A stretch of DNA of 64,000 bases, taken from assembly GCA_965197285.1 (NCBI GenBank), contig OZ240092.1, positions 2,660,280 to 2,724,279 of the forward strand, read 5' to 3'. Numbering within the stretch: the first letter of the stretch is position 1; each line of letters begins with the position of its first letter. Below, in pieces: positions 1-64,000 of the stretch. The position numbers were made by a program, and so were the translations under genes. A model generated the notes under the pieces. It saw only the letters and a list, made by a program, of their open reading frames with translations, did not search any database and was not told the DNA's origin. The stretch is from Acidobacteriota bacterium (GTDB lineage: Bacteria; Acidobacteriota; UBA6911; RPQK01; CBDAPI01).

Positions 1-1955
1 ACCGCCAGGACGGGCCCTCGATGCGCGGACCCAGCAACAGCCGCTTGAGTCGGGACTCGCGGAGAGCCGAAATCCCGCGCGGGATGTGGCACGGGGTGGG
101 AGGTGGCGAATGCGGATTTGCCACGCCCGATCCGATGGACCCGAATATCATCTGGTCCAGCGCCTCCGGATCGGGCGCCCGTGGCGGCATCGTAGCTCGT
201 TACAACGAGCAGAGGCGACAGTACAGACAGGTAGAGGTGTGGCCGGAGAGCACCGGGGGTTGGCCGGCCGCCGAGCTGAAGTATCGGTTCCAGTGGACTT
301 TTCCGCTCCTCATCTCTCCCCACAATCACGACACCGTCTATGTGACAAGCCAGTTTGTTCACCGCACCACTAATGGAGGGCAGAGCTGGGAGGTCATCAG
401 CCCCGATCTGAGCACTAACGACAAGAGCAAGCAGGGGATATCGGGCGGTCTCACTCCCGATAATATCGGAGTCGAGTACTGCTGTGTCATCTATGCGTTC
501 GATGAGTCCCCCGTCCAGGCGGGTATCTTTTGGGCGGGCTCCAACGATGGTCTGGTGCATGTGAGCCGCGACGGCGGCGAAACCTGGAGCAATGTCACCG
601 ACAACATTCCCGATTTGCCCCCTCTGGGTACGGTGAGGAACATCGACGCCTCCAAGTGGGATGCCGGAAAGGCCTATATCACCGGGGACTTCCATCAAGT
701 GGGGAACTTCGACCCTTTTGTGTACAAAACAGAGGACTACGGAGAGCACTGGTCCGCCATCACCGACGGCATTTCCGCGAGTCCTCTTTCTTATGTCCGC
801 AATATCCGGGAAGACCCCGTACGACCCGGTCTTCTTTACCTGGGCACGGAGAACGCCCTTTACGTTTCCTTTGACGATGGCGACAACTGGCAGTCCCTGC
901 AGACGAACCTGCCGCCCGCTCCCATGTACTGGATTGTCGTTCAGGAGCACTTCAATGACCTCGTCGTCGGCACTTACGGGCGCGGATTCTGGATCCTGGA
1001 CGACATCACTCCCCTGCAGCAGCTCACGGATGAGGTGATCGCTTCCGAGGCCCATCTTTTCGACCCCCGGCCTGCCTATCGGTTCCGGCCCATTACCGCT
1101 CCCATGTACATGTTCAATGATCAATCCGCCGGTAAGAATCCGCCCTACGGAGCGTCCATCAATTACTGGCTGGCCGAGAAGTCTGACCAGGAGGTCAAGC
1201 TTCGGATCACCGATCAGGGGGGAGAAACGGTTCGAACCCTGAAGGGGAAAAACAGGGCGGGAATCAATCGAGTCTGGTGGGATCTCCAGGGCGAGCCGTC
1301 CACGCAAGCCAGGCTCAGGACCAGGCCCCTTTTCGCCGAGTGGGTGAGTCTGGGTGACAAGGGTTGGCGGGAGGGCGGGGTAGGTCCGATATCGGTGCTC
1401 GTTGCTCCGGGGACCTACACTTTGATTCTCGAGGTTGGAGCCAGGCAATACCGGAGTGAACTCGAGGTTCGTAAGGATCCCAACACGGAGGGCGACGTAG
1501 CAGACATTCGTGCCCAGACCGCGTTGCTCATGGAGCTGCGCGAGGACGCTCAAGCCACCGCCGAAATCATCAACCGAATCGAGTGGATTCGTCGCCAGCT
1601 GCTGGATTTGAGGGCCGTCCTGCAGGGTCGAGACGGTCTTGAGCATCTGCTGGCGGGCGCCCGTGGCCTGGACGAAAAACTAATCAGCGTCGAGGGGAAG
1701 CTGTTTCAGCTCAAGGTTACCGAGACCGGCCAGGATCGGGTCCGGTGGCCGGCCAGAATTGCCGGCAAGCTGGCTCATCTGAAAGCCAGTATTGCCGTCG
1801 CCGATTACCCTCCCACTGACCAGCACTACGAGGTGCACAAGCTGTTGAGACAGAAGCTGAAGAGTGCCGGAAAGGAGCTGGACCGGGTCATCAAAACGGA
1901 TCTCTCCCGGTTCAACAAGCTGCTGCGAAAGCACAAACTCGGCGGCATTTCCTGA
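1..1955 (+). CDS. BNR/Asp-box repeat (sortilin/VPS10-like) secreted protein, 5'-truncated at window edge
   Basis: The 644-aa ORF reads through from position 1 with no upstream in-frame stop. It has repeated SxDxGxTW-like Asp-box motifs (TTNGGQSW, SRDGGETW, SFDDGDNW). Confidence 0.6.
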   Translation, partial: RQDGPSMRGPSNSRLSRDSRRAEIPRGMWHGVGGGECGFATPDPMDPNIIWSSASGSGARGGIVARYNEQRRQYRQVEVWPESTGGWPAAELKYRFQWTFPLLISPHNHDTVYVTSQFVHRTTNGGQSWEVISPDLSTNDKSKQGISGGLTPDNIGVEYCCVIYAFDESPVQAGIFWAGSNDGLVHVSRDGGETWSNVTDNIPDLPPLGTVRNIDASKWDAGKAYITGDFHQVGNFDPFVYKTEDYGEHWSAITDGISASPLSYVRNIREDPVRPGLLYLGTENALYVSFDDGDNWQSLQTNLPPAPMYWIVVQEHFNDLVVGTYGRGFWILDDITPLQQLTDEVIASEAHLFDPRPAYRFRPITAPMYMFNDQSAGKNPPYGASINYWLAEKSDQEVKLRITDQGGETVRTLKGKNRAGINRVWWDLQGEPSTQARLRTRPLFAEWVSLGDKGWREGGVGPISVLVAPGTYTLILEVGARQYRSELEVRKDPNTEGDVADIRAQTALLMELREDAQATAEIINRIEWIRRQLLDLRAVLQGRDGLEHLLAGARGLDEKLISVEGKLFQLKVTETGQDRVRWPARIAGKLAHLKASIAVADYPPTDQHYEVHKLLRQKLKSAGKELDRVIKTDLSRFNKLLRKHKLGGIS

Positions 1956-1957
1956 GG

Positions 1958-1984
1958 CTTCAGATTCTGGAATTTGGAATCTAG
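1958..1984. repeat. short repeat motif ctggaatttggaatcta (copy 1 of 2; also at about 63438-63458)
   Basis: Identical 17-mer seen at both sites. Each copy lies between convergent gene ends. Confidence 0.4.
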
Positions 1985-1988
1985 AAAA

Positions 1989-3566
1989 TCATCGCCTCGT
2001 GCCGGCGGCGATGCTGCGCAATCGTGGCAGGACTTCGCCCACACCCGCCGGCTCGGATTCTGGAATTCCGTAGCTGAAGTACAGTTCTCGGTAAAGGCCG
2101 TGAAGAGCTTCATACGTGGCACGAGCCTCTGTCCGGGGCTCGATGACCCGGTAGCTGGGGCAGAGGGCGTTTTGGGCCTCTTCGACGGTCTCAAAGACTC
2201 CGGCGGCGAGGAAGGCAAAGATTGCCGATCCCAGACTCGTCACTTCCCGTTTCGGAACCAGCACCGGTTTTTGCAGAACGTCGGCGTATACCTGGTTCAG
2301 GACCTGGTTCTTCTGCGGAATTCCACCGCCGTTTATGATCCGGCGAATAGGTCCGCCGTGTTCAGACAGTCGGTCAAGAATAATGCGGGTGTGAAAGGCC
2401 GTGCCTTCTATGGCGGCGAAGAGTTCGTCCCGAGCCGTTGAACTCAAACTCCAACCCAGCGTGATTCCCCCCAGATCGGGGTTGACGAGGACCGTGCGAT
2501 CTCCGTTGTCCCAGGCCAGGCGCAGCAGGCCGGTCTGTCCCGGCAGGTAGTCCTCCAGTCCGCGGGAGAGTTCTGCCACGGTTGTCGCGGCTCGCCGGGC
2601 GATCGCTTCGAAGATGTCTCCGGTGGCGGAGAGCCCGGCCTCAATTCCGTAAAGGTCGGGATGAATGGATCCCTTGACGACTCCACAAACCCCGGGAATC
2701 AGATCCACCTCTCGGGCGATGGCCATAATGCACGAGGAGGTGCCCACCACATTGACCACGTCGCCCTCTCGAATGCCGGCACCAACGGCGTCCCAATGGG
2801 CATCGAAAGCACCCACGGGGATGGGGACACCGGCCTTCAACCCCAGCTTTTCCGCCCAGTCTGCGGCCAACCTTCCAGCCAACTGACTGGATGTCTCATA
2901 ACGCCCCTGAAGCTTTTCGCGAACCCCGCCCAGCAGGGGGTCCACCTGAGCCAGAAACCGCTCCGGAGGCAATCCGCCGAGCGCCTCACTCCACATCCAT
3001 TTATGGCCCATTGCGCAAACGCTTCTGGGTACGGCGGCGGGGTCTTCGATCCCGCACAACACTGCCGCCACCATGTCGCAGTGCTCCAGCGCGGTCGCCA
3101 TCCGGAGACCCTTTTCAGGATTGTGGCGGAGCCAGTGGAGCAACTTGGAAAAGCCCCATTCTGAAGAGTACGCGCCCCCGCACCACCGGATGGCCTCCAG
3201 ATCCAGGCGGTGAGCCATCCGTGTGATCTGCTCCGCTTCCCGAGCAGCTCGATGATCACACCAAAGGTAGTAGTCGTCGAGAGGTTTCAGTTTCTCGTCG
3301 ACTGGGATGACGGTGGACCCGGTCGTGTCGAGGGCCAGCGCCAGAACCTGGCTTCCGTCGACCGCCGACTCGCGCAGGGCTGATCGCATGGCGCGGACCA
3401 GGGCGTCCATATGATCATGGTGTTTCTGGGTAGCGTGGTCGGGATCACTCTTCTTGGGCTCAAGAGGGTAGTCGGCGACCGCACAGCCAAGGGCCCCCTG
3501 TTGGCTGTCCACCATAGAGACCCGAACACTCAACGTGCCGAAATCGACGCCGGCTACAACAGCCAT
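1989..3566 (-). CDS. araB: ribulokinase (FGGY carbohydrate kinase family)
   Basis: 525 aa with N-terminal VDFGT motif and full-length FGGY N and C domains. Length and motifs are typical of AraB. Confidence 0.75.
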   Translation of the reverse strand: MAVVAGVDFGTLSVRVSMVDSQQGALGCAVADYPLEPKKSDPDHATQKHHDHMDALVRAMRSALRESAVDGSQVLALALDTTGSTVIPVDEKLKPLDDYYLWCDHRAAREAEQITRMAHRLDLEAIRWCGGAYSSEWGFSKLLHWLRHNPEKGLRMATALEHCDMVAAVLCGIEDPAAVPRSVCAMGHKWMWSEALGGLPPERFLAQVDPLLGGVREKLQGRYETSSQLAGRLAADWAEKLGLKAGVPIPVGAFDAHWDAVGAGIREGDVVNVVGTSSCIMAIAREVDLIPGVCGVVKGSIHPDLYGIEAGLSATGDIFEAIARRAATTVAELSRGLEDYLPGQTGLLRLAWDNGDRTVLVNPDLGGITLGWSLSSTARDELFAAIEGTAFHTRIILDRLSEHGGPIRRIINGGGIPQKNQVLNQVYADVLQKPVLVPKREVTSLGSAIFAFLAAGVFETVEEAQNALCPSYRVIEPRTEARATYEALHGLYRELYFSYGIPESEPAGVGEVLPRLRSIAAGTRR

Positions 3567-4019
3567 TGCAGAGCCGTCCTGCGAGCTCGGCAGTTCTGCC
3601 GGTCACCAGCGATGTCGGTCCTCGCCCTATCAGTTCTCATCGCCCGATGGCCAAGCCCTGGCGGGCCCTTCTCTCCTTTCCGAGCACACAGTCGAACTCA
3701 ATCTCAGGGTGGGGAGATTGAGATATCCGGTTTCAGAATAGAAGATCGCAGTGCCGGAAGGAAGCCTGGCTAAGCCGCTCAAGAAATTAACCGCCTCGGC
3801 TGACTCGACTGATTAGCCCTTTAAAGACGCGCCTGGGCCTCACAGCCTGGAAAACTCAATAGCCTCCACGGCGGCCTGGCGGTGGACCGAGACTAGTACG
3901 GCTCTCCACTTGAAACTGGCCCGGCATGAGGTAAGATCGCATTCAAAGAACTCGACTCGCGCCCCGCAGGAGGAATGTAACCACACCGGTCAGCTGCAAC
4001 CTGCGATCGGAATGACTCA

Positions 4020-4937
4020 ATGAAAGTGGCTAGACAGCTCTGGATTACCCCCCTGGCCATCATTGGTTTGCTGGCATTCTTCTGGCAAGTTGGAGCCCTG
4101 GAGATCTCTCGGGATTCTGAGATGTGGGCGTGGGCGCGGGCTCTGCGAGTCTCGCCGGCCACTTTACAGCACTATTCCTCGGAATTGCGTGACAGTCTAG
4201 ATCCGGAAAGGGTGGCCGCTCAGAGGCTCCAGCCCCACTCCCATGACGACTGGCAAGCCGGCATTGAGCTGGTAGAGGATGAGGAGACGGGTGTCTTCTT
4301 ACACTTTGCTCACCTTGGCGACGGCGAGTTTCCGGGAGAGGACCGCCCCTTCCAGACCACCTACACAATGGCTCACAATTCCAGCCTTCAAGAGCCGATT
4401 AATGGAGTCCTGGAGTTCTTCGATGATCAGGGGAATCCCCAGGAATTGGAGATTGCTGGTACGACGGCTTCGCAGTTCCCGTTCCGCCTGGCTCGTGGCC
4501 AGGTGAAGAGGTTTGTGACATCAGGAGCCGGTCCCTTGAAGAACGGCTGGGCTCGCATCCGAGCGGAACAGCCGATCGTCGCGACTTCGAGTTTCGGGAT
4601 CATTCGCGAAGACGGGACCGTGATTACCGACGTTGGAGTGGGTGAATCCGTTGTGGCTACGAAATTTACGATCTTTGCCGACACTACTGAAGACAGAAAC
4701 ACCGGGCTGGCGCTGGCCAATCCAAACCGGGCCCAGACGATCTCGGTCCAACTCACGCTGCGGGACACCGGCGGCACCACGGTGTCGCAGACAGAGATCG
4801 AGCTGGAGCCTCTCGGGCACGTCGCGAGGTTTGTCGATGAATTGTTCCCCCGGGTCGCGAACATCGACGAGCTCGAAGGCACGATTCTTCTCGAGTCAGT
4901 CTCGGAAAGCCTCCCCGGCCGCAGCGATTTCCGGTGA
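4020..4937 (+). CDS. secreted repeat-domain protein, N-terminal part (probably one gene with 4633..7053, joined across a frameshift near 4905-4935)
   Basis: Signal-peptide-like N-terminus. Its module GWARI...IFTIRDSG...LTLRD is repeated in the next ORF and in 14989..16296. Confidence 0.5.
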   Translation: MKVARQLWITPLAIIGLLAFFWQVGALEISRDSEMWAWARALRVSPATLQHYSSELRDSLDPERVAAQRLQPHSHDDWQAGIELVEDEETGVFLHFAHLGDGEFPGEDRPFQTTYTMAHNSSLQEPINGVLEFFDDQGNPQELEIAGTTASQFPFRLARGQVKRFVTSGAGPLKNGWARIRAEQPIVATSSFGIIREDGTVITDVGVGESVVATKFTIFADTTEDRNTGLALANPNRAQTISVQLTLRDTGGTTVSQTEIELEPLGHVARFVDELFPRVANIDELEGTILLESVSESLPGRSDFR

Positions 4938-7053
4938 AGAGGCCGGGCTGCCTGAGTTTGCGGGATTGACGCTGCTGGTCTCCGGGAGCGTGCTGACGTC
5001 AGTGCCTCTGGTGCAGCCGCCACGTCCCGACGCTGATTTCACCAACCTGGCCTTTCCTCAAGCCGCAGACGGCGTGGCCGGCAATCTGAAAGTTTCGACG
5101 ACGGCGATCCTCTTCAACAACACTCAGAACGCGGCAGGCGGCGTAATCGAGTTCTTCAAGGGCGATGGCACTCCCAACGAGATTGGCGTTGCGGGGGAAT
5201 CAACCGACAACATTCTCTTCGAAATCGAGCCCGGAGGTGTGTATCGCGTGAACACGGACGGTACAGGAGCCCTGGCCGTGGGGTGGGCCCGCGTGACCAT
5301 GGATCAGCCCCTGGCCGGAGTGGCCATCTTCACGATCCGTGACTCGGGTGGTGAGATCGTGGCTGCCGTGGGTGTTGACGCGGAGCCTTTGCGTCAGAAC
5401 TTCGAGCTGTTCGCCAACAGCCTTCAGCGGTTCAACACGGGAATTGCGCTGGTCAATCCTCTGGAGCCAGAGGAAGGCCAGGCCGACGTTCCGGTCACTT
5501 TCCGGGTTACGTTACGGAACGCCATTGGTGCTTTTGTGGCCCGGACCGATATCCAACTCTCCGCCCGACAGCACACTTCCCTCTTTTTGTCTGATCTTTT
5601 CCCCGGTGTGCCCGGCATTGACGAGTTCGATGGCCGAGCCCAGATTTCGGTACTTGGGAACGACAACTTCGCGGCCGCCGTCTCGCTGCGGTCAGCCGTA
5701 GAAAAGCTCACTTCGGTTCCAATCTTTGCCGTCAAGCGGGCGTTTGCTCCCACGGTCGAGGTCCGTTTCGCCCAACACCTGGCCGGGACGGCTCCTGCAG
5801 TTCGTTTCTCGCTTCATGAGAACTCGTTCAACTGGGCCCTCGATCGGGTGAGCATCGTTTTGCCTCAAATCGGGCTCAATACGGAGGGGATGGCCAAGGG
5901 AGTGGCCATAGGTTCCGGTTATGTCACTGCGGCAAGACGGCTGGTCCGCATCCTGCCGAGCAGAATCGACGAGACCAGTCTCGACTTCGACTTCATACTG
6001 GAAAGCGCGCAGCGCCAGACTCCTGGCGGAAGCGGATCCCTCTGGCTCGACGAAGCCGGGCAGCTGGTCATCTCACTGGCACTCGTCAGTGAGCCGGACA
6101 CAGCCGTTATTTTCTTCTCGGACACCGTCGTGTTTTTCGATCCCGGCGTCTTCGTCGTGCCCGACGACCTGGAGCAGATTTCATCTCTGATGGAGGTGGT
6201 CTCGGTCCCCAGCCGGGCCCAGGCGGAAATCGTGCGGAAGATAGAAACGGACCATGCCTTCGTGCCGGCCGGCTCCCAGCTAGCCCTGATCACCAGGATC
6301 CAACCCCTGACCCTCACGGCAGGTGAAATCCTCAACATTGAGGGACAGAACTTCGCAGACGCGCCGATCGTTCATTTTCCGGCAACGGAGGGTGAGGCGA
6401 TCCGGGTGGGGGTGCTCTCTACCGGGGAAAACTTTGTGGATGTTGTCGTGCCGGCCGGAGTGGGAACTGGGGAGATTCAAGTCGACAGCGGACTCGGACC
6501 GGGGCCCGGTCACTTCACAGAAATGTATTTCGGACCCGAGACAGGCATCGAAACTGTTTCAGACGAGGAAGGCGAGGGGATTCAGATCCGGATTGAGCAG
6601 AAAGGCAATCTGTTCTCGCTGGAATCATTCCTACTCGACCTGCTTTCCGCGGAGCCACAGGCCGTAGCCGGACTCGAACTCGATCAGGTGGTTGGCAGCC
6701 TTCAGTGGGGCCCTTTTCCACCCGACACACTTACGGTAGCCGAAATGGAAGCAGACCGTGCCGTCCTGGAGGTTGCCAATGGTTCCATCCGCCGCGGCGA
6801 TCTGATCATCGAACGCCGCACGGAGACCAATCCCGGATGGAGGCTCGAGTTTGTCCCCCGCTTTTCGTCGGGATCTATCGGGTTTCAGACGAGTGAGCGG
6901 ACGATCTCGATTCGCCTGAACCTGCCTTTTCTGGTGGGCGAAGCAGAGTTGCCCTTCTTTTCGGCCCAAATGACTTCGGCTCCGTCTGCCATAGGTGACA
7001 ACTCAGTGAGCATTGCCTATCAGGTTGGCGCTGTTGCTGAAGGGACACAATGA
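4633..7053 (+). CDS. secreted repeat-domain protein, main part (credible coding starts about 4905; the upstream part of the ORF is a frame artefact)
   Basis: Repeated ~150-aa modules (GTPNEIGVAGESTDNILFEIEPGG..., GWARVTMDQPLAGVAIFTIRDSGGE...). The module-end motif A(A)IS...LTSVP continues from the previous ORF in a different frame. Confidence 0.5.
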   Translation: MEWVNPLWLRNLRSLPTLLKTETPGWRWPIQTGPRRSRSNSRCGTPAAPRCRRQRSSWSLSGTSRGLSMNCSPGSRTSTSSKARFFSSQSRKASPAAAISGEEAGLPEFAGLTLLVSGSVLTSVPLVQPPRPDADFTNLAFPQAADGVAGNLKVSTTAILFNNTQNAAGGVIEFFKGDGTPNEIGVAGESTDNILFEIEPGGVYRVNTDGTGALAVGWARVTMDQPLAGVAIFTIRDSGGEIVAAVGVDAEPLRQNFELFANSLQRFNTGIALVNPLEPEEGQADVPVTFRVTLRNAIGAFVARTDIQLSARQHTSLFLSDLFPGVPGIDEFDGRAQISVLGNDNFAAAVSLRSAVEKLTSVPIFAVKRAFAPTVEVRFAQHLAGTAPAVRFSLHENSFNWALDRVSIVLPQIGLNTEGMAKGVAIGSGYVTAARRLVRILPSRIDETSLDFDFILESAQRQTPGGSGSLWLDEAGQLVISLALVSEPDTAVIFFSDTVVFFDPGVFVVPDDLEQISSLMEVVSVPSRAQAEIVRKIETDHAFVPAGSQLALITRIQPLTLTAGEILNIEGQNFADAPIVHFPATEGEAIRVGVLSTGENFVDVVVPAGVGTGEIQVDSGLGPGPGHFTEMYFGPETGIETVSDEEGEGIQIRIEQKGNLFSLESFLLDLLSAEPQAVAGLELDQVVGSLQWGPFPPDTLTVAEMEADRAVLEVANGSIRRGDLIIERRTETNPGWRLEFVPRFSSGSIGFQTSERTISIRLNLPFLVGEAELPFFSAQMTSAPSAIGDNSVSIAYQVGAVAEGTQ

Positions 7054-7835
7054 AGAGCCGAGTGGAGGACTTGCAGTTGAGAAGGCAAAGGACGCTCCCG
7101 ACGTGGCTGCTGGTGCTGGCACTTTCCAACCTGGCGGTCTTCGATATCTTCCTCGACACGGGATGCGGTGCCTCCGTCATCGACGTGACCCTGTCCCCTG
7201 GCAGGGTTGATTTTGGGGCGCGGCAGATTTCGGAACAAATAACCGCGTCCATCGGTCGTCCGGCGAACTGGTCAATCGATCCAGAAGAGACCGCCTGGTT
7301 TACGGTGGAAAAAATCAGCCCTACTGAGAACGTAGACAGTATTCAAATCCAAGTCACCGGAGGAGGGCTGGAAGATTTCCCCGTTGAACCATCGCAATCA
7401 ATCCGAATCACTGCCGTACCCGTTGAAGCTCAAGAGCCGTCTGGAAATCCCGTTTCCGGGCATCTGTCTGTGAGGGGCGTGGAGCCATTTATCAATAGGG
7501 TTGGGCCGAGACTCTTGCTACAAGAGGTGTCGTCGCCCGACCATCGGGCAGTATACCGTATCGAAAACCCGGGCGACATTGAATTCGAGATGACCGCTGC
7601 TGTAGGACCAGAGGGCTCGGATCTACTGACAATCAAGGATTCTCTTCAATTCGAGAACTCCCTTGCTTTCACGTTGGAGATTTCCGCTGAATTCGAGGAA
7701 GAGGATTGTTCGATCATCTCTCCGGATTATTCGTTTGAACTTTTTCGCTGTCAAAGATTTGCGTTGGTGTGTATCGAGGCAACCTCTGAGGAGTTCAGTA
7801 CCATTATTGGTGACCCGGTAATCGTCGTCTATTAG
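7050..7835 (+). CDS. hypothetical secreted protein, start overlaps upstream stop (ATGA)
   Basis: 261-aa ORF with a hydrophobic N-terminus. The ATGA start/stop overlap suggests co-transcription with the repeat-protein gene. Confidence 0.4.
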   Translation: MKSRVEDLQLRRQRTLPTWLLVLALSNLAVFDIFLDTGCGASVIDVTLSPGRVDFGARQISEQITASIGRPANWSIDPEETAWFTVEKISPTENVDSIQIQVTGGGLEDFPVEPSQSIRITAVPVEAQEPSGNPVSGHLSVRGVEPFINRVGPRLLLQEVSSPDHRAVYRIENPGDIEFEMTAAVGPEGSDLLTIKDSLQFENSLAFTLEISAEFEEEDCSIISPDYSFELFRCQRFALVCIEATSEEFSTIIGDPVIVVY

Positions 7836-7908
7836 CCAGGCCGGGGCTCTGATCTCTTCGGCAGTGTCTAAACCCTGCGCGGGGAGTGCTGGGGCCAGGA
7901 TTGTTCTG

Positions 7909-9525
7909 CTACTGTCGAAAGCGCCGGCTGTTGATACCGAACTTCTTGACTTTGTAGCCAATGATTCGCTCCGTCGTCCGAAGCAGCCGGGCAGCCCGGG
8001 CCCGGTTGCCCCCGGTGGTCTTCAAAGCATCCTGGATCAACTCCCGCTCGTAGTTCTCGGTGGCGTCCTTGAGTGAGAGACCCACAATGGTCCCCGACGC
8101 TTCAGCGGTCTGCAGTGTTGGGGGAAGATGGTAACTGTGGATTACATTGTCATCACACACGATCACTGCCCGTTCTATCGCGTTCTCCAGCTCCCGAATG
8201 TTCCCAGGCCAATGGTAGGCCGTTAGCATGTCGATGGCTGGGGTTGAGATGCGTCGGACGTTCTTGCGGTGACGCGCGCTGTACTTCTCCAGAAAGTAGT
8301 CGGCCAGCAAGAGAATGTCCGGCTTCCGATCACTCAGAGGCGGCAGGAAAATGGCGAAGACGTTGAGACGATAATACAGATCAACTCGAAAGTCCTTTTC
8401 CGAGATAGCCGATTCGAGGTCTCTGTTGGTTGCCGCGATCAGCCGAACCTCTGCTTTGACTGTGCTGGAGCTGCCCAGAGGCTCAAACTCCTTTTCCTGC
8501 AGAACGCGTAGAAGCTTGACCTGGGTACTCAGCCCGATCTCGCCGATTTCGTCCAGAAACAAGGTCCCCCCCCGGGCCACTTCGAATCTTCCGGCTTTGT
8601 TTTTTTCGGCACCCGTGAAGGCTCCCCTTCGATACCCGAAAAGCTCCGACTCGATCAGGGTCTCGGGCAGGGCGGCGCAGCTCACCTTGACAAACGGCTT
8701 GTCGGCCCGAAGAGAATTATCATGAATCGAACGCGCGATCAGTTCCTTCCCGGTCCCCGACGCTCCCCGCAACAGGACGGTTGTGCCGGTGCGGGCAACC
8801 TGGGATATCTGCTCGTAAACCTGCCGGATCGCGCTGCTGTTGCCGACGATATTGGAGAAATCAAAGCCGCTTGCAAGCGGTACGCCCGGAGAGCCGGCCT
8901 TGCCCTCGTTCGACTTCCGCAGCCGCTCCGCCTTGAACATCGTGCCCAGCATCTGGGCCACAACCTCGACGGAGCGGAGCGTGGCTTCATAATCTCTAAG
9001 AGGCTCAAAAAGAACGTCCACGCCGAGAGCTCCCACCACCCGCAGGTCCAGGTAAATCGGAGCGCACAGGAATGTCAGTTTCTGGCGGTCCTCTTCGTTT
9101 CGTCTTCCCGCGCGATTCAGGAACATCGGCTCGCGACTAATCTGTGGGATGACAACCGGCTTTCCGGACTGAACGACCTTACCGATAATTCCTTCCCCAA
9201 GATCGTAGCGAGCGCGGAGTCCTGCCGTGCTGAGCCCCTGCCCTGCCTCGATGTACAGGCTCTTGGAGTCCTCCTCGAGCAAAGCTACGATAGCCCGTAC
9301 TGCCGCCACGTGTTCTTCCAGAACCTCCATGAGACGGGGCAGGGCCGACCGCAGGTTGGGGCTGCTCGAGACAATCCGGATCACCTCGAGGACATAGGCG
9401 AAGGTGCCGGCTTGCGCCGACCGGTCCTGGGTTGCGAGGCGGCCCAGAGGCTTGTTCTTTCTCGGCGTGGGCTGCAAGGCGTCAGGGGCCTCCGTTGAAC
9501 TGGATGGAACCGGGAATTTTGGCAT
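7909..9525 (-). CDS. sigma-54-dependent transcriptional activator with N-terminal GAF domain (NifA/FhlA-like)
   Basis: GAF region followed by an AAA+ sigma-54 interaction domain (GASGTGKE, GAFTGA, ESELFGY motifs) and a C-terminal Fis-type HTH. Confidence 0.85.
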   Translation of the reverse strand: MPKFPVPSSSTEAPDALQPTPRKNKPLGRLATQDRSAQAGTFAYVLEVIRIVSSSPNLRSALPRLMEVLEEHVAAVRAIVALLEEDSKSLYIEAGQGLSTAGLRARYDLGEGIIGKVVQSGKPVVIPQISREPMFLNRAGRRNEEDRQKLTFLCAPIYLDLRVVGALGVDVLFEPLRDYEATLRSVEVVAQMLGTMFKAERLRKSNEGKAGSPGVPLASGFDFSNIVGNSSAIRQVYEQISQVARTGTTVLLRGASGTGKELIARSIHDNSLRADKPFVKVSCAALPETLIESELFGYRRGAFTGAEKNKAGRFEVARGGTLFLDEIGEIGLSTQVKLLRVLQEKEFEPLGSSSTVKAEVRLIAATNRDLESAISEKDFRVDLYYRLNVFAIFLPPLSDRKPDILLLADYFLEKYSARHRKNVRRISTPAIDMLTAYHWPGNIRELENAIERAVIVCDDNVIHSYHLPPTLQTAEASGTIVGLSLKDATENYERELIQDALKTTGGNRARAARLLRTTERIIGYKVKKFGINSRRFRQ

Positions 9526-9639
9526 CTCCTTGTATGGTCCGGCGCGTCACGCCTGCTCGGAGCAGATTCTTCCGAGACCCGACATCAATCATAACCCATT
9601 CGCCTATTGCTTTCCGACGTTTTCGTAGGTTTTCAGACA

Positions 9640-9880
9640 GAAGTAATGTTCATTCTGCCCGAGGCCTCTCGGCCTCGGCTATTTCCTGTCGCCCCCTCCG
9701 GGGGCTGGCTGGGATGACGTCATCCCTTCCCGGGGCCTTACGGCCCCGGCTATTCCCTTGTCGCCCCCTCCGGGGGCTGGCTTCAGGCCGCAGAGCGGCC
9801 GAAAGAGAATAGCCGTGGGCGCCAGCCCACGGAAATCTCCGCCGAGCACCAAGCCCTGGAAGGGCGACAGGGATCTTGGG
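9640..9880. repeat. mosaic intergenic repeat, copy A (GC hairpin units plus a conserved ggccgcag-gcggccgaaaga-aatagccgtgggcg-cagcccacggaaatctccg core)
   Basis: About 75-85% identity to 14770-14990, with a partial copy at 45420-45545. It contains two tandem sub-units and several short GC hairpins (gcccccTCCgggggc, ccgtgggc...gcccacgg). Confidence 0.55.
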
Positions 9881-9913
9881 CAACGGACCTGGACTCTGAA
9901 ACTCCGGAATCCG

Positions 9914-10792
9914 CTACTCCCGCTCCCGGGCCTCTGCCCGTAATCTGCGCCGCTGAAAAACCCAGGAGACTGCGATGCTGCCCAGGTAAAGCAAAATCAT
10001 GGGGCCTGCCCAGAAGCTCAGGTTGAGAGCGTCGGGGGTGGGGGAAACGATGGCGGCTACAATGAAAATGAGAAGTACTGCGTAGCGGAAATTTTTCCAC
10101 AGGAAGCGCGGTGTGATCAATCCGAACAGGGACAGAAACGCGACCAGCACCGGAAGCTGGAACACCGCTCCCATCCCCACCACGATGATGACTACGAACG
10201 AGAAATAATCCACGGCGGTCAGCATGGGCTGCAGGCTCGCTCCCAGGTCCTGGATCAGGAAACGCAGGGAAAACGGAAGAATAATGTAGTACGCAAAGAG
10301 CCCGCCGGCGACGAAGAGCGCGGTTCCAGAGACTAGGAAGGGAATCGAATACTTTTTTTCTCGCCGGTACAGGCCGGGCGAGATGAAGAGCCACACCTGA
10401 AGCAGAATGAAGGGGGAGGCCAGGAAAATTCCAAAAGCCACCGAAACCTTGAGCCACACCGTAAATGCGTCAGTGACCTTGGTGTAGACCAGAGTTATCT
10501 CGGGGTCGTCAGGGAGCGGCGCCTGCAAAATATCCAGAATCTGCTCGCGGAAGAACCATCCCGCCGCGCTGGTCACCACCAGGGCGATCAGGGCATGCAT
10601 GATTCGCTTGCGCAGCTCGTCCAGGTGCTCCAGAAAGGTCATCCGCCCGCCGAGTTCCCGCTCCTTCCCATCCAGATCACCCTCCTCGACCGGCGCACCG
10701 CTGTCGTAAATGGAGGTCAGGGCGTCGCTTTCCCCTGAACCGGTTTCCTCGGATGCGGGCTCGTTCGAGGGGGGCGGAGAATCGTTTTCCAT
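9914..10792 (-). CDS. tatC: twin-arginine translocase subunit TatC (alternative start at about 10642)
   Basis: TatC N-terminal motif MTFLEHLDELRKRI followed by six hydrophobic segments. tatA lies immediately upstream. Confidence 0.85.
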   Translation of the reverse strand: MENDSPPPSNEPASEETGSGESDALTSIYDSGAPVEEGDLDGKERELGGRMTFLEHLDELRKRIMHALIALVVTSAAGWFFREQILDILQAPLPDDPEITLVYTKVTDAFTVWLKVSVAFGIFLASPFILLQVWLFISPGLYRREKKYSIPFLVSGTALFVAGGLFAYYIILPFSLRFLIQDLGASLQPMLTAVDYFSFVVIIVVGMGAVFQLPVLVAFLSLFGLITPRFLWKNFRYAVLLIFIVAAIVSPTPDALNLSFWAGPMILLYLGSIAVSWVFQRRRLRAEARERE

Positions 10793-10836
10793 GGATGCTC
10801 GGGCGGGGTAGACTCTCGACGAGTCCGGAAGCCGAA

Positions 10837-11169
10837 TCAGTCCCTCGCGACCTCGTCCAGCTCCTGCTCCTGATCGGTGGCGCTCTCGAGATCCTTCTCT
10901 TGTGTCGTGACGTCGGTCTCTTCTGCCGAGACCTCGGTCGCGATCTCGTCCAGCTCCCGCTGCTCCTGATCGATGGCTCTTCGGAGATCCTGCTCTTCGG
11001 ATGTTACTTCCTTTTCCCAGGTGCGCTTCAGGTCGTTGGTGGCGCGCTTGAACTCATTGAGACTGCGGCCCAGAGATCGGCCGATTTCGGGCAATTTACG
11101 GGGCCCGAAAACGAGCAGGGCAACAGTGAAGATCACGATGAGTTCGGGAAAGCCAAGGGAACCAAACAT
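10837..11169 (-). CDS. tatA: TatA/TatB-family translocase subunit with acidic repetitive C-terminal tail
   Basis: N-terminus [36 protein letters not shown] is the TatA/E signature. The tail has DQEQxELDEhA-like repeats. Confidence 0.8.
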
Positions 11170-11422
11170 GAAGGAAACTCCGCAATAATCAGTTTAAGGC
11201 AGGGTTTGAGAGCAAGTCAACAGAACCGGGAGCGCGCCAGAGAGCCGCCAGACATGCGCTTTCGAGGGCCACCGGGCAGAATGTGCATTGACCCCCGGCG
11301 GCGAATGAGCCAATATCTCGCCTGCCGCATCCTTAACGGTTAGAAGTTGATTGCAGTCGGGCTAACCGCTGTCACGGAGACCGCGGTGTTATACTGCCGA
11401 ACCGGCAGCGGGTACGAAAAAC

Positions 11423-13051
11423 ATGCGAAATCGATTGCCCTTGATTCTGTTCGTCCTGGTACTCGTCACGTCTGCACTGGGAGGCCTGCTCGGTGGCCGC
11501 GTGAGGGCCGGGGCCGGGTCAACCACGCGCGAGGCCGAAGAGCTGATTCTCAAGTTCAGCGAGGTTCTGGCGCTGATCGAATCCTCTCACGTCCGAGAGG
11601 TGTCGCCCCAGACTATGGTCGAGAACGCGATCCAGGGCCTGCTCAGGACGCTGGACCCTCACAGCTCTTTTTTTGCAACGCCTGACTACAGCCGCCTGCA
11701 GGAAGAGCAGCGCGGTAGATATTACGGGCTTGGGATCACGATCCGGGCGGAAGCGCCGGGAAGCGGCCGCGTCCTCGTCGTTGAACCTCCGGCGCCGGGA
11801 ACCCCGGCTTACAAAGCCGGACTCAAGACCGGGGACGTGATCTCCGAGATCCGAGGTGAGCCGATTGAGGACTGGGATGTCAATGAAGACGTGATTCCCA
11901 ACCTGAAGGGCCCCAAAGGCACCACCGTCGACATCACAGTGGAGCGTGCCGGGGAGACGGAACCTCTCCGCTTCACAATCGAGCGAGATGAGATTCCCCT
12001 CTACACCATTAAGTACGATTTTCAGATTCAACCCGGAGTCGGGTACATCCGCATCGACAAGTTCTCGGAAACGACCGGATCAGAGCTCGACAAGGCTCTC
12101 CAGAGTCTGCGGGAGAACAACGCGGAATCGCTGATTTTGGATCTTCGCAGTAATCCCGGCGGGGCCCTGACAGCGGCCATTGATGTCGCGGATCGTTTTC
12201 TTGAGAAGGGCCGGCTGGTGGTTACCACTCGCAGCCGCGACAAGAAAGAGATCCGGGAATTCCTCACCGATCGCGGCAGTGCGGACAAGTTCCCGATGAT
12301 CGTTCTCATCGATCAGAACAGTGCCAGCGCCAGCGAGATCGTGGCCGGCGCCCTGCAGGATCACGACCGGGCGCTCATCGTCGGGGAGACCAGTTTTGGC
12401 AAAGCCCTGGTTCAGACCATCTATCCTCTGGACGGGGGCCGGCGGGGTCTCGCCCTCACGACCGGAAAGTACTACACCCCCAGCAACCGGCTCATCCAGC
12501 GGGACTACTCGGACGGGTTTTACAATTATTTCTACAGGCGACGGCAAGCAGCCAGGGCCGGGGAAGGCGATCACCCGAAGACGGAACAAACAGGAGGTAT
12601 TGAGCCGGATGAGTCAGTCAGTCCCGCCCCGCCGTCCGAATTATTCCGCCAAATCGCGCGCCGGGACTTGTTTCAGAGATTTGCCCGGAAGCTCTGGACC
12701 GGGGAGATCGAAACGGACATCCCTTTTGAGGAGGTTCCCGACGACTACACGGGCCTGTCTGTTGCTGACAAAGAGCGGCTGCTGGGGGAAACCCGGATCA
12801 GCCCCGAGATCCTGGAAGAGTTCAGTCGTTACCTGCGTGAGCAAAAGCTGGAATTCGAAGACCAGGAGTTCGAGGACGATGCCGATATCCTGGCCAACCA
12901 TATCCAGCGGAGAGTCTATCTGGAGCTCTTCGGGGATAAAGAGGCCTATTTGATCGCACTGGACGTCGACCTGCAGGTACAGCGGGCTCTGGACCTCCTG
13001 CCCCGTGCCCGTAGTCTCATACAGAAGTCTCTTGCTTCTAACCGACAATGA
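11423..13051 (+). CDS. S41 family C-terminal processing peptidase (Ctp/Prc-like) with PDZ domain
   Basis: Signal anchor, PDZ region (GLKTGDVISEI) and S41 catalytic region (DLRSNPGG...SASASEIVAGALQD). Confidence 0.85.
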   Translation: MRNRLPLILFVLVLVTSALGGLLGGRVRAGAGSTTREAEELILKFSEVLALIESSHVREVSPQTMVENAIQGLLRTLDPHSSFFATPDYSRLQEEQRGRYYGLGITIRAEAPGSGRVLVVEPPAPGTPAYKAGLKTGDVISEIRGEPIEDWDVNEDVIPNLKGPKGTTVDITVERAGETEPLRFTIERDEIPLYTIKYDFQIQPGVGYIRIDKFSETTGSELDKALQSLRENNAESLILDLRSNPGGALTAAIDVADRFLEKGRLVVTTRSRDKKEIREFLTDRGSADKFPMIVLIDQNSASASEIVAGALQDHDRALIVGETSFGKALVQTIYPLDGGRRGLALTTGKYYTPSNRLIQRDYSDGFYNYFYRRRQAARAGEGDHPKTEQTGGIEPDESVSPAPPSELFRQIARRDLFQRFARKLWTGEIETDIPFEEVPDDYTGLSVADKERLLGETRISPEILEEFSRYLREQKLEFEDQEFEDDADILANHIQRRVYLELFGDKEAYLIALDVDLQVQRALDLLPRARSLIQKSLASNRQ

Positions 13052-14751
13052 CGAACGGTTTGATTTGTCGGCCAGGCGTTTTCCTGCTGCTTCCTGCTCT
13101 GACTGCCTTTTCTGGTTGCGCCACCCGTTCCGTTCCGGCCCCCGCTCCCACGCAGGCGGAGCACGCCGATGCGGTCTCTGAACCAGCCGGCAGCGCAGAG
13201 CAGGCCCCCCCGTCGGTGCCGACAGACGCACCGGTGGAAGTGCCTGAAGCAGCTGAGAATCCCGAGGGTCGCGTTGCCCCCGACGCTGTGCGCGAACTCC
13301 TTCACGGGTGTGAGGAAAGATTGAACCGTGCGGTACTTCTTTTTGAGGAGGGCAGAGAGGAAGAGGCCCGCGGGCAGTTCGACGAGATCCTGACGGACTT
13401 CCGCGAGGCTGGATTTTCCTTTTCCGAAAACTCCCTGGTCGCCCAGGCCTACTACGACCTGGTGGAGCGGATACAGACTCTGGAAGTGGCGGCGCTGGCC
13501 GGGCGTAGCGACGATTTCGTCCCTGCCATGGAGGCCACTCCGCTGGACGAAATCATCCGGCACAACATTTTCTCCATCGAAGTGGATTCGGGGCTTGGCG
13601 AGTTGGTTCATGCAGAGCTCGAGGCGACCCGCTTCGACCTTCCCATGATGGTCAACAAGCGAGTGCTGCAGTTTCTGGAGTACTACCTGGGGCCCGGTCG
13701 TGACATTACCGAGCTGAGCCTGCAGCGGGCGGGACGCTACCTGGATTACTTCAGAGAAGTTTTCAAACGAGAAGCAGTACCGCTCGATCTCATCTACCTG
13801 CCTCACGTGGAGAGCCTGTTCAAGCCCACCGCCTATTCCCACGCACATGCCGCTGGAGTGTGGCAGTTCATTTCGGGGACGGCTCGGACCTACGACCTGC
13901 AAGTGGGGTGGTTTATCGATGAGCGCAACAACGTGGAGCTGTCCACGGTGGCCGCCGCCCGTCATCTGCGCGATCTGTACGGGGAATTCAGTGACTGGTA
14001 CCTGGCCCTGGCAGCCTACAATGCGGGGCCCGGCAGGATTCGCCGCAATCTCCGCAAGTACGGAAAGCTGGACTACTGGAGCATGGTCGAGCGGAGAATG
14101 CTGCCCCGCGATACCCGCCACTATGTGCCGGCCGTACTGGCCGCGATTCTGATTCACAAGAACCCCGAAGCGTACGGGTTTGCAGTCGAGCCCGATGAGC
14201 CGCTGGAGTGTGAAAGGGTGGAGGTCGCACACCAGTTTGATCTCCGGTTGATCGCCGAGGAAATCGGTGTGGAGAAGGACGTTCTGGAAGACCTCAACCC
14301 CGAACTGAGGAGAGGGATCACGCCCTATGTGGACCGGCCTTACGGGCTCTGTGTTCCGGTCGGCAAGGGGGAGCTGGCCGCCCGGCGCATCCCCCTAATT
14401 CCTCCAGAGAGGCGTGTCAGAGTTCGTCACCACAGAGTTCAGAACGGCGATACGCTGTGGCATATCGCACGGGCGAATCGGACCAGTATCGACGCCATAG
14501 TCCATGCCAACCGGATTCGCAATCCGAACCGCTTACGTCTGGGTCAGAACCTGATCATTCCCATCACGCCTCACCCGGGCACCAGTGCCGGCTCCAGCCC
14601 ACCCCCTGGCGGTTACTACACCGTTCGCCGGGGGGATTCGCTCTACAAGATTGCCCGGCAGTTCGGCCTTGTCGTAAACCGCCTGGCCGAGCTGAACCAG
14701 CTCGCCGACCGCGCGGTGATCTACCCCGGTCAGCGGCTGCGACTCAGGTAA
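13048..14751 (+). CDS. membrane-bound lytic murein transglycosylase (SLT domain, MltD-like) with two C-terminal LysM domains
   Basis: SLT motif (ESLFKPTAYSHAHAAGVWQFISGTA...YNAGPGR). Two LysM repeats (VQNGDTLWHIA, VRRGDSLYKIA). Start overlaps upstream stop (ATGA). Confidence 0.8.
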   Translation: MTNGLICRPGVFLLLPALTAFSGCATRSVPAPAPTQAEHADAVSEPAGSAEQAPPSVPTDAPVEVPEAAENPEGRVAPDAVRELLHGCEERLNRAVLLFEEGREEEARGQFDEILTDFREAGFSFSENSLVAQAYYDLVERIQTLEVAALAGRSDDFVPAMEATPLDEIIRHNIFSIEVDSGLGELVHAELEATRFDLPMMVNKRVLQFLEYYLGPGRDITELSLQRAGRYLDYFREVFKREAVPLDLIYLPHVESLFKPTAYSHAHAAGVWQFISGTARTYDLQVGWFIDERNNVELSTVAAARHLRDLYGEFSDWYLALAAYNAGPGRIRRNLRKYGKLDYWSMVERRMLPRDTRHYVPAVLAAILIHKNPEAYGFAVEPDEPLECERVEVAHQFDLRLIAEEIGVEKDVLEDLNPELRRGITPYVDRPYGLCVPVGKGELAARRIPLIPPERRVRVRHHRVQNGDTLWHIARANRTSIDAIVHANRIRNPNRLRLGQNLIIPITPHPGTSAGSSPPPGGYYTVRRGDSLYKIARQFGLVVNRLAELNQLADRAVIYPGQRLRLR

Positions 14752-14769
14752 CTTCAAGTTTCAAGGGCG

Positions 14770-14990
14770 TGTTGCCCAAACCTGATTTTTCTGCCGCCCC
14801 CTCCGGGGGCTGCCTTGGAGGACGTCGTCCTGTACCGGGGCCTTGCGGCCCCGGCTATATTCTCACGCCCCCTTCGGGGGCTGTCTTCAGGCCGCAGCGC
14901 GGCCGAAAGAAAATAGCCGTGGGCGTCAGCCCACGGAAATCTCCGTCAATTCTAGAGCCCTGAAGGGGCGACAGAGATTTGGGCGAATTC
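14770..14990. repeat. mosaic intergenic repeat, copy B
   Basis: Aligns with copy A across gccccctccgggggctg, ggggccttgcggccccggctat and ggccgcagcgcggccgaaagaaaatagccgtgggcgtcagcccacggaaatctccg. Confidence 0.55.
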
Positions 14991-16296
14991 ATTGCCCGTC
15001 CGCCCGGCCGGGGATGACCGGAAGGGAAGTCAGGGTCGGCACTGAGGTCATTCGCAGTGTTACTGCGGAGAGAAGATGGTCGCCGGTTACCGTCATACTC
15101 CCCTTGAAATCGATGTTGTCCCCCTGCAGCGCCTGAAACAACTCTGATGCGAATCGGGGCAGGTGCTGGCCCGGGTTCAGCACAACCTCGGCCGCTTCCA
15201 CCAGCACGAAATCCTGGTCGTAGAGGGCGAGCGTGACCTCGTTCTGTGCTGTGGCAGGATGCTGTCCACCGTTGTTGTCCACGTTGACAATGGCCACGCC
15301 GGTATCCGAGATGCCCGAGATCACCTCGATCCACAGACTGAAGTCTTGAATCGGGCTGGAGGAAGGCACGCCGCTGTCAAAGAGCGTCTGCAGGGGTCCC
15401 CCGTCTCCTGGATCCAGCAGGTTGCTGAAGACGGCCACCCCTCCCACCGCCGGTCCCGTCGTGACTCGCACGTAACCGGCCCGGATGTCGCCCAGGCCGC
15501 GCAGTCCCAGCTCGACTGAAGCCCCTTTCGCCAGTTCCAGCTCCACCGAATCCCCCACCACTGGTGCCCCCGTCGAGGATTCGATCCGTACCGTCATGGG
15601 GCTCCCCGAGGACGCGAAGATCTCGGCTAGAAGCGAGGTGGCAGCGCCGGTGTTCACGAAGATGAGGTCTGTGTGAAAGGTGCTTGGCCCGGTGGTCCCG
15701 ATGCCGATCTGGGGGTAGTAAAATACCACGTTTTCAGCAGCACCCTCGGGCATGACGGCCTGGTTCGTGCTGGTCGCGTCTCCGCTCGCCATGTCATTGT
15801 TGTTGGCGGCATTGGCGGCCACCCTCATCGTGACCGGGCCTGTGGCGGCGGCTGGGGCAATCCAGCGGAAGTTGACGGTTCCAGATGGAAGGCTTTGTTC
15901 GTGAGTGAGGAAGTCAACGTCCTCGGCCTGTACGGTGGTCAGACCTGCCGTGATTGGTTCCAGAACACCGGCCTGGGTCTGGTCGGCAAAGACGGCGGCC
16001 AACTGAAACCCGAAGACCCGGTCGGTGCCCGGGGGAACGAACTGCGTTCCCGTGATCAACAGCCCGAGGTCGTAGCTCTGTCCGGAAATGTATTCAGCCG
16101 GTAGATTCTGGAAGGTAACTGTACCCAGTTCATTCAACGTGCTTCCCATGGCTGTGCTGTGGCAGAATTGGTTGGCGCAAATGGCGGGGTCCTGGAGAAT
16201 AGTACCGCCGTCCGGCTCAAAGGGGATCTCGTTGCCTGCCTTCTTGGCCCCCAGCGACGCCACAAAGGCAGAGGTGGACCCGGAAAACTGGACCAT
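14989..16296 (-). CDS. secreted repeat-domain protein, paralog of 4020..7053
   Basis: Shares the module-end motif ...LFQALQGDNIDFKGS...SAVTLRMTSVPTLTS with the 4-7 kb gene. Confidence 0.5.
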   Translation of the reverse strand: MVQFSGSTSAFVASLGAKKAGNEIPFEPDGGTILQDPAICANQFCHSTAMGSTLNELGTVTFQNLPAEYISGQSYDLGLLITGTQFVPPGTDRVFGFQLAAVFADQTQAGVLEPITAGLTTVQAEDVDFLTHEQSLPSGTVNFRWIAPAAATGPVTMRVAANAANNNDMASGDATSTNQAVMPEGAAENVVFYYPQIGIGTTGPSTFHTDLIFVNTGAATSLLAEIFASSGSPMTVRIESSTGAPVVGDSVELELAKGASVELGLRGLGDIRAGYVRVTTGPAVGGVAVFSNLLDPGDGGPLQTLFDSGVPSSSPIQDFSLWIEVISGISDTGVAIVNVDNNGGQHPATAQNEVTLALYDQDFVLVEAAEVVLNPGQHLPRFASELFQALQGDNIDFKGSMTVTGDHLLSAVTLRMTSVPTLTSLPVIPGRADGQ

Positions 16297-16339
16297 TTGT
16301 TAAGGTGGCTCCGACCTGAATCAGAAAGGATGAGGAGTC

Positions 16340-16621
16340 ATGGCAAAACGAAGGAATTTCTCAGCTCAGTTTAAAGCGAAGGTGGCGCTGGAAGCGCTTC
16401 GAGGCGAACGCACCCTGAGCGAGTTGGCGGCTCGCTACGAGATCCATCCGAGTGTGATCACGAATTGGAAAAAGCGGGCCCGGGAAGGTCTGGGCGATGT
16501 GTTCGCGGGCAAGGTTGAGAAGCGTCAGAGAGGAAGCGAGGCGGAGACCAAAGAGCTTTATGCCAAGATCGGCGAACTGACGGTGGAAAAGGATTTTTTG
16601 TCCAAAGCGCTCGATCGCTGA
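16340..16621 (+). CDS. IS3 family transposase OrfA (HTH)
   Basis: MAKRRNFSAQFKAKVALEALRGERTLSELAARYEIHPSVITNWKK is the classic IS3 OrfA N-terminus, followed by a leucine zipper. Confidence 0.85.
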   Translation: MAKRRNFSAQFKAKVALEALRGERTLSELAARYEIHPSVITNWKKRAREGLGDVFAGKVEKRQRGSEAETKELYAKIGELTVEKDFLSKALDR

Positions 16622-16692
16622 GTGTAAAGGCCAGAAGGGCCACGATCGAGCCAAAGCACCCGAGGCTGAGCATTCGTAGACAATGCAGGCTG

Positions 16693-17541
16693 ATGAGTCT
16701 GAACCGTTCGACTTTGTACTATGAGCCCAAAGGCGAGAGCGAAGAAAACCTGCAACTGATGAGACGATTGGACGAGCAGTTCTTAAAGACCCCCTACTAC
16801 GGATCCCGGCAGATGGTCTATCACTTGAAACGGCGGGGCGGTCGGGTAGGCCGCAAGAGGGTTCGTCGTCTGATGGCCAAAATGGGCCTGGCGGTCATCT
16901 ATCAAAAGCCGCGGACTTCACGGCCTCACCCGGAGAATCGAGTGTATCCGTATCTTCTTCGAGGATTGGCGGTCACCCGGCCCGATCAGGTGTGGTGCAC
17001 GGATGTCACCTACATCCCGATGCGTCGGGGCTTTTTGTACCTGGTGGCGATCATGGACTGGTACAGCCGCTGGGTTTTGTCCTGGAGGCTGTCGAACACG
17101 CTGGAGCCGTCCTTTTGTTGCGAAGCACTCGAGGAAGCGCTCAACAGGTACGATCCCCCGGAGATCTTCAATACAGACCAGGGGAGTCAGTTCACCAGCA
17201 CGGAGTTCACGGGACTACTCAAAGGGGCCGGGGTGCGTATCTCGATGGACGGGAGAGGCCGCTGGATGGACAACGTCTTCATCGAGCGTCTGTGGCGTTC
17301 ACTCAAATACGAATGCGTCTATCTGAACGCTTTCGAAACCGGGTCGGAAGCCCGTCAAGGGATCGGCCATTGGATCGACCTATACAACAGCGAGAGACCT
17401 CACTCGGCGCACGCTGGGGCGACGCCGGAGGAGGTGTACACTGGCTTGAAAAAACATTCCGAGAGGGACCTTGCCCTCAGGCTCGCCCCCTCTCAGAATT
17501 TCCCTTACTGGCGGCAACAACAACTGCGGAGTCCACCTTAG
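16693..17541 (+). CDS. IS3 family transposase OrfB (DDE integrase core); the true product is probably an OrfAB frameshift fusion starting upstream
   Basis: rve-type integrase motifs (WCTDVTYI...DQGSQFTS...ERLWRSLKYE). Confidence 0.85.
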   Translation: MSLNRSTLYYEPKGESEENLQLMRRLDEQFLKTPYYGSRQMVYHLKRRGGRVGRKRVRRLMAKMGLAVIYQKPRTSRPHPENRVYPYLLRGLAVTRPDQVWCTDVTYIPMRRGFLYLVAIMDWYSRWVLSWRLSNTLEPSFCCEALEEALNRYDPPEIFNTDQGSQFTSTEFTGLLKGAGVRISMDGRGRWMDNVFIERLWRSLKYECVYLNAFETGSEARQGIGHWIDLYNSERPHSAHAGATPEEVYTGLKKHSERDLALRLAPSQNFPYWRQQQLRSPP

Positions 17542-18132
17542 AAATGCCGCCAAGTGGTCCAACCGATGGGGTCCACCTCTGGCAGCGAACGCAGCGGCCA
17601 GGACGAGCAGGGTTAACTCTTTCCTCATTCTTCCTTCGCGCGGCTCATTCCCCCCTCAGGACACTTTAACTCATACGTCCCGCCCTCGCTTTGGTTTCGG
17701 GGGGTCGACGTTCTGCGTTCCACGTTGGCGCGCTCATGAGAGTGGGCCTCAGGGCCGCGACCGCCACTCTTTCGTCCCGGCCCAGCAACTCGGGGGTCGC
17801 CGCCCCAAGGCGCCTTATAGTTACTAACGATCTATTTTCCAACGATGGATTAGAAATAGTAGCGATTTTCTTTTTTGCTGCTTTTTTCTTTTCTGGGTTG
17901 TGGAAAAAGTTTGCGCTGGGAGCGATCGAGGAACAGATTGCCTCTGTGCAGCACGCGCACCGTGGCGTTACGAATTCAAGGCCCCAGCGTACGAAACGCT
18001 TGGCGGGAGACTTTCGAACGCCACGGTGCACAGACAGCAAACGCATACTCTAGATGCTGTCCTTCGAGGACTCGACTATAAGGGTTGCGCAAGGTCTGGG
18101 CAAGCGTGTGCTGCGCAGAAAGGAGTGGCGCA

Positions 18133-18436
18133 ATGTTAGCCACAGAACAGATCGCAGCATGGGTAGGATTGGATTGGGCCGAAGATCAACATGAGATCCG
18201 ACTGCGGGCCGCCGGCAGTCGGGAAGTAGAGAGGTATCAGGTGCGGCAAGACCCGGAAGAGTTGCACGAATGGGTACGCCAGCTAAGAACCCGTTTTGAG
18301 GGTCGTCCTGTGGTGATTGCCCTGGAGCAAAAGCGGGGAGGGTTGATGGCGGCGCTGATGTGCTATGACTTTTTGCACCTGTACCCGATCAATCCGAAGA
18401 CGGTGGCGAGCTATCGAGAGGCATTTTCACCCTCCG
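18133..18436 (+). CDS. IS110-family transposase, exon 1 (N-terminal DEDD domain)
   Basis: MLATEQIAAWVGLDWAEDQHEI...YPINPKTVASYREAFSPSG matches the IS110 N-terminal signature. RBS aaaggag lies 7 nt upstream. The ORF track extends to 18462 only by reading into the intron. Confidence 0.7.
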
Positions 18437-18969
18437 GTGCGCCGGCGCAAACCGGTGAGTAGCAGAGAGCGAGAGTCTCTCACAGGAAAGGAGTAGCGAA
18501 CCATGCTGACCCCGAGTCATGCGTGTGTACTCGTAAGAGTGCAGGCGAAGCATTGACAGGGGCACGTGCGGGCCAGGTATTGAGCCGCGGAAGGAAAATG
18601 ACTTCGGGGGGCCGACGTAGTCGTAGGATCGGAAGGCAACATGGAACCGTTCGCTAATCGCGAGAACGATTCCGCCCCCGCGTGGTCCCGAGACCCTGTG
18701 CACGTACGGAAGTTGCTTACACGGGAGCCGGGAGATCCCGCCTTTGACCCCAGGGGGATGGCCCCAAGGTCCGCGCTGTGAATCCGAAAGGAGCACGACA
18801 GCGATGCACGGAGGCGGGAAGTCGGACAGGCTGATAGTAGCTGAGAAGCGCTCGAACAAAGACGGCGGTGCGCCGCGGTCGGCGGAGAGGGTGGAGCCAA
18901 GCGGCCTGGCCAAAGGGAATTCGTCCTAGCAAAACAAGTGCCGGACACAGAGCCGGGAGAGGAATCGAT

Positions 18970-20307
18970 ATGGAGGACTCTAAACGGGCACCAAGCGGGA
19001 AATCGCGGACACAGCCAAGAGACCGCACCTACGTCGAAACCGAGGACTTGCAAAGTGCGCTGGAACGGATACGGCAGGTAGCCTGCCGGGATAAGGAGCT
19101 ACGGTTCACGTCGCTCTGGCACCACGTCACTAACATCGATCGACTCCGGCAGGCTTACTTCGGCCTCAAGCGCAATGCCGCACCGGGCGTGGATGGATTG
19201 ACGTGGCAGCAATACGGAGAGAGCCTCGAGGAGAACCTCCAGGATCTATCCGCAAGGCTCAAACGCGGAGCGTACCGAGCCAAGCCGGTTCGGAGGGCCT
19301 ATATACCGAAGGCCGATGGGCGGCAGCGTCCGCTCGGAGTGACTGCATTGGAGGATAAGATCGTCCAGCGGTCTACGGTCCAGGTATTGAACGCCATCTA
19401 CGAAACCGACTTTCTCGGCTTCTCGTATAGTTTCCGCCCGGGGCGCAGTCCACACCATGCGTTGGACGCGCTCTATGTCGGAATCATGCGCAAGCGAGTG
19501 AACTGGGTGCTGGATGCGGACGTTTGTGGGTTTTTCGATGCCATCGACCACAAATGGCTGTTGAAGTTCATCGAGCACAGAATCGCCGATCCACGTGTTA
19601 TCCGCCACCTTAAAAAGTGGCTCAAGGCGGGGATCGTGGAGGATGGGAAGCGAACCGAGATCGAATCCGGTACGCCTCAAGGCGGGAGTGTTTCACCCGT
19701 GTTGGCTAATGTGTACCTTCATTATGTGTTCGATCTATGGGCCGACCAATGGAGACGCAGGCACGCTCGTGGCGATGTAATCATCGTCCGGTTTGCCGAC
19801 GACTTCACAGTGGGTTTCGAGTTTCGTGAAGATGCCGAGCGTTTTCTGGCAGACTTGCGGGACCGGTTCCACACGTTTCACCTGGAACTGCACCCCGACA
19901 AAACGCGCTTGATCGAGTTCGGGCGGTACGCCGCTCGGGATCGCAAGCGCCGTGGAGAAGGGAAGCCCGAGTCTTTCGACTTCCTGGGTTTTACGCACAC
20001 GTGCGACAGAACCCGGAACGGGAGATTCATCGTGCTGCGGCAGACCATGCGGAAGCGCATGCAAGCGAAACTGCGCGAGATCGCTCGCGAGCTTCGGTAT
20101 CGCCTGCATGAACCCGTCCCGGTAGTGGGTCAGTGGTTGCGCAGTGTAGTACAGGGACATTTCCAGTACTATGCCGTACCGCGTAACCATCGCAAGCCGG
20201 CCGCTTTCAAGTATCAGGTCTATCGACTCTGGCTGCGTGCGCTAAGGCGTCGTAGCCAGCGTCATCGGATCACGGAACGTGTCAACAACTTTGAGACACT
20301 TTGGTGA
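18970..20307 (+). CDS. group II intron-encoded reverse transcriptase/maturase (ORF track 18868..20307; likely start MEDSKRAP)
   Basis: RT domains 0-7, including RFADDFTVGF (F/YADD box), and a maturase X domain. No C-terminal HNH/En domain. The last 4 codons and the stop are supplied by the IS3 left inverted repeat. Confidence 0.85.
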   Translation: MEDSKRAPSGKSRTQPRDRTYVETEDLQSALERIRQVACRDKELRFTSLWHHVTNIDRLRQAYFGLKRNAAPGVDGLTWQQYGESLEENLQDLSARLKRGAYRAKPVRRAYIPKADGRQRPLGVTALEDKIVQRSTVQVLNAIYETDFLGFSYSFRPGRSPHHALDALYVGIMRKRVNWVLDADVCGFFDAIDHKWLLKFIEHRIADPRVIRHLKKWLKAGIVEDGKRTEIESGTPQGGSVSPVLANVYLHYVFDLWADQWRRRHARGDVIIVRFADDFTVGFEFREDAERFLADLRDRFHTFHLELHPDKTRLIEFGRYAARDRKRRGEGKPESFDFLGFTHTCDRTRNGRFIVLRQTMRKRMQAKLREIARELRYRLHEPVPVVGQWLRSVVQGHFQYYAVPRNHRKPAAFKYQVYRLWLRALRRRSQRHRITERVNNFETLW

Positions 20308-20328
20308 ATAAATTACTGTAGTTTCATC

Positions 20329-21327
20329 TCAAAAGTTCTCCTTTTCGGGAGGGTTGATCCAGACCGCCTCGGGAAGAGGAGGAGGAACGGGTTTGCCGTT
20401 GGGAAATCTCTCCGGGAAGAGTGCATGGGCGGCCTCCAATGTTTGGGATCGATCGCGACGGGTGGTGATGGCGGTGAGGTAGTGCACATCCGCGGGAGTG
20501 TGCAGGCCGATACCCGAATGGCGATGGTCGCGGTTATACCAATCGAAGAAATCCCGACAGAAGTCTCTGGCTTGCTGAATGGTGCCGAAACGAGCCGGGA
20601 ATTCGGGACGGTACTTGAGGGTCTTGAATTGGGATTCCGAGTAGGGATTGTCGTCACAGACATGAGGCCGAGAGTGAGACTTGGTGACTCCCAGATCGGC
20701 CAGTAGCAAGGCCAGTGCTTTGGAACTCATCGACGAGCCACGATCGGCATGCAGGGTGAGACCACCCGCTACGATCTCCTGCTTGGAGTAGCTCTGGGCG
20801 ATCAAGACCTTGGCCAGGCGGGAGCTTTCCTGGGTGGCCACCATCCAGCCCACCACATAGCGGCTGAAGATGTCCAGGATCACGTAGAGGTAGTAATAGC
20901 TCCATTTGACGGGCCCCTTCAGCTTGGTGATGTCCCACGACCAGCATTGGTTCGGGCCGGTGGCCAGAAGTTCCGGCTTGGAGTATTGGGGATGGCGGCG
21001 CTGGCGACGGCGTTCTCTAACTTCCAGACGTTTGGCCAGAATGCGGTACATGGTTCGAATCGAGCACAAGTATCGCCCTTCGTCCAGCAGCTCCGCCCAT
21101 ACGGCGGCAGGAGCTTTGTCGATAAACTGTCGGCTGTGCAGGACCTCCACAACGGCTTCCCTTTCGGGCGGGCTCAAGGCGCGTGGGGATGCGGCCCGAG
21201 GCCGAGGATCCAGCGCCGGCCGTTCGCGCCGAAGTTTCTCCCGATACAGACTCGATGGCGGCAGATCCAGAGCCTGACAGCCGGCACGGACTCCGTGGGA
21301 TTGTGAGAATCGCAAAGCTTCGTCCAT
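20329..21327 (-). CDS. IS3 family transposase OrfB (DDE integrase)
   Basis: Integrase core motifs (WSWDITKL...HADRGSSMSS...YSESQFKTLKY). Confidence 0.85.
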   Translation of the reverse strand: MDEALRFSQSHGVRAGCQALDLPPSSLYREKLRRERPALDPRPRAASPRALSPPEREAVVEVLHSRQFIDKAPAAVWAELLDEGRYLCSIRTMYRILAKRLEVRERRRQRRHPQYSKPELLATGPNQCWSWDITKLKGPVKWSYYYLYVILDIFSRYVVGWMVATQESSRLAKVLIAQSYSKQEIVAGGLTLHADRGSSMSSKALALLLADLGVTKSHSRPHVCDDNPYSESQFKTLKYRPEFPARFGTIQQARDFCRDFFDWYNRDHRHSGIGLHTPADVHYLTAITTRRDRSQTLEAAHALFPERFPNGKPVPPPLPEAVWINPPEKENF

Positions 21328-21827
21328 CAGCTCTCGTCTCCGTTCTCTTCGCTGCTCGCCAGAGAGATTCCCAACAGTTGCGAGACTTTTTTTTGGAGAT
21401 CCAGCATGGCTTCAAACTTCTCGAGCTTGCGTTTCAGCTTCCGATTCTCAGCCTCCACTTGCCTCAGTTGATGATCCAGAGGATTGACCGGCTTTGCCTT
21501 TCGTCCCCGCTTGCGAGGGGTCAATGCCTGCAGAGTTCCGTGCTCGCGTTGGCGTCGCCAGGTCTGCAGATTCGACCAGTAAAGTCCTTCTCGGCGCAGT
21601 AATGCTCCCACTTCGCCCGACTCTTCGCAGCCATCGGCCTGCTCCAGGACCCGGAGCTTATAGCGGGCTGAAAACCGGCGACGGGTTGCCTTGGCAGGAA
21701 CTTCCGGGTCGGGTCGCGGCAACGCCTTCTCGGGCTCGGTCCGTCCCGCAGCGATTTTGGAGACCTCTCCCCTCCGCTCCGAGGTTTCCAAAATCCTCAG
21801 TTTCTTGTCGCTTCTGTTTTCTATCAT
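21327..21827 (-). CDS. IS3 family transposase OrfA
   Basis: HTH (RRRFSARYKLRVLEQA) and leucine-zipper region. TGATG stop/start overlap with orfB. Confidence 0.8.
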   Translation of the reverse strand: MIENRSDKKLRILETSERRGEVSKIAAGRTEPEKALPRPDPEVPAKATRRRFSARYKLRVLEQADGCEESGEVGALLRREGLYWSNLQTWRRQREHGTLQALTPRKRGRKAKPVNPLDHQLRQVEAENRKLKRKLEKFEAMLDLQKKVSQLLGISLASSEENGDES

Positions 21828-22004
21828 TCTGTAATCCAGCTTCTCGCCCTCTACTCTAATTTAGCCGGGAAGAAGTGTCTCACCATTATTGGCACAGAGG
21901 GTCACTGGAGAGCGGATGAACCGCCTAGCGACAAGATGGCTTCCTGCACTGCGAGTTGTACACCCTTATCCCGAACAGCGACTGCGCGTTATTACCTGAG
22001 GTAA

Positions 22005-22076
22005 GAGCCCAGTGCGGTAGTTCCGCTCGCTGGGATCTGTGCGGGGGGCGATCCGAAAGGATCGTCCCTACCGCGA
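22005..22076 (+). other. group II intron domains V and VI (putative catalytic hairpin and branch-point hairpin)
   Basis: DV is GAGCCCAGUGCGGUAGUUCCGCUCGCUGGGAUCU, 34 nt with an AGC triad and a 3'-side bulge. DVI is GCGGGGGGCGAUCC-GAAA-GGAUCGUCCCU[A]CCGC. The intron then ends ...GAC at 22077. Confidence 0.55.
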
Positions 22077-22077
22077 C

Positions 22078-23039
22078 GTAAGAAGGATGATCCGGAAGAT
22101 TCGGACTTGTTGCTGGAGCTGGTGTACAGACACCGGGATCGATTGCGTTGTTGGAGACCGGAGGCGGCCCAGACCCGGGAGCTGGCGCTGTTGGTGGAGG
22201 GGCGACGCCAGTTGGTGGAGAGGCGCAAAGAACTGGTGCAGCAACTGCGCGGGGTCTTGAAGAGCTACTATCCGCAGCCTTTGCAGTGGTTTGCAAAGTT
22301 GGATGGGCCGCTGGCTCTGGAGTTTTTGAGGCGCTGGCCCACCTTGGAGCAGGCTCGCAAAGTGCGGATCGATGTACTGGGTCGCTGCATGGCACGACAT
22401 CGAGTACGCTGTGCCGAGACGAAGCTGCAAACATTGCTCGAGCAGATCCGTGCCAGTTACCCACTGACCCAGGATGAGGCTCTCATTGGAGCCGGTTCAC
22501 TGAAACTGGTGGGCCTGGTCGAACAGCTCTCGGTTCTGCTGCCGATCATCAAACGCTACGACAACCGCATTGCCACGCTCTTCGCCGAGCATGAAGATGC
22601 CGCTCTGTTTGCAAGCTTCAGCGGAGCCGGGCCGGCTCTGGCTCCTCGCTTGTTGGCGGCCTTCGGGTCGGATCGCAGTCGCTTTGAGGATGCTGAAGAG
22701 GTCCAAAAATGGAGCGGCATCGCTCCCGTAACACGAAAGAGCGGACGAAGTTCTCAGGTGGTCTGGCGTCGAGGCTGTCCCAAGTTTATTCGCCAAACCT
22801 TTCATGAGTTTGCGGCCTGCTCAATTCCGCAATCGTCCTGGGCTCGTGCTTACTACCTGCAGCAACGTCAGCGCGGTCTCAAACACCACGCTGCCGTTCG
22901 ATCTTTAGCTTACAAATGGATTCGCATTCTCTTCCGTTGCTGGATGGATCGAGTCCACTATGACGAGGAACTCTACTGCCGGAGTCTCCAGAGGAGCAAC
23001 TCTCCTCTTGTGGCTCTGATGCAACCGGCTTGTGGATAA
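22078..23039 (+). CDS. IS110-family transposase, exon 2 (C-terminal domain)
   Basis: Coiled-coil linker and IS116/IS110/IS902-type C-terminal domain (SFSGAGPALAPRLLAAFG...RSLAYKWIRILFRCW). Confidence 0.7.
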
Positions 23040-23114
23040 GCTTCAAAAAAAAGGGAGACAATTCTCTTGACTTATGAGCTCAGATGTCTCCCACACCTGA
23101 AACGTGGAACCTCC

Positions 23115-24881
23115 TCACAGAGGCCAGAGAACCGGGACCAGCAGCAGCAGCACGACGACGACGATGGCACTGAGCGGCACGCCGGAGATCAGAAAGTCCC
23201 GGAATCGATACTTGCCGGGACCGAACACGAGAAGGCAGGCGGGTTCAAAGGGGGCAATCAGGGAAACCGAAGCCGCCAGGGTGACCAGAACGGCAAGGCT
23301 GCGGGGGTTAATGTCCAGTTGCCCCGCGGTTGCCACGGCCACCGGAAGCACCACCAGGACGGCTGCCGCGTTGGACATGGGCTGGGTCAGCAGCATGGTG
23401 AGAACCACGAACCCGGCCAGTACCCAGTACAGCCCCAGGGGAAGAGCCCACTGCACGATCAGGTCGGCCAGGTAACCGTCGGCCTGTGTTTTCTGCATGG
23501 CCAGCCCGAAAGCGGTCATCCCCCCGATCAGGACGATCAATCGCCACTCGATGAAGCTGTAGACTTCTTCCACCGTTACGCACTGGAGCAGGACTACGGT
23601 CAGCGCGCCGAGAAGAAAAGCGATCGAGAGCGGAACCACCTGGAGTCCCCCCAGCAGCACGGCCAGTCCCAGAGCTCCCACCGCATAGATGCCACGCCGC
23701 TTGCGTAAAAGGGAGTGCTCGCTCTCCTCCAGAATCCACAGATCGCGAGCCTCCTGTAGAGGCCCCAGGCGATCGGCCGGACCCTGCAGAAGAATTACGT
23801 CGCCCACCCGGAAGCGAAGATTCGCCAGTCCTTCCACCAGGCTCACTCCCTGTCGGTAGACGGCAAGGACCGAGACACCGTAGCGCTGCCGAAACTTGGA
23901 TCTCCGGATGGTGTGACCGATCAGCGTGGATCGGGGCATGATGATCGCCTCCACCAGCTGGATGGTGTCCGTGACCAGATCAGTGTCGTCGAGCGGCCCG
24001 TCGGCCTGAATCACCAGATCGGGGGTTTCCCGAACGTAAAGGAGACCGTCGCGGGTGGTTTGAACGATCAGCCGATCCCCTTCCCGAAGCCTCCTCTGCG
24101 GTCCCGGGTATATTCGCCGGTCGTTCCGCTGGATGGACAGAACTGTCACTCCGCGGTCTCCCAGAGGAGTCTCTTCCAGGCTTCGCCCGACCAGGGTGGA
24201 TCCTTCAGGCAGGACGACCTCGCTCAGGTACTCCTTGATGCGGTACTCCTCGGTCAGAGTAGCCGGGCCGGTGCGGGGCAGGAGTCGCCGGCCCAGGATC
24301 GCCATATAAAGGGTTCCGATCACGACCAGAACCAGGCCGATCTGAACGAATTCAAAGAGAGAAAAGGGCTCCATCCCCATTTTCTGGATCATTCCGCTCG
24401 CCGCCAGGTTGGTGGAGGTGCCGATCAGGGTGCAGGTTCCGCCCAGCATAGAGGCGAAGGCCAGCGGTATCAGGACCCTGCCCGGACTGACCCGGCTCTG
24501 CCTCGAGAGTCCCAGCACCGCGGGCAGGAGAATCGCAACAGCCGTCGTGTTGCTGAGGAACGCGGAAAGAACGGCCGACAGGAGCATGACCGAGACGAGG
24601 ATTCGCAGCTCATTCCCACCCACGACCTGGTGGATGGCCTGACCGAGCCAGTTCATCACGCCGGTTTTCACCAGGGCGGCCGACAGGACGAAGATCGAAC
24701 ACAGGATGATGATGATCTCATTGGCGAAGCCCGCGAAAACTTCCTCCGCGGTCAGGATCCCGGAGAGGGCCAGGGCCGCCAGAAGGAGAAGGGTGACCAG
24801 GTCGACGGAGAGCCATTCCAGCAGGAACAGAACCAGAGCCGCCGCCAGCAGTAGAAACAGGATTAGAATCTCAAACGTCAT
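23115..24881 (-). CDS. anion permease of the ArsB/NhaD/SLC13 (DASS-like) superfamily with two internal TrkA-C (RCK_C) domains
   Basis: 588 aa. Multiple TM helices flank two cytoplasmic regulatory repeats (VLIPL...LVGRSLEE, VLAVYR...LLQG). Confidence 0.7.
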   Translation of the reverse strand: MTFEILILFLLLAAALVLFLLEWLSVDLVTLLLLAALALSGILTAEEVFAGFANEIIIILCSIFVLSAALVKTGVMNWLGQAIHQVVGGNELRILVSVMLLSAVLSAFLSNTTAVAILLPAVLGLSRQSRVSPGRVLIPLAFASMLGGTCTLIGTSTNLAASGMIQKMGMEPFSLFEFVQIGLVLVVIGTLYMAILGRRLLPRTGPATLTEEYRIKEYLSEVVLPEGSTLVGRSLEETPLGDRGVTVLSIQRNDRRIYPGPQRRLREGDRLIVQTTRDGLLYVRETPDLVIQADGPLDDTDLVTDTIQLVEAIIMPRSTLIGHTIRRSKFRQRYGVSVLAVYRQGVSLVEGLANLRFRVGDVILLQGPADRLGPLQEARDLWILEESEHSLLRKRRGIYAVGALGLAVLLGGLQVVPLSIAFLLGALTVVLLQCVTVEEVYSFIEWRLIVLIGGMTAFGLAMQKTQADGYLADLIVQWALPLGLYWVLAGFVVLTMLLTQPMSNAAAVLVVLPVAVATAGQLDINPRSLAVLVTLAASVSLIAPFEPACLLVFGPGKYRFRDFLISGVPLSAIVVVVLLLLVPVLWPL

Positions 24882-24974
24882 CGATCGCCTGTCGGGCGTC
24901 GTGCTGTTGCACCCTCTGCGAGCCCGGGCCTCCCGGCGCCATGCGGTCCTTGAGACTCAAGAGCGAAAAGAAGG

Positions 24975-25598
24975 CTATCCCACACCCACCGGGCAGCCGA
25001 CGCCGGTGCCTCCCAGCCCACAATAGCCAGCCGGGTTCTTGGCCAGGTACTGCTGGTGGTAGTCCTCGGCATAGTAGAAATCGGGAGCTGCCAGAATTTC
25101 CGTCGTGATCGCACCGAAGCCGGCGCGGCGGAGCTCGACCTGATAGGAGTCGCGGCTGGCCAGAGCCGCCTTCATCTGCCCCTCGGAATGACAGTAGATT
25201 CCCGAGCGATACTGGGTGCCGACATCGTTTCCCTGTCGCATCCCCTGACTCGGATCATGATTCTCCCAGAAGAGATTCAGCATCCGATCGTAGCTGGTCC
25301 CGGAAGGGTCGAAGACAACCAGGACGACCTCCGTGTGGCCGGTCATCCCTGAGCAGACCTCACGATAAGTGGGGTTCGGGGTGAAGCCGGCGGCGTAGCC
25401 CACAGCTGTCGTAAATACCCCGGCAGCCTCCCAGTACTTCTTTTCGGCACCCCAGAAGCAGCCCATCGCAAAAAGTCCCTTTTCCAGCCCCGTCGGGAAG
25501 GGGGGGCGAAGGGGCGAATTCAACACGAAGTGCCGTGCGGCCACGGGCATTTCCTCCTCGCGTCCGGGCAGGGCTCGTTCCGCGGTGGTCATCCTCAT
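24975..25598 (-). CDS. msrA: peptide methionine sulfoxide reductase MsrA (the ORF track extends to 25802, but the upstream part is probably not coding)
   Basis: GCFWGAE active-site motif and conserved MsrA core through ...[10 protein letters not shown]. Confidence 0.85.
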
Positions 25599-25761
25599 TT
25601 GGTGTGTTAAACGCATGCGCTGGTTTCCTCCCTGGCCAACCAGTGTAAACGGTTTCCGCTGCGGCGTCATGATCAGATCGCAGAACGTCTTCCAGCGCCT
25701 TGCGGGAGGTCCCGGGGAAGACTCGCCCCACCGCCGGGCCGGCGGAAGCGCAAGTCGTGCA

Positions 25762-27443
25762 CTACCTCGCGGGACTCCTCCACAGCCGGGCTCTCTCTCC
25801 ATCCGGCAGTGCCCAATCGCCGACCCGCTCCCACCTCTGCTCTCTCATCCTCAGCATGGCGTCAGGATTATGCTCGGTTATGAACGAGAGACCCTGATAT
25901 CCGGTCTTGGCCAGGATGAAGTCGGATGTCTCGAGGGGGTTTCGATAGGGCCCTTCGTTGAAGTCAAAGAAGCTGATCGTGCGTCCTCTCACAACCGCCT
26001 CCAGCTGGAGCGCGCCGGCATGAAACCGAGGCAGGGTGGGAAGCACCCCGACCCGGGCACTGTCGGGAACCGCGGCGACGATCTCGGACAGCTTCCAGCT
26101 CTCGGCAACGGGCGGTCCAGCAAGGTGGAAGTAGTGGTTGGCATAGAGAACCCACTCCCTCTGCAGGCTCTGAAAATCCCGATCTCCTTTTATCTCAAAA
26201 AGAGCAATCTTGACCGGACCGAAAAGGGGCAGTGAAAAGGTCAGAAACTGGACCAAAGCGATCGCGACGACCAGGCGGATCAGGCGCGGCCTGTCTTCCC
26301 AGAAATGAAAAAGCAACATCGCCAGCGGCGGCACCACAGGCAGTACGAATCGCGGATCCTTGGGTGTCAGGAAAATCAGCAGCACCAAACCGCTCAGGAG
26401 CCAGCTCCAGAGAAACAAGCGCACCGAAGCAGCAGCGGAGGCCGTGTTCTCGCCTCCAGAAACGTGGAACGTGGAACGTGAAGCACATTCCTGAACAGCC
26501 CAACCCCGAACAGCACGGTCAGGGGCAGATACAGAAAGTAGCTGGCCAGGACGCGAGGATAGTAAATCCAGCCCCAGATGTTGTCCAGCCCCGGCTCCCC
26601 GTGTCTGGGGTAAGGGCGCCAGGGAATCAACCCGGCCTGGTCTGTCGTGGGATAGCGGGAAAGCATGGCTGCCAGGTTCTGGATATAGTAAGGCGCCATC
26701 ACACCGAGGGCCACCAGGCCCCCAATCACCAGATTTCGCACGGCTCGCAGAGGCTGTTTCGAGGCCACGACGCCGAACACGACCGGAACCGCCAGATAGA
26801 TCGGAAACGTCCACTTGGTCAGGGCCCCCAGCCCACAGATCAGGCCGAACAGCAGGGTCCACCTCGTGCGGGTAAACCAGCGGCTTCGCAGGATCAGTCA
26901 CGCGCCCGCGGTAACCCACGCCGCCAGGGCCCCGTCCAGGAGGGCTTCCCGGTGGACCATGGCCACGGCCGGAAAGAGGAGCACGACAACGGCGGCCCAA
27001 CCCGCAGTGGAGGCCGACAGGAAATAACTAGATATCCGGTAGGTCGCGTAGGCGGTCAGGAGGACATAAGGGAAGTTGACGACGAGAGTCCTGAAGTCCG
27101 ATCCGGGCAGCAGCAGGTAGACGGCCGCTTCGTGCAGGTAGTAAAGGGGGGGATAAGCGGGTGAGAGAGTGGCAAATTCCGAGACCAGGGTCCCCTGGCG
27201 CAGGGCCTCGAGATAGGAAAGACCCATGAGCTGGTGGTAGGCCATGTCCCAGATAGGCGGAGCCTCGTTGAGTATTTCCCAGATGACGTTCACTGCCATG
27301 ACGACACAAAGACCCACCACACACCGCCAGTTCCTGAAGAAAGGCGGGATGGCTGGGACCGGATCAGACACCATTGGGCTTCCCCACCCGGGATTCCTCT
27401 GTCCGGCTCGCTTTCGGCTCGGTAGAGACCTGAAAGTCGACAT
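25762..27443 (-). pseudogene. GT39/GT83-like (PMT_2, ArnT-type) membrane glycosyltransferase, in three frames (at least two frameshifts)
   Basis: N-terminal part in 26898..27443 (YPPLYY motif). Middle part in 26394..26780. C-terminal part in the frame of 25762..~26450. One frame switch falls inside the 7-nt tandem repeat at 26461-26481. Confidence 0.55.
26461..26481. repeat. 7-nt tandem repeat (AACGTGG)x2+AACGTGA at a frameshift site in the GT39-like gene
   Basis: Seen directly. Both reading frames translate this stretch as ..RSTF.., as expected for an indel of one 7-nt unit. Confidence 0.8.
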
Positions 27444-28704
27444 CGACGGGCCACCGCATCTGTCCGTAGACCAGGCCCGTGTCGAGGAGATTGAAAATGT
27501 AGGCGTTATCGATCCAGTCCTCCACCGTGTGCTCCCAGATGCCTCCCCTGGAAACTGCCGGAGAGATGGTGTAGCTGCCGGGCCGTAGCGGGGGGGCCCG
27601 AAATCGGAACGCGACGGTGTGAATCTGGCCGGGATGGGCCTCCGGTAAGTGGATGCCTTCGTAGGTCGTATTGGAGGAGGTCATTTCATTGCCCAGGCGG
27701 TCCCGAACCGTGAAGCCGATGATGGGGTCCGCGATCTTCTGCTTGAAGCGCGCCGACACCAGCAGGCTGCATTCTCCACCGGCTGGAACCGAGTTCAAAA
27801 CCTCACCGTCCGACGCCAGAAGTATGATTCCAATGATCTCAGCCGACCCGTCCCCGTAGCGGTTGTGAATGTGGGGAATGGTCCGGACCACGGGCAGATT
27901 GCCGGCGGGGGAAGACGCCTTCTCCACGGCCCTGCCGGCGAGTTCTGCCTCGCGCCTGGCGACCAGGGCCTGGTAGCGCTGAACTACGCTCTCGGGAGTC
28001 CCCTCTTGCAGCTTTCGGCCGCCGTCCAGAAGTATGGCTCTAGAACAGTAGCTGGTGACCGCCTGAAGATCGTGCGTCACCAGCACGATTGTTTTCCCGG
28101 CGTCCCTGAGCTGGCGCATCCGGTGGATGCAGCGGTGCTGAAAAACCAGGTCTCCCACAGCCAAAGCTTCGTCGACCAGCAGTATCTCGGGATCCACATG
28201 GACGGCAACCGAAAAAGCCAGCCTCACGAACATTCCGCTGGAGTAGGTCTTGACCGGTTGATCAATGAACTCTCCGATTTCGGCAAAGTCCAGGATCCGG
28301 TCCATCCTGTGGAGGGTCTGGCGGTGTGACAGGCCCAGGACGGCGGCGTTGATAAAGATGTTCTCCCTTCCACTGAACTCGGGGTTGAATCCCGCACCGA
28401 GTTCCAGAATGGCGGCAACCGTGCCCTCGACTCGACAGCTGCCGGCGGTCGGCCGCAGGATCCCGGCCAGCACCTGCAGGAGGGTGCTCTTGCCCGACCC
28501 GTTTCGTCCCAGGACCCCTAGAGCCTCGCCGCGCGCGATCTCCAGATCGATGTCACGGAGGGCCCAGAAATCGCGGTGGAGCTTCCATTTCCGGAAAGAC
28601 AGGAGTTCGAAGAGCTTGGAGGAGGAACTCTCGTAAATCGGGTACTTCTTCGAGACATGCCGGAGCTGGATCACATTGTCCATAGCACTAGAACTAGAGG
28701 ACAT
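27364..28704 (-). CDS. wzt: ABC transporter ATP-binding protein for polysaccharide export (Wzt/TagH-like) with C-terminal Wzt_C-like domain
   Basis: Walker A GRNGSGKST, ABC signature YSSGM, Walker B ILLVDE, plus a roughly 170-aa C-terminal beta-rich extension. Confidence 0.8.
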   Translation of the reverse strand: MSSSSSAMDNVIQLRHVSKKYPIYESSSSKLFELLSFRKWKLHRDFWALRDIDLEIARGEALGVLGRNGSGKSTLLQVLAGILRPTAGSCRVEGTVAAILELGAGFNPEFSGRENIFINAAVLGLSHRQTLHRMDRILDFAEIGEFIDQPVKTYSSGMFVRLAFSVAVHVDPEILLVDEALAVGDLVFQHRCIHRMRQLRDAGKTIVLVTHDLQAVTSYCSRAILLDGGRKLQEGTPESVVQRYQALVARREAELAGRAVEKASSPAGNLPVVRTIPHIHNRYGDGSAEIIGIILLASDGEVLNSVPAGGECSLLVSARFKQKIADPIIGFTVRDRLGNEMTSSNTTYEGIHLPEAHPGQIHTVAFRFRAPPLRPGSYTISPAVSRGGIWEHTVEDWIDNAYIFNLLDTGLVYGQMRWPVDVDFQVSTEPKASRTEESRVGKPNGV

Positions 28705-29536
28705 CGACGAACTCTCTCTTCAGCAACCGGAACACAATGCCGCCCCCAACCAGGCTGGCAACCGCAAATCCGGTCAGCGCCAGGGGTATCCACAGCTCGG
28801 GCAAATGGTGCCCGATCAGCAGATCCTGGTAGCTCCTGACCAGGTAGGTCATGGGGTTGAGCCTCAGCACGGATGCGAGCCCTGGAAGCCGTTGCTCAAC
28901 ATGTTCGATTCGATAGAAAATAGGTGTGAACCAGAACCAGAGGATCAGCACCACGATCAGGAACTGGCTGGTGTCCCTCAGAAAGACGGTGAGGGCAGCC
29001 ATCAGCCAGGCGAGACCCAGGGTCCAGACCACCAGTAGAAACAGAAAAAAGGGAATCAGCAGGAGGTGCCAGCTGAGACCGTGAAAGAAAAACAATACGA
29101 CCACGAGCAGGCCCAGGCCGATCAAATGAGTGACGATGTTCGATCCTGCGATGACGACCGGAAGTATTTCTGAAGGGAATACCGTTCGACGAATGAGATT
29201 GCTGTGCTCGATCAACGTTGTCGCAGAGCGCTGGACCGTATCCTGGAAATAGAGCCAGGGCAGTAGTCCTGCGAACAAGTAGAGGACGAAGTGCTCGCTG
29301 TAGCGATCCCCGGTAAAACCAGGGCGAAACAGGATTGCAAAGATAAATGTATAGCTGATCAGAAGCACCAGGGGGTGAATCACGGCCCACAAAACGCCCA
29401 GGGTCGAGCCCAGGTAGCGAGTGCCCAGGTCCCGCCTGATGAAGCTGACGATCAGGCGATGCTGAAGGAAGAGCTTGGTCAGGAAGTTGGCGGCGATGGT
29501 GGGGGCATCCCCGATCGCTCTAGGATAAAGCTTCAT
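28694..29536 (-). CDS. wzm: ABC-2 type polysaccharide export permease (Wzm-like)
   Basis: 6-TM ABC-2 permease. Its start overlaps the wzt region. Confidence 0.8.
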   Translation of the reverse strand: MKLYPRAIGDAPTIAANFLTKLFLQHRLIVSFIRRDLGTRYLGSTLGVLWAVIHPLVLLISYTFIFAILFRPGFTGDRYSEHFVLYLFAGLLPWLYFQDTVQRSATTLIEHSNLIRRTVFPSEILPVVIAGSNIVTHLIGLGLLVVVLFFFHGLSWHLLLIPFFLFLLVVWTLGLAWLMAALTVFLRDTSQFLIVVLILWFWFTPIFYRIEHVEQRLPGLASVLRLNPMTYLVRSYQDLLIGHHLPELWIPLALTGFAVASLVGGGIVFRLLKREFVDVL

Positions 29537-29550
29537 AGACTCGGATCACT

Positions 29551-30678
29551 CTAGGACAGAACTTCATAGAACAGATCCTGATAGGAGTCGGTGACCTTCT
29601 CCCAGTCGTAGTGGCGGCGAACCCGTTCTCTGGCTCGATGCCGCAGGTGCTGGTACTCACTGCCATCTTGCCAGATCCTGGCCAGAAGGGCAGCCAGCCG
29701 GTCCACGTTGTTGAAGGCGTACACCAGACCCGTATCGGCAACGACCTCGCGGTTCTCGGGAGTGTCATTGAAAACCACCAGGCAGCCCAAGCCCATTGCC
29801 TCGATGAGAGCCGGGTGAGTTCCCCCCACCTCGGTCGCATGCACGTAACAGCGGCAGTGTGAGAGCAGCTCTCGGTAGCCGTCTCCATAAATGGCTCCGG
29901 GCATCAGGATGTTTCCCCGCCCGGCGATCTTTCGCAGATCTGAAATGTAGCGGCGACTGTAGGGGGCATCTCCCACGACGACGAGGGGATCGAGGACGCC
30001 GGCCTCGAGATAAGCCTCCATCACCTGGTGGGCATTGTTCTCCGGTTCCAGACGCGACACGTAGAGGATGAACCGATCGGGATGAATCCCCAGCCGCTGG
30101 AGGGTCTGCCGACTCTTCACGCGTTCAATGTCGGCACCGTAGGCGATAAAGGGCGTCTTCACCCCATACTCCCGCTCGTAATATGCCTGGATGGTGTGGG
30201 CGTCGCTTACGGCCACGCTGGGAACCTCTATCGCCAGAAACTCAGCCAGGCGATAGAAGGAGCGTCCGATCAGACCCCACTTACGCCTCATTCTTTCAAT
30301 GCCGTCCAGATTCAAAACCACCCGCTGCCCCGCCAGAGCCGGCAGCCAGCATAGACACGCGTTCGCCGAGTTGCAGATCAAGACGATGTCGTGGGAGTCG
30401 AAGAGAGCCCTGACGGCGCTCAGGGCAGTGTGTGAGATGGTTTCGAGGTATTTGGTCCGCACGCAGGGAAGGACGCGGATCTCCACTCCCCGGTACAGGG
30501 CCAGGCGAGGATTCACGAAATGCCGCCGGCCATAAACGCAGACGCGATGGCCCCTGCGCACCAGCCGTGCCGACAGCTCTTCCGCAAAAGTCTCAAAGCC
30601 GCCGTAATTGGCAGGAATACCTCGAGTCCCCAGGACGGCGATGTCAAGCGGCCGCCTGGAACCCGTCCGAGTGGACAT
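29551..30678 (-). CDS. GT4-family (GT-B) glycosyltransferase
   Basis: N-terminal DIAVLGTRGIPANYGGFE and a C-terminal EX7E-type region (GGTHPALIEAMGLG). Confidence 0.8.
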   Translation of the reverse strand: MSTRTGSRRPLDIAVLGTRGIPANYGGFETFAEELSARLVRRGHRVCVYGRRHFVNPRLALYRGVEIRVLPCVRTKYLETISHTALSAVRALFDSHDIVLICNSANACLCWLPALAGQRVVLNLDGIERMRRKWGLIGRSFYRLAEFLAIEVPSVAVSDAHTIQAYYEREYGVKTPFIAYGADIERVKSRQTLQRLGIHPDRFILYVSRLEPENNAHQVMEAYLEAGVLDPLVVVGDAPYSRRYISDLRKIAGRGNILMPGAIYGDGYRELLSHCRCYVHATEVGGTHPALIEAMGLGCLVVFNDTPENREVVADTGLVYAFNNVDRLAALLARIWQDGSEYQHLRHRARERVRRHYDWEKVTDSYQDLFYEVLS

Positions 30679-32008
30679 AGGGCGCCGTCACGAAAAACAT
30701 CAGTAGCGTAACCAGTTCCGAATCACCGAAGTTGTATTCCAGCAGACCGGCCCCCAGAAAAGCAACGACGATGCACATCCCGTTGTAACAGAGATAGCGC
30801 GACATCAGGTCCGGAGATTCGCGACTTTCCTCCTCCCTGGCCATACGCCAGTAGTCACGGAGCAGAAAAAGCCAGATCGAAAGCCACACCATCAGAGTGA
30901 TGACTCCCATTTCGGCGCCAATCTGGAGAGGGGAATTGTGCAGATGCTGGTAGAGCCAATCCGGGAACTCCCGATGACTTCGGTACTCGTCTGCCAGCCG
31001 CGGCACCATGCGGGGACCCACGCCCGTTAGGGGATGATCTGCCAGCATCCGGCCTCCCGTTACCAGCAGTTCGATGCGGGTTCGGGTGGTGGTGTCACTG
31101 GGGTTGAACCCATCTAGAACGCGGCGGTGAAACGAGCCTGGAAGAAGAAAGAAAAACGCGATGAGAACCACCGCCAGCGGGACAACCCACCTTCGCCTCA
31201 GTAAGAGCAGCCAACAGAAAAGGCCGGACATCGTGCCCAGCCAGGCGCTACGAGTTAAGGTCAGAAGCAGGGCTGTGCACAGCACAACGAGCATCCCGGG
31301 CCACAACCACCGAGACGGCCTGATCAAGCTCTTTTCCCGGGAATCTCGCCGGTTCCCACGCCCCACGGAGAAGGGTGCCAGAATGAGCCCCGTCAGCGCT
31401 ACGATCCCCACCATGAGCTGGCCGGAGAAGGTCATCCAGTGACTCATGAAACCGCGGATCCGGTTCAGGAGATCAACCTCAAAGAGCCAGTAGAACTGAA
31501 CGATCCCCAGTAGCGCACTCAGGGAGATCAAGAGTAAGGTGCCTTTGAGAGTCCACTCAACCTGGTCCCGGGTGAAGTAGGTGAAGATGAAGATCACCGG
31601 CGCAAAACGGATGAATCGCCTCACAAAGAGCAAACTGAAGATCGGATCGCTTGAAAACACGATCGAAACCAGAACCATAGCCATGAACAGCAGCAGGACC
31701 TTCCCAAAGGGGGGAGCCCGGAGTTGAAACCGCCCTGTGGTGAGAACCTGATAGAGCCACAGAGAAATCGCGGCCCCCAGGAAGATTCCGCTGCCCGCCA
31801 CGCTCACCACGGAACACATGACACTGGCCATTGCCGCGCGGGCGATCCATTTGCTCAGATGGCTCTCGGAGCGGTCTCGGACGGACAGCCTGTCTACGGA
31901 CGTGATGACGTTCGATGTCATAGCGTGAGCACGGAATAGGGCGAGAATTTTAGCAGAATTGAGGGGGCCCGTGTCTTGAAAATTTACTTTCACCGCCGCC
32001 CGTCTCAA
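30644..32008 (-). CDS. O-antigen ligase / O-antigen polymerase-like membrane protein (Wzy_C domain)
   Basis: About 10 TM helices and a periplasmic loop, typical of the WaaL/Wzy family. Start ambiguous. Confidence 0.5.
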   Translation of the reverse strand: MRRAAVKVNFQDTGPLNSAKILALFRAHAMTSNVITSVDRLSVRDRSESHLSKWIARAAMASVMCSVVSVAGSGIFLGAAISLWLYQVLTTGRFQLRAPPFGKVLLLFMAMVLVSIVFSSDPIFSLLFVRRFIRFAPVIFIFTYFTRDQVEWTLKGTLLLISLSALLGIVQFYWLFEVDLLNRIRGFMSHWMTFSGQLMVGIVALTGLILAPFSVGRGNRRDSREKSLIRPSRWLWPGMLVVLCTALLLTLTRSAWLGTMSGLFCWLLLLRRRWVVPLAVVLIAFFFLLPGSFHRRVLDGFNPSDTTTRTRIELLVTGGRMLADHPLTGVGPRMVPRLADEYRSHREFPDWLYQHLHNSPLQIGAEMGVITLMVWLSIWLFLLRDYWRMAREEESRESPDLMSRYLCYNGMCIVVAFLGAGLLEYNFGDSELVTLLMFFVTAPYVHSDGFQAAA

Positions 32009-32067
32009 CCTCGCTGCACGGGTTGCGTGTCCGATCGTCTCAATGCAGGGGACGAGCTCTTGTCAAT

Positions 32068-33418
32068 AGGTGTGGAAAAACATCAGGCGGCTTTCTCCTC
32101 CGGGACTTGGTTGACCGGGACTCCATTGACATATTTGGCGCCCTGGTAGACGTCTTTCATCAGCTCCGGTGCCTTCAACCGGCGGAATCGCTGCTCCGCC
32201 ACCAACAGCATCTTCCAGATCACCGCCTGGGCGTTTTCCACTTTCTTGAATCGCTTGGCCGCGTCCGTTCGCAGCCGAAGAGCGGCAAACGGTGACTCCA
32301 CTGGATTGGTGGTTCGCAGATGCTGCCACTGCTTCTTTGGATAGTTGTAAAAGGTCACCATCCGGTCCCAGTCCTGCTCGATTAGCTCAGCCGCCAGAGT
32401 CAGCCCTCGCTGCCGGCACCAGTGCTGAAAAACCTTCTTGAGTCGTTGTGCTTCTTCTCGAGTCTCGGCGTAAGGGATCTGCCGCAGGATCAGCAAGGCC
32501 GGCTTGTGCACTCGCTTAGGGAGCTTGGCCAGCAGGTTGACGATCCGATGATTCCAGCAGCGCTGCTCCTCGGCCTGGGGATAGACGTTGCGCAAAGCTC
32601 CCCAGATGCCCAGGTGGCCGTCTCCGATCACCAGCCGTGGACAGCCCATCCCCCGGCGCTTCAAGTCGCGCAGTACTTCCGACCAGCTCTGAGTCGATTC
32701 CCGATAGCCGCTCGTGACCGACACCACGGCTTTGCTTCCGTCACTTAAGGCGGCCAGCACCACCAGCAGGACTGCCTTTTCCTTCTCCAGACCCGCCTTG
32801 ACGTAGATTCCATCTACCCATAAATACACCACTTCCAGATCATTCAAGGGTCGACTCTGCCAGACTTCCCATTCGGCCTGCCACTTCTCTTTCAATCTGG
32901 CCACCGTGGAGGACGACAGGTGCGCCTTTTCCCCTAAAAGCCCTCTCAGAGCCAGATCAAAATCCCCCAGCGCCAGACCATGCAAGTACAGCTCAGGGAT
33001 CAGTTCTCGAACCTGCCGCGTCCGCTTGGCAAACAGGGGCAACACCCGACTTTCAAAGTGTTCCTCTAGATCCCGCACTCGAGGCCTTCGAACCTGGATC
33101 GTCCCCGAGCTCAGCGTCAGATGCCTCGGCTTCCCATATCCATTGCGATAGCCCGACGGAGCGTCCACGGCCCTTCGCCGCTCACTCTTACGCCGCCCTA
33201 ATAACTCCGTGACTTCCTCCTCCAGCAGCTCTTGAACCCAGCCTTGGATCTTCTCCCGCACCCAATCTTCCAGCTCCTCGAAACAAACTCTTGACTCCAC
33301 ACTTTCCTCAATCTTCTGCTTGCTCATGCGGTGTGTACTCCTTCCGTTGCGGGCCTTTCGGCCCTGGGTTTTAAATCAACCCGGAAGGATACTCACCGCC
33401 TATGCTATTTACACACCT
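32068..33418 (-). mobile_element. IS256-family insertion sequence, copy 1
   Basis: Imperfect terminal inverted repeats AGGTGTGGAAAAA and AGGTGTGTAAATA at the two ends. Length 1351 bp is typical of IS256. Confidence 0.6.
32083..33327 (-). CDS. IS256 family (mutator-type) transposase
   Basis: Mutator-family DDE region (WVDGIY...VVSVTSGYRES...CWNHRIVNLL). Confidence 0.85.
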   Translation of the reverse strand: MSKQKIEESVESRVCFEELEDWVREKIQGWVQELLEEEVTELLGRRKSERRRAVDAPSGYRNGYGKPRHLTLSSGTIQVRRPRVRDLEEHFESRVLPLFAKRTRQVRELIPELYLHGLALGDFDLALRGLLGEKAHLSSSTVARLKEKWQAEWEVWQSRPLNDLEVVYLWVDGIYVKAGLEKEKAVLLVVLAALSDGSKAVVSVTSGYRESTQSWSEVLRDLKRRGMGCPRLVIGDGHLGIWGALRNVYPQAEEQRCWNHRIVNLLAKLPKRVHKPALLILRQIPYAETREEAQRLKKVFQHWCRQRGLTLAAELIEQDWDRMVTFYNYPKKQWQHLRTTNPVESPFAALRLRTDAAKRFKKVENAQAVIWKMLLVAEQRFRRLKAPELMKDVYQGAKYVNGVPVNQVPEEKAA

Positions 33419-33539
33419 TCTGATGGTAGCTCGCAGGGGACCCCCGTGGTCCGATCAGGCGCGGCACGGAGGCCGTTCCTACCCTGGATTCTTGGTTTTT
33501 TGAAGACAGGGCCGCCGGGAGTGTTGTAGTGTTCGACGC

Positions 33540-34589
33540 ATGATCAGGACGATTGAATGGACAGAGACGGGCGTAGTGATGATCGATCAACGGCTGCTTC
33601 CTACCGAGGAGGTGTACAACACCTACCGGGAGGTCGAAGAAGTTGCCGAAGCCATTGTCGATATGGTGATTCGGGGGGCCCCGGCCATCGGCGTGGCGGC
33701 CGCCATGGGAATCGCCCTTGGGGTCAAGAACCTGCTGAGTAAGGAAAACCTGGATCAGGAGTTCGAACGCATCTGCCGGGTGATCCACGACACCCGCCCC
33801 ACGGCCCAGAACCTTTTCTGGGCGATCCAGCGCATGCAGGCCGTCTATGAAAAGCACAAGCTCGGTACTCTGGAAGATCTCAAGAGGGCGCTCCGCGACG
33901 AGGCCGTCCGGATGCACGAGGAGGACATCGAGATCAATCGACGGATGGGAGAGCACGGGCAGGAATTACTGAAGTCGGACATGAGTGTTCTGACCCACTG
34001 CAATGCCGGCGCCCTGGCCACGGCCGGTCATGGAACCGCTCTTGGGGTCATCCGCTCAGCCGTCGAAAATGGCAAGAGCATTCATGTGTTTGCGGATGAG
34101 ACGCGCCCGTTTCTGCAAGGGGCCCGTTTGACGGCCTGGGAAATGATGAAGGAGGAGATTCCCTGCACCCTGATCACCGACAGCATGGCCGGCTATTTCA
34201 TGAAGGCCGGAGAGGTCCACGCCGTCGTCGTAGGCTCTGACCGCATCGCCGCAAATGGCGACATAGCCAACAAAATCGGCACCTACACGGTGGCGGTTCT
34301 TGCCAACCAGCACGACATCCCGTTTTACGTTGCCGCGCCTCTTTCCACAATCGACCGTGACTGTCCCTCCGGAGACCAAATTCCGATCGAACTTCGCGAC
34401 ACCCGTGAAATCACCGAGATCAAGGGAAACCGGCTGGCTCCCAGAGTCACCAGGGTTAAGAACCCGGCTTTTGACGTCACCCCCAATCATCTGGTGGGAG
34501 CCATCATTACAGAAGAGGGAGTCGCGCGCGCTCCCTACCGCGAGGCCATCGCCCGGCTCTTTGAGATGGCCCAACAGCAGCCGGGATGA
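33540..34589 (+). CDS. mtnA: S-methyl-5-thioribose-1-phosphate isomerase (eIF-2B alpha/beta/delta family)
   Basis: N-terminus [17 protein letters not shown] and conserved [21 protein letters not shown] motifs. Confidence 0.85.
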
Positions 34590-35647
34590 TCACTCTCGGA
34601 CTCGAATCAAGCTGCGATGAGACGGCTGCAGCCATTCTCGAAAATGGCGACCGGCTTCTCTCCAGTTTCGTGGCCTCGCAGGTCGCGACTCACCGTGACT
34701 TCGGCGGCGTTGTGCCCGAGTTGGCCAGTCGCGAACACATTGACAATATCTGTCATGTCGTGGCCCAGGCGTTAACCGGAGCGGAACTGACCTTCCGATC
34801 CCTGGATGCAATCGCCGTGACTCAGGGGCCCGGTCTGGCCGGGGCCCTCCTGGTGGGACTCACCTACGCCAAAGGACTGGCTTTTTCTCTGGGCATACCG
34901 TTCGTGGGAGTGAACCACCTGCAGGGACACATTGCGAGTGTCCTTCTGGAGAATTCGTCTGCTCAATTCCCTGCCCTCGCCCTGGTGGTTTCAGGAGGTC
35001 ATACTTCGCTTTACTATATGCCCTCTTCCACACGGGCCGAGCAACTGGCCCGGACTCTGGATGACGCAGCCGGTGAAGCTCTCGACAAACTGGCGAAACT
35101 GCTGGGTCTCGGTTATCCGGGCGGGCCCGTCATCGACCGGCTGTCGGAACTTGGAGACGCCGAGGCCGTGTCCTTTTCCCTTCCCAGAATAAAAAGTGGA
35201 GAGCTTGCCTTCAGCTTCAGCGGACTCAAGTCGGCGGCCGTCCGCTACGTCGCAAAGGAGGGGATCCTGCCCCTCGAGCGAGGGGCTGCAGACCATCCCC
35301 GACAGGCTCCCGTGCAGGTTCTCGACCTTCTGGCCAGCTACCAGAAGAGCATCGTGGACCAGTTGATTGATCGGCTGGAGCGGGGGCTTTCAAACCACCC
35401 GACGGTTCGCTCCATCCAGCTTTCGGGAGGGGTTTCCTGTAACTCAGAACTCAGGCGACGGGTGCGAAATCACTTCCAGCTAAAGGGGGTCCGGGTCTAC
35501 TACCCGAGCCCCGCGTTGACCACCGACAACGCCGCCATGATCGCAGCGGCTGGAATATTGAGGCTCCAGGCCGGCCACAGGGACGACTGGGACCTGCAGG
35601 TCGACCCCAACCTGGCCCTCTACGACGTCAGCTCGACTTCCAGGTGA
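34586..35647 (+). CDS. tsaD: tRNA N6-adenosine threonylcarbamoyltransferase TsaD (Kae1/Gcp)
   Basis: [18 protein letters not shown]-terminus with HxxGH metal-site motifs (VNHLQGH). Overlaps mtnA stop by 4 nt. Confidence 0.9.
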
Positions 35648-35670
35648 GCCGGACGATGGAATAGCGCAAG

Positions 35671-36559
35671 ATGCCCTTTGACTCCCTGCGGTTCCGCAAG
35701 TCCTGGCGGCCCTATCAACAGCGCGTGCTGGACGCGATTGATCAGCACCTGGACGACGATCGATTGCATGTGGTGGCGGCTCCAGGGGCAGGCAAGACGA
35801 CCCTGGGGCTGGAAGTCTTTCGGCGGCTCGGCAAACGCACTCTGGTTCTTTCCCCGACACGGGTCATCCGAGATCAGTGGATCCATCGACTGGACGATTT
35901 TCTCGAGGGCGGAAAAGCGTCCGGGAGGGAATGGGTGAGTCGGAACATCAGGGAACCCGGCCTGTTTACATCGATCACCTATCAGGCTCTGCATGTGCAC
36001 TTTGCGGAGCAGCTGGCTGAAGAAGATCTCGAGCAATTGGACGACGACGCAGCTGTCGCCATGCTGGATGAGGAGGAATTATCGGAGACTGAACTGAACG
36101 GTTTCATCGACGCGCTGAAAAAGCATGAAGTGGGGGTGATCATCCTAGACGAGGCCCATCATCTTCGGAGGGAATGGTGGCGCGCTCTGGAAAAAGTATG
36201 CGAAGCCCTGCCGGAAATCGTGCTGGTTTCACTGACGGCCACGCCCCCCTATGACGCTCCCGGGCACGAGTGGGGGAAATATGAAAGACTTTGCGGTCCC
36301 ATCGACGAAGAGATCTCCGTGCCGGAGCTGGTCAAGGCCGGAACTCTATGCGCTCACCAGGATTACATCTGGACGGTGGACGTCAGTGCGAGCGCCAGAA
36401 AGCGGATACGCGAATACGACGAACGGGTGTCGACCCTTTGCAACACGCTTTTTCAGGACCAGGTTTTCCAGGAGATCATTCTCGCCCACTCCTGGCTGGG
36501 GGAGACCGTCGATGAGCGAGAGGTGATCAAACAGCCCCGTATCGCTGTCGCGCTGCTAG
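35671..36559 (+). pseudogene. SF2 helicase gene, 5' fragment (motifs I-III), cut by IS1380-like copy 1
   Basis: Walker A AAPGAGKTT, motif II ILDEAHH, motif III SLTATP. The ORF runs into the IS left inverted repeat and stops inside it. Confidence 0.7.
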
Positions 36560-38211
36560 CCCGGATTATGCAAGAGATCTAAATTCAAGCGAGATTTGGG
36601 CCCAGAAAAAAGGCCGTAGCTCTCTGATATAAAAGGGTTTAGAGAAACAATGACCCTAAACAGGAGCTACGGCAATGTCAAAAACAGTCTGCCAGAATAC
36701 CCTGCCATTTCATAGCCACAGAAACATCACGGCTCGTTTTGATGGGGGGAGCCTCACTTCCGACGCAGGATGGTTGTTGTTTGGATCCCTGGATCGTCAA
36801 CATCGATTGTGCGAGGGCTTCAGTTCGTGTATTGCGGAAAGTCGAGACCGACGCTACGTTCGTCATGACCTGTTGAAGTTGATCCGACAACGAGTCTTGC
36901 AGATCGTGGCCGGCTACGAAGACTGTAACGACGCCGATACGCTGCGCTCGGATCCGATGCTCAAGACCGTCTGTGATCAGTTGCCAGAGAGCGATCCCGA
37001 TTTGGCCACCCAGCCGACTTTCTCCCGCCTGGAGAACTCCGTCACCAAGAAGGATCTGATGCGTCTGAGCCGGTGGCTGCCAGGCCGTTATGTGCGCTCC
37101 CTGAAGAAGAGACGTCCCAGCAAGATCATCCTGGATCTGGACAGTACCGACGACCACACTCACGGCCAACAGGAGTTCTCCTTCTACCACGGGTATTACC
37201 GAAACCACATTCTGCATCCTTTGCTGATCTTCGATGCCGACACGGGAGACCTGGTCTGTGCCGTGTTGAGACCTGGCAACAAGGGGGCTGCCTCTCACAT
37301 CGTGCCCATTCTGAAGCGAGTCGTGGAGGCCATCCGACAAGCAGTGGGGACGGATGTCGAGATTGAGATTCGGGCCGACAGCGGCTTTGCCACGCCTCGG
37401 CTCTACGAGTTCTGTGAATGTGAAGAGAATAAACTCCAGTATGTCATTGGGTTAAGTCGAAACCCTCGCCTGCAGCGAGTGGTCGAGCCCCTGCTGGATT
37501 CGACTCGGCTGAGGTTCCTTGAGCTGGAGGAAAAACAGCGTCAGTTTGACGAGTTTCTTTATCGAGCCCACAGCTGGGATCGATCCCGTCGCGTCATTGT
37601 CAAAGTGGAGGTCGATCAGCGTGGCATCAATCGTCGCTTTGTAGTTACCAACCGGGACGATCTCTGCTCCCAATCACTTTATGACCACTACACAAACCGA
37701 GGGCAGACCGAGAACTTCATCAAGGCCTTCAAGAATCATCTGAGCATGGACCGACTCAGCTGTCATCGATTCCTGGCCAATCAGTTTCGACTCCTCCTGC
37801 ATGCACTGGCTTACCAGATGTTCGTGCGCCTGCGCGACTATCTTCACGGAACCCCCTGGCACAAGCTCGAAATCGAAACCTTACGTCGTCGGGTCCTCAA
37901 GATTGGGGCCCGGATCCGACAAACCACTCGACGCATCTGGGTCCATCTTTCCTCAGCCTTCCCCGAACAACCCCTCTTCCACCTCGTCTTGAGTCGCCTG
38001 AACTCCAGTTAGCTTTTCCCAGCTCCCCCGAAAAACCGCTTCCGACACTCATCCAGGCCCAGATCTGTCTGAAATTCACTCCCCAAACCACTCAAACGCC
38101 TCGCCAACCCATATTCTTCGCAAATCCGCCTGTCACACCTGCCCGCTTCCGAGTTGGGCCACTTCTCGAGTCGTTTTTCAACACCGAACTACGGTTCTTG
38201 CATAATCCGGG
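36560..38211 (+). mobile_element. IS1380-like insertion sequence, copy 1 (1652 bp) with 4-bp CTAG target duplication
   Basis: Inverted repeats CCCGGATTATGCAAGA...TCTTGCATAATCCGGG. CTAG at 36556-36559 and 38212-38215. Confidence 0.8.
36675..38012 (+). CDS. DDE transposase, IS1380-family-like (445 aa)
   Basis: N-terminal ...GGSLTSDAGWLLF...QIVAGYEDCNDADTLRSDP motif. The 445-aa size and the element's CC termini fit IS1380/IS4-like elements. Confidence 0.75.
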   Translation: MSKTVCQNTLPFHSHRNITARFDGGSLTSDAGWLLFGSLDRQHRLCEGFSSCIAESRDRRYVRHDLLKLIRQRVLQIVAGYEDCNDADTLRSDPMLKTVCDQLPESDPDLATQPTFSRLENSVTKKDLMRLSRWLPGRYVRSLKKRRPSKIILDLDSTDDHTHGQQEFSFYHGYYRNHILHPLLIFDADTGDLVCAVLRPGNKGAASHIVPILKRVVEAIRQAVGTDVEIEIRADSGFATPRLYEFCECEENKLQYVIGLSRNPRLQRVVEPLLDSTRLRFLELEEKQRQFDEFLYRAHSWDRSRRVIVKVEVDQRGINRRFVVTNRDDLCSQSLYDHYTNRGQTENFIKAFKNHLSMDRLSCHRFLANQFRLLLHALAYQMFVRLRDYLHGTPWHKLEIETLRRRVLKIGARIRQTTRRIWVHLSSAFPEQPLFHLVLSRLNSS

Positions 38212-38215
38212 CTAG

Positions 38216-40026
38216 CGTTTCTGAAGGCGCGCCAACTTCCGATCTCAGCCGCTTTGATGGGGATGCTGGACCTCACGGTTGACGACATTCCTGACCTGGG
38301 CAGGCACTGGTGGCAGACGCTGGTGGAGACCGTGCTGTTTTCCAGTACGTTCGAGCATTCCGATGAGCACCAGGGTTTCGTCGCTCGACTGAGAAGACAG
38401 CTGATCGCCTCCGAGTTGTTACGGAAACGGGAGCTGTCACTGGAACGATCCAGGCGAATGAACCGATCCTTGTCTCTCAGTTCGTCCAAAATTGACGCCT
38501 GCATCGCGATTCACCAACTGGAACAGAAACACCGTGGGGATCAACTGCGACAGGTGGTTTTGACAGACTACATCCGGGACGAAAAGTTGAAGAGCGGACT
38601 CGACACCGGAGAAATCAATCTGGGTGCCTGGCCGGTTTTCAAGGGTCTGATCAAGGCGTCCGCCCATCCCGAGCGGATTGCCCTGCTGACGGGACGGATC
38701 CGCGTAATTCACGAAAGCCTGCTCCGGAATCTGCTGCACGAAGTAGAGCGCGAACGATTCAGCGTCGGGCCGATCGGACCCGGCGGTACGTACCGAAGGG
38801 TCACCGGACCGCTCAACCAGTTGACGGGTGCCTTCACGTCATTGTTGATGCGGGGGGATATTCACGCGCTGGTAGGCACGCGTGCTCTGCTTGGAGAAGG
38901 TTGGGACGCTCCGGCTGTCAACTCACTGGTGCTGGCCAGTGCGGTCGGGTCGTTCATGCTGACCAATCAGATGCGGGGGAGGGCGATCCGGGTGGACAGG
39001 CAGGCGCCTGAGAAAATCAGCTCAGTCTGGCACCTCGTAGCGATTGACGTGAAGAGCTACAGCGGCCTCGGTAATCTGCATGACCTGCAGCAACGCTTCG
39101 AAACATTCGTGGGATTGTCGGAATGGGGTCCCACGATCGAGAGCGGGTTTCGACGCATGAAGGCAACTGGTTTTGATTTGCTTCAGACTTATGAAAGCCG
39201 TGACATGGCTGCTTCCAGTAACAACAGGCAGATGACGAAACGGTATGAGCAACTGCCGTCGGTAGCCGAACGCTGGAAGAAGGCCCTGACCATCGACGAC
39301 GGCGCCAGGGTGCTGCCGTCTGTTGTGACGCCCACGGTGCCGGGTTTGCGGTCCTATCACTTCAGGAACACACTCAAACACCTGCTTTTTCAACTGATTG
39401 CCGCGCTGGCGGGCGTCGCGTCCCTGATCCTGGCGATCGGCAGCAACAGTCTGAAGGGCTTTCTCTTGTCGGGAGGGATCCTCTGCCTGGGAGCGTTGCT
39501 GTACAGGCTTCCGAGGACGATCGCCCTGGTGCGCATTCTCTTCAAACACCTCCCTGTTGACGGGGCATTGAAACAAATAGGCGTGGCTTTGAATCACGCC
39601 CTGTGTCAGGCAGGGTTTATCGAAACCTCGATTCGCCGCACCCGGGTGACCTGCTGCGAGGGCCAGGACGGAACGTTTTCACTGGGTTTGTCAGGAAGCA
39701 CGTTTTATGAATCGTCCCTGTTCGCCGACTGCCTCGCTGAAATCCTGGGTCCGATCGACAAACCCAGATATATGGTCGTGCGCGAAGGCACCGTGTTCGG
39801 CTTGGACCGGGACGACTATCATGCTGTACCTCTCAAGCTGGCCGCAAGAAAGGACACGGCGAAGATATTTTACGAAGCGTGGTGCCGCTACGTGTGTCCA
39901 ACTGAGTTGATTTACACGCGCAACGATGAAGGCCGGAAACGTCTGGTGAAAGCAAAGATGCAGGCGTTTTCTTCGATCTTCGAAAGTCAGGTCAAACGCC
40001 AGGATCGCTGGCAGGCAGCCCCCTAG
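38216..40026 (+). pseudogene. SF2 helicase gene, 3' fragment (helicase-C motifs IV-VI plus a roughly 300-aa C-terminal region with a TM segment)
   Basis: Motif VI QMRGRAIR. Removing the IS and one CTAG copy restores the reading frame with 35671..36559 (..IAVALLAFLKARQLPISAALMGMLDLTV..). Confidence 0.7.
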
Positions 40027-40066
40027 CGCCGTAGCACCGACTCAGCGATCTCAGGTCCCGGGCGTA

Positions 40067-41104
40067 TCACTCCTGGATCGCCGCGTCGGTTCCCGATCCA
40101 TCGTACAGGTCCCGGGCCTGGGGAGTGAACGAGAACCACCTGGCGATATCGGCATCGCTAACGCGTCGGCAGGATTCCAGCCTCGCCCGCTTGGCTCGGA
40201 AGCGGCTGCGGGCGCGGAACGCCTCCAGCAAGGCTGCAAACGAGCTTCGCTCAAAGACAGCCAGGTAAACCAGGATGCCGGCGTCCCGCAACCAGGCATA
40301 GGGAAAGCAGCGCCGCCGTACGGCAGGCCCCATGTTTTTCATTCGCATCAGATAGCGATTCTTGACGGAATGGTAGTTGATCAGGGGATTGAGTTTGCGC
40401 CGCCGGCCGGGAAGGACATGGCGATGGTGACCTGCTGTTGCGGCGGGCACGTAGAGAGCTTTCCAGCCCGCTATTTGCGCTCTCCACGCCAGCTCCGCAT
40501 CCTCGCGGTAGGCAAAGAAATCCTCATCCAGAAACTCCCCGGTGCACTCCACGAGATCATCGACCAGGCTTTGGCGGCACAAGACGGCCGCCCCCGTCAC
40601 ACCAAACACGAATTGGGCGTCGTCGTACTGGCCGCGGTCGGGGAGGCCGCTGCCCCGGTCGAAGTGCCGCTGCGAGGGAGTGAAATAGATGCCGGTGCTG
40701 TCGAGAACAGAAGCTCCCTGGTGAAGAATCCTGCGGCCTTCCGGGTCCATCCGCAGCAGCTTTCCTCCCGTCGTACCCACTTCTCGGCGGGCTTCCATTG
40801 CGTCTATCAGGTGTCGAATGTAGTCAGGAGCGAGCTTCACGTCGGCGTTGAGAAGAAGGGCGTAGTCAAAACCTCGAGCTACGAGATTCAGATTGTGACC
40901 CGCGGCGTAGCCGATGTTCGTGGGACTGATTCTGACCCGCGCCCCCCATCGGCGGGCGATCTGCACGCTTTCGTCGGTAGAGGCGTTGTCATGAATCGTG
41001 ACGGTTACGGGCACTGTTTGACGGGCCAGCGCTTCCAGGCACCCGGCCAGGAAGAGCTCGTCATTGAACGTCACCAGGCTGACCAGAACGCGCTTTTCGC
41101 TCAC
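40067..41104 (-). CDS. GT2-family glycosyltransferase (probable GTG start overlapping upstream stop as GTGA)
   Basis: GT-A motifs (VSLVTFNDE...DNASTDES...NADVKLAPDY). The ORF track extends to 41326, but upstream of 41104 is probably a frame artefact. Confidence 0.7.
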   Translation of the reverse strand: MSEKRVLVSLVTFNDELFLAGCLEALARQTVPVTVTIHDNASTDESVQIARRWGARVRISPTNIGYAAGHNLNLVARGFDYALLLNADVKLAPDYIRHLIDAMEARREVGTTGGKLLRMDPEGRRILHQGASVLDSTGIYFTPSQRHFDRGSGLPDRGQYDDAQFVFGVTGAAVLCRQSLVDDLVECTGEFLDEDFFAYREDAELAWRAQIAGWKALYVPAATAGHHRHVLPGRRRKLNPLINYHSVKNRYLMRMKNMGPAVRRRCFPYAWLRDAGILVYLAVFERSSFAALLEAFRARSRFRAKRARLESCRRVSDADIARWFSFTPQARDLYDGSGTDAAIQE

Positions 41105-41955
41105 GAGCCCTGGGCAGCCCTCAGCGGGGGCAGCAGGTACTGCCGGGTGAGACTTCCGAACTGAATCGGAAGCCACAGAAGGAGGAATCGATACGGGTGA
41201 TGTTTCTTCAGGTATCGCAGCAGATTGCCATAGAACAGCCGGGTAAACAGACGGCGTCCCAGGTGGGGCACCGAAACCCCTCCGACATGCACCGCGTGGG
41301 CGTTCTCTTTGAAAAGGATGCGCCATCGAGCGGGCTGCAGCCGCTTGCAGAAATCGACATCTTCGAACCAGGCCGGCCAGAATCGCTCGTCGAACCCGCC
41401 CAACTCGTCCCAGGCGCTGCGACGAATCATCCAGTAGGCTGCCGCCGGTTGAACCGAGTCAGCAAGCCAACCTGATTTCATTCGTAGAGGGGGCTTCTTG
41501 GAGAGGACCCTGAGCAGCTCTTCCAGGCCGAGAACGTCGCCGAGAACGGAGAAAAAAGTCGGAAGCTCGCGAAACTGAAAGCGGGTTTGCGGAACACCAT
41601 CTTCACCGAAAAGCGGACCGCAGGCAATGGCGGAGCCCTTCTCGTTGAGAATCGATTCATGGAGTCGCCTGGCACTCTCGGGGGAAATCAGGGTGTCGGA
41701 GTTGAGCAGAAGCACGAAGCGGCTCGTAGTGCTTTGAACGGCCTGATTGGCTGCCGCCGCGAATCCGCGGTTGGTGTGATTCTCGATCAGGCGGACACCC
41801 TGCACCCTTCGAACCTCTTCGGGACTGGCGTCACGGGAGTGATTGTCGGCTACGACGACTTCATCCACGATTCCGACCAGGGCGGAGACCGAGTCGAGGC
41901 AGCGACGCAAGTGGGAGGCGGCGTTCCAGTTAATGATGATGATGCTCAGGTCCAT
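41101..41955 (-). CDS. GT2-family glycosyltransferase
   Basis: MDLSIIIINWNAASHLRRCLDSV...VVADNHSRD...LNSDT motifs. Confidence 0.8.
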   Translation of the reverse strand: MDLSIIIINWNAASHLRRCLDSVSALVGIVDEVVVADNHSRDASPEEVRRVQGVRLIENHTNRGFAAAANQAVQSTTSRFVLLLNSDTLISPESARRLHESILNEKGSAIACGPLFGEDGVPQTRFQFRELPTFFSVLGDVLGLEELLRVLSKKPPLRMKSGWLADSVQPAAAYWMIRRSAWDELGGFDERFWPAWFEDVDFCKRLQPARWRILFKENAHAVHVGGVSVPHLGRRLFTRLFYGNLLRYLKKHHPYRFLLLWLPIQFGSLTRQYLLPPLRAAQGS

Positions 41956-41985
41956 GCGGACGGGAAGCTCCGGGAGTCGAGCGCG

Positions 41986-45410
<3,425 letters not shown>

Positions 45411-45419
45411 GCCGGTGCT

Positions 45420-45545
45420 GAAGCTCCGGGGGCTTGTCGTGAAGGCCGCGAAGCGGCCGGAAGGGAATAGCCGTGGGCGCAAGCCCACGGACGACGGCCG
45501 AAACGAAGGAATCAGCCCTGAAGGGGCGACAGATACCGTTCGGAG
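45420..45545. repeat. mosaic intergenic repeat, partial copy C
   Basis: Shares ggccggaagggaatagccgtgggcgcaagcccacgga and ccctgaaggggcgacag with copies A and B. Confidence 0.45.
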
Positions 45546-46630
45546 CGGTCTTTGATGTGAGAGAGCACTCGCAGGTGAATGTGATGGATAATGAAGTCGG
45601 ACCACCACCGCCAGTAGGGCGCAGGCCACATCCGGTGCCGATACCACGTCGTCCCCAGAAGCCTTGTTCGTCCTTTCGGTAGCGACTCGAGCCGGAACTC
45701 GCCGGCTTTGGACTCCAGAAAACCCTCCAGATGAGGAGGATGAATGCTCCGGTAAGGCGTCCACTCCTCCATGGGAGGAGGGTTTTCGGTGACCGAAAAC
45801 TTCAAGCGTCGGGGGGCGTCCCAGATCTGGATGGGCTCGACGAACGGTCCCGTCGAAAAGATGCAGTGTCGAACGGCTCCAGGGCCGCTTCCATGAATCT
45901 CCGCTCGCACCGGGTAGGCGATCCCGATCTTGAAGAGCCAGTGCTCGGGAGGGCCCAGTTCAGCAAAGGAAATGACGTGGGGCCAGACTCGATCGGGAGG
46001 GGCGTCCACAATCGTTTCCGAGACGACACTAAAGACCGGCGGGCTGGGATTGAGCCGGTTCTCGACCAGAGACGTGAAGCACAATAACCCGGCTAGCGGG
46101 ACTGCCTGCATGGTGAAGGAGAAGCGCCGAGCGTGGCGCTGAATCGCATACCCCGGCAACGCTCCTCCCACGGCCAGCACCCAGGCCAGGGGAAACGCCA
46201 TGACGATGCACACGAGTCCCTCGAAGGCCAGGGCCAGCAGCAGCAGACACCCGCACAGCAGCGAGAGAGTGGCGACAAAGATACAGGGACCCGGCGAACG
46301 GTACTGATGGAAGGAGTAGATCAGGGTGGCGAAGAACCCGATGCAAAACGGAACTCCCACAAAGAGACTCCATCCATAGGCCACCGCCACCGTAGTCGCC
46401 AGCCACACCGTAGGCAACAGGAGAAGCAGGGTCAAGACCACTCCCAGGGCGGCGCTCCCGAGTGGATGGTGGGGAATCCACAGGTGCAGCACTCTCCTCT
46501 CGGACCGGGCCGGGCGCTGTTTCCACTCCCTGGCACCCGGGAGCACAGAGAGCAACAAGAAAAAGAGAAGATTCACCATCGGGACGAAGAACAGCATGGC
46601 CAGCCAGGCCGGCTGTCCCCTGCTCCTCAT
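45512..46630 (-). CDS. membrane protein with C-terminal SRPBCC (polyketide-cyclase-like) domain (ORF track to 46741; start ambiguous)
   Basis: N-terminal TM helices. C-terminal ...ETIVDAPPDRVWPHVISFAELGPP... fold motif. Confidence 0.5.
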   Translation of the reverse strand: MRSRGQPAWLAMLFFVPMVNLLFFLLLSVLPGAREWKQRPARSERRVLHLWIPHHPLGSAALGVVLTLLLLLPTVWLATTVAVAYGWSLFVGVPFCIGFFATLIYSFHQYRSPGPCIFVATLSLLCGCLLLLALAFEGLVCIVMAFPLAWVLAVGGALPGYAIQRHARRFSFTMQAVPLAGLLCFTSLVENRLNPSPPVFSVVSETIVDAPPDRVWPHVISFAELGPPEHWLFKIGIAYPVRAEIHGSGPGAVRHCIFSTGPFVEPIQIWDAPRRLKFSVTENPPPMEEWTPYRSIHPPHLEGFLESKAGEFRLESLPKGRTRLLGTTWYRHRMWPAPYWRWWSDFIIHHIHLRVLSHIKDRSERYLSPLQG

Positions 46631-46789
46631 TTTACCCGCCGTATCGACCCCGACAGGCGCGATCGATATTTCTGTAATTTCTGAATAAACTATATGTTCG
46701 GTTATAAATGTTTGCATGTCAACTCCCGATCTGCATGTCAACTCCCGAGTTGACGGGCCCGGACCCGAGGGAGCAAGCTGGTGCGCTAG

Positions 46790-48442
46790 CCCGGATTATG
46801 CAAGAACCGTAGTTCGGTGTTGAAAAACGACTCGAGAAGTGGCCCAACTCGGAAGCGGGCAGGTGTGACAGGCGGATTTGCGAAGAATATGGGTTGGCGA
46901 GGCGTTTGAGTGGTTTGGGGAGTGAATTTCAGACAGATCTGGGCCTGGATGAGTGTCGGAAGCGGTTTTTCGGGGGAGCTGGGAAAAGCTAACTGGAGTT
47001 CAGGCGACTCAAGACGAGGTGGAAGAGGGGTTGTTCGGGGAAGGCTGAGGAAAGATGGACCCAGATGCGTCGAGTGGTTTGTCGGATCCGGGCCCCAATC
47101 TTGAGGACCCGACGACGTAAGGTTTCGATTTCGAGCTTGTGCCAGGGGGTTCCGTGAAGATAGTCGCGCAGGCGCACGAACATCTGGTAAGCCAGTGCAT
47201 GCAGGAGGAGTCGAAACTGATTGGCCAGGAATCGATGACAGCTGAGTCGGTCCATGCTCAGATGATTCTTGAAGGCCTTGATGAAGTTCTCGGTCTGCCC
47301 TCGGTTTGTGTAGTGGTCATAAAGTGATTGGGAGCAGAGATCGTCCCGGTTGGTAACTACAAAGCGACGATTGATGCCACGCTGATCGACCTCCACTTTG
47401 ACAATGACGCGACGGGATCGATCCCAGCTGTGGGCTCGATAAAGAAACTCGTCAAACTGACGCTGTTTTTCCTCCAGCTCAAGGAACCTCAGCCGAGTCG
47501 AATCCAGCAGGGGCTCGACCACTCGCTGCAGGCGAGGGTTTCGACTTAACCCAATGACATACTGGAGTTTATTCTCTTCACATTCACAGAACTCGTAGAG
47601 CCGAGGCGTGGCAAAGCCGCTGTCGGCCCGAATCTCAATCTCGACTCCCGGCCCCACTGCTTGTCGGATGGCCTCCACGACTCGCTTCAGAATGGGCACG
47701 ATGTGAGAGGCAGCCCCCTTGTTGCCAGGTCTCAACACGGCACAGACCAGGTCGCCCGTGTCGGCATCGAAGATCAGCAAAGGATGCAGAATGTGGTTTC
47801 GGTAATACCCGTGGTAGAAGGAGAACTCCTGCTGACCGTGAGTGTGGTCGTCGGTACTGTCCAGATCCAGGATGATCTTGCTGGGACGTCTCTTCTTCAG
47901 GGAGCGCACATAACGGCCTAGCAGCCACTGGCTCAGACGCATCAGATCCTTCTTGGTGACGGAGTTCTCCAGGCGGGAGAAAGTCGGCTGGGTGGCCAAA
48001 TCGGGATCGCTCTCTGGCAACTGATCACAGACTGTCTTGAGCATCGGATCCGAGCGCAGCGTATCGGCGTCATTACAGTCTTCGTAGCCGGCCACGATCT
48101 GCAAGACTCGTTGTCGGATCAACTTCAACAGGTCATGACGAACGTAGCGTCGGTCTCGACTTTCCGCAATACACGAACTGAAGCCCTCGCACAATCGATG
48201 TTGACGATCCAGGGATCCAAACAACAACCATCCTGCGTCGGAAGTGAGGCTCCCTCCATCAAAACGCGTCGTGATCTTTCTGTGGCTGTGAAATGGCAGG
48301 GTATTCTGGCAGACTGTTTTTGACATTGCCGTAGCTCCTGTTTAGGGTCTTTGTTTCTCTAAACCCTTTTATATCAGAGGGCTACGGCTTTTTCCTGGAG
48401 CCAGAATCTCACTCGGATTCAGATCTTTTGCATAATCCGGGC
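46790..48442 (-). mobile_element. IS1380-like insertion sequence, copy 2 (inverted relative to copy 1) with CTAG target duplication
   Basis: Same inverted repeats as copy 1. CTAG at 46786-46789 and about 48443-48446. Transposase about 98% identical to copy 1. Confidence 0.8.
46989..48326 (-). CDS. DDE transposase, IS1380-family-like
   Basis: 445 aa. Differs from copy 1 at a handful of residues (KITTRF, QWLLGRY, GPGVEIE). Confidence 0.75.
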   Translation of the reverse strand: MSKTVCQNTLPFHSHRKITTRFDGGSLTSDAGWLLFGSLDRQHRLCEGFSSCIAESRDRRYVRHDLLKLIRQRVLQIVAGYEDCNDADTLRSDPMLKTVCDQLPESDPDLATQPTFSRLENSVTKKDLMRLSQWLLGRYVRSLKKRRPSKIILDLDSTDDHTHGQQEFSFYHGYYRNHILHPLLIFDADTGDLVCAVLRPGNKGAASHIVPILKRVVEAIRQAVGPGVEIEIRADSGFATPRLYEFCECEENKLQYVIGLSRNPRLQRVVEPLLDSTRLRFLELEEKQRQFDEFLYRAHSWDRSRRVIVKVEVDQRGINRRFVVTNRDDLCSQSLYDHYTNRGQTENFIKAFKNHLSMDRLSCHRFLANQFRLLLHALAYQMFVRLRDYLHGTPWHKLEIETLRRRVLKIGARIRQTTRRIWVHLSSAFPEQPLFHLVLSRLNSS

Positions 48443-48444
48443 TA

Positions 48445-50304
48445 GTGGGATTGATGGCCGGGTGTGGCAGAATCGCGCAGAGTCTGGTCGCAGCCGCGGC
48501 GGTGGCCGTGGTCCTGGCGCAGTCTCCCGAAGATTACCTCAAGCAGGCCGATGCCATGGCGGCGCGCCATGAAGTGGACCGGGCCATTGAGATTCTGCAC
48601 AGAGGACTCCAGGCCTTTCCCCGCCATCCCGATGTGCTGACCCGGCTCGGTCTTCTACTGATCGGGGCGGGCCACCTGGAGGCCGGCGATGAGATTCTCT
48701 CCCGAGCCTTGGCCATTCGCCCGCTGGATCGCCGGGCTCTTCAGGGGCGGGCAGAAGCACAACTTCGGCAGGGAGCCCTGTCGGAAGCAGCCGGCTTGTT
48801 CGAGCAAGCCCTTGACCAGCGATCCTCGGACGGGCACATGCGTCATCGGCTGGCGTTCACGCTCTTCGCTCAGGGAAACGATCGCGAAGCTCTCGTCCAG
48901 GCTCGCAAGAGCGTAGAAAAGGTGCCCCTCAGCGTTCCTTACCGGCGCTTCTACGCCTTTCTCCTGCACCTTCAGGGCAAGGCGGACGAATCTCTCGGGC
49001 AGCTGCGAATGGCCTCCAGCCTGGATCCGACCGATATCTCGACGCTGGACGTTCTGAGCCTGCGGGAGTGGCGGGAGGGAAACAGGGACAAAGCGATAGA
49101 GCTGGCAGAGCAGAGGGTCCGACTCGATCCAGAGAACCCTCTGGGTCATCGGACTCTTCATCGGTTCTACCAAGAGATCGGTCGAAGCGAGGATGCGGTC
49201 CGGGCAGAGGAAGCGTGGACGAAGCACCAGGCCGCCTTCGACCTTTACCTCGAGGCTCTTCACGAAGCCGCCCAGGGGCGCCTGGATCAAGCCCACCGGC
49301 TGCTCCGGGAGGCGTTGCAGGTCGCGCCCGACTTCACGACTGCCAAGTTGTATCTGGCGGCTCTGTATTCGCGCCGCGGCGAAGACGACCCGGCGCTGCA
49401 GCTGTACTCCGAGATCCTGAGCAAGCAGCCGACTCAGGCGGTGGCCGTGTCGGAAAGCGCCCGCATCCGTCTCGCTCAAGGATCAGTCGACCTGGCTCTG
49501 TCGACGCTGGAATCAGGCGGTGCCCGAGGTGAGAACGTCGAACTGCTGCGGGGCTACCAGGCCATGCAGCAAAGAGAGTTCCGCACCGCCCTCTCCCATT
49601 TCGAGAGAGTTCGAGCCACCAATCCCCTGCTGCCCGGCCTCCTGCAGCTGGTCGCCTTCTGCCTCAACGAGCTGGGTGATCATGAGGACGCCCTCGAGAA
49701 GCTGGCCATGGCCGCCCGGGTCTCCCCTGCCCAGGCAGAAATTTACTCTCAGGCGGCGGAGATCCAGTTTCAGAAAGCGCAGGCACTGCAGGGTCAGGGA
49801 CGCTGGCGGGACGCCATCGCGAGTTACGAGTCGTTGATTGAGACGACCTCACTACGGGCCGACTACCTGTTGAACCTGGGATACTGCCACCAGCGATTGG
49901 GTCAGCTGGATCAGGCAGTCACTCAGTATCGCAAGGCCCTCAAAATCGAGCCCGGGGCCAGCTGGGCGCGTCTGAACCTTGCTTCGGTTCTCTATCTTCA
50001 GCAGGAGTACGGCCTGTCCGCCGCCGAGTGGCAGACCCTGATCAAGAATGAGCCTTCCGCCCAGTCCTACCACCAGCTCGGTCTCTGCCTCAGTCACCTG
50101 GCCCGTCATCCCGAGGCTGAGCGCGCTTTTGAAAAAGCCCTCTCCCTGGGCGATGACTCTCCCCGGCTGCTTTACGACCTCGGCGTGTGCAGGCTCCGCC
50201 TCAGAAAGAAAGAGTCGGCCTGGCCCTTGATCAATAAAGCGGCCCGGGCCGGCTATCTCCCGGCCCTGCAGCTTTTGGAGCAGGCCAGGGGGCGGCGGCG
50301 GTAA
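48445..50304 (+). CDS. secreted TPR-repeat protein
   Basis: Signal peptide then about 14 TPR-like helical repeats. The GTG start is immediately adjacent to the IS target duplication. Confidence 0.7.
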   Translation: MGLMAGCGRIAQSLVAAAAVAVVLAQSPEDYLKQADAMAARHEVDRAIEILHRGLQAFPRHPDVLTRLGLLLIGAGHLEAGDEILSRALAIRPLDRRALQGRAEAQLRQGALSEAAGLFEQALDQRSSDGHMRHRLAFTLFAQGNDREALVQARKSVEKVPLSVPYRRFYAFLLHLQGKADESLGQLRMASSLDPTDISTLDVLSLREWREGNRDKAIELAEQRVRLDPENPLGHRTLHRFYQEIGRSEDAVRAEEAWTKHQAAFDLYLEALHEAAQGRLDQAHRLLREALQVAPDFTTAKLYLAALYSRRGEDDPALQLYSEILSKQPTQAVAVSESARIRLAQGSVDLALSTLESGGARGENVELLRGYQAMQQREFRTALSHFERVRATNPLLPGLLQLVAFCLNELGDHEDALEKLAMAARVSPAQAEIYSQAAEIQFQKAQALQGQGRWRDAIASYESLIETTSLRADYLLNLGYCHQRLGQLDQAVTQYRKALKIEPGASWARLNLASVLYLQQEYGLSAAEWQTLIKNEPSAQSYHQLGLCLSHLARHPEAERAFEKALSLGDDSPRLLYDLGVCRLRLRKKESAWPLINKAARAGYLPALQLLEQARGRRR

Positions 50305-50451
50305 TCGCCGGTTAGCGCAGCCTGGCTTCCAACCGGCCTGCGGGCCGGTCCCGAAGATGATCTGCTCGGTCACCGGGGCCCGCGGCTGAAACACTCCGGC
50401 AGCCGATCCGTATTGTGCTCCAGAAACACAATAAAGGAGAGATTCAAGACC

Positions 50452-51000
50452 ATGAAACGAAAACTGTTCCTTTCCCTTTTCACTATTGTTTTCATGACCA
50501 CTTCACTGGCTGCTCAGAGAGCGGGCCGGTTCGGGCCGGGCAGAGGGGGTGGCCCCCAGGGAGTTGACTCCGAGGTTGACGGGGCGATCCATATGCGGGA
50601 TCGCTGTTGTCCGGTGATTCCTCCCCGAAAGGTCCTGGGCCGGGTTCTGGAGATGACCGAAGAGTAACTGCTCGAGGTTCAAGCTCTGGCGGAAGCGATT
50701 GCTGCTGAGGTCGGTCCGCTTCGCGAAGAACTCCATGCCCTGGCTGAGGCGTTGAAGGCGGAAGTCGGCTCAGATGATCCCGATCCCTGCACGATTGGCG
50801 ACCTGGTCCTGGCCATCAGGGATCTCAAGGCGAGGATCTGCGCCACGCTGCGCGAGTTCGACGAAGACTTCGAGGCGATCCTGGACGAGGATCAGCTGGA
50901 GAAATGGCTCACGATCAAACATCGGTTCTGTACCGCTCGTGACCGCTGTCGCCCTCACCGGGATCGCCCCGACGACGGCGACGCGAATGACGAAGGCTGA
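50452..51000 (+). pseudogene. Spy/CpxP/ZraP-family periplasmic protein with an in-frame TAA (50665-50667) replacing the Gln of the first LTxxQ motif
   Basis: RBS aaaggagag, signal peptide MKRKLFLSLFTIVFMTTSLAA. ...LEMTEE*LLEVQ... and ...ILDEDQLEKW... sit in the same frame, so one gene of roughly 180 aa once the stop is ignored. Confidence 0.5.
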
Positions 51001-51058
51001 TTTCCAGGACTGTTTCCATCCTCAATCCACCGCACCAGGGGCCGGGGCAACCCGGCTC

Positions 51059-51568
51059 CTAGTGCAGCCCGCACTTTCCCGCCTCAGCAATTCGCTCCAG
51101 CACCTGAAAAGTAAACGGGTATTGGTTGTTTTCGTCCGCCGGGTGAAGCTCGCTGCTTCGGCTTGCCCATCGAGCACGATCGATGTCGGGGAAAAACGAG
51201 TCCCCCTGAATCTCAGCATGGACGATCGTCAGGTAGATACGATCCACGTGTTCGAGGGCCTCTTTGAACAACTCTGAACCGCCTCCAATGAACACCTCAT
51301 CGTCGCCCTGGGCGAGATCCAGCGCCTCGCGCAGGGATCTGGCAACCTTCACGCCCACCGGGCTGTACGCATCGTCCCGGCTCAGCACCAACATTTGCCG
51401 GCCCGGCAGCGGTCGGCCGATCGACTGGAAGGTCTTGCGGCCCACAATCAGGTGATGCCCCATCGTAAGGGCCTTGAAGCGACGCAGGTCCGCGGAGAGC
51501 CTCCAGGGAAGACGGTTGTCGCGCCCGATGACTCCGTTTTCTGAAACCGCTGCGATCAAAGAGATCAT
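51059..51568 (-). CDS. folA: dihydrofolate reductase
   Basis: MISLIAAVSENGVIGRDNRLPW...LIVGRKTF motifs. Confidence 0.85.
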   Translation of the reverse strand: MISLIAAVSENGVIGRDNRLPWRLSADLRRFKALTMGHHLIVGRKTFQSIGRPLPGRQMLVLSRDDAYSPVGVKVARSLREALDLAQGDDEVFIGGGSELFKEALEHVDRIYLTIVHAEIQGDSFFPDIDRARWASRSSELHPADENNQYPFTFQVLERIAEAGKCGLH

Positions 51569-51616
51569 CCCCGGCCCTCCCCGGGGTAGCGAATAGTACT
51601 TCCGGTTATGCAGTAA

Positions 51617-52411
51617 CTACACCGCAATGGGGGCCTTGATGTGGGGCTGGGGATCGTAGCCGACGAGAGTGAAGTCTTCAAATCGAAAATCAAAGATTGA
51701 CTCGACTGCCGGGTTGAGTAGCATGCGCGGCAGCTCTCTGGGTTCTCGACCCAGTTGTTCCCGAGCCTGCTCCACGTGGTTTGAATACAGATGAACGTCG
51801 CCGAACGTATGCACGAACTCACCCGCCCTCAATCCGCACACCTGGGCAACCATGAGCGTCAGCAGAGAGTAGGAAGCGATGTTAAAGGGCACGCCCAGGA
51901 ACACGTCGGCGCTTCTCTGGTACAGCTGGCAGGAGATCCTGCCGTTGCTCACGTAGAACTGAAAGAGTACGTGACAGGGGGGCAAAGCCATGTTCTCGAC
52001 GTCGGCTACATTCCAGGCGCTGACGATCAGCCGCCGTGAAGAAGGATTGGTTCGGATCTGCTCTATGACCCTGGACACCTGATCTATCGTGTCTCCGGCG
52101 GGAGTCGGCCAGGAACGCCACTGATGGCCGTAAACCGGCCCGAGTTCACCCTTGTCATCCGCCCAGTCGTTCCAGATTCTGACTCCATTCTCATTCAGGT
52201 AACGGGTGTTCGTGTCGCCGGCCAGAAACCAGAGCAGCTCGTGAATAATCGACTTCGTGTGAAGCTTCTTGGTCGTCAAAAGTGGAAAACGGTGTTCCAG
52301 ATCAAAACGCGTCTGATAGCCAAAGAGGCTTCGGGTTCCGACCCCGGTACGGTCTTCCCTTTCGACTCCACTGTGGAGGATCTTTTCCAGCAGCTGCAGA
52401 TAAACCCGCAT
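51617..52411 (-). CDS. thyA: thymidylate synthase
   Basis: 264 aa ThyA with active-site region [12 protein letters not shown] and the N-terminal R..Y..LL...G motif. Confidence 0.9.
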
Positions 52412-52503
52412 CTTACAGTTATCCGGCAGGGAGCACCGCCTCTCTCGAGACGCAGAGTAGCACAGTCCCCTGCACCCTGCCGACCGGCGGCGCGAGCGCG
52501 ACT

Positions 52504-53883
52504 TCAGGACACTTTGATTCTGAGCCGCTTCATTTTCTGATTCAGGGTGGTTGGAATGGTTTTTAGAACCCGGGCAGTACGGCGCTGATTCCAGTCGTTG
52601 TGCTCCAGCGCCATCAGGATGAGATTTCGTTCGAACTCGGCAACCATCTCTTTGAGCGTGAGCTGGTTGCGGAGAATCTCTTCGGTGGTCATGCTGATGT
52701 GGCTGGAGTCCAGGATCTCCGACGGCAGGTGATCGGGCCGAACGACCCGACCCGGAGGCGCCAGGACCAGCGCCAGCTCGATGACGCTCTCCAGCTCGCG
52801 GACATTACCGGGCCAATCGTGATCGACCAGGGCTTTCAGTGCCTTCGAGTCGATCTGGAAAGGGTTGCCGTCGGCCGCGGGTGTCTTGCTCAGGAAATGC
52901 TTGACGAGAGGGGGAATATCCTCGCGATGCTCGCGCAGCGGAGCCAGGCAGATGTTGGCCGCGTAGAGCCGGCGAAAAAGGTCCTCTCGGAACTCACCGC
53001 CCTCCGTGGCGGCCCTGAGATCGCTCTTGGTGGCAGCCACAATGCGCAAGTCGACGGGCTTGCTCTGGGCGCTTCCAACGGGTCGGATCCGCCGAGTTTG
53101 AATGACCCGAAGCAGTTTTCCCTGCATCTCCGCGGTAAGGGTTCCCACGTCGTCCAGGAACACTGTGCCTCCCTTGGCAGCCTCAAAAAGCCCCTTTTTG
53201 TCCACCAACGCACCCGCAAAGGCGTCCTTCGCGTGTCCAAACAGCTCGGCCTCCAGTAATCCCCGGGGAATCGCACGTGTGTTGACGGCGACGAAGGGAC
53301 CGCCGGCCCGAGCACTCAGTCGGTGGACGGCCCTGGCTGCGAGTTCCTTGCCCGAACCGCTCTCACCGGTGATCAGGACAGTGCTGCCCTGTGGAGCCAC
53401 CCGGCGAATCATGGCGAAGGCATTCTGCATGACTTCGCTCTTACCGACCATATTCTGCATAAAGCAGGTGAGCTTCAGGCTCCTGCGCAGACACTGGTTT
53501 TCCAGCGTCAGCCTGCGTCGCTCGAGGCCGTTGTTGATCACCAGCAGCAGCTCGTCATTCTTGAAAGGCTTCACCAGGTAATCAAAGACTCCCGAGTTCG
53601 TGGCCTCGACTGCGGTTTCCACCGACGCAAAGGCAGTCAGGAGTACGATCTCGACATCCGGGTCAATCGCCCGAATCTTCCTGACCACGTCGAGGCGGCT
53701 CTTCTCGGGAAGTATCAGGTCCAACAAAACAAGGTCGAAGTGCCCGTCCCTGAGGGCCTCTAGTCCTTCCTCACTGGTTTCTACAGCCTGAACGGAAAAG
53801 CCTTTTGAACGGAGGAGCCTGGTGAGAGCGTCTCGAACGACGGGCTCATCATCAATGGCCAGAACAGCGCGCTTCTCGTACAT
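52504..53883 (-). CDS. sigma-54-dependent response regulator (NtrC family: REC, AAA+ and HTH domains)
   Basis: REC domain from [14 protein letters not shown] with D at [21 protein letters not shown]-terminal Fis HTH. Confidence 0.85.
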
Positions 53884-54582
53884 GTGAGTCCTCGCTACAG
53901 GCAGAGGGGCGTCTCTAGATCGGTTCGCTCCCTCGAAGCCACCTCTGCTACTTTTTCTGCTGCGCGCCCCGAGTCTCCCCAACTCGCCTCGCCAGGAAAA
54001 GGGCGCCACCAGACTACCCGGTCACCGGGGTGCACGGCCTGCTCGAACCTCCACGGTCAGACCTGTATCCCTGTGACAGGCACGGTAACCCATCGTCATA
54101 TGAAGCTGAGTACCTATTGGTAACTTGTACGCCCAAACCGCCCTTATAGTTCCCGGGCTTCCATTCCGGATACTCACTTAGACCCTAAAAGTGTGGCGAG
54201 AGTTGAGTGAGGGCTTGAAAAACGTTGCCTAAGTACTGGGTAGGGCGAAGGACCGCAAGATGGCAGCAGGTTGGGTCGGGCAAGTTCGATCCCAGGCTAG
54301 ATTCTTTGTTTTCTTGCCTGCCCGGCCCCAACCTGCAACCGTCAAACAGGCTCTAGTCCCATCCGAGGAGCCGCTTGACAGATTCCGAAGCTGGCTGCCA
54401 GAGAACACCAACTTCTGGCTTTTCCCATTGCAATTCCGGTGCCGACACAATCTCCGATCATGCTAAATCGTTGAAATCAATATAGTTATCTTATTTCCAA
54501 CAGGGAGATGCCGGCTCCGGATCCGGATCGAGCGATCCAAAAAAATGTTCGCAGTCGAGCTTCCCTCCCCTATCTGTTTGTT

Positions 54583-54595
54583 TCTAAACAGTTTA
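54583..54595. promoter_or_regulatory. perfect 13-bp palindrome CTAAACAGTTTAG about 110 bp upstream of xylB (candidate repressor operator)
   Basis: Seen in sequence. A tandem 17-bp direct repeat ccggttcggcaaagcgg x2 (54652-54685) lies further downstream. Confidence 0.3.
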
Positions 54596-54705
54596 GGCAT
54601 TCCAAGAAAATGGATTGCCTGAAGTGGACGGCTGACACTATCATCGCGCCAGCCGGTTCGGCAAAGCGGCCGGTTCGGCAAAGCGGATTGAAGCGAGGGG
54701 TATGA

Positions 54706-56244
54706 ATGTTGTTGCTGGGCATAGACTGCGGGACCCAGGGACTGAAGGTGATTTCCTGGGACAGCGAGGCGAACCGCATCTGCACAGAAAGCCGCTCCTA
54801 CCATCTCATCAAGGGTCTTCCTCCCGGGCACAAGGAACAGCATCCACAAATCTGGATCGAAGCGCTGGAAGAATGCGTAGCCGCGCTCCAGGGGCGGGGT
54901 CTGGATCTCTCCCGGATCGACGGAATCGGCGTGTCGGGGCAGCAGCACGGATTCGTAGCGCTGGACAAAGAGCATGAGGTGATCCGCCCGGCCAAGCTTT
55001 GGAATGACACCAGTACAGCCCCCCAATGCGAGCAGATCATGGCCGCGGCCGGGGGCTCGCGGTCCTACCAGGAGGAAATCGGCAATCTCCTGCCTCCCGG
55101 GTACACGGCCTCGAAGATACTCTGGCTGAAACAGACGGAACCCGGGAACTACCGCCAACTTCGTCACGTCCTGCTGCCCCACGACTACTTAAACTTCTTT
55201 TTGACCGGGGAACTGGTGGCGGAGTGCGGGGATGCATCAGGAACCGGGTACTTCAAGGTGCTCCAGCGCGAGTGGTCTAAGGAAGCTCTCGGCTGGATCG
55301 ACCCCGAGATCGACCTGCCGGCCTGCCTCCCTCGCCTGGTGGACTCTCATCGCCCCGCCGGCGGCCTGCGTCCCCAACTGGCTCAAAAGTGGGGAGTCTC
55401 TCCCAAAACTCTGGTCAGCTCCGGCGGCGGCGACAATATGATGGGGGCCATCGGATCGGGCAACGTCCGCGAAGGAATCGTGACCGTAAGCCTGGGAACC
55501 TCCGGAACGCTGTTTGCGCATTCCGATACACCGGTAATCGATCCGCAAGGCGAGATAGCGGCTTTTTGCGGAAGTACGGGGGGCTGGCTGCCACTGGGGT
55601 GCACCATGAATGTCACAGTAGCCACCGAGGCCGTGCGTGCCGGCATCCTGAAGTGCTCTTTAGAGCAGTTCGAGAGCCACCTGGTCTCAACGCCACCCGG
55701 GTCGGATGGACTGATTCTGCTTCCCTATCTGGACGGAGAACGCATGCCCAACACCCCCGAGGGTACCGGGACAGCCGTTGGTCTCAGGGGCTCAACCGCC
55801 ACTCCGCGGCATCTGGCCCGGGCAGCGGTCGAAGGTGTCACGTTCGGGCTTCGCTACGGCTTCGATCGGCTTCGAGAGCTGGGCACCGCTGCCGGACAAA
55901 TCTGCCTGATCGGCGGCGGCTCCAGGAGTGCGGCCTGGCGTCAGATTGTGGCTGACGTCTTTGCCACAACGGTGGTGGCTCCGGTGGTTGAGGAAGGACC
56001 CGCCTTTGGAGCGGCTCTGCAGGCCGGGTGGTGTCTCGGCGGTGGCTCGATCCAGGATCTCGTCAGCGACTTCTGCCAGCTGGATCCCGACAAGGAATGC
56101 CAGCCGAACCCGGAGAACCGCGAGAAATACGAGGAGACTTACCAGTTGTACTGTCGGCTCAGCGACGAGCTTCGCCGCTCGTCGCTTTTCCCGGCTCACC
56201 GGAAACTGATCAGCAACCCCGGCTCACTTTCGCAGGTGCCATAA
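54706..56244 (+). CDS. xylB: xylulokinase (FGGY family)
   Basis: N-terminal [14 protein letters not shown] and full FGGY N and C domains. Sits immediately upstream of xylA. Confidence 0.8.
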
Positions 56245-56267
56245 CGTTTCTTTTTTCTGGAGCACTC

Positions 56268-57425
56268 ATGTACCAACCCCGCAAGACAGATCGTTTTACC
56301 TTTGGCCTTTGGACCGTCGGCAACCCTGGAAGGGATCCTTTCGGGGAGCCGGTCCGCCCCCCCCTTGCCCCGGTTCGGATCGTCCAGAAGCTGAGCGAAC
56401 TGGGTGCCTGGGGCGTCAACTTCCATGACAACGACCTGGTACCGATCGACGCCACTCCGGAGCAGGCGAAGCAAATTGTCTCGGATTTCAAGCAGGCCCT
56501 CGGGGACTACGACATGTGTGTTCCCATGGCCACCACAAATTTATTCACGGATCCGGTTTTCCGCGATGGAGCCTTCACCTCGAGTGATGCGCGAGTCCGC
56601 TCCTACGCCCTGCAGAAAACGATGCGCGCCATTGACCTGGGAACACAGCTGGGCGCCGGTACTTATGTCTTCTGGGGAGGCCGGGAGGGGAGCGAGGTCG
56701 ATGCGGCCAAAGATCCTGCCGAAGCCCTGAAATGGTTCCGCGAGAGCCTGAACTTCCTGCTCGCTTATGTGAAGGACAACGGCTACGACTTGAAATTCGC
56801 CCTGGAAGCGAAGCCCAATGAGCCCAGGGGAGACATTTATCTTCCCACTACGGGAGCCATGCTCGGCTTCATTGCCACCCTGGACGATCCTTCCAGGGTG
56901 GGGGTCAACCCCGAAGTGGCACACGAACAGATGGCAGGACTGAACTTCTACCACGCCGTGGCGCAGGCCTGGGAGAGCGGGAAGCTGTTTCACATTGACC
57001 TCAACGATCAGAAGCCGGGACGCTTTGACCAGGATCTCCGCTTCGGGTCTGAGAACATCAAATCGGCTTTTTTCCTGGTGAGATTCCTGGAAAAAGTGGG
57101 CTATCGGGGGCCTCGTCACTTCGACGCCCACGCCTTGAGAACCGAGGACCCGGAAGGGGTCTGGGACTTCGCCGCCGGATGTATGCGCACCTATCTGATC
57201 CTGAAGGAAAAGGCCAGACAGTTCGAGCAGAACGCTGAAATTCGGGAGTTGGTCGCCGGCCTGAAAGGAGAAGAGAGTGACCTCTGGAACGAACAGATCC
57301 CCTACTCTTCCGAGAACGCCCGCCGCATTCTCAACACCGACTGGGACCGCAGAGCCCTGGCCAATCGGCCCCTGGCCTGCGAACGGATCGATCAGCTGAC
57401 CGTGGAACTGCTGCTGGGGGTCTAG
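56268..57425 (+). CDS. xylA: xylose isomerase (short actinobacterial-type, about 385 aa)
   Basis: [27 protein letters not shown]-terminus, conserved FHDNDL and WGGREG motifs. The ORF track extends upstream to 56028. Confidence 0.9.
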
Positions 57426-57644
57426 GCGGAATTCCAGATATTCCAAATTATTCGCTTCGCTCATTGTGTGTCAGCGACGCGGTCAACTGGGTCTTTACGT
57501 CAAGATGCACTAACCCGGATTATGCATGAGATCTGAATCCGAGTGAGATTTGGGCCCAGAAAAAAGGTAAATATTCGGTAAACCCATCCCTCCGCTGACA
57601 CCATCAGATTTTGCTGGACACAGGACTTTCAATCGTGTATATAG

Positions 57645-59282
57645 GTGGACATGGGAGCCGCCCTAGGTCAGGGGGAGCAAGGCGTAGAGAATCGGGAGTC
57701 CCGGCAGCGGGCGTCGACAGCCGGCGTTCAGATCCGGGTGGATAAGGAGGAGTACATCAGCTTGCGTTGGGCTGCGGCGTACTGGAAGGCCCGGCACGGG
57801 GAAGCGGTCCGACGGAGAACCGATCTCAAGAGCGAAAACGAAGAGCTACGGGCACGCATTCGAGAGTTGGAAGGCTGTCTGTACGGTCGTCGTAGCGAGC
57901 GTTTGGTCTGCGAGGGCAAGAGCCCATCCCGGAGCCAGGTCTCAGCGCGCCCTCGCGGACAGCAGCCGGGGACGCGGGGACATGGTCGAAGCAGTCTGGA
58001 TGGGCTGGAAGCCCGGGAGGAAGTGGCTGATCTGCCCGCAGAGCAGCGGAAGTGTCCCCGCTGCGGACGGCGCCTGGATCCGTTTCCTGGTACCGATGAG
58101 GCCCAGGTGGTAGAGATCGAGACGCGGGTCTGGCGTCGGGTGATCAGACGCAGGCGATACCATCCAAGCTGTGCTTGTGGGGTCCTGCCCGGCATCGTGA
58201 CGGCGCCGTCACCAGGCCGTTTGATCCCGCGCGGCAAGCTGGGCATCTCGGTGTGGGTGAGGGTGATCTTGGACAAGTATCTTTATGCGCGTCCCAGCAA
58301 CCGACTGCTGCAAGAACTGGCCGACCAAGGAGTGAGGCTGTCGGCTGGGACGATCGCGGGAGGGCTGAGGAAACTGCTCCCGCTGTTGGAGCCGGTCCGG
58401 GAGGCCATCCGTGTCAGGCAGTTGAGCGAGGATCGTTGGCAGGCTGACGAGACCGGCTGGCGGGTGTTCGAGGAGGTGGAGGGCAAGATAGGTCACGGCT
58501 GGCATCTGTGGGTGTTCCGATCCCCTTCGACGGTAGTGTTCACGCTGTCTCCCAGCCGCTCGGCCCAGGTGCCGGAGGCGCACTTCGGAGGCACTGCGGC
58601 CGGCATTCTGCTGAGCGACCGCTACGTTGTGTACAAGAAGTTGGCCAGACAATGGGAGGGTCTGGAGTTGGCCTTTTGCTGGGCCCACGTGCGACGCGAC
58701 TTTTTTTCCCTGGCCAAGTCCTGGCCCGAGTTGGAGGGGTGGGCGATGAGTTGGGTGGAGGGGATCGGAGGCCTGTTCGATCTGAATCGGTGTCGCGTGC
58801 AGGCCCGAGAACAGCCTGCCGGCTTTGCCGCCCGGGATCGGGAACTGCGGGGGGCGGTGCTGGGACTGGAGAGGCAGCGCGATGCGGAGTTGCAGAGCCG
58901 GGTCCTGCATGGGGCCTGCAGGAAGGTGCTGCGCCGATTGGAGCGACACTGGGAAGGGTTGACCGTCTTTTTGGATCACCCCGAGGTGGCCATGGACAAC
59001 AACGCTTCAGAGCGCGCTTTGCGAGGCCCGGTGGTGGGTCGCAAGAACTACTACGGCTCAGGCAGTCGGTCTAGCGCCCGTCTGGCCGCGGTTGTGTTCA
59101 CGATTCTGCAAACCTTGCAGCTGTGGGAGATCAATCCGCAACGCTGGTTGAGTTGCTATCTGCAGTGCTGCGCCGAATCGGGCAACCGGGCGCCGCCCCA
59201 ACTGACGAGATTCCTGCCCTGGGAAATGGACCCCGACCGAAGAGCGGCCTGGGGTCGACCCGGTGGTCGGGAGGCGGCATGA
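57645..59282 (+). CDS. IS66 family transposase TnpC
   Basis: Leucine zipper, Zn-finger CPRCGRRL, DETGWRV, CWAHVRRDF and DNNASERALRG motifs. Confidence 0.85.
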   Translation: MDMGAALGQGEQGVENRESRQRASTAGVQIRVDKEEYISLRWAAAYWKARHGEAVRRRTDLKSENEELRARIRELEGCLYGRRSERLVCEGKSPSRSQVSARPRGQQPGTRGHGRSSLDGLEAREEVADLPAEQRKCPRCGRRLDPFPGTDEAQVVEIETRVWRRVIRRRRYHPSCACGVLPGIVTAPSPGRLIPRGKLGISVWVRVILDKYLYARPSNRLLQELADQGVRLSAGTIAGGLRKLLPLLEPVREAIRVRQLSEDRWQADETGWRVFEEVEGKIGHGWHLWVFRSPSTVVFTLSPSRSAQVPEAHFGGTAAGILLSDRYVVYKKLARQWEGLELAFCWAHVRRDFFSLAKSWPELEGWAMSWVEGIGGLFDLNRCRVQAREQPAGFAARDRELRGAVLGLERQRDAELQSRVLHGACRKVLRRLERHWEGLTVFLDHPEVAMDNNASERALRGPVVGRKNYYGSGSRSSARLAAVVFTILQTLQLWEINPQRWLSCYLQCCAESGNRAPPQLTRFLPWEMDPDRRAAWGRPGGREAA

Positions 59283-60157
59283 AGCGCTACTGTGGCCGCA
59301 ACTTCACGGGTCAGGAGATCGGGCAACTGTGCGACTTGATTGCCGACAACCCAACCCGCACGCGCGCTCAGCTGTCTCGATTGGCGTGCCGATTGCTTGA
59401 GTGGCGCAAAACGGACGGTGGCCTCAAGCAGATGAGCTGCCGGGTGGCCATGCTGCGCATGCATCGCGAGGGGCTGCTGCAACTGCCGCCCCCTCGCAAC
59501 CGCAAAGGAGGCTCGGGCCGAATCGAGCACACTTTCTGCAGCGCCCCGCAGCCGCTGCTGTCCCGGCCGGTGCATGAGCTGGCAGGCCTGCATCTGGAGC
59601 CGGTCCTAAGCCGCCCGGACTCCACTTTGTGGAATGAATATATCGACCGCTACCACTATCTGGGATACAAGCCCCTGCCCGGTGCTCAGCTGCGCTACTT
59701 CGCTTGTTCGGAAAACCGCATCCTGGCTCTGCTCGGCTTTGGCGCCGCCGCCTGGAAAACCGCCGCGCGCGACCGCTTCATCGGCTGGCGTCCTTCGGAA
59801 CGGGAGAGGAACCTGCAGCTGATTGTCAACAACGCCCGTTTCTTAATCCTGCCCTGGGTCGAGTCCAAGAACCTGGCCTCCAAGCTACTGGCCATGGCCG
59901 CCCGTCAACTCCCCGAAGACTGGCACAATCGCTACGCCTACCGACCTGTCTTGCTGGAAACCTTCGTCGACACTCAACGCTTCACAGGTGCCTGCTACAA
60001 GGCTGCCAACTGGATCCATGTCGGCCACACCCAAGGGCGCGGAAAGCTGGATCGTAACCACCAAGCCAATCTACCCACCAAGAGCATCTGGCTCTACCCC
60101 TTACGCAAAGACTTCCGCTGTTCGGTTAAGCAACCGTTTTTCTGTAATTTCCTTTAG
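59281..60157 (+). CDS. uncharacterised passenger protein resembling the DUF4338 family (start overlaps tnpC stop as ATGA; C-terminus altered by the IS256 insertion)
   Basis: Motifs ...YIDRYHYLGYKPLPGAQLRYF...LGFGAAAWKTAARDRFIGW...ANWIHVGHTQGRGKLDR. Family assignment is from memory only. Confidence 0.5.
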
Positions 60158-61343
60158 AGAAGGATTTCTCCACCTGTTTTTTCCAGCCGGCCAGGTTCAG
60201 GTATTGGCGGCCGGTTAACCACTCCTCGTGTATCTCTGCAATCACAGCTGAGATGAGCCGCATCGCTGAGGCTTCGTTGGGAAAGATCCCCACCACCCGG
60301 GTTCGTCTCCGGATCTCCCGGTTCAGTCTCTCCAGTCCGTTGATGGTCCGGATCCTTCGCCACCAGCTCCTCGGAAAATCAAACACCGTGAGCCCTTCAT
60401 CCACGTTTTCTTCGAGCCACGTAACGAACTCTGGCGCAATCTTTTCGAATTTCTTGATCACCTTCCCCTTGAGCTCCTCGGCATCCTCTCGAGACGGCGC
60501 ATTGAAGATGTCGCGCAGGGCCTGTGCAATCCGCTGCCGGTCTTCTTTACGACGGGCATATTGCTGAGCATTCTGGCTCAGATGAAACTGGCAGCGGTTC
60601 CAGGGCACTGACGGATAAACCGCTCGCCTGGCCGCCTTCAATCCCGCATGATCATCGCTGACTAACAGCTCGACTCCTCTCAGCCCCCGCCTGTGCAGAT
60701 CCGCCAGAAACTCTCGCCAATGCACTTCTGCTTCGCTCAGCCTGGCGCTCAGACCCAACACCTCTCGCGTGCCGAAACGGTTGATTCCCATGGCTTTCAG
60801 GATAGCCACGTCCTGTACTCTGCCGCCCTTTCGAACCTTCTCGTAGTGGGCATCTAAGTACACGATCGGATACTCCCCCAGCTCTCGGCTTCGAAACTCC
60901 TCCAGCCCTTCGTCCAACATCCCGGCCACTCTCGAGACCTGGGTGGCCGAGATCTCCAGACCACACAACTGCTCGGTAACCTCGGTAACCTTTCTGGTCG
61001 AGACTCCCATCACGTACATCTCGGCGATGGCCAGTTTCAATGCCTTCTCCGAACGGCAGCCTCGCTCCAGCGACTTCGGATAAAAACTCAACCCTCGAAC
61101 CTGGGGAATTTCCAACCGCAGCTCTCCAACCCGGGTCTGTATCCGCTTGCCTTTGAATCCGTTCCGATACCCTCGTCGGTTCTCCGTCCTCTCGTAGGCT
61201 TCCGCTCCCAAGAACTCGCTTCTTTCCAACTGCATGGCCACGTTGAACAGCTTCTCCAAGATCCCTCGAAAGGCTTCTGTTCCTTCCTCGATCAACTCCT
61301 CCAGAATCTCTCGTGGTACTCTCTTTTCCAGGTCTGGGTTCAT
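60126..61343 (-). CDS. IS256 family (mutator-type) transposase
   Basis: MNPDLEKRVPREILEELIEEGTEAFRGILEKLFNVAMQLERSEFLGAEAYERTENRRGYRNG is the canonical IS256 transposase N-terminus, followed by a DDE region. Confidence 0.85.
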   Translation of the reverse strand: MNPDLEKRVPREILEELIEEGTEAFRGILEKLFNVAMQLERSEFLGAEAYERTENRRGYRNGFKGKRIQTRVGELRLEIPQVRGLSFYPKSLERGCRSEKALKLAIAEMYVMGVSTRKVTEVTEQLCGLEISATQVSRVAGMLDEGLEEFRSRELGEYPIVYLDAHYEKVRKGGRVQDVAILKAMGINRFGTREVLGLSARLSEAEVHWREFLADLHRRGLRGVELLVSDDHAGLKAARRAVYPSVPWNRCQFHLSQNAQQYARRKEDRQRIAQALRDIFNAPSREDAEELKGKVIKKFEKIAPEFVTWLEENVDEGLTVFDFPRSWWRRIRTINGLERLNREIRRRTRVVGIFPNEASAMRLISAVIAEIHEEWLTGRQYLNLAGWKKQVEKSFSKGNYRKTVA

Positions 61344-61445
61344 GGATTCTCCTTTCCAGATTTGCGTTTCTGTTTTTGGAGAAATCCTGTCCCAGACCTC
61401 TGTCTTTTCGACTTAGGCCTGACCAGAATTTACAGAAAAAAAGTT
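60140..61445 (-). mobile_element. IS256-family insertion sequence, copy 2 (boundaries approximate)
   Basis: Imperfect terminal inverted repeats sharing the core TTTTTCTGTAA at about 60143 and 61425-61447. About 100 nt leader before the transposase start. Confidence 0.5.
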
Positions 61446-61600
61446 ACACTACTCTGTTCCCTGCGCTCAACTTGAGTTTCCCTGTAACCCAACGCTCGAG
61501 ATTACGCTTACGGGTTTACCGAATATTTACGAAAAAAGGCCGTAGCTCTCTGATATAAAAGGGTTTACATAAACAACGACCCTAAACAGGAGCTACGGCA

Positions 61601-62938
61601 ATGTTGAAAGCAGTCTGCCAGAATACCCTGCTATTTCACAGCCACCGAAAGATCACGGCGCGTTTTGATGGGGGGAGTCTGACTTCCGACGCAGGACGGT
61701 TGTTGTTTGGATCGCTGGATCGGCAACATCGGTTGTGCGAGGGCTTCAGTTCGTGTATTTCGGAAAGCCGGGACCGACGCTACGTTCGTCATGACCTGTT
61801 GAAGTTGATTCGACAACGAGTCTTGCAGATCGTGGCCGGCTACGAAGACTGTAATGACGCCGATACGCTGCGCTCCGATCCGATGCTCAAGACAGTCTGT
61901 GATCAGTTGCCCGAGAGCGATCCCGATTTGGCCACCCAGCCGACTTTCTCCCGTTTGGAGAACTCCGTCACCAAGAAGGATCTGATGCGTCTGAGCCAGT
62001 GGCTGCTAGGCCGTTATGTGCGCTCCCTGAAGAAGAGACGTCCCAGCAAGATCATCCTGGATCTGGACAGTACCGACGACCACACTCACGGTCAGCAGGA
62101 GTTCTCCTTCTACCATGGGTATTACCGAAACCACATTCTGCATCCTTTGCTGATCTTCGATGCCGACACGGGCGACCTGGTGTGTGTCGTGTTGAGACCT
62201 GGCAACAAGGGGGCTGCCTCTCACATCGTGCCCATTCTGAAGCGAGTCGTGGAGGCCATCCGACAAGGAGTGGGGACGGATGTCGAGATTGAGATTCGGG
62301 CCGACAGCGGCTTTGCCACGCCTCGGCTCTACGAGTTCTGTGAAGGTGAAGAGAATCAACTCCAATATGTCATTGGGTTAAGTCGAAACCCTCGCCTGCA
62401 GCGAGTGGTCGAGCCGCTGCTGGATTCGACTCGGCTGCAGTTCGTTGAGCTGGAGGAAAAACAGCGTCAGTTTGACGAGTTTCTTTATCGAGCCCACAGC
62501 TGGGATCGATCCCGTCGCGTCATTGTCAAAGTGGAGGTCGATCAGCGCGGGATCAATCGTCGCTTTGTGGTCACCAACCGGGACGATCTCTGCTCCCAAT
62601 CACTTTATGACCACTATACAAACCGAGGGCAGACCGAGAACTTCATCAAGGCCTTCAAGAATCATCTGAGCATGGACCGACTCAGCTGTCATCGATTCCT
62701 GGCCAATCAGTTTCGACTCCTCCTGCATGCACTGGCTTACCAGATGTTCGTGCGCCTCCGCGACTATCTGCACGGGACTCCCTGGCACAAGCTCGAAATC
62801 GAAACCTTACGTCGTCGGGTCCTCAAGATCGGGGCCCGCATCCGACAAACCACTCGACGCATCTGGGTCCATCTTTCCTCAGCCTTTCCCGAACAACCCC
62901 TCTTCCACCTCGTCTTGAGTCGCCTCAACTCCAGCTAG
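61601..62938 (+). CDS. DDE transposase, IS1380-family-like (copy 3; MLKAV start variant)
   Basis: 445 aa, about 97% identical to copies 1 and 2. Confidence 0.75.
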   Translation: MLKAVCQNTLLFHSHRKITARFDGGSLTSDAGRLLFGSLDRQHRLCEGFSSCISESRDRRYVRHDLLKLIRQRVLQIVAGYEDCNDADTLRSDPMLKTVCDQLPESDPDLATQPTFSRLENSVTKKDLMRLSQWLLGRYVRSLKKRRPSKIILDLDSTDDHTHGQQEFSFYHGYYRNHILHPLLIFDADTGDLVCVVLRPGNKGAASHIVPILKRVVEAIRQGVGTDVEIEIRADSGFATPRLYEFCEGEENQLQYVIGLSRNPRLQRVVEPLLDSTRLQFVELEEKQRQFDEFLYRAHSWDRSRRVIVKVEVDQRGINRRFVVTNRDDLCSQSLYDHYTNRGQTENFIKAFKNHLSMDRLSCHRFLANQFRLLLHALAYQMFVRLRDYLHGTPWHKLEIETLRRRVLKIGARIRQTTRRIWVHLSSAFPEQPLFHLVLSRLNSS

Positions 62939-63199
62939 CTTCTCCCAGTTCCCCAAAAAACCGCTTCCGATACTCATCCAGGCCCAGATCTGTCTGAAAT
63001 TCACTCCCCCAACCACTCAAACGCCTCCCCAACCGATATTCTTCGCAAATCCGCCTGTCACACCTGCCCGCTTCCGAGTTGGGCCACTTCTCGACTCGTT
63101 TTTCAACACCGGACTACGGTTTTTGCATAATCCGGGCTAACGAGCCGTCGACAGTATCCCCAATTCCAAAGTTGTTGCCGGTTTTCAAACTGCCGAGTA

Positions 63200-63272
63200 G
63201 AGAGTGGGAGGGGGCTCAGGGCAGCGCGACGTTTAAATTCCCGAGCGCGGCCCTGAGCCCCCTCCCACTCTC
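63200..63272. repeat. 23-bp perfect inverted repeat (GAGAGTGGGAGGGGGCTCAGGGC ... GCCCTGAGCCCCCTCCCACTCTC) with a 27-nt loop
   Basis: Seen directly. Lies between the IS1380 copy 3 right end and the convergent GTPase gene. No T-tract follows. Confidence 0.45.
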
Positions 63273-63437
63273 GCCTCCCCCAGCAGCTTCCGCGCTGCGG
63301 CGCAGTCACTGTCGTTCCTGCCTCTGTAGTTCCCTTGACAGCCGGCTTCCCTTGCGGCTGGCGGGCCGGTCCCGGAGAGGTGCAGCCGCCGGACGGGCTG
63401 AGGCGCGAATGCAACGAGCGCGCAATTTTTGGAATTG

Positions 63438-63458
63438 GGAATCTGGAATTTGGAATCT
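63438..63458. repeat. short repeat motif ctggaatttggaatcta (copy 2 of 2), within a ggaat-rich tract
   Basis: Identical 17-mer to 1962-1978. Abuts the stop of the minus-strand GTPase gene. Confidence 0.4.
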
Positions 63459-64000
63459 AAGAAGTGTGAATCTCGAGGAGATCTCCGTCTTGGACAGGTT
63501 CGTGGCGATCGATCATCTGCCCGTTCCGGTCGGGGGATCGCCAGATGCGGGCAAACCGGAAACTGCTGGCAAAATCCCTGTGCACCCGGCTTGCTGCATC
63601 GATGACGGTGGCTCCCTTCTTCAGCAGGTAAGGAGCCGAATCGGCTTCTGCAGGATGCCCGGGCCGTTTGGTATACACCCTGACCACATCCAGCGACCCC
63701 AACAGTCGTCCTCTCAAGTCCTCAACCATTCCCGGCTCTCGGGCCGAAAAAGGGTGGGCGTGCAGGCGATCTTCAAAGAGCTCTTCCCAGATCTTCAGGC
63801 TCCGATCCGCTCCGGGCTGGTCCATCTTGCCGGCCAGGACGAGAAGTTTCGGGCCATCTTCGTTTGGGATCCCCCGGTCAGACAGCAATCTCAGCAGGAA
63901 ATCAGTCTGCTCCAACAGCTCCGGGTCGTTGACATCGAGAACCACGAGAAGGACGTCGCACTTGGCCATCATCCGAAGCAGCCATCCTTCTACTGACGGC
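63457..64000 (-). CDS. Obg/DRG-like GTP-binding protein, C-terminal part with TGS domain (N-terminus beyond window)
   Basis: ...VVRVYTKRPGHPAEADSAPYLLKKGATVIDAASRVHRDFASSFRFARIW...GDLLEI is a TGS-domain C-terminus typical of DRG/Rbg-type GTPases. Confidence 0.65.
   Translation of the reverse strand, partial: PSVEGWLLRMMAKCDVLLVVLDVNDPELLEQTDFLLRLLSDRGIPNEDGPKLLVLAGKMDQPGADRSLKIWEELFEDRLHAHPFSAREPGMVEDLRGRLLGSLDVVRVYTKRPGHPAEADSAPYLLKKGATVIDAASRVHRDFASSFRFARIWRSPDRNGQMIDRHEPVQDGDLLEIHTS

Follow-up and report, generated by a model that had tools for sequence, protein, structure and literature searches.

An Acidobacteriota locus with mobile elements stacked three deep: an IS3-family element within a group II intron within an IS110-family element

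Extent of the composite and its split transposase gene

Analysis of a 64,000-nt stretch of DNA from an Acidobacteriota bacterium (hereafter the window) confirmed that mobile elements are stacked three deep at one locus: an IS110-family element is interrupted by a group II intron, which itself contains an IS3-family element. This nesting had been proposed in a first-pass annotation; all main elements of the nest were found to be present, well beyond chance, and all three were delimited with exact boundaries (Table 1). The composite of 5,299 bp consists of 1,658 bp of IS110, 2,009 nt of intron, 1,629 bp of IS3 and a 3-bp duplication, and the same locus from an ENA assembly (L097) is identical to it.

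The ends of the IS110 element were taken as the points where likeness stops among six copies at different loci, which gave termini of GTCGCCGCCCCAAGGCGCCTTATAG... on the left and ...CAGATGTCTCCC on the right. The element is present as annotated, but its boundaries, ~17796-23094, are wider than the 18060-23060 assigned to it in the first pass. A repeat search of the window reported no long terminal inverted repeat spanning the element. The left arm, 337 nt in length, is where the guide ('bridge') RNA of the IS110 family would be expected; an Rfam search of this arm gave no match.

Exon 2 of the transposase appears to gene callers as a 310-aa ORF only, with a start at 22107. Joining 18133-18436 to 22078-23039 yielded a 421-aa product that matches an uninterrupted transposase of the same genome (P0001) at 100% identity over its full length, which bears out the proposed splice junction 18436|22078. 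Alignment of L001, an intact copy, to the window covers 17773-18438 and 22078-23094 at the DNA level, with a 2-nt GT as the only overlap. As had been anticipated, the spliced ORF aligns colinearly with transposases of the IS110 family: Pfam DEDD_Tnp_IS110 (PF01548; 81.6 bits, 1-155/155) runs unbroken across the junction, Transposase_20 (PF02371) scored 53.9 bits, and NCBIfam NF033542, a model named 'IS110 family RNA-guided transposase', scored 152.3 against a cut-off of 140. The genome contains at least six intact IS110 copies, and five copies bear the intron.

Table 1. Coordinates of the features of the composite, in window positions
Feature	Position	Strand	Basis or detail
Whole composite (IS110-family element and passengers)	17796..23094	+	ends where six copies diverge
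IS110 left non-coding arm	17796..18132	+	98.4-99.3% identical to other IS110 copies
IS110 transposase exon 1	18133..18436	+	codons 1-101 and first base of codon 102
Homing site in 5' exon	18423..18436	+	IBS2 AUUUUC 18423-18428; IBS1 CCCUCCG 18430-18436
Group II intron	18437..22077	+	precise empty site in L001; starts GUGCG, ends CGAC
Ribozyme domain I region	18472..18696	+	Rfam RF02005 group-II-D1D4-6
EBS2 GAAAAU	18594-18599	+	complementarity and covariation
EBS1 loop CGUAGG	18622-18627	+	complementarity and covariation
RT/maturase ORF	18970..20272	+	codons 1-434 and first base of codon 435
TCA target-site duplication, left copy	20270..20272	.	intact intron in L004 reads GGATCACTGGAGAG
IS3-family IS	20273..21901	-	1,629 bp, antisense to intron; empty site and six further copies
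IS3 orfB	20329..21327	-	332 aa, rve integrase core (PF00665/PF13683); -1 frame relative to orfA
IS3 orfA	21327..21827	-	166 aa, HTH_Tnp_1 (PF01527)
TCA target-site duplication, right copy	21902..21904	.	comparison with intact intron and other copies
Severed RT 3' end	21905..21999	+	last two bases of codon 435, codons 436-465 (GERMNRLATRWLPALRVVHPYPEQRLRVIT), stop
Domain V	22005..22037	+	AGC triad, 2-nt bulge, 5-nt terminal loop; fold z = -5.0
Domain VI	22040..22075	+	bulged branch-point A at 22070, 7 nt upstream of 3' splice site
IS110 transposase exon 2	22078..23039	+	remainder of codon 102 through stop
IS110 right non-coding arm	23040..23094	+	alignment to intact copies

Ribozyme and homing site of the group II intron

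The intron is 3,641 nt long as found and 2,009 nt after removal of the IS3 element and one TCA copy; in this reconstructed form it exhibited 99.7-99.9% identity to many intact copies and zero private substitutions. At the level of sequence, the ribozyme of the window copy is the same as that of intact, recently mobile copies, and its features are those of an En-less, IIB-like bacterial group II intron of the Rfam group-II-D1D4-6 type. The covariance-model check proposed in the first pass upheld the intron, as RF02005 (group-II-D1D4-6) matched domains I-IV with 174.9 bits (gathering score 49, E=5.9e-51, model positions 1-225/225). RF00029 (Intron_gpII), the DV/DVI model, gave no match on the window intron even at E<=10. 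RF00029 likewise fails on L087, where this intron is intact, and matches a different intron at that locus; its failure here therefore reflects a clade trait and the coverage of the model, not damage.

The termini GUGCG...CGAC are common to all copies compared, in agreement with the earlier placement of the 5' GUGCG at 18437, and the annotated domain V and VI hairpins and bulged A were recovered at 22005-22037, 22040-22075 and A22070. Compensatory changes were present in 4 of the 13 pairs of DV, in which the AGC is invariant among relatives, and in 8 of the 15 pairs of DVI, in which the bulge is kept in 20 sequences (12 compensatory among 28 pairs combined). In every relative the triad G of DV lies opposite A, not the usual U; this departure and the 5-nt terminal loop are invariant or typical in the clade, and the many recent copies of the intron suggest that such a DV is active. 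As a separate observation, the clade to which the intron belongs has a non-canonical DV (G.A at the triad G; 5-nt loop) that is invisible to the Rfam DV/DVI model.

Analysis of the exon-binding sites showed that GAAAAU pairs with AUUUUC and that CGUAGG pairs with CCCUCCG with one mismatch, and the partners of both the EBS1/IBS1 and EBS2/IBS2 pairings covary in L012, L013, L016, L018 and L080. The IBS1-EBS1 mismatch with the IS110 site is at position -3, and splicing may therefore be inefficient even without the IS3 element. Intron copies with 99.7-100% identity occupy at least 10 distinct insertion sites in several genomes, and the consensus ATTTT-N-ACC(Y)T-N-CG|G holds across ~10 sites that this intron entered independently; the first 3'-exon base at the IS110 site is G, which fits the intron target. 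Most copies are located at ATATTTTGACCTTACG|GG-type sites, and IS110 seems not to be the main target. Self-splicing with lariat formation and retrohoming are predicted for the intron.

The IS3 insertion and the severed end of the reverse transcriptase

Comparison with the empty site supplied the ends of the IS3 element and upheld its placement close to the 3' end of the RT ORF, within domain IV. Each of seven IS3 copies is 1,629 bp long and, in differing contexts, all seven are flanked by 3-bp duplications; the window copy is 100% identical to the copy in L003. The motif TGAGACACTT given earlier for the inverted repeats is indeed part of them, as the perfect inner block of imperfect repeats of ~29 nt, but the true ends are ~20 nt further out, at 20273 and 21901. 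Elements of the IS3 family commonly have TG...CA ends; the outermost bases of this element are C...G. The NCBIfam model transpos_IS3 (NF033516) scored 177.3 bits against a cut-off of 160, orfA contains an A8 slippery run at 21386-21398 (plus-strand CTTTTTTTTGGAG), and the orfB protein is found, identical, on 231 contigs. A terminator scan found no terminator-like site on the intron strand within the IS3 element. The entry of IS3 into the intron was the last event at the locus, and its position within the ORF, together with one MFE fold, suggests that the insert occupies the dispensable part of domain IV.

The start of the RT is most likely the ATG at 18970, which gives 465 aa in the intact form, rather than the mechanical GTG ORF start at 18868. 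The intact 465-aa protein matched TIGR04416 (group_II_RT_mat) with 344.7 bits against a cut-off of 300 over residues 58-428, and Pfam RVT_1 also matched in the RT; a Pfam search of the intron-encoded protein gave no match to an En domain or to GIIM. In the window, the interrupted ORF runs into the IS3 element and reaches a stop at 20305-20307, for a total of 445 aa (435 native and 10 foreign residues), and the gene call for the RT in L097 is also 445 aa. Deletion of 20273-21904 brings the severed tail back in frame. Conservation of the RWLP and HP(Y/W)P motifs of this tail is 90% or higher among 24 relatives, and the RT of the window copy is without its conserved last 30 residues; thus the IS3 element lies at the 3' end of the RT ORF, as annotated, but cuts a conserved functional tail and is not located harmlessly beyond the ORF. 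Since studies of RmInt1 showed that the maturase and insertion functions of En-less intron proteins both require the C-terminal tail (PMC5894124, PMC3552965), and the last 30 residues are gone here, a working maturase/RT would by analogy no longer be possible in cis for the window copy. Intact copies of the intron and its RT are present in the same assembly (L085, L087).

Origin, recurrence and mobility of the nest

The stack very probably consists of three selfish elements brought together by three ordinary, sequential insertions. An IS110-family element would have entered a REP-like repeat; an En-less, IIB-like intron would then have retrohomed, in sense orientation, into the transposase gene at codon 102, where the exon stretch happens to match the intron target with one EBS1 mismatch; and, very recently, a highly active 1,629-bp IS3 element would have inserted into the RT ORF in domain IV, duplicating TCA. 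A chimera assembled from collapsed or mis-joined IS110, intron and IS3 repeats is highly improbable. All three elements occur in many nearly identical copies across the genome, which is the setting where assemblers err, and the ENA contig has modest coverage (its name gives '12x'), but every junction is exact in biological terms: the 3-bp TCA duplication flanks the IS3 element, whose excision restores an intact intron base for base, and once the intron is taken out the ORF is identical to that of intact copies. In addition, contig L097 of the ENA assembly has the same arrangement, and the nested elements of sister loci vary in kind and position, with a proper duplication for each.

Comparison of near-identical intron copies revealed a nested element in ~8 of the ~19 examined: IS3 elements at intron positions 247, ~1510, 1836 and 1845, CTAG-specific IS1380 elements at both CTAG sites of the intron, always with a CTAG duplication, and another insert of ~2 kb at position 402. 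The first-pass view that an IS within an intron is much rarer was overstated, as nested inserts are frequent in this intron in this lineage. We infer that repeated nesting stems from mobile elements serving as neutral landing pads in a genome saturated with ISs, without a dedicated mechanism. A preference of IS3 or other ISs for the intron, with a hotspot near positions 1836-1845 in place of neutral accumulation, is distinctly unlikely. The proportion of intron copies with an insert would fit such a preference, as would the two independent IS3 insertions 9 bp apart in opposite orientations (TCA in the window, GAG in L003); however, the IS3 duplications (TAG, GAT, GGA, GAG, TCA) have no motif in common, the other intronic IS3 elements are distant from this pair and further ones lie outside introns, and with four intronic hits some pair would fall within 9 bp by chance in ~5% of cases, a rough estimate and a marginal one. 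Targeting is real for IS1380, as its duplications and its use of both CTAG sites indicate, but CTAG is scarce in the window (38 observed vs ~233 expected), and the presence of IS1380 in the intron is attributed to this scarcity, not to recognition of the intron.

Splicing of the window copy, and hence the production of transposase from it, would depend on the 465-aa protein from intact copies, and would also need a ribozyme still able to fold with 1.6 kb of antisense sequence inserted in domain IV. It is possible, if somewhat doubtful, that, with the antisense IS3 element in place and the RT tail lost, no splicing occurs even when a maturase is supplied in trans, so that the locus is an inert, decaying pseudogene. 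The tail missing here is conserved and its counterpart is required in RmInt1, which splices poorly within its own IS target and whose insertion is reported to stop the spread of the host IS owing to low splicing (PMC5894124); the IBS1 mismatch points in the same direction, and IS3 transcripts could base-pair with antisense IS3 RNA. Against such a dead end, the window copy and active copies have identical ribozyme domains, an intact RT is encoded elsewhere in the genome, and constructs are routinely designed with the ORF part of domain IV deleted or exchanged while the ribozyme stays active (PMC3753933). Were splicing to fail, the window IS110 would still have intact ends and could be moved in trans by the transposase of at least six intact sister copies.

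A left-arm haplotype is common to four of the five intron-bearing IS110 copies and absent from the six intron-less copies; L004 has the intron on the intron-less haplotype. This SNP pattern suggests that IS110::intron composites have already moved via a transposase acting in trans, but gene conversion could mimic composite transposition, and the 11 copies compared exhibited clear mosaicism. It is rather unlikely that these composites represent a working partnership in this lineage and not wreckage. Under a partnership, IS110 and its intron would remain able to transpose together as one unit (4/5 copies, different loci, private haplotype), splicing with a trans maturase would rebuild an RNA-guided recombinase, and the intron would gain a vehicle and the IS a splicing-dependent throttle.

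Both kinds of nesting are already documented, in RmInt1 within ISRm2011-2 and in TeI4g::ISEL2f. RmInt1 is an En-less class D / IIB3 intron of Sinorhizobium meliloti with its natural homing site inside the transposase gene of the IS630-family ISRm2011-2; it shares with the window intron an En-less RT/maturase with a functional C-terminal tail, a homing site within the transposase gene of a multi-copy IS, occurrence at ectopic sites with similar IBS sequences, and the expectation that the intron limits its host IS (PMC5894124). In contrast to RmInt1, the window intron lies in an IS110-family host (DEDD/serine, RNA-guided) and not in IS630, its RNA is of the Rfam D1D4-6 type with G.A at the triad G of DV, IS110 seems not to be its primary target, and it holds a third element inside. 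In Thermosynechococcus elongatus, whose introns evolved to insert into IS elements and other introns, the ORF of TeI4g is interrupted by an insertion element, as in the window (PMC2882425); the two nesting kinds are separate there, whereas both are found in one locus, repeatedly, here, and the intron class (the IEPs there are closest to EcI5), the IS families and the phylum all differ. Twintrons and nested arrays, as in Euglena chloroplasts and Methanosarcina acetivorans, are likewise elements within elements in which insertion into domain IV or the ORF is tolerated, and non-essential DNA grows into further target space (PMC4424553, PMC2882425). The inner intron of a twintron removes itself at the RNA level, but IS3 cannot, and the outer intron must therefore fold around it. 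The bridge-RNA recombinases of IS110/IS621 resemble the window protein in DEDD_Tnp_IS110, Transposase_20 and the NCBIfam RNA-guided model, and their elements resemble the window element in the long 5' non-coding arm and in insertion into repeat sequences; the window recombinase gene differs in being interrupted.

The locus is a tidy case of a common pile-up in an IS-ridden lineage and not a new kind of biology or mechanism; its value is that of a clean, base-resolved example of selfish elements stacking in an IS-saturated genome. The same intron with varied cargo at varied positions forms a natural series on how much foreign sequence, and where, a ribozyme tolerates, and this series could show whether an RNA-guided IS110 recombinase can be gated by intron splicing. 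With respect to annotation, the 'IS110 fragments' of 310 aa and 109 aa and the 'RT' calls of 445/449/453 aa in these MAGs each represent part of a split gene.

Interrupted IS110 transposase gene and its intron

Sequence reading and ORF listing of the window revealed an N-terminal IS110-like ORF ending near 18436, an ORF for the intron-encoded RT/maturase (RT), a minus-strand orfA/orfB pair and a 310-aa IS110 C-terminal ORF. Joining 18133–18436 to 22078–23039 gave a 421-aa protein in which the Pfam domain DEDD_Tnp_IS110 (1–155 of 155) spanned the join and was followed by Transposase_20, and a database search returned an uninterrupted protein (P0001) identical to it (100%, full length); the two-piece transposase gene described in the first-pass annotation was thereby borne out. 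DNA of the uninterrupted copy encoding P0001 (L001) aligned with 17773–18438 and 22078–23094. Because this intact DNA aligned on both sides with only a 2-nt GT in overlap, the interruption is exactly 18437–22077; the 2-nt ambiguity at the junction was settled by the canonical GUGCG intron start.

Besides this GUGCG start and the RT ORF, covariance-model and folding analyses agreed with the earlier identification of the interruption as a group II intron. Rfam RF02005 (group-II-D1D4-6) matched 18472–18696 over its full length (174.9 bits, E = 6e-51), and the 3′ end folded, at z = −5.0, into domains V (DV, 22005–22037) and VI (DVI, 22040–22075; A22070 bulged). The DV/DVI consensus structure of 20 non-identical relatives, with RT identity down to ~57%, contained 28 pairs, 12 of them with compensatory changes. 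The intact RT (465 aa, ATG at 18970) scored 344.7 against NCBIfam TIGR04416 (group_II_RT_mat; cut-off 300), and a domain search found no En domain in it. A minimum-free-energy fold of the ORF-less whole intron predicted a long DIV-like helix (443–509 with 1874–1906) that would put the IS3 site on its distal side; this fold mispairs DVI and was given little weight.

Comparison of ~10 independent insertion sites of near-identical intron copies yielded the homing-site consensus ATTTT-N-ACC(Y)T-N-CG|G, to which both EBS2 (GAAAAU, 18594–18599) and EBS1 (CGUAGG in a hairpin loop, 18622–18627) are complementary. EBS1 and IBS1 covaried among database loci (L012, CGUAGU/ACUACG; L013, CGUGUG/CACACG; L016, CGUCGGUC/GACCGACG), and the EBS2/IBS2 partners in relatives also switched in matching fashion. 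The IS110 insertion site (GCAUUUUCACCCUCCG|G) suits the intron except at position −3, its single mismatch to EBS1. In another intron-bearing IS110 copy, L002, a C-to-G change at this exon position (3304, corresponding to window 18434) replaces Ser with Cys in the transposase and turns the single IBS1–EBS1 mismatch into a G.U pair, which may reflect coincidence or selection for improved intron pairing.

The Rfam DV/DVI model RF00029 gave no match on the window intron, even at E ≤ 10. Canonical introns have a G.U wobble at the G of the AGC triad, and a GNRA tetraloop is normal in DV. In an alignment of relatives (A1), an A opposite the triad G (A22035 in the window) was invariant in the window intron and all relatives, and the DV terminal loop was usually 5 nt; damage as the source of the G.A was rejected, as it is present in all 20 relatives. 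As a control, RF00029 missed an intact copy of the window's intron in locus L087 and detected a different intron there. Because all relatives share the G.A and the intact L087 copy was also missed, the failure of RF00029 is a property of the intron clade, which is missed as a whole; its non-canonical DV is of modest interest. The different L087 intron (951–2924, minus strand; RF02003 D1D4-4 and RF00029 matches, 489-aa RT with GIIM domain) lies back to back with the D1D4-6 copy, in a region with IS66, IS200/IS605-type and IS1380 genes.

Nested IS3-family element and truncated RT

Sister copies define the empty site, which in the intact intron reads ...CATCGGATCACTGGAGAGCGGATG... (L004), and place the window IS3 at 20273–21901 with a TCA duplication flanking each end. 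Seven copies of this IS3 in different contexts were all 1,629 bp, except one of 1,630, with 3-bp duplications of TAG, GAT, GGA, GAG and TCA and imperfect inverted repeats of ~29 nt. The earlier placement of an IS3 inside the intron thus stood; its ends, set at TGAGACACTT, did not, this motif being the perfect inner block of the ~29-nt repeats. Ends based on it (20292–21882) were rejected, since excision leaves a frameshift and the true ends restore the frame. The domains (HTH in orfA, rve in orfB), the −1 frame of orfB with an A8 run upstream, and an NF033516 score of 177.3 (cut-off 160) all agree with an IS3-family element.

Removal of 20273–21904 left a 2,009-nt intron that matched many intact copies at 99.7–99.9%. 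As this reconstructed intron has no private substitution relative to the other copies, and the IS3 is 100% identical to the copy in L003 (another intron-bearing IS110 locus), the insertion is recent.

The IS3 splits codon 435 of the RT, giving a product of 445 aa (435 native and 10 foreign residues), in agreement with the gene call at L097, the window locus in an ENA assembly. The residues lost are GERMNRLATRWLPALRVVHPYPEQRLRVIT, whose RWLP and HP(Y/W)P motifs are ≥90% conserved in 24 relatives. Among En-less intron proteins, a C-terminal extension marks the class, and RmInt1 requires it both as a maturase and for DNA insertion (PMC3552965, PMC5894124). Because the conserved tail is lost and is needed in RmInt1, we infer that the truncated RT is defective; in the window copy the ribozyme is intact, and the RT would be crippled in cis. 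Splicing of this copy, if any, would need the 465-aa protein in trans, and its ribozyme would have to fold with 1.6 kb of antisense sequence inserted in the ORF portion of domain IV. Within the IS3, the intron strand showed no terminator-like site.

Passengers in other intron copies

According to their locus titles, the loci with related elements derive from Acidobacteriota MAGs, and the lineage is rich in mobile elements. The window locus recurs identically in L097, whose assembly contains five IS110 copies that the intron occupies at one shared site, alongside no fewer than six IS110 copies that are intact, and intact intron/RT copies (L085, L087). Passengers were present in ~8 of ~19 near-identical intron copies examined, and this natural "cargo series" in one intron is a modest point of interest.

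Insertions in copies of the intron and its IS110 host (first five rows, the intron-bearing IS110 copies of the L097 assembly; last three rows, intron copies elsewhere)
Locus	Insertion	Position
Window, L097	IS3, antisense	intron position 1836
L003	same IS3 as window, sense orientation	9 bp downstream of window's IS3 position
L002	IS1380-family element	intron position 1857
L004	IS1380-family element	intron position 490
L085	intron intact; IS110 exon 2 interrupted by IS3	
L088	IS3	intron position 247
L090	1,991-bp insert (~1379–3369)	intron position 402
L017	both ISs (IS3 and IS1380) within intron	

The 9-bp coincidence of two IS3 insertions (only p ~ 0.05, on a rough estimate) might point to a hotspot in the intron, or a target resembling the IS ends, but the IS3 duplications share no common motif, and we regard this explanation as improbable. 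The IS1380 element duplicated CTAG every time, and the intron's only two CTAGs are both occupied; the window as a whole has ~6-fold fewer CTAGs than expected (38 versus ~233). Hitch-hiking through retrohomed intron::IS1380 composites, considered as the reason why L002 and L017 share both the IS and its site, was rejected: because the IS1380 copies are only 94% identical, against 97–100% for the intron parts, and CTAG is always duplicated, these insertions are independent site-specific events. Two further 1,652-bp IS1380-family copies, each with a CTAG duplication around it, lie in the window at 36560–38211 and 46790–48441.

The L090 insert, in an otherwise intact intron copy, codes for a 453-aa RT carrying a GIIM domain and may therefore be a twintron; none of the Rfam group II models matched it at gathering score. 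Head-to-tail tandem intron copies were observed in three different genomes (L005, 796–4813; L008, 2686–5476, its first copy with an internal deletion of intron positions 667–1890; L014, around 1850). At the junction, the 3′ end CGCGAC abuts the 5′ GUGCG of the second copy, as an intron circle or insertion into an intron boundary would give.

Probable order of events, precedents and surroundings

Most likely the IS110 element came first, the intron then retrohomed into it, and the IS3 transposed last. The IS110 arms carry a mosaic of SNPs; one left-arm haplotype was common to four of the five intron-bearing copies and to none of six intron-less copies, and in L004 the intron sits on the haplotype of the intron-less copies. 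This is most simply read as an invaded IS110 that continued to transpose as a composite unit, together with one or more additional homing or conversion events; gene conversion could also account for the haplotype pattern. The composite reading hints that IS110::intron units may still move, and mobilisation of the window IS110 in trans would be possible because its ends are intact.

Homing of introns into IS transposase genes is classic. The window locus resembles RmInt1 in ISRm2011-2, an intron homed into an IS transposase gene, whose poor splicing is reported to block spread of the host IS (PMC5894124), and TeI4g::ISEL2f, in which an IS interrupts the intron ORF, among T. elongatus introns that insert into ISs and other introns (PMC2882425); nested intron arrays are also known (PMC4424553). 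A literature search did not turn up an account of the three levels together at a single locus; their combination is a direct consequence of behaviours already known. The first-pass nesting of IS110, group II intron and IS3 was confirmed as an observation and supported in its interpretation; its boundaries were corrected and its significance tempered, the locus being a further instance of an already known arrangement type.

The IS110 copies sit within a REP/MITE-like GC-rich repeat (…GGGCCCTGCCCACTCTTTCGTCCCGGCCCAGCAACTCGGGG…), at 17640–17795 in the window and in the flanks of L001, L003 and L004 (for example, L004 2500–2665 and L003 7965–8030). Because the copies lie in this repeat and their left end is similar in sequence to the target, repeat-targeted insertion is suggested, as reported for IS110-family elements. 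A 16-nt match (17696–17711 to intron 18603–18618), considered as a second intron remnant upstream, was rejected and treated as chance, since the segment had no Rfam match and is part of this repeat. A second, unrelated IS3-family element (16340–17541, plus strand; orfA 93 aa, orfB 282 aa; NF033516 260 bits) lies upstream of the IS110, ~250 bp from its left end, and an IS of this type also adjoins an IS110 copy in L094. Rfam Acido-Lenti-1 sRNA matches at 9659–9706 (plus strand) and 14889–14936 (minus strand), with 39.3 and 40.7 bits against a gathering score of 37, fit an Acidobacteriota origin.

Follow-up and report, generated by a model that had tools for sequence, protein, structure and literature searches.

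The locus raises the question of whether two partial reading frames of an IS110-family transposase are halves of one gene split by an intron, where exactly that intron begins and ends, and whether it could still be removed from RNA. All coordinates refer to the window, the whole 64,000-nt stretch analysed from Acidobacteriota bacterium GCA_965197285.1 (contig OZ240092.1), and features lie on the plus strand unless stated otherwise. Positions 18437–22077 (+) are very probably a group II intron with a nested IS3-family element inside an IS110 transposase gene, the intron having retrohomed there through EBS/IBS pairing and its precise excision restoring the reading frame. The comparisons establish the boundaries, the pairings, the structure and the nesting, while the route of entry, help from other copies in trans and splicing itself are inferred. 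For annotation, the ORFs at 18133–18462 and 22107–23039 thus belong to one IS110 transposase gene. The locus is ordinary nested mobile DNA, of a kind already known from RmInt1 in ISRm2011-2.

Members of the IS110 family, such as IS621, are RNA-guided recombinases that use a bridge RNA. The host element is about 1.64 kb long without the intron and spans 17815–23092, its ends being placed where the similarity among some 18 genomic copies breaks off; the position of the right end is good to 2–4 nt, and loose DNA-contig ends fall at 23094/23095. In the window the target is REP-like (..GTCGCCGCCCCAAGGCGCC^TCCC..), and every IS110 copy is flanked by ..AAGGCGCC on one side and TCCC(G/A)C.. on the other, both belonging to a REP-like repeat. 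Insertion is site-specific and no target duplication is seen, as in IS621-type recombinases. The element also shares with these the DEDD_Tnp_IS110 and Transposase_20 domains and a long 5′ non-coding region, here 318 nt (17815–18132), which is common to all IS110 copies and includes an AT-rich segment (17820–17905). This region gave no Rfam match and is a candidate bridge-RNA region. The intron-split transposase gene sets the element apart from the IS621 type. The copies fall into two sequence subfamilies, which differ at approximately 17915–17935.

Exon 1 of the transposase gene (18133–18436) supplies codons 1–101 and the first base of Gly102, including the first D and the E of the DEDD set. 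Exon 2 (22078–23039) runs from the rest of Gly102 to residue 421 and the stop codon, and holds the third and fourth catalytic D (D106 and D109 by alignment) and Transposase_20. Joined, they encode 421 aa with no internal stop and with two amino-acid differences from the intron-free copy compared (L001). Variants specific to the window copy lie in the 5′ region at about 17915–17935 and in exon-2 codons 216 and 264. The joined protein matches DEDD_Tnp_IS110 (PF01548) in one stretch over the full profile (1–155 of 155; 81.7 bits). Exon 1 alone covers profile positions 1–88 and exon 2 alone 106–155, the match being continuous only when they are joined. Further matches of the joined protein are to NF033542 (154.3 bits; cut-off 140) and PF02371 (Transposase_20; 54 bits). 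A sequence-only reading of this DNA had proposed that splicing restores a conserved IS110 segment. Alignment bears this out: the motif SG-x-K-D-D-x-x-D-(A/S) is conserved among the homologs, and there is no insertion or deletion at the join relative to homologs of 88, 53, 49 and 27 % identity. Structure mapping of the transposase (phmmer against PDB) was discarded; it returned only spurious coiled-coil matches to mL86, and the catalytic residues could therefore not be mapped on a structure.

The boundaries follow from copies that lack the intron. In 14 intron-free IS110 copies of the same genome the end of exon 1 adjoins the start of exon 2: they read ..CACCCTCCG followed without a gap by GTAAGAAGG.., which is exon 1 (to 18436) plus exon 2 (from 22078), and over 41 nt they do not differ from the joined exons, a match far beyond chance. 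The nucleotide-level calls of the earlier reading hold at each point. Exon 1 ends ..TTT TCA CCC TCC G at 18436, the intron begins GTGCG (18437–18441) and ends ..CCGCGAC at 22077, and exon 2 opens GT AAG AAG GAT GAT at 22078; G and GT join in frame as Gly, with the same junction as in the intron-free copies. The stop placed 26 nt into the unspliced intron (..PAQTGE, then TAG at 18460–18462) is likewise present. What did not stand is the extent of the intron between those ends, since the 3641 nt comprise a 2009-nt intron proper, a 1629-bp IS3-family element and a 3-bp duplication.

Because GT opens both the intron and exon 2, DNA comparison with the intron-free copies fits three registers (0, +1 and +2), an ambiguity that leaves the ligated product unchanged; the contig joint 18436/22078 likewise carries 2 nt assignable to either side. 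Splice sites moved by +1 or +2 nt (intron UGCG...GACG or GCG...ACGU) with the same ligated product are nevertheless highly improbable. Only register 0 gives the group II end signature, GUGYG at the 5′ end (GUGCG) and AY at the 3′ end (..GAC, 22075–22077), with the same ends in all other copies, and only register 0 puts the branch A 7 nt from the end. Additionally, the RF00029 alignment of relatives finishes on ..GAC, and 3′ exons elsewhere begin GG.., GGC.. or CG.., which excludes +2 and, at the G002 site, +1 as well.

The 3′ part of the intron folds into the expected domains V and VI. Domain V (22005–22037) is a hairpin of 33 nt with an AGC triad, a 2-nt UC bulge and a 5-nt loop, close to the group II form of about 34 nt with AGC triad and 2-nt bulge. 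It is slightly non-canonical in its length, its 5-nt loop and a G·A opposition, the triad G facing A and not U. Domain VI (22040–22075) has a GAAA loop, a UA bulge and, as the earlier reading had suggested for 22069–22070, a bulged A; the candidate branch point is A22070, 7 nt before 22077 (fold, z = −5.6). Both domains rest on fold and on covariation among nine introns. In domain V, 5 of 13 pairs have changed on both sides and 99.1 % of cells are paired; in domain VI, 4 of 15 pairs have done so, with 100 % paired. Together they give nine pairs changed on both sides and 99.6 % of cells paired, against 38–46 % in controls with the partner slid by 1–3 columns. No better candidates for domains V and VI were found elsewhere. 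RF00029 (Intron_gpII, domains V–VI) gave no match in the window even at E ≤ 1, the window's own domains V and VI falling below reporting; the G·A and the 5-nt domain V loop are features of the lineage. However, the homologous domains of relatives align to this model, with its end on ..AC, and attain its gathering score. Because relatives reach the threshold and covariation is strong, the miss is not counted against domains V and VI.

At the 5′ side, the domain I core (18472–18696) matches Rfam RF02005 (group-II-D1D4-6) end to end at 174.9 bits (E 6e-51; gathering score 49), identifying an intron of the Rfam D1D4-6 type. Within it, EBS2 (GAAAAUG, 18594–18600) pairs with IBS2 (CAUUUUC, 18422–18428; exon −15 to −9) at 7 of 7 positions, a pairing preserved with wobbles at four other insertion sites. 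EBS1 (CGUAGG, 18622–18627) pairs with IBS1 (CCUCCG, 18431–18436; exon −6 to −1) at 5 of 6 positions, with a U·C mismatch at −3. The EBS/IBS pairing anticipated between domain I and the end of exon 1 is therefore present over its last 15 nt with one mismatch. At the cognate, non-IS110 sites, which read CCUACG, EBS1 pairs at 6 of 6 positions. EBS1 and IBS1 covary across four intron lineages, the homologous loop tracking the 5′ exon in the introns of G024, G025 and G031; in these relatives, as far as examined, the insertion sites do not have the sequence of the IS110 SG/K site, so that no IS110-homing lineage is proposed. The IS110 site is a near-cognate copy of the usual target, (A/U)UUUU(C/U)A(C/U)C(C/U)UACG^G. 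EBS3, δ–δ′ and γ–γ′ were not located in the intron, and a minimum free energy fold of intron nt 1–539 (z = −2.1) was uninformative for domain I architecture.

IBS2 and IBS1 are separated by 2 nt. This spacing and the mismatch at −3 count against the main reading.

The same intron ends occur beside unrelated DNA elsewhere in G000 as well as in the sister genomes G002, G003, G004 and G007. There, every 5′ flank closes with ..UACG, and the conserved sequence breaks off directly behind GAC. Intact 2009-nt introns lie at 160426–158418 and 158417–156409 of G000 and in four sister genomes. G002 offers a natural control: it holds the same intron, its IS110 site reads CGUCGG, with three mismatches to EBS1, and none of its full-length IS110 matches is interrupted.

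The intron carries an RT/maturase ORF in domain IV, as is typical of group II introns, in the window without its last 30 codons. The truncated ORF (18970–20307, from a putative ATG at 18970) encodes 435 native residues followed by 10 IS-encoded residues and a stop; by comparison with an intact copy, the detached 3′ end (21902–21999) holds the final 30 codons, closed by the stop TGA (21997–21999). The intact maturase, 465 aa from the same ATG, matches TIGR04416 at 344.7 bits (cut-off 300) and Pfam RVT_1, with no match to the Pfam HNH endonuclease domain. The RT ORF belongs to the intron and not to a retron or defence system.

The interruption is an IS3-family element of 1629 bp (20273–21901, minus strand) with orfA at 21327–21827 and orfB at 20329–21327. 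It matches NF033516 at 177.3 bits (cut-off 160) and Pfam HTH_Tnp_1 (the orfA HTH) and rve (the orfB integrase core). A 3-bp target-site duplication, TCA, is found at 20270–20272 and 21902–21904; there are 12 near-identical copies of the element, and 10 of the 11 with both ends paired have a 3-bp duplication. The element arrived later than the intron; its insertion point follows intron nt 1836, within the coding portion of domain IV, and costs the maturase its last 30 residues.

The favoured history is that an intron with an RT/maturase lacking a Pfam HNH match would have entered the IS110 transposase gene by RNA-guided retrohoming. The site, in codons 97–102 and four codons upstream of the third catalytic Asp, would have been recognized through EBS2/IBS2 (7 bp) and EBS1/IBS1 (5 of 6 bp). 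Whether this took place in the window copy itself is another matter. A serious possibility, somewhat short of even, is that the intron came with an already invaded IS110 element, by transposition or gene conversion. Copies c2058987 and c2756075, at different loci, share both the intron and an identical IS1380 insertion point, which indicates that composites can be copied as units without need for splicing, and 4 of 6 subfamily-A IS110 copies among those listed hold the intron. However, the intron also occurs in a subfamily-B copy (4902884), which implies either recombination or no fewer than two entries, and the IS3 insertion of the window is found in the window copy alone.

If the retrohomed intron is spliced, precise excision from GUGCG to GAC would join G to GT and yield the 421-aa transposase frame of the intron-free copies. 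The unspliced frame would end after 109 residues, and its product would therefore carry the first two catalytic residues only. Since the IS3 element deprives the maturase of its last 30 residues, the window copy would depend for any splicing on maturase provided in trans by other copies. The joint 18436–22078 (GT..AC) is exact in one RNA contig (run X2) and in run X15 (type unrecorded), an IS3-free intron (joint 20269 to 21902) occurs in all four runs, and no lariat-type joint was reported among the contigs. The contig joints were rejected as evidence of splicing: RNA libraries may include DNA, and the 14 intron-free copies in the genome have the same sequence on both sides of the junction.

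There is nearly an even chance that the boundaries are right and yet the window intron is inert and its IS110 copy a pseudogene, moved at most by transposase from seven intact copies. Besides the loss of the maturase end, domain IV holds a 1.6-kb antisense IS3 element. Each of the seven intron copies borne on IS110 is either disrupted by an IS (IS3 or IS1380) or truncated, so that all may be dead, and the shared IS1380 point shows a route of copying that bypasses splicing. RmInt1, the best-studied analogue, gives only 0.07 % exon ligation in vivo even when intact (PMC3035460). However, ribozyme domains I–III, V and VI of the window copy do not differ from those of intact copies (100 % identity), and its exons are still open and close to those of L001. 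Additionally, ORF-less derivatives of the intron (nt 647–1905 or 667–1890 missing) are multi-copy in G002 and G003; the RNA can thus do without the region hit by IS3, and trans-mobilization occurs in the lineage. At least five intact IEP ORFs elsewhere in the genome could serve as the source of protein for a spliceable intron.

RmInt1 in ISRm2011-2 of Sinorhizobium meliloti (PMC3035460, PMC4238363) is similar in being a mobile intron whose target lies in a multi-copy IS transposase gene and is recognized by EBS/IBS pairing. The RmInt1 IEP is reported to lack the endonuclease domain (PMC4075523), and the IEP of the present lineage is without a Pfam HNH match. The present case differs in that the host IS belongs to another family (IS110; DEDD, RNA-guided), that the IS site is near-cognate, with one IBS1 mismatch and the cognate sites outside the IS, and that the intron is itself split by IS3.

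Tandem arrays of the intron, which are unrelated to the IS110 site, have a parallel as well. The IIB1 intron EcKTE56.groEL integrates head to tail, using the first G of the resident intron as IBS3 (PMC12584367). The same ..GAC^GUGCG junction is natural in this lineage (G000, G002, G003 and G004). Whereas that system was demonstrated by assays in E. coli, with the stop codon of groEL as the site (PMC12584367), the arrays here are fixed in genomes and include one of three ORF-less units.

A wider scenario for this sponge-associated, IS-laden genome is speculative and rather unlikely as a whole. Synonymous codon changes in IS110 (CCG UCG to CCC UCC) would have made the near-cognate site, the intron would act as a brake on an RNA-guided recombinase, and invaded composites (intron plus nested IS) would spread with the help of trans-acting transposase and bridge RNA. 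A preferred IS3 target in the 3′ end of the maturase gene would be suggested by two independent IS3 hits in the intron that lie within 8 nt.

The lineage provides a natural dataset for group II target rules, with the same intron at no fewer than six different sites across five genomes. It also includes one near-cognate site whose mismatch is defined, the three-mismatch IS110 site of a sister genome, and ORF-less and tandem derivatives. If splicing does occur, the intron would gate the expression of a bridge-RNA recombinase.

Exon 1 (18133..18436, plus strand) ends in ..TTT TCA CCC TCC G and is followed by GTGCG, and the interval closes on ..CCGCGAC at 22077, with exon 2 starting GT AAG AAG GAT GAT, exactly as given in the sequence-only reading. 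The stop that it placed 26 nt into the intron in the unspliced frame is the TAG at 18460–18462 (..PAQTGE*). The genome holding the window is closed (5.75 Mb), and this IS110-family element is present in it about 25 times, complete or as fragments; in 14 cases the last exon 1 base adjoins the first exon 2 base. The 41 nt around this empty-site junction are identical to exon 1 plus exon 2 of the window, and 7 of the 14 intron-free copies encode an uninterrupted 421-aa protein. The in-frame G|GT join (Gly102) proposed earlier is borne out by these copies and by the joined frame, which stays open over 421 aa and differs from an intron-free copy at two residues, 216 and 264. Because GT starts both the intron and exon 2, DNA comparison alone permits registers 0 (18436|18437 and 22077|22078), +1 and +2, all of which yield the same ligated product. 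Register 0 is singled out by the canonical GUGYG...AY ends, obtained in this register only, by the 3′ exon at other insertion sites of the intron, which begins GG, GGC or CG, and by the RF00029 alignment of related introns, which finishes on ..GAC.

The joined protein gives one continuous Pfam DEDD_Tnp_IS110 match over the whole profile (1–155), plus Transposase_20, and scores 154.3 bits with NF033542 (cut-off 140). On the DEDD_Tnp_IS110 profile exon 1 alone reaches position 88 and exon 2 alone begins at 106. Alignment of the joined exons to homologs (88, 53, 49 and 27 % identity) shows no insertion or deletion at the join, and the conserved segment of the DEDD transposase is restored as predicted, reading ..F-x-x-S/A-G-x-K-D-D-x-x-D-A/S.. 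in common with the aligned homologs. The join lies 4 codons ahead of D106 and 7 ahead of D109, by alignment the putative third and fourth acidic residues.

Within the interval, the Rfam group II D1–D4 model (RF02005) matches end to end at 18472–18696 (174.9 bits, E 6e-51). Two intact 2009-nt copies of the intron stand head to tail at 160426–156409 of the same genome, and identical copies are present in four congeneric genomes. The window copy is identical to the intact intron over nt 1–1836 and 1837–2009; between these lies an IS3-family element (20273–21901, 1629 bp; minus-strand orfA and orfB; NF033516, 177.3 bits) flanked by a 3-bp duplication, TCA (20270–20272 and 21902–21904), such duplications being seen in 10 of the 11 IS3 copies with both ends pairable. 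Thus the boundaries of the interval as an intron hold, but its 3641 nt are not all intron, as they include this element. The intact intron-encoded protein (IEP) has 465 aa from an inferred ATG at 18970, scores 344.7 bits with TIGR04416 (cut-off 300) and matches RVT_1 in Pfam; no HNH match was found in the Pfam search. In the window the IEP ORF is without its last 30 residues and continues through 10 IS-encoded residues to a stop at 20305–20307; the genome has intact IEP ORFs at other loci. A second intron copy (1940947–1937307) carries an independent IS3 insertion at 1937476–1939103, in the opposite orientation and with the target duplication GAG, only 6–8 nt from the insertion point in the window. 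Of the 12 IS3 copies, about 5 have landed within IS110 or the intron, which could reflect target preference or merely a safe haven.

The segment 21996–22077 folds into two hairpins (−45.8 kcal/mol, z = −5.6). In domain V (22005–22037) the AGC triad is accompanied by a UC bulge of 2 nt and an upper helix of 4 bp. Domain VI (22040–22075) has the GAAA loop and a UA bulge, and the bulged A expected near the 3′ end is that at 22070, 7 nt ahead of the last intron base. When nine related introns (six genomes) were aligned over this region and their pairs counted on the domain V/VI structure, pairing held in 99.6 % of cells, with both sides changed in 9 pairs; sliding the 3′ partner by 1–3 columns as a control leaves 38–46 % paired. 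Sequence conservation stops right after GAC in all nine. RF00029 gave no match to domains V and VI of the window even at E ≤ 1, and the homologous domains of two relatives barely reach its gathering score (40.8–40.9 vs 40). The triad G (22007/22035 in the window) faces A, not the usual U, in 9/9 related introns, an opposition that RF00029 marks as non-canonical. The domain V loop has 5 nt in three of the nine (window included) and 4 nt in six.

The same intron is found at several unrelated sites in this genome and in three sister genomes (G002, G003 and G007), where 5′ flanks end (A/U)UUUU(C/U)A(C/U)C(C/U)UACG and 3′ flanks start with G, bar the C51 site of G002, which has C. The EBS1 loop CGUAGG (18622–18627) is a perfect complement of CCUACG. 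Checked against the end of exon 1, the guide pairing is upheld: EBS2 GAAAAUG (18594–18600) pairs 7/7 with CAUUUUC at −15..−9, and EBS1 pairs 5/6 with CCUCCG at the IS110 site, the one mismatch being U.C at −3. In Rfam alignments of related introns the EBS1 loop and 5′ exon end are GCACAU and GUGUGC (genome G024), AACCCC and GGGGUU (G025), and AGUCCC and GGGACU (G031); loop and exon end change together, so that covariation of EBS1 with IBS1 extends over four lineages. A natural control is provided by G002, where the intron is identical and IS110 is present in many copies, 88 % identical, whose site CGUCGG (CCG UCG G, not CCC UCC G) has three mismatches to EBS1; none of its full-length IS110 matches is interrupted. 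None of the related introns examined (G024, G025, G031) has a 5′ exon ending in the SG|K site sequence of IS110, and no IS110-dedicated lineage is claimed.

Head-to-tail arrays of the intron, with the junction ..CGCGAC|GTGCG, occur at loci L002:510–4527 (156409–160426 of the window's genome, G000, minus strand), L028 (G002:C51:191269–193518), L004 and L006. The arrays of G000 and the sister genome G004 are each made of two full copies, that of G003 pairs an ORF-less copy with a full one, and that of G002 is a run of three ORF-less units of 750 nt. These junctions fit the mechanism of EcKTE56.groEL, for which tandem integration has been shown with the first G of the resident intron as IBS3 (PMC12584367). 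The ORF-less derivatives consist of nt 1–646 + 1906–2009 in G002 (750 nt, at least 7 copies, e.g. L028) and nt 1–666 + 1891–2009 in G003 (785 nt, at least 5 copies); their multiple copies imply mobilisation by maturase in trans. At 2756075–2759739 of G000, an IS110-borne intron has exon 1 at its 5′ side and unrelated DNA (CCAGGAACCC..) past ..GAC, which points to rearrangement at the intron 3′ end; this junction is also a loose end in X15, a sequencing run of unrecorded type.

In the most likely history, the intron would have retrohomed into a near-cognate site that arose through the codons used by IS110 in this genome, transposase production from the invaded gene would then have depended on splicing, and the maturase 3′ end would later have been struck by the IS3 element. 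The ribozyme parts of the window copy are untouched by IS3, and the insertion point is within the segment (nt 647–1905 or 667–1890) deleted in the multi-copy ORF-less derivatives of G002 and G003; thus folding of the RNA would in principle still be possible, and maturase demonstrably acts in trans in this lineage. An exact joint of 18436 with 22078 is present in one RNA contig; since intron-free DNA copies have identical sequence there, it proves nothing on splicing. That the window copy is dead, its exons no longer ligated, has nearly even odds, because none of the seven IS110-borne introns in this genome is intact (two, in the window and at 1940947, carry IS3, four carry IS1380, and one is truncated at its 5′ end) and because RmInt1/ISRm2011-2, the closest described case, ligates exons at 0.07 % in vivo (PMC3035460). 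RmInt1 is considered a restraint on the IS that hosts it (PMC3035460, PMC4238363).

The IS1380-family element, which interrupts four other intron copies, is present in the window at 36561–38210 and about 46791–48400 (IR CCCGGATTATGCAAGA; transposase of 450 aa, NF033539, 376 bits), with about 164 BLAST matches >1400 bp genome-wide. All copies of IS110 share one insertion point within a REP-like repeat (..GTCGCCGCCCCAAGGCGCC^TCCCGCGTCGCC..; window 17760–17814 and 23089–23100), and in many cases that repeat is part of an array. At 17820–17905, the AT-rich DNA belongs to IS110 as its left end and does not form an element of its own. Two IS110 subfamilies are 4 nt apart in the 5′ non-coding region (about 17915–17935; CTGGG..GGAACAG vs CCGGG..GGATTTG) and have the same flanking target; if a bridge RNA is encoded there, a guide loop might be where the subfamilies differ. 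Two Acido-Lenti-1 sRNA matches lie at 9659–9706 and 14889–14936 (39–41 bits, gathering score 37). Most runs that contain the stretch are metatranscriptomes or metagenomes of sponges, suggesting a sponge-associated, acidobacterium-like host.

A group II intron within an IS transposase gene is already known from RmInt1. The present locus adds a further, precisely bounded case, and its value lies in correct, precise annotation.

Follow-up and report, generated by a model that had tools for sequence, protein, structure and literature searches.

In the 64,000-nt window of an Acidobacteriota genome analysed here, positions 57510-63140 hold three DDE-transposase insertion sequences (IS), nested as IS1380 > IS66 > IS256. 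The IS66-family element most probably carried the IS256-family element before it entered the IS1380 copy, moving as one unit, and its second gene, of the DUF4338/DruA type, appears to be a core accessory gene with a link to the transposase. As a whole, we regard this explanation as quite likely. The nesting itself is ordinary; the point of interest is the transposase-partner module.

The nest lies in an intergenic site, with a xylose-isomerase-like gene on one side and a gene for a TGS-domain GTPase on the other. An earlier sequence-only reading had described the physical triple nesting, the three IS families, the 8-bp IS66 hallmark and the position of the IS256-like element at the 3' end of the second gene. 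Coordinates, repeats and profile matches bear all of this out (Table 1). Chance is excluded: more than 13 further sites carry these elements, with perfect duplications of their own.

Table 1. Features of the nested insertion sequences, in window coordinates.
Feature	Position	Strand	Evidence or remarks
Left target duplication CTAA of IS1380 copy 3	57510-57513	.	Same CTAA at 63137-63140
Left 53 nt of IS1380 copy 3, with left inverted repeat CCCGGATTATGCA at 57514-57526	57514-57566	+	Aligned to bases 1-53 in the other two copies
Left 8-bp target duplication GAAAAAAG of IS66-like composite	57559-57566	.	Identical to 61531-61538
IS66-family composite, 3964 bp (2628-bp IS66-like + 1330-bp IS256-like + 6-bp repeat)	57567-61530	+	Inverted repeats, duplications, other copies
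tnpC, IS66-family DDE transposase, 543 aa	57651-59282	+	PF03050 3e-58; NF033517 300 bits (cut-off 180)
DUF4338/"DruA"-like accessory gene	59279-60157	+	PF14236 9e-49
Left copy of 6-bp repeat CTGTTC flanking IS256-like element	60118-60123	.	Pairs with 61454-61459
IS256-family element, 1330 bp, transposase 60126-61343 (405 aa)	60124-61453	-	PF00872 4e-109; NF033543 354 bits (cut-off 150); ends set by solo copies
Right CTGTTC copy (61454-61459), displaced last DruA-like codons, right end of IS66-like element	61454-61530	+	77-nt suffix as in intact element
Right 8-bp target duplication GAAAAAAG of IS66-like composite	61531-61538	.	Identical to 57559-57566
Rest of IS1380 copy 3, transposase 61601-62938 (445 aa), right inverted repeat ending at 63136	61539-63136	+	PF13701 1e-144; NF033539 378 bits (cut-off 180)
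Right target duplication CTAA of IS1380 copy 3	63137-63140	.	Pairs with 57510-57513

With one copy of the 8-bp duplication removed, the two parts of the IS1380 element (57514-57566 and 61539-63136) join into 1651 bp. The end-to-end alignment of this copy 3 with copy 1, proposed earlier as a refutation test, succeeds, with 95.6% nucleotide identity and one gap column to copies 1 (36560-38211, + strand) and 2 (46790-48441, - strand), both of 1652 bp. By the ISfinder definition, the IS1380 family has one gene, a length of about 1.6-2 kb, short terminal inverted repeats and a target duplication of 4-5 bp. Copy 3 has nothing unusual for this family (e.g. ISEcp1), with its 1.65 kb, CC-starting ends (CCCGGATTATGCA and TGCATAATCCGGG), 4-bp duplication and model match well above the cut-off. 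The four flanking bases vary with the site and lie outside the IS, because they are CTAA for copy 3 and CTAG on both sides of copies 1 and 2. The transposase is identical to the copies in the window at 431 of 445 residues, and codon differences from copy 1 are mostly synonymous (38, versus 14 non-synonymous). Consensus scanning located no promoter for copy 3. The suggestion that this copy is probably dead is not demonstrable, as both ends and the 445-aa reading frame are intact, and transposase could come in trans from the two other copies in the window, which are 95% identical.

The insertion into copy 3 has the size reported earlier, and follows base 53 of the IS1380 sequence rather than falling between positions 54 and 55. 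It is bounded on both sides by the 8-bp direct repeat, as had been noted; the empty target said to be visible in copies 1 and 2 is exact in copy 1 (GAAAAAAG), with a variant, CCAGGAAAAAGCC, in copy 2. The terminal inverted repeats of the composite (GTAAATATTCGGTAAACCC, beginning GTAA, at 57567-57585 and 61512-61530) are perfect, as claimed, over 19 bp and not 18. A search for uninterrupted IS66-like copies, recommended in the same reading, returned intact 2628-bp copies with their own 8-bp duplications at L089, L091 and L093, and one at L092 with 7 of 8 bases matching. Against this intact element, the composite matches over a prefix of 2557 and a suffix of 77 bases, that is, 2628 + 6. Across the 13 IS66-like copies examined, the 8-bp duplication is perfect in 11 and matches at 7 of 8 bases in two, and more than 20 further copies in an Acidobacteriota genome also have GTAA inverted repeats and an 8-bp duplication. 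The exact TnpC protein is encoded on at least 13 contigs; among the matches listed for it are 10 places, nine of which fall on a single 4.0-Mb contig in the assembly that the window comes from. The tnpC gene has an alternative GTG start at 57645.

The TnpC-type DDE transposase, the GTAA ends and the 8-bp target duplication place the element in the IS66 family. It shares these features, including the PF03050 and NF033517 matches and a length of 2.6 kb, with ISBst12-type (tnpC only) and classical (tnpA-tnpB-tnpC) members. Unlike the classical ones, it has no tnpA or tnpB upstream of tnpC, which starts only 84 nt after the first base of the element (57567). Its sole other gene is instead a DUF4338 gene for a 286-aa protein with a predicted winged helix and GNAT domain, coupled to the 3' end of tnpC. 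It thus resembles the ISBst12-type group, but has a different accessory gene. The termini are GTAAATATTCG, whereas those of classical IS66 are of the GTAAGCG type.

As for the IS256-like element, the recommended search for uninterrupted copies was also productive, with three solo copies (L001, L004, L006) defining its ends. The Mutator-type transposase, with a model match well above the cut-off, the 1.33-kb length and the imperfect inverted repeats are like those of the IS256 family. This family makes target duplications of 8-9 bp. The solo copies have a perfect 8-bp duplication at L004 (AACCCACT), 7 of 8 bases at L001 and none at L006. The nested copy differs from the family in its 6-bp flanking repeat, CTGTTC, and in one diverged terminus: positions 61442-61453 read AGTAGTGTAACT, against AGTGACGTAACC in the solo copies, with four substitutions in the terminal 12 nt. 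We counted the atypical repeat and these four substitutions against the best explanation, as they blur the details of how IS256 first inserted.

The same 3964-bp IS66::IS256 unit is present at two other loci (L002 and L003), with 99.8-99.9% identity to the window. Their inner junction is identical, and both have the unusual 6-bp repeat and the diverged end of IS256. Each composite has its own perfect 8-bp duplication (GAAAAAAG in the window, GATTCCCC at L002, TATTGTCG at L003). Given this identical junction at two other loci, the innermost element is not the youngest event here, and the "clear chronology of three transposition events" of the sequence-only reading does not stand. That the IS256 element was aboard before the composite entered IS1380 copy 3 is strongly inferred. 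In the sequence of events that we propose, IS256 would have entered a 2628-bp IS66-like element once, at another place. The resulting composite, whose ends and tnpC stayed intact and whose second gene nearly did, would have transposed as one unit at least three times, with one jump landing in IS1380 copy 3. This copy may already have been in its present place by then, or may have come here with its load.

Three other accounts of the nest were weighed. Successive insertions in place, of IS1380, then a plain IS66-like element, then IS256 as the youngest, would be the simplest reading of one nest alone, with all three elements flanked by direct repeats. This order is very unlikely, since the two other composites lie at unrelated loci with their own duplications, carry the same 6-bp repeat and diverged terminus (AGTAGTGTAACT and not the solo AGTGACGTAACC), and one of them comes from a different sample. 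Some IS have a target preference, and an identical IS256 transposase is active elsewhere in the genome (L001, L004, L006), so that a hot spot at the 3' end of the DruA-like gene, with independent insertions in the window, L002 and L003, was also considered. It is extremely improbable: independent events would not repeat the same four substitutions and the atypical repeat, the three composites are nearly identical across all 3964 bp, and the solo copies occupy unrelated target sequences. Among the 13 IS66-like copies examined, none has an IS256 element at this site in reverse orientation or shifted by a few bases. Lastly, a genome full of near-identical IS copies is difficult to assemble, and the nest could come from repeated copies misjoined in a metagenome assembly. 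We give this artefact next to no credence, as the structure recurs, bar one SNP and one 3-nt indel, in a 1.26-Mb contig that was deposited independently (L005), each junction has the matching target duplication expected of real transposition, and the two parts of IS1380 copy 3 differ from copies 1 and 2 to the same extent.

Besides the composite that moved as a unit, a second derivative of 3226 bp, with a 597-bp IS200/IS605-like element inside the DruA-like gene, has spread to at least five sites, and such composites therefore routinely stay mobile in this genome. IS-in-IS nesting is general in IS-rich genomes, with elements inside one another, each with its own target duplication. The difference here is that the IS66::IS256 and IS66::IS200/605-like derivatives demonstrably went on moving and increased in number, which makes nesting depth a misleading guide to age. 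As nested derivatives in IS-rich genomes do not stop transposing, the assumption that the innermost element is the youngest is unsafe if other copies are not checked. The nest itself matters only as that caution on relative age.

The second gene of the IS66-like element starts within the tnpC stop codon, in an ATGA overlap. Its native part in the window (59279-60123) covers 282 of 286 codons, and the last four are replaced by a 10-codon tail from the IS256 end; the insertion displaces only the last 4-5 codons. The rebuilt 286-aa protein is 91% identical to 286-aa homologues over 100% of its length; RYHYLG and TQGRGKL are among its conserved motifs. An AlphaFold model (mean pLDDT 81.9) predicts a winged-helix domain and a GNAT fold. 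The top PDB match of the model is Mom of phage Mu (8bv8; Foldseek E 1.2e-5, target-normalised TM-score 0.56), followed by GNAT acetyltransferases, with 38 PDB chains at E <= 1e-3. For the predicted GNAT alpha/beta fold, residues 105-284 match Mom and many GNAT acetyltransferases, and the Pfam Mom profile gives a weak match (E 0.004). Mom, which modifies DNA adenine and has a GNAT fold, matches the C-terminal domain best in structure, but the two share only 14-16% of their sequence, and the accessory protein differs further in its additional N-terminal winged helix and in its context, an IS and not a phage.

The earlier description of this gene as a passenger is not borne out, as it belongs to the conserved core of an IS66 sublineage that is widespread. 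Homologues about 285 aa long number at least 8000, many of them on contigs of 2.3-3 kb, and relatives are encoded at 564 genomic loci. Among the 79 loci fetched, nearly every one with enough upstream sequence carries an IS66 tnpC (39-86% identity) that stops where the gene starts. In Acidobacteriota, Gammaproteobacteria and Desulfobacterales, GTAAATATTCG ends and 8-bp duplications enclose both genes, and 11 of the 14 representative elements show the ATGA overlap. In 90 of 91 pairwise comparisons the DruA-like gene is better conserved than tnpC (median identity 64% vs 48%). Part of this higher conservation reflects recombination, with nucleotide identities of 80-95% beside tnpC genes at 51-71%.

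Furthermore, the partnership extends to other transposases. In 35 of the 53 informative metagenome loci, the same orthologous gene adjoins an unrelated transposase (PF01609) whose ends differ (CTGAGATTCGGAGTA). Among the long family members tested, 18 of 20 are single-polypeptide fusions to IS66, Tn5-like, other PF01609, IS630 or ISAzo13 transposases; these are automatic gene calls on metagenomes, of which a few may be frameshift artefacts. A fusion to an ISAs1 transposase is found on a Thiodictyon plasmid. In all, as a neighbour or as a fusion partner, the DruA-like gene occurs with transposases from at least five further families. A literature search returned no paper on such a transposase-partner module; the gene pair may already be catalogued in ISfinder.

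The functional link of the DruA-like gene to transposases is well supported, and on this comparative evidence the gene most likely works together with the transposase. It stands in the place of the classical tnpA/tnpB, and would probably be translationally coupled to tnpC through the ATGA overlap. Its protein would act with the transposase, the winged helix placing it on the element DNA or on the transposase itself. The GNAT domain would transfer an acyl group to a protein or a DNA base, either in the course of transposition or afterwards; this chemical step is a guess. From the spread of the 3226-bp derivative, in which the gene is disrupted, it follows that either intact copies in the same genome provide its product in trans, or transposition does not strictly require it.

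An alternative is that the DUF4338 gene is cargo benefiting the host, through phage defence (as DruA of Druantia) or anti-restriction (Mom-like DNA modification). The match to PF14236, "Druantia protein DruA", the NCBI label "Druantia anti-phage system protein DruA" on some homologues, the structural match to the anti-restriction modifier Mom and the continued spread of disrupted copies speak for it. We consider it unlikely, given the fixed synteny across phyla, with the transposase stop codon overlapped by the gene, and the fusions to at least five transposase families, which are not expected of cargo. The PADLOC DruA model (PDLC00002) also scores only 18.7 bits (E 1.9e-4), over residues 135-219 alone, and so gives no defence-profile assignment. 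With DruA of type I Druantia the protein shares the Pfam DUF4338/DruA domain (PF14236), but it is a distant relative only, with 286 aa against about 407 model positions and a transposase always as partner. Identity as a Druantia component was rejected here, as the neighbours in the window and at more than 100 related loci are transposases, with no druB-E nearby.

A wider proposal, which we put forward tentatively and which may well not hold, is that DUF4338/"DruA" is foremost a transposase-partner module, made of a winged helix and a Mom-like GNAT domain. It would have been repeatedly captured by or fused to unrelated DDE transposons (IS66, Tn5-like and other IS4-type, IS630, ISAzo13, ISAs1), and would promote or regulate their movement by chemical modification of DNA or of the transposition machinery. 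On this view, Druantia type I would have borrowed the module from mobile elements, and thousands of "Druantia DruA" genes would be IS genes. This would point to an unstudied accessory activity in transposition, that of a Mom-like acyltransferase. The IS66-like element offers a simple two-gene system for finding what the DruA domain does, a question shared with Druantia type I. In the clade studied here the DruA-like gene is an integral IS gene, and a defence annotation from PF14236 alone would be wrong there. The protein family under this phage-defence name comprises 11,659 clusters at 50% identity, with at least 8000 close homologues.

For an IS-rich genome this nest is nothing out of the ordinary, and each of its three elements is a new member of a known family. 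The point of interest is rather the accessory module, a DUF4338 (PF14236) gene that follows tnpC in the IS66-like insert. Both the triple nesting and the IS family assignments made from the sequence alone were right. All three elements are of the DDE type; they came to be nested through ordinary insertion, by cut-and-paste or copy-and-paste, and each left a duplication of its own. The four reading frames were assigned with Pfam and NCBIfam, well over curated cut-offs.

Coordinates of the nested elements and their reading frames in the window
Feature	Position	Strand	Size or match
IS1380 copy 1	36560-38211	+	1652 bp
IS1380 copy 2	46790-48441	-	1652 bp
IS1380 copy 3	57514-57566 plus 61539-63136		1651 bp, one 8-bp duplication copy taken out
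IS66-like insert	57567-61530		3964 bp; 19-bp perfect terminal inverted repeat GTAAATATTCGGTAAACCC
IS66 TnpC	57651-59282	+	PF03050 3e-58; NF033517 300 bits
DruA/DUF4338 gene	59279 onward	+	PF14236 9e-49; weak Mom-family match too
IS256 transposase	60126-61343	-	PF00872 4e-109; NF033543 354 bits
IS1380 transposase	61601-62938	+	PF13701 1e-144; NF033539 378 bits

Compared with itself, the window shows the 1.65-kb IS1380 element three times, the third copy being split. Over its whole length copy 3 can be aligned with copies 1 and 2 (95.6% identity, one gap column); the nesting claim had been staked on such an alignment with copy 1. CTAA lies on each side of copy 3 (57510-57513 and 63137-63140), while copies 1 and 2 are each flanked by CTAG. 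As these four bases differ, they are a target duplication and lie outside the element. The nest as a whole measures 5.6 kb. The 3964-bp length given for the insertion stands, as do its perfect inverted repeats, but these measure 19 bp instead of 18, and the insertion falls after IS base 53, not between 54 and 55. The 8-bp duplication GAAAAAAG surrounds it at 57559-57566 and 61531-61538. The uninterrupted target, said to be visible in both other copies, is exact in copy 1 and a variant in copy 2. Between copies 1 and 2, which share 98.2% identity and lie in inverted orientation, is an 8.5-kb housekeeping stretch (family-2 glycosyltransferase, ThiC, M28 peptidase); such a pair could allow inversion by recombination or composite-transposon movement.

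An exact-sequence look-up of the IS256 transposase returned six places. One of them, L005, corresponds to the locus of the window itself on a public contig of 1.26 Mb (ena:ERZ25072076:ctg245659), from which the window differs by one SNP (59398, DruA-like gene) and a CTC indel of 3 nt (62717, IS1380 transposase, 445 aa in the window and 446 aa in L005). The window therefore derives from an assembly or strain that is very close but non-identical. No match was found by exact-protein look-up of the 445-aa IS1380 transposase, the public contig differing by the 3-nt indel. Solo copies (L001, L004 and L006) set the IS256 element at 1330 bp, with ends AGTGACGTAACC...GGTTGCTTAACC, and the one at L004 has a perfect 8-bp duplication. 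Compared with an intact IS66-like element, the composite matches over 2557 prefix and 77 suffix bases, that is 2628 + 6, which places IS256 at 60124-61453 with a 6-bp repeat, CTGTTC, on both sides. Without IS256 the second gene would end in ...DFRCSLRST, and the insertion replaced the last four residues alone. Rebuilt, the protein has 286 aa, and its match to 286-aa homologues covers their full length.

The depth of the nest had been read as a relative chronology, which is not supported, because the identical composite is found at two further loci. The whole 3964-bp unit occurs in L002, on the 4.0-Mb contig of the window's assembly, and in L003, from a different sample and in a plasmid-like context, with 99.8-99.9% identity. 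A separate perfect 8-bp duplication flanks each composite (GATTCCCC in L002, TATTGTCG in L003, GAAAAAAG in the window), so IS256 was aboard before IS1380 copy 3 was entered. All three have a common inner junction, the 6-bp repeat and a diverged IS256 terminus, AGTAGTGTAACT as against AGTGACGTAACC in the solo copies. A hot spot that received separate IS256 insertions at the same place in the second gene is very unlikely, since these would not have the diverged terminus and the atypical repeat in common. A single entry of IS256 into the IS66-like element, at another place, is thus strongly indicated, as is a later jump into IS1380 copy 3 of a composite that had kept its mobility. A single copy of the nest fits both an IS1380 element that was first at the locus and one that arrived already loaded.

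Copies of the IS66-like element occur in three forms. Intact elements of 2628 bp are found in L089, L091, L092 and L093 (2630 bp in L095). A derivative of 3226 bp, in which an IS200/IS605-like element of 597 bp lies within the second gene, occurs in L086-L088, L090 and L094, each copy with its own duplication. The third form is the 3964-bp, IS256-bearing one. The window's exact TnpC protein, looked up in its 543-aa form, is present on at least 13 contigs, and 9 of the 10 listed places are on that same 4.0-Mb contig of the window's assembly. The 597-bp element encodes a Y1 transposase of 125-133 aa and makes no target duplication. Its site in the DruA-like gene is GGAGCCGGTC^CTAAGCC (about 5956-6552 in each locus), and the derivative that carries it there has reached at least five sites. 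A 99.5% identical copy also lies in the IS256 end of L002 (L002:2348-2926), where the bases to its left are CTGGAGCCGGTC, the DruA-site sequence and not IS256 sequence; this points to a strict requirement for the target or to flanking DNA that was carried along.

IS1380 copy 3 had been called probably dead, and our results do not bear this out. Its two ends and its 445-aa frame are intact, and its transposase shares 431 of 445 residues with copies 1 and 2. Most codon changes relative to copy 1 are synonymous (38, against 14 non-synonymous), a sign of selection until recently. These features are consistent with a still usable element, for which copies 1 and 2 could act as helpers in trans. Scans for sigma-70-type consensus promoters in the IS1380 left end of copies 1 (intact) and 3 (interrupted) gave none above shuffles.

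The second gene had been described as a passenger. We find instead a core gene, fixed beside tnpC inside conserved ends. A search with the rebuilt protein gave at least 8000 homologues, almost all of about 285 aa, many of them on 2.3-3 kb contigs, as long as a single IS. Scanning species-representative genomes gave 564 loci with a relative of the gene. More than 40 copies are present in one Acidobacteriota genome and at least 7 in a Methyloprofundus chromosome, and the gene also occurs in Gamma- and Deltaproteobacteria, Verrucomicrobiota, Legionellaceae, Bacteroidales and Anaerolineae. Where a fetched locus has room upstream, an IS66 tnpC (39-86% identical) nearly always stops at the second-gene start; in two apparent exceptions a divergent IS66 tnpC is present. 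Both genes are enclosed by GTAAATATTCG... ends and perfect 8-bp duplications; in the copies from Acidobacteriota, about 60 nt lie between the second-gene stop and the right end. The tnpC stop and second-gene start overlap as ATGA in 11 of 14 representative elements. Between the first base of the window's element (57567) and the tnpC start there are only 84 nt, so tnpA and tnpB cannot fit. Compared with classical IS66, where these two genes are found, the window-type element has a variant architecture, with the DUF4338 gene in their place.

In pairwise comparison of the 14 representative elements, conservation of the second gene exceeds that of tnpC in 90 of 91 pairs (medians 64% and 48%). Against the type A Acidobacteriota subfamily (L009 and similar), nucleotide identity is 51-71% in the tnpC region and 80-95% in the second gene; recombination accounts for part of the higher conservation. 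The accessory module has been swapped between diverged elements in this way. Type A and a second subfamily in Acidobacteriota genomes, type B (L037, L038, L043, L051), have the same 19-bp ends as the window's element and DruA-like genes 88-91% identical to its own; their tnpC is 58% (type A) or 85% (type B) identical.

The same module is found with other transposases. In L064, L073 and L083 an orthologous gene (58-63% identical) follows a PF01609 transposase with no named NCBIfam family, and these genes nest inside the IS66-linked clade. The ends of this element type, CTG(A/G)GATTCGGAGTA, differ from those of the IS66 type. A metagenome scan with the PF01609 transposase gave 80 loci, 53 of them informative. 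The DruA-like gene is directly downstream in 35 of these and a more distant relative upstream in 4; by tblastn no adjacent DruA-like gene was found in 14, one of which (L126) has a short fragment downstream by profile search. When 1.84 billion representative proteins were searched by profile, 11,659 clusters came up at E <= 1e-3, and 21 among the best 150 have at least 500 aa. DruA-domain/transposase fusions make up 18 of the 20 long members scanned, with IS66, Tn5-like, other PF01609, IS630 (DDE_3) and ISAzo13 partners. The remaining two carry an adenylate/guanylate cyclase domain (P0245, 594 aa) and MORN repeats (P0192, 560 aa). A Thiodictyon plasmid protein annotated as "ISAs1 family transposase" is another such fusion. 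On the Thiodictyon plasmid pTs485, a DUF2235 gene is seemingly split (L096:3354-3881 and 8794-8852) by about 5 kb that hold an integrase, one IS91 and one IS4 transposase, and a lone DUF4338 gene. This DUF4338 gene has no annotated adjacent transposase in an incomplete gene table, and the stretch is a further IS pile-up that includes the module.

Comparison of element ends (window 57567-57585, L064:3643-3660, L098-L172) places ATTCGG at bases 7-12 of both the IS66-type (GTAAATATTCGG) and the PF01609-type (CCTGAGATTCGG). Recognition of this motif by the accessory winged helix is not supported: it is equally present in PF01609-type elements without the DruA-like gene (L130, L132, L149, L153), so it goes with the transposase family.

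The AlphaFold model, made from the window's 292-aa form, reaches a mean pLDDT of 81.9; residues 1-63 form a winged-helix-like domain and residues 105-284 an alpha/beta domain. In the PDB it most resembles phage Mu Mom (E 1.2e-5) and, next, many GNAT acetyltransferases, in line with the published view that DUF4338 is a GNAT domain (PMC10853773). Invariant motifs of the protein are RYHYLG (124-129) and TQGRGKL (251-257). It is no Druantia component here, the PADLOC DruA model giving only 18.7 bits and no druB-E genes lying near the DUF4338 gene. The IS66::IS256 composite very probably transposes as a unit, through its intact ends and tnpC. The DUF4338 protein would be co-translated with TnpC and act jointly with it, docking through the predicted winged helix, and its predicted GNAT domain may acylate a protein or a DNA base. 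Derivatives with a disrupted gene have spread nonetheless, alongside intact copies in the same genome, so the gene acts in trans or is non-essential.

No paper was found in the searchable literature on DUF4338 with IS66, on DUF4338/PF14236 in an IS context or on a link to many transposase families, which is not proof of novelty, with ISfinder not covered; DUF4338 is named in only 4 papers there and PF14236 in 2. The PSCyt/PSD1/DUF1501 genes in the flanks are compatible with Planctomycetota as well as with Acidobacteriota. Self-comparison of the window also shows short dispersed repeats of about 60-200 bp, with 84-88% identity, at 9655-9881, 14787-14984 and 45424-45491.

Follow-up and report, generated by a model that had tools for sequence, protein, structure and literature searches.

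The locus carries an IS66-family insertion sequence, composed of the transposase gene tnpC and a second gene (ORF2), which has entered one mobile element and has in turn been entered by another (Table 1). Coordinates are those of the window, the whole 64-kb stretch of DNA that was analysed. That the feature at 57567-61530 is a complete IS66-family insertion sequence, with the anatomy given here, we regard as very nearly certain. Its left inverted repeat, GTAAATATTCGG, has its first base at 57567, where the first-pass annotation had placed it, and finds a perfect 19-nt partner at the opposite end; an identical version of this repeat bounds elements in other genomes. The right end proposed in the same annotation, 60157, is wrong, as it is the stop of a chimeric reading frame made by a nested IS256-family insertion.

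With the nested insertion subtracted, the native form of the IS66-type element is reconstructed at 2628 bp. A second copy on another contig (L086) has no interruption and is exactly this length, confirming the reconstruction; it differs from the window copy at 7 nt and has a target duplication of its own, CCTCAGTT. The IS256-family element, the terminal repeats of which are imperfect (60132-51 and 61426-45), swaps the last four codons of ORF2 for ten foreign codons ending in the chimeric stop at 60155-60157. When 60123 is joined to 61460 the frame reads ...FRCSLRST*, in agreement with the intact L086 copy, and a homologue ends ...FRRSLRST. The first-pass annotation was thus right that a second open reading frame exists, while its length of roughly 290 aa needs correction: the native product, encoded by the L086 copy, is 286 aa (homologues are 284-286 aa), of which the window copy keeps 282.

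The host of the insertion is the third IS1380-family element in the window. It shares about 96% identity with the other two, at 36556-38217 and 46784-48445, is bounded by inverted repeats at 57511-57526 and 63124-63139, and is split in two by the IS66-type element. The octamer that flanks the latter, GAAAAAAG, is present once and unbroken at 36605-36612 in IS1380 copy 1, a paralogous empty site in the same window. The order of events is that the IS66-type element, which is recently active, entered the left end of the IS1380 element, and the IS256 element later entered the last codons of ORF2.

Table 1 Features of the locus, in order along the window
Feature	Position	Strand	Basis
IS1380-family element copy 3, left terminal fragment	57510..57566	+	aligns with left ends of IS1380 copies 1 and 2
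Target-site duplication GAAAAAAG, left copy, 8 bp	57559..57566		identical to 61531-61538
Left inverted repeat GTAAATATTCGGTAAACCC	57567..57585	+	19 nt, 100% complementary to 61512-61530
tnpC, IS66-family DDE transposase	57651..59282	+	PF03050 3e-58; NF033517 2e-89
GGGAGG, Shine-Dalgarno-like	59269..59274	+	4 nt upstream of ORF2 ATG, inside tnpC 3' end; read from sequence
ORF2 native part, residues 1-282 of 286	59279..60123	+	PF14236 8.7e-49; AF2 model pLDDT 83.6
IS256 target duplication, left copy CGCTGTTC	60116-60123		7/8 matches, or perfect 6-bp CTGTTC
IS256-family insertion sequence, nested	60124..61451	-	PF00872 4e-109, NF033543 8e-106; insertion point set by uninterrupted L086
IS256-family transposase, 405 aa	60126-61343	-	NF033543 8e-106
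IS256 target duplication, right copy CTCTGTTC	61452..61459		7 of 8 matches to left copy
ORF2 displaced 3' end: third base of codon 282, LRST, TGA	61460..61475	+	join restores ...FRCSLRST*
Right inverted repeat, GGGTTTACCGAATATTTAC on + strand	61512..61530	-	19 nt, 100% complementary to 57567-57585
Target-site duplication GAAAAAAG, right copy, 8 bp	61531..61538		identical to 57559-57566
IS1380-family element copy 3, remainder, host of insertion	61531..63139	+	NF033539 6e-113
IS1380 copy 3 transposase	61601-62938		NF033539 6e-113

An IS66 transposase coupled to a second gene

Gene callers start tnpC at the ATG at 57651, which gives a product of 543 aa that is 100% identical to a protein of that length (P0390); a start at the GTG at 57645 would give 545 aa. 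The gap from the left repeat is 84 nt for the ATG and 78 nt for the GTG, the latter being the spacing given in the first-pass annotation. The match to PF03050 (DDE_Tnp_IS66) exceeds the cut-off of 23.1, and that to NF033517 (transpos_IS66) reaches 300 bits where the cut-off is 180. The motifs previously noted by eye are present: DNNASERALRG, and a zinc-finger stretch CxxC...CxC at which the zf-IS66 profile matches weakly (E 0.3, residues 133-176). Canonical members of the family (IS66, ISRm14, IS679) are organised tnpA-tnpB-tnpC, and they share with the present element the DDE domain, the zinc-finger stretch, the DNNxSER motif, ends beginning 5'-GTAA, an 8-bp target-site duplication, a size of about 2.6 kb and ATGA-type coupling of adjacent genes. 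Unlike them, it has neither tnpA nor tnpB ahead of tnpC, with no room for either, and has instead a 286-aa gene for a Mom-like GNAT protein downstream; a tblastn search of the window with one TnpA and one TnpB gave no homologue below E 0.2. The description as IS66-like without tnpA or tnpB is therefore accurate. Single-ORF elements that carry only tnpC form the ISBst12 group of the IS66 family. The present element resembles that group, by its description only, in lacking tnpA and tnpB and in having tnpC near the left end, but differs in its conserved second ORF, which is coupled to tnpC by a 4-nt overlap at 64/82 loci.

The stop codon of tnpC and the start codon of ORF2 overlap as ATGA at 59279-59282, as had been reported, and we infer that the GGGAGG just upstream would serve a ribosome-binding-type function. 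The assignment of ORF2 to DUF4338, made earlier from sequence motifs that the frame does carry, holds in a profile search: PF14236 (DUF4338, now named DruA) scores 166.7 bits, the cut-off being 27, and is covered by the match from position 5 to 226 of its 297.

Recurrence, selection and fusions

In species-representative genomes 565 relatives were found, which span Acidobacteriota, Gamma-, Alpha- and Deltaproteobacteria, Myxococcota, Verrucomicrobiota, Nitrospirota, Chloroflexota and Firmicutes. Of the 82 loci surveyed, 71 have an IS66 tnpC immediately upstream of the ORF2 homologue, 79 pair it with a transposase, and 64 show a 4-nt tnpC/ORF2 overlap (62 ATGA, 2 GTGA). Eight phyla or more contain the tnpC-ORF2 pair, and both the GTAAATATTCG termini and the ATGA coupling are conserved among them, so that the earlier proposal of a distinct, recurrent IS66 subgroup is supported by the survey. 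Elements of this subgroup have 19-nt inverted repeats that begin with GTAAATATTCG, duplicate 8 bp of their target, and carry tnpC together with the coupled 286-aa gene. The closest copies of the element are in Acidobacteriota. In one genome of that phylum a relative of 2642 bp is present in about 35 copies, and at least 21 of these are flanked by perfect 8-bp duplications that differ from copy to copy.

Values of dN/dS are 0.12-0.24 for ORF2 compared with 0.21-0.31 for tnpC, and across phyla ORF2 retains 62% identity where tnpC retains 40%; the terminal 11 nt of the element are, like ORF2, unusually conserved. As judged from these comparisons ORF2 is under purifying selection and, being more conserved than the transposase, was probably wrongly termed a passenger. 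The association extends beyond the typical arrangement. A minority of elements, from Nitrospirota (L081, L082), contain all four genes in the order tnpA-tnpB-DUF4338-tnpC, and ORF2 proteins of about 60% identity are also found in elements whose ends and transposases are unrelated, one such element (L062) having quite different 24-nt repeats. The ORF2 domain is furthermore fused to transposases of the IS66 TnpC, Tn5-like, DDE_Tnp_1 (IS4-like), IS630-like (DDE_3) and ISAzo13 types, with a transposase domain in 15/15 examined ORF2-domain proteins longer than 670 aa, and the C-terminal half of ORF2 has a match at the N-terminus of a transposase annotated as ISAs1-family.

Our search of the literature on DUF4338/PF14236, ISBst12, IS66 accessory genes, DruA and GNAT-transposase combinations returned no description of an IS66-DUF4338 element, and we provisionally regard the element as an IS66 variant that is widespread, has apparently not been described before, and carries a Mom-like enzyme linked to its transposase. 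The one comment on function in the literature searched describes DUF4338 as a GNAT domain that occurs in fusion with some DndF proteins (PMC10853773).

A predicted Mom-like GNAT core in ORF2

The AF2 model of ORF2 consists of an N-terminal three-helix, HTH-like domain, to which a PaaX winged-helix profile gives a weak match (E 0.05), and a GNAT core. A Foldseek search of the PDB with this model returned Mom (8bv8) as the best match (E 9e-6, TM 0.59 on target), followed by other GNATs including the RNA cytidine acetyltransferases TmcA and NAT10, and Mom was also among the top matches in a structural search of BFVD. The Mom-like GNAT nature of ORF2 was missing from the first-pass annotation. Mom of phage Mu, itself a GNAT, aminoacylates adenine in double-stranded DNA with the help of Gly-tRNA. 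At the level of sequence the similarity is below family thresholds: Pfam Mom (PF25680) matches ORF2 with E 1e-3 and 17.3-19.1 bits against a gathering cut-off of 27.1, and PHROG 1384, "Mom-like DNA modification protein", with E 2.9e-5. The ORF2 profile aligned to a 31-member Mom alignment gives an hhalign E of 0.016 at a probability of 2.8%, is insignificant against the single Mom sequence, and finds chance matches only (E 0.75 or worse) among the sequences of solved structures.

We use this weak profile alignment for residue correspondence only, backed by the structural match, and in it H126, Y127, R187, S201, D231, R234 and Y240 of ORF2 pair with the Mom active-site residues H58, Y59, R111, S124, D149, R151 and Y159 (PMC13219725). 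The ORF2 positions are conserved among 112 diverse representatives of the family, fusions included, with R187 found in 112/112, S201 in 111, and H126 and Y240 in 110 each. The canonical Q/RxxGxG/A motif, which binds the pyrophosphate of acetyl-CoA, is replaced in ORF2 by SKNLAS, which aligns with RNSES of Mom, so that the two proteins share, besides the GNAT core and seven putative active-site residues, an NxxS in place of the CoA-binding glycine motif. From the model and the alignment, the GNAT core of ORF2 is thus predicted to be closest to phage Mu Mom in structure and active-site pattern.

Differences are also evident. ORF2, unlike Mom, has an N-terminal helical domain and no counterpart of the HTH-like insertion of Mom (residues ~175-209), which is essential for Mom activity. 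The alignment ends at Mom 160 and ORF2 251, and the remaining ~35 residues of ORF2 are without a helical insertion. The genetic setting differs as well, ORF2 being in a transposon and Mom in a phage late operon with com.

Possible roles of ORF2

We think it reasonably likely that ORF2 is an integral, transposition-linked enzyme. Since its domain lies beside, or is fused to, several unrelated transposase families, its role is probably in transposition and not in defence against phage. In the mechanism we envisage, the ATGA coupling would keep synthesis of ORF2 in pace with that of the transposase, and the two would work together, ORF2 operating in cis on the transposition complex as an active enzyme that transfers acyl or aminoacyl groups to nucleic acid. 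Its substrate would most likely be DNA, either of the transposon ends or of the target, and the modification, perhaps as a mark on the ends, would modulate transposition. ORF2 would then be an integral accessory function of the element and not defence cargo. Dam methylation controls IS10, IS50 and IS903, where modification at the transposon ends couples transposase action to replication. A DNA modifier tethered to a transposase could play a part of this kind. The analogy is functional only and the parallel entirely hypothetical: the modifier in those elements is a host enzyme, whereas ORF2 would be the element's own product. DNA is a possible but doubtful substrate, as a GNAT fold alone cannot discriminate between DNA, RNA, protein and small-molecule substrates, a point on which the authors of the Mom work agree (PMC13219725).

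Many protein and small-molecule N-acetyltransferases are found among the structural matches, and the GNAT fold and conserved catalytic-looking residues would suit a protein acetyltransferase that acts on the transposase, or on a nucleoid or replication factor of the host, and so adjusts transposition to acetyl-CoA or metabolic state; the transposase fusions would fit such modification in cis. We nevertheless consider this unlikely, as GNATs that modify nucleic acids give the best matches in both structure and sequence, with Mom first and TmcA/NAT10 high, and the acetyl-CoA motif has given way to the Mom-like SKNLAS. Very unlikely, in our view, is a non-catalytic DNA-binding or adaptor subunit that replaces TnpA/TnpB and helps TnpC to assemble on the ends. 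Such a subunit could account for the absence of tnpA and tnpB from the window-type element, for the HTH-like domain with its PaaX match, and for the unusual conservation of both ORF2 and the terminal 11 nt, but the near-invariance of the Mom-equivalent catalytic residues in the 112 representatives argues for catalysis. ORF2 is also not a simple substitute for tnpA/tnpB, because the Nitrospirota elements carry ORF2 together with both, which weakens the earlier suggestion of a replacement for TnpB. We likewise rejected ORF2 as a sequence-specific reader of GTAAATATTCG ends, because elements with equally similar ORF2 proteins, of about 60% identity, differ in their ends, as in L062; the same elements, with their unrelated transposases, speak against the adaptor.

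The remaining readings place ORF2 outside the chemistry of transposition. Doron and colleagues reportedly described the DruA of type I Druantia, in 2018, as a DUF4338 protein. ORF2 and DruA share the Pfam family PF14236, and ORF2 resembles Mom, which protects phage DNA from restriction (PMC7261163, PMC13219725), so ORF2 might be selfish cargo, either a Mom-like anti-restriction modifier or a DruA-like defence component; the NCBI naming of several homologues also favours the latter. We hold this to be distinctly unlikely, and the earlier idea of a defence cargo finds no support. The PADLOC DruA model matches ORF2 with only 18.6 bits (E 2e-4) and covers only 85 residues, and ORF2 has 286 aa compared with ~400 aa for Druantia DruA and, unlike it, lies inside an insertion sequence, coupled to a transposase and without druB-E partners. 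None of druB, druC, druD or the large druE is nearby: the element's neighbours in the window are a transposase, IS elements and xylose genes, and the largest ORF in the window, at 806 aa, leaves no DruE-sized gene. Related loci, too, have unrelated genes as neighbours. The pairing with transposases in 79/82 loci, in-frame fusion to five or more transposase families and translational coupling kept across phyla stand against cargo of either kind, and anti-restriction would be of little gain to an insertion sequence moving within one genome. Toxins of the GNAT class (AtaT/TacT-like), which acetylate aminoacyl-tRNA, and Mom both bind charged tRNA (PMC13219725), and given its likeness to Mom ORF2 could be such a toxin, serving as an addiction module that stabilises the insertion sequence. 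This we regard as extremely unlikely, since the 2628-bp element has no antitoxin gene, about 35 intact copies coexist in one genome, and the domain is fused in frame to transposases.

To our knowledge few accessory functions are known for DDE transposases, and we know of no function proposed for DUF4338/DruA since Druantia was described in 2018. The coupling or fusion of the domain to IS66, Tn5/IS4, IS630-like and ISAzo13 transposases, with the partial ISAs1 match, points to a layer of transposition control or chemistry that is general and has gone undescribed, and the likeness to Mom, down to catalytic residues, opens DUF4338/DruA function to direct testing at the nucleoside level. At its broadest, the reading would be that bacterial insertion sequences in their thousands, with transposases of five or more DDE families, encode a Mom-type DNA hypermodifier that covalently marks ends or target DNA, possibly with a charged-tRNA donor, and that DruA is a domesticated relative marking self DNA. 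We judge this unlikely; if true, it would amount to a self-encoded epigenetic switch for transposition and would provide the first mechanistic hypothesis for the DruA of type I Druantia. A more immediate matter is annotation: several ORF2 homologues are labelled "Druantia anti-phage system protein DruA" by NCBI, and such labels on IS-borne proteins will inflate counts of defence systems in IS-rich genomes.

Anatomy of the nested element

The left end of the IS66-type element, GTAAATATTCGG, begins at 57567, as the first-pass annotation described, and its terminal 12-mer occurs only once more in the window (61519-61530, minus strand). Because the 19-nt repeats are followed outwards by an 8-bp direct repeat, the full element is 3964 bp long (57567-61530); position 60157, previously taken as its right boundary, is the stop of a chimeric ORF made by an IS256-family insertion. 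The predicted IS66 transposase gene, tnpC, stands up to profile comparison (NCBIfam transpos_IS66, 300 bits, cut-off 180), and its product contains the expected DNNASERALRG motif as well as the CxxC...CxC stretch of the proposed zinc finger, with a weak zf-IS66 match. The 78-84 nt ahead of tnpC are indeed too short for tnpA or tnpB, homologues of which were found nowhere in the 64-kb window. The tnpC TGA overlaps the ATG of the second gene, ORF2, in the reported ATGA, and a GGGAGG motif lies 4 nt 5' of this ATG.

Features of the insertion sequence nest (window coordinates)
Feature	Position	Strand	Remarks
IS66-type inverted repeats	57567-85 and 61512-30		19 nt, perfect
8-bp direct repeat GAAAAAAG	57559-66 and 61531-38		flanks the inverted repeats
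tnpC	GTG 57645 (ATG 57651) to 59282		PF03050 3e-58
tnpC/ORF2 overlap (ATGA)	59279-59282
IS256-family transposase	60126-61343	minus	PF00872 4e-109, NF033543 8e-106
IS256-family terminal repeats	60132-51 and 61426-45		imperfect
IS1380-family copy 1	36556-38217	plus	~1.66 kb
IS1380-family copy 2	46784-48445	minus	~1.66 kb
IS1380-family copy 3	57510-57566 and 61531-63139	plus	~1.66 kb

The extra 1.3 kb is the IS256-family element, inserted in the final ORF2 codons. Joining 60123 to 61460 gives a 286-aa ORF ending ...FRCSLRST*, close to the ...FRRSLRST of the nearest homologue. Another public contig (L086) bears a second, uninterrupted copy of exactly 2628 bp, the same length as the reconstruction, from which it differs by 7 nt; this copy encodes a 286-aa protein and has a target duplication, CCTCAGTT, unlike that of the window copy. 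The IS66-type element itself lies ~50 nt within the left end of the third of three IS1380-family copies (96-98% identical, each with a 445-aa transposase), which is the insertion target, giving a three-level IS-in-IS-in-IS nest. In copy 1 the target GAAAAAAG is uninterrupted and provides a paralogous empty site. Directly upstream of the nest (54706-57425), translations suggest a xylulokinase-like ORF (54706-56244) and a xylose-isomerase-like one (about 56250-57425).

Recurrence, selection and mosaic history

The tnpC-DUF4338 pair recurs in other genomes, with an IS66 tnpC immediately upstream of ORF2 in 71 of 82 loci, joined by ATGA in 62 and GTGA in 2. At least 8000 matches to ORF2 were returned; the matches listed group around 284-286 aa in length, and many of them lie on contigs of 2.6-2.7 kb, the size of the whole element. 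Species-representative genomes hold at least 565 relatives, spread over Acidobacteriota, Gamma-, Alpha- and Deltaproteobacteria, Myxococcota, Verrucomicrobiota, Nitrospirota, Chloroflexota and Firmicutes, and the GTAAATATTCG termini are kept across Acidobacteriota, Gammaproteobacteria and Desulfobacterota. In one long-read Acidobacteriota genome a 2642-bp relative is present ~35 times, and at least 21 of these copies have distinct perfect 8-bp duplications. The element type is a recurrent, active and widespread insertion sequence, with demonstrated anatomy and mobility and a conserved coupling of its two genes. In the Acidobacteriota MAG CBDFLV01, several copies of the L037 type (e.g. at L008, L016, L019 and L034) have non-matching flanks whose 8-mers recur at other copies (CAAGAAGA at L008, L016 and L019; CCTTATCA at L016 and L034), apparently the signature of inversions or rearrangements via recombination between IS copies.

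Substitution ratios place ORF2 under purifying selection (dN/dS 0.12-0.24, against 0.21-0.31 for tnpC), and with a cross-phylum identity of about 62%, where tnpC falls to about 40%, it appears conserved in the manner of an essential part. The window element was also compared with L001 (3281-5922) and L036 (2302-4919), a comparison of two Acidobacteriota IS lineages with identical 19-nt ends. Against the 2642-bp type, its tnpC DNA is ~60% identical (dS 1.5) and its ORF2 core ~90% (dS 0.5), and this disparity indicates that the element is a mosaic in which tnpC and ORF2 have not always shared a history, IS lineages having recombined or exchanged modules. Codon 163 of ORF2 (59765-59767) encodes Ala in the window copy (TAARDRF) and Pro in L086 and >90% of homologues (TAPRDRF); together with the IS256 insertion, this may place the window gene at the start of decay.

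A Mom-like accessory protein

The proposed membership of the second ORF in DUF4338 was borne out by Pfam (PF14236, 8.7e-49), in which the family is now named 'DruA'. An AlphaFold2 model from 54 sequences (mean pLDDT 83.6) has a β-hairpin and three helices in residues 1-65 and a GNAT-type α/β core at ~100-275; DUF4338 was earlier called a GNAT domain by an independent analysis (PMC10853773). Among solved structures the model comes closest to phage Mu Mom (8bv8, E 9e-6); numerous GNATs rank next, the RNA cytidine acetyltransferases TmcA and NAT10/Kre33 among them. Viral predicted structures (BFVD) resembling the model include Mom, NAT_SF proteins and phage 'homing-endonuclease-like' proteins with the same domain. 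Many of the BFVD matches to model mdf059a4c52fd are phage proteins of ~500-700 aa annotated 'endonuclease-like' or 'homing endonuclease', with a domain structurally like the ORF2 core, seemingly another tie of this fold to mobile-DNA nucleases.

Mom aminoacylates N6 of adenine in dsDNA with Gly-tRNA(Gly), and the residues proposed for its active site are H58, Y59, R111, S124, D149, R151 and Y159 (PMC13219725). A profile-profile alignment, weak alone (E 0.016), places ORF2 H126, Y127, R187, S201, D231, R234 and Y240 on these seven residues. Among 112 representatives of 50%-identity clusters, R187 is conserved in all, S201 in 111, H126 and Y240 in 110 each, D/E231 in 100, Y127 in 94 and R234 in 88. 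ORF2 has a predicted Mom-like fold and a Mom-like residue pattern, and because the Mom-equivalent positions are conserved the pattern argues for an active enzyme and not a scaffold. The same near-invariance, complete at R187, speaks against a non-catalytic DNA-binding adaptor in place of TnpA/TnpB, which we consider very unlikely. ORF2 matches the PHROG 'Mom-like DNA modification protein' (E 3e-5), yet falls below threshold for Pfam Mom (E 1e-3) and is missing Mom's essential HTH-like insertion.

Transposase partnerships, putative role and known systems

HMMER, run over 1.84 billion representatives, found 9170 ORF2 relatives at E ≤ 1e-3, and in the best 150 of these all 15 checked proteins >670 aa are in-frame transposase fusions. 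The partners are Tn5-like (Tnp_DNA_bind, DDE and Tn5 dimerisation) and DDE_Tnp_1 transposases in five proteins each, IS66 TnpC in three, and DDE_3/IS630-like and ISAzo13 in one each. The domain is also joined to a Tn5-type Tnp_DNA_bind domain (P0181, 563 aa), and a plasmid gene product annotated 'ISAs1 family transposase' has at its N-terminus a match to ORF2's C-terminal half; rarer, non-transposase partners are an adenylate/guanylate cyclase domain (P0250, 594 aa) and DUF6788 (P0152, 431 aa).

In close relatives of ORF2, separate genes are arranged as variously. A Nitrospirota variant (L081, 3199-6426, and L082, from a MAG) has the order tnpA-tnpB-ORF2-tnpC with 4-nt overlaps between genes, and its right end is ...TTACCGGCAACTCAC, without the GTAAATATTCG terminus. 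ORF2 precedes tnpC at L073 and follows divergent IS66 transposases at L054 and L055. At L062 (2181-4935, Eubacteriales MAG) and L069, a ~2.75-kb element with unrelated, perfect 24-nt inverted repeats (CCTGAGATTCGGAGTACGTCCCGG) carries a DDE_Tnp_1 (IS4-like) transposase and, downstream of it, a DUF4338 gene, 63% identical to window ORF2 in the L062 type. A specific reader of GTAAATATTCG ends was rejected as a role for ORF2, equally similar proteins being found in elements with other ends. The ORF2 domain, as its gene neighbours and fusions indicate, moves with transposases of many families. On the Thiodictyon plasmid pTs485 (L083, 3986-8758), whose incomplete gene table may miss a tnpC pseudogene, a 52% identical DUF4338 gene adjoins a site-specific integrase and IS91- and IS4-family transposases, all inserted between two DUF2235 gene fragments.

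Everything about ORF2 function we infer: it would act jointly with the transposase, since fused genes imply cooperation between the two proteins, and would be catalytically active, most likely on nucleic acid at the transposition complex. Host Dam controls IS10, IS50 and IS903, and by analogy element-encoded marking of ends or targets would be an attractive model. A protein acetyltransferase regulating the transposase, one alternative for a GNAT-type core, seems rather unlikely, and a GNAT toxin extremely improbable. Selfish anti-restriction or defence cargo is distinctly unlikely; ORF2 is probably no Druantia component, for although it lies in the 'DruA' Pfam family, it scores 18.6 bits with the DruA-specific PADLOC model, and the 64-kb window contains no druB-E genes and no ORF >806 aa.

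By transposase, ends and duplication the window element belongs to the IS66 family, but it departs from the canonical tnpA-tnpB organisation. The ISBst12 group is described as single-ORF, a description from which the two ORFs set the element apart. No IS66-DUF4338 element emerged from full-text literature searches, nor any account of DUF4338 partnering a transposase. As a class the element is unremarkable, unlike its accessory enzyme and the breadth of transposase families with which that enzyme occurs. The public label 'Druantia anti-phage system protein DruA' on these IS-borne proteins is probably an over-annotation.
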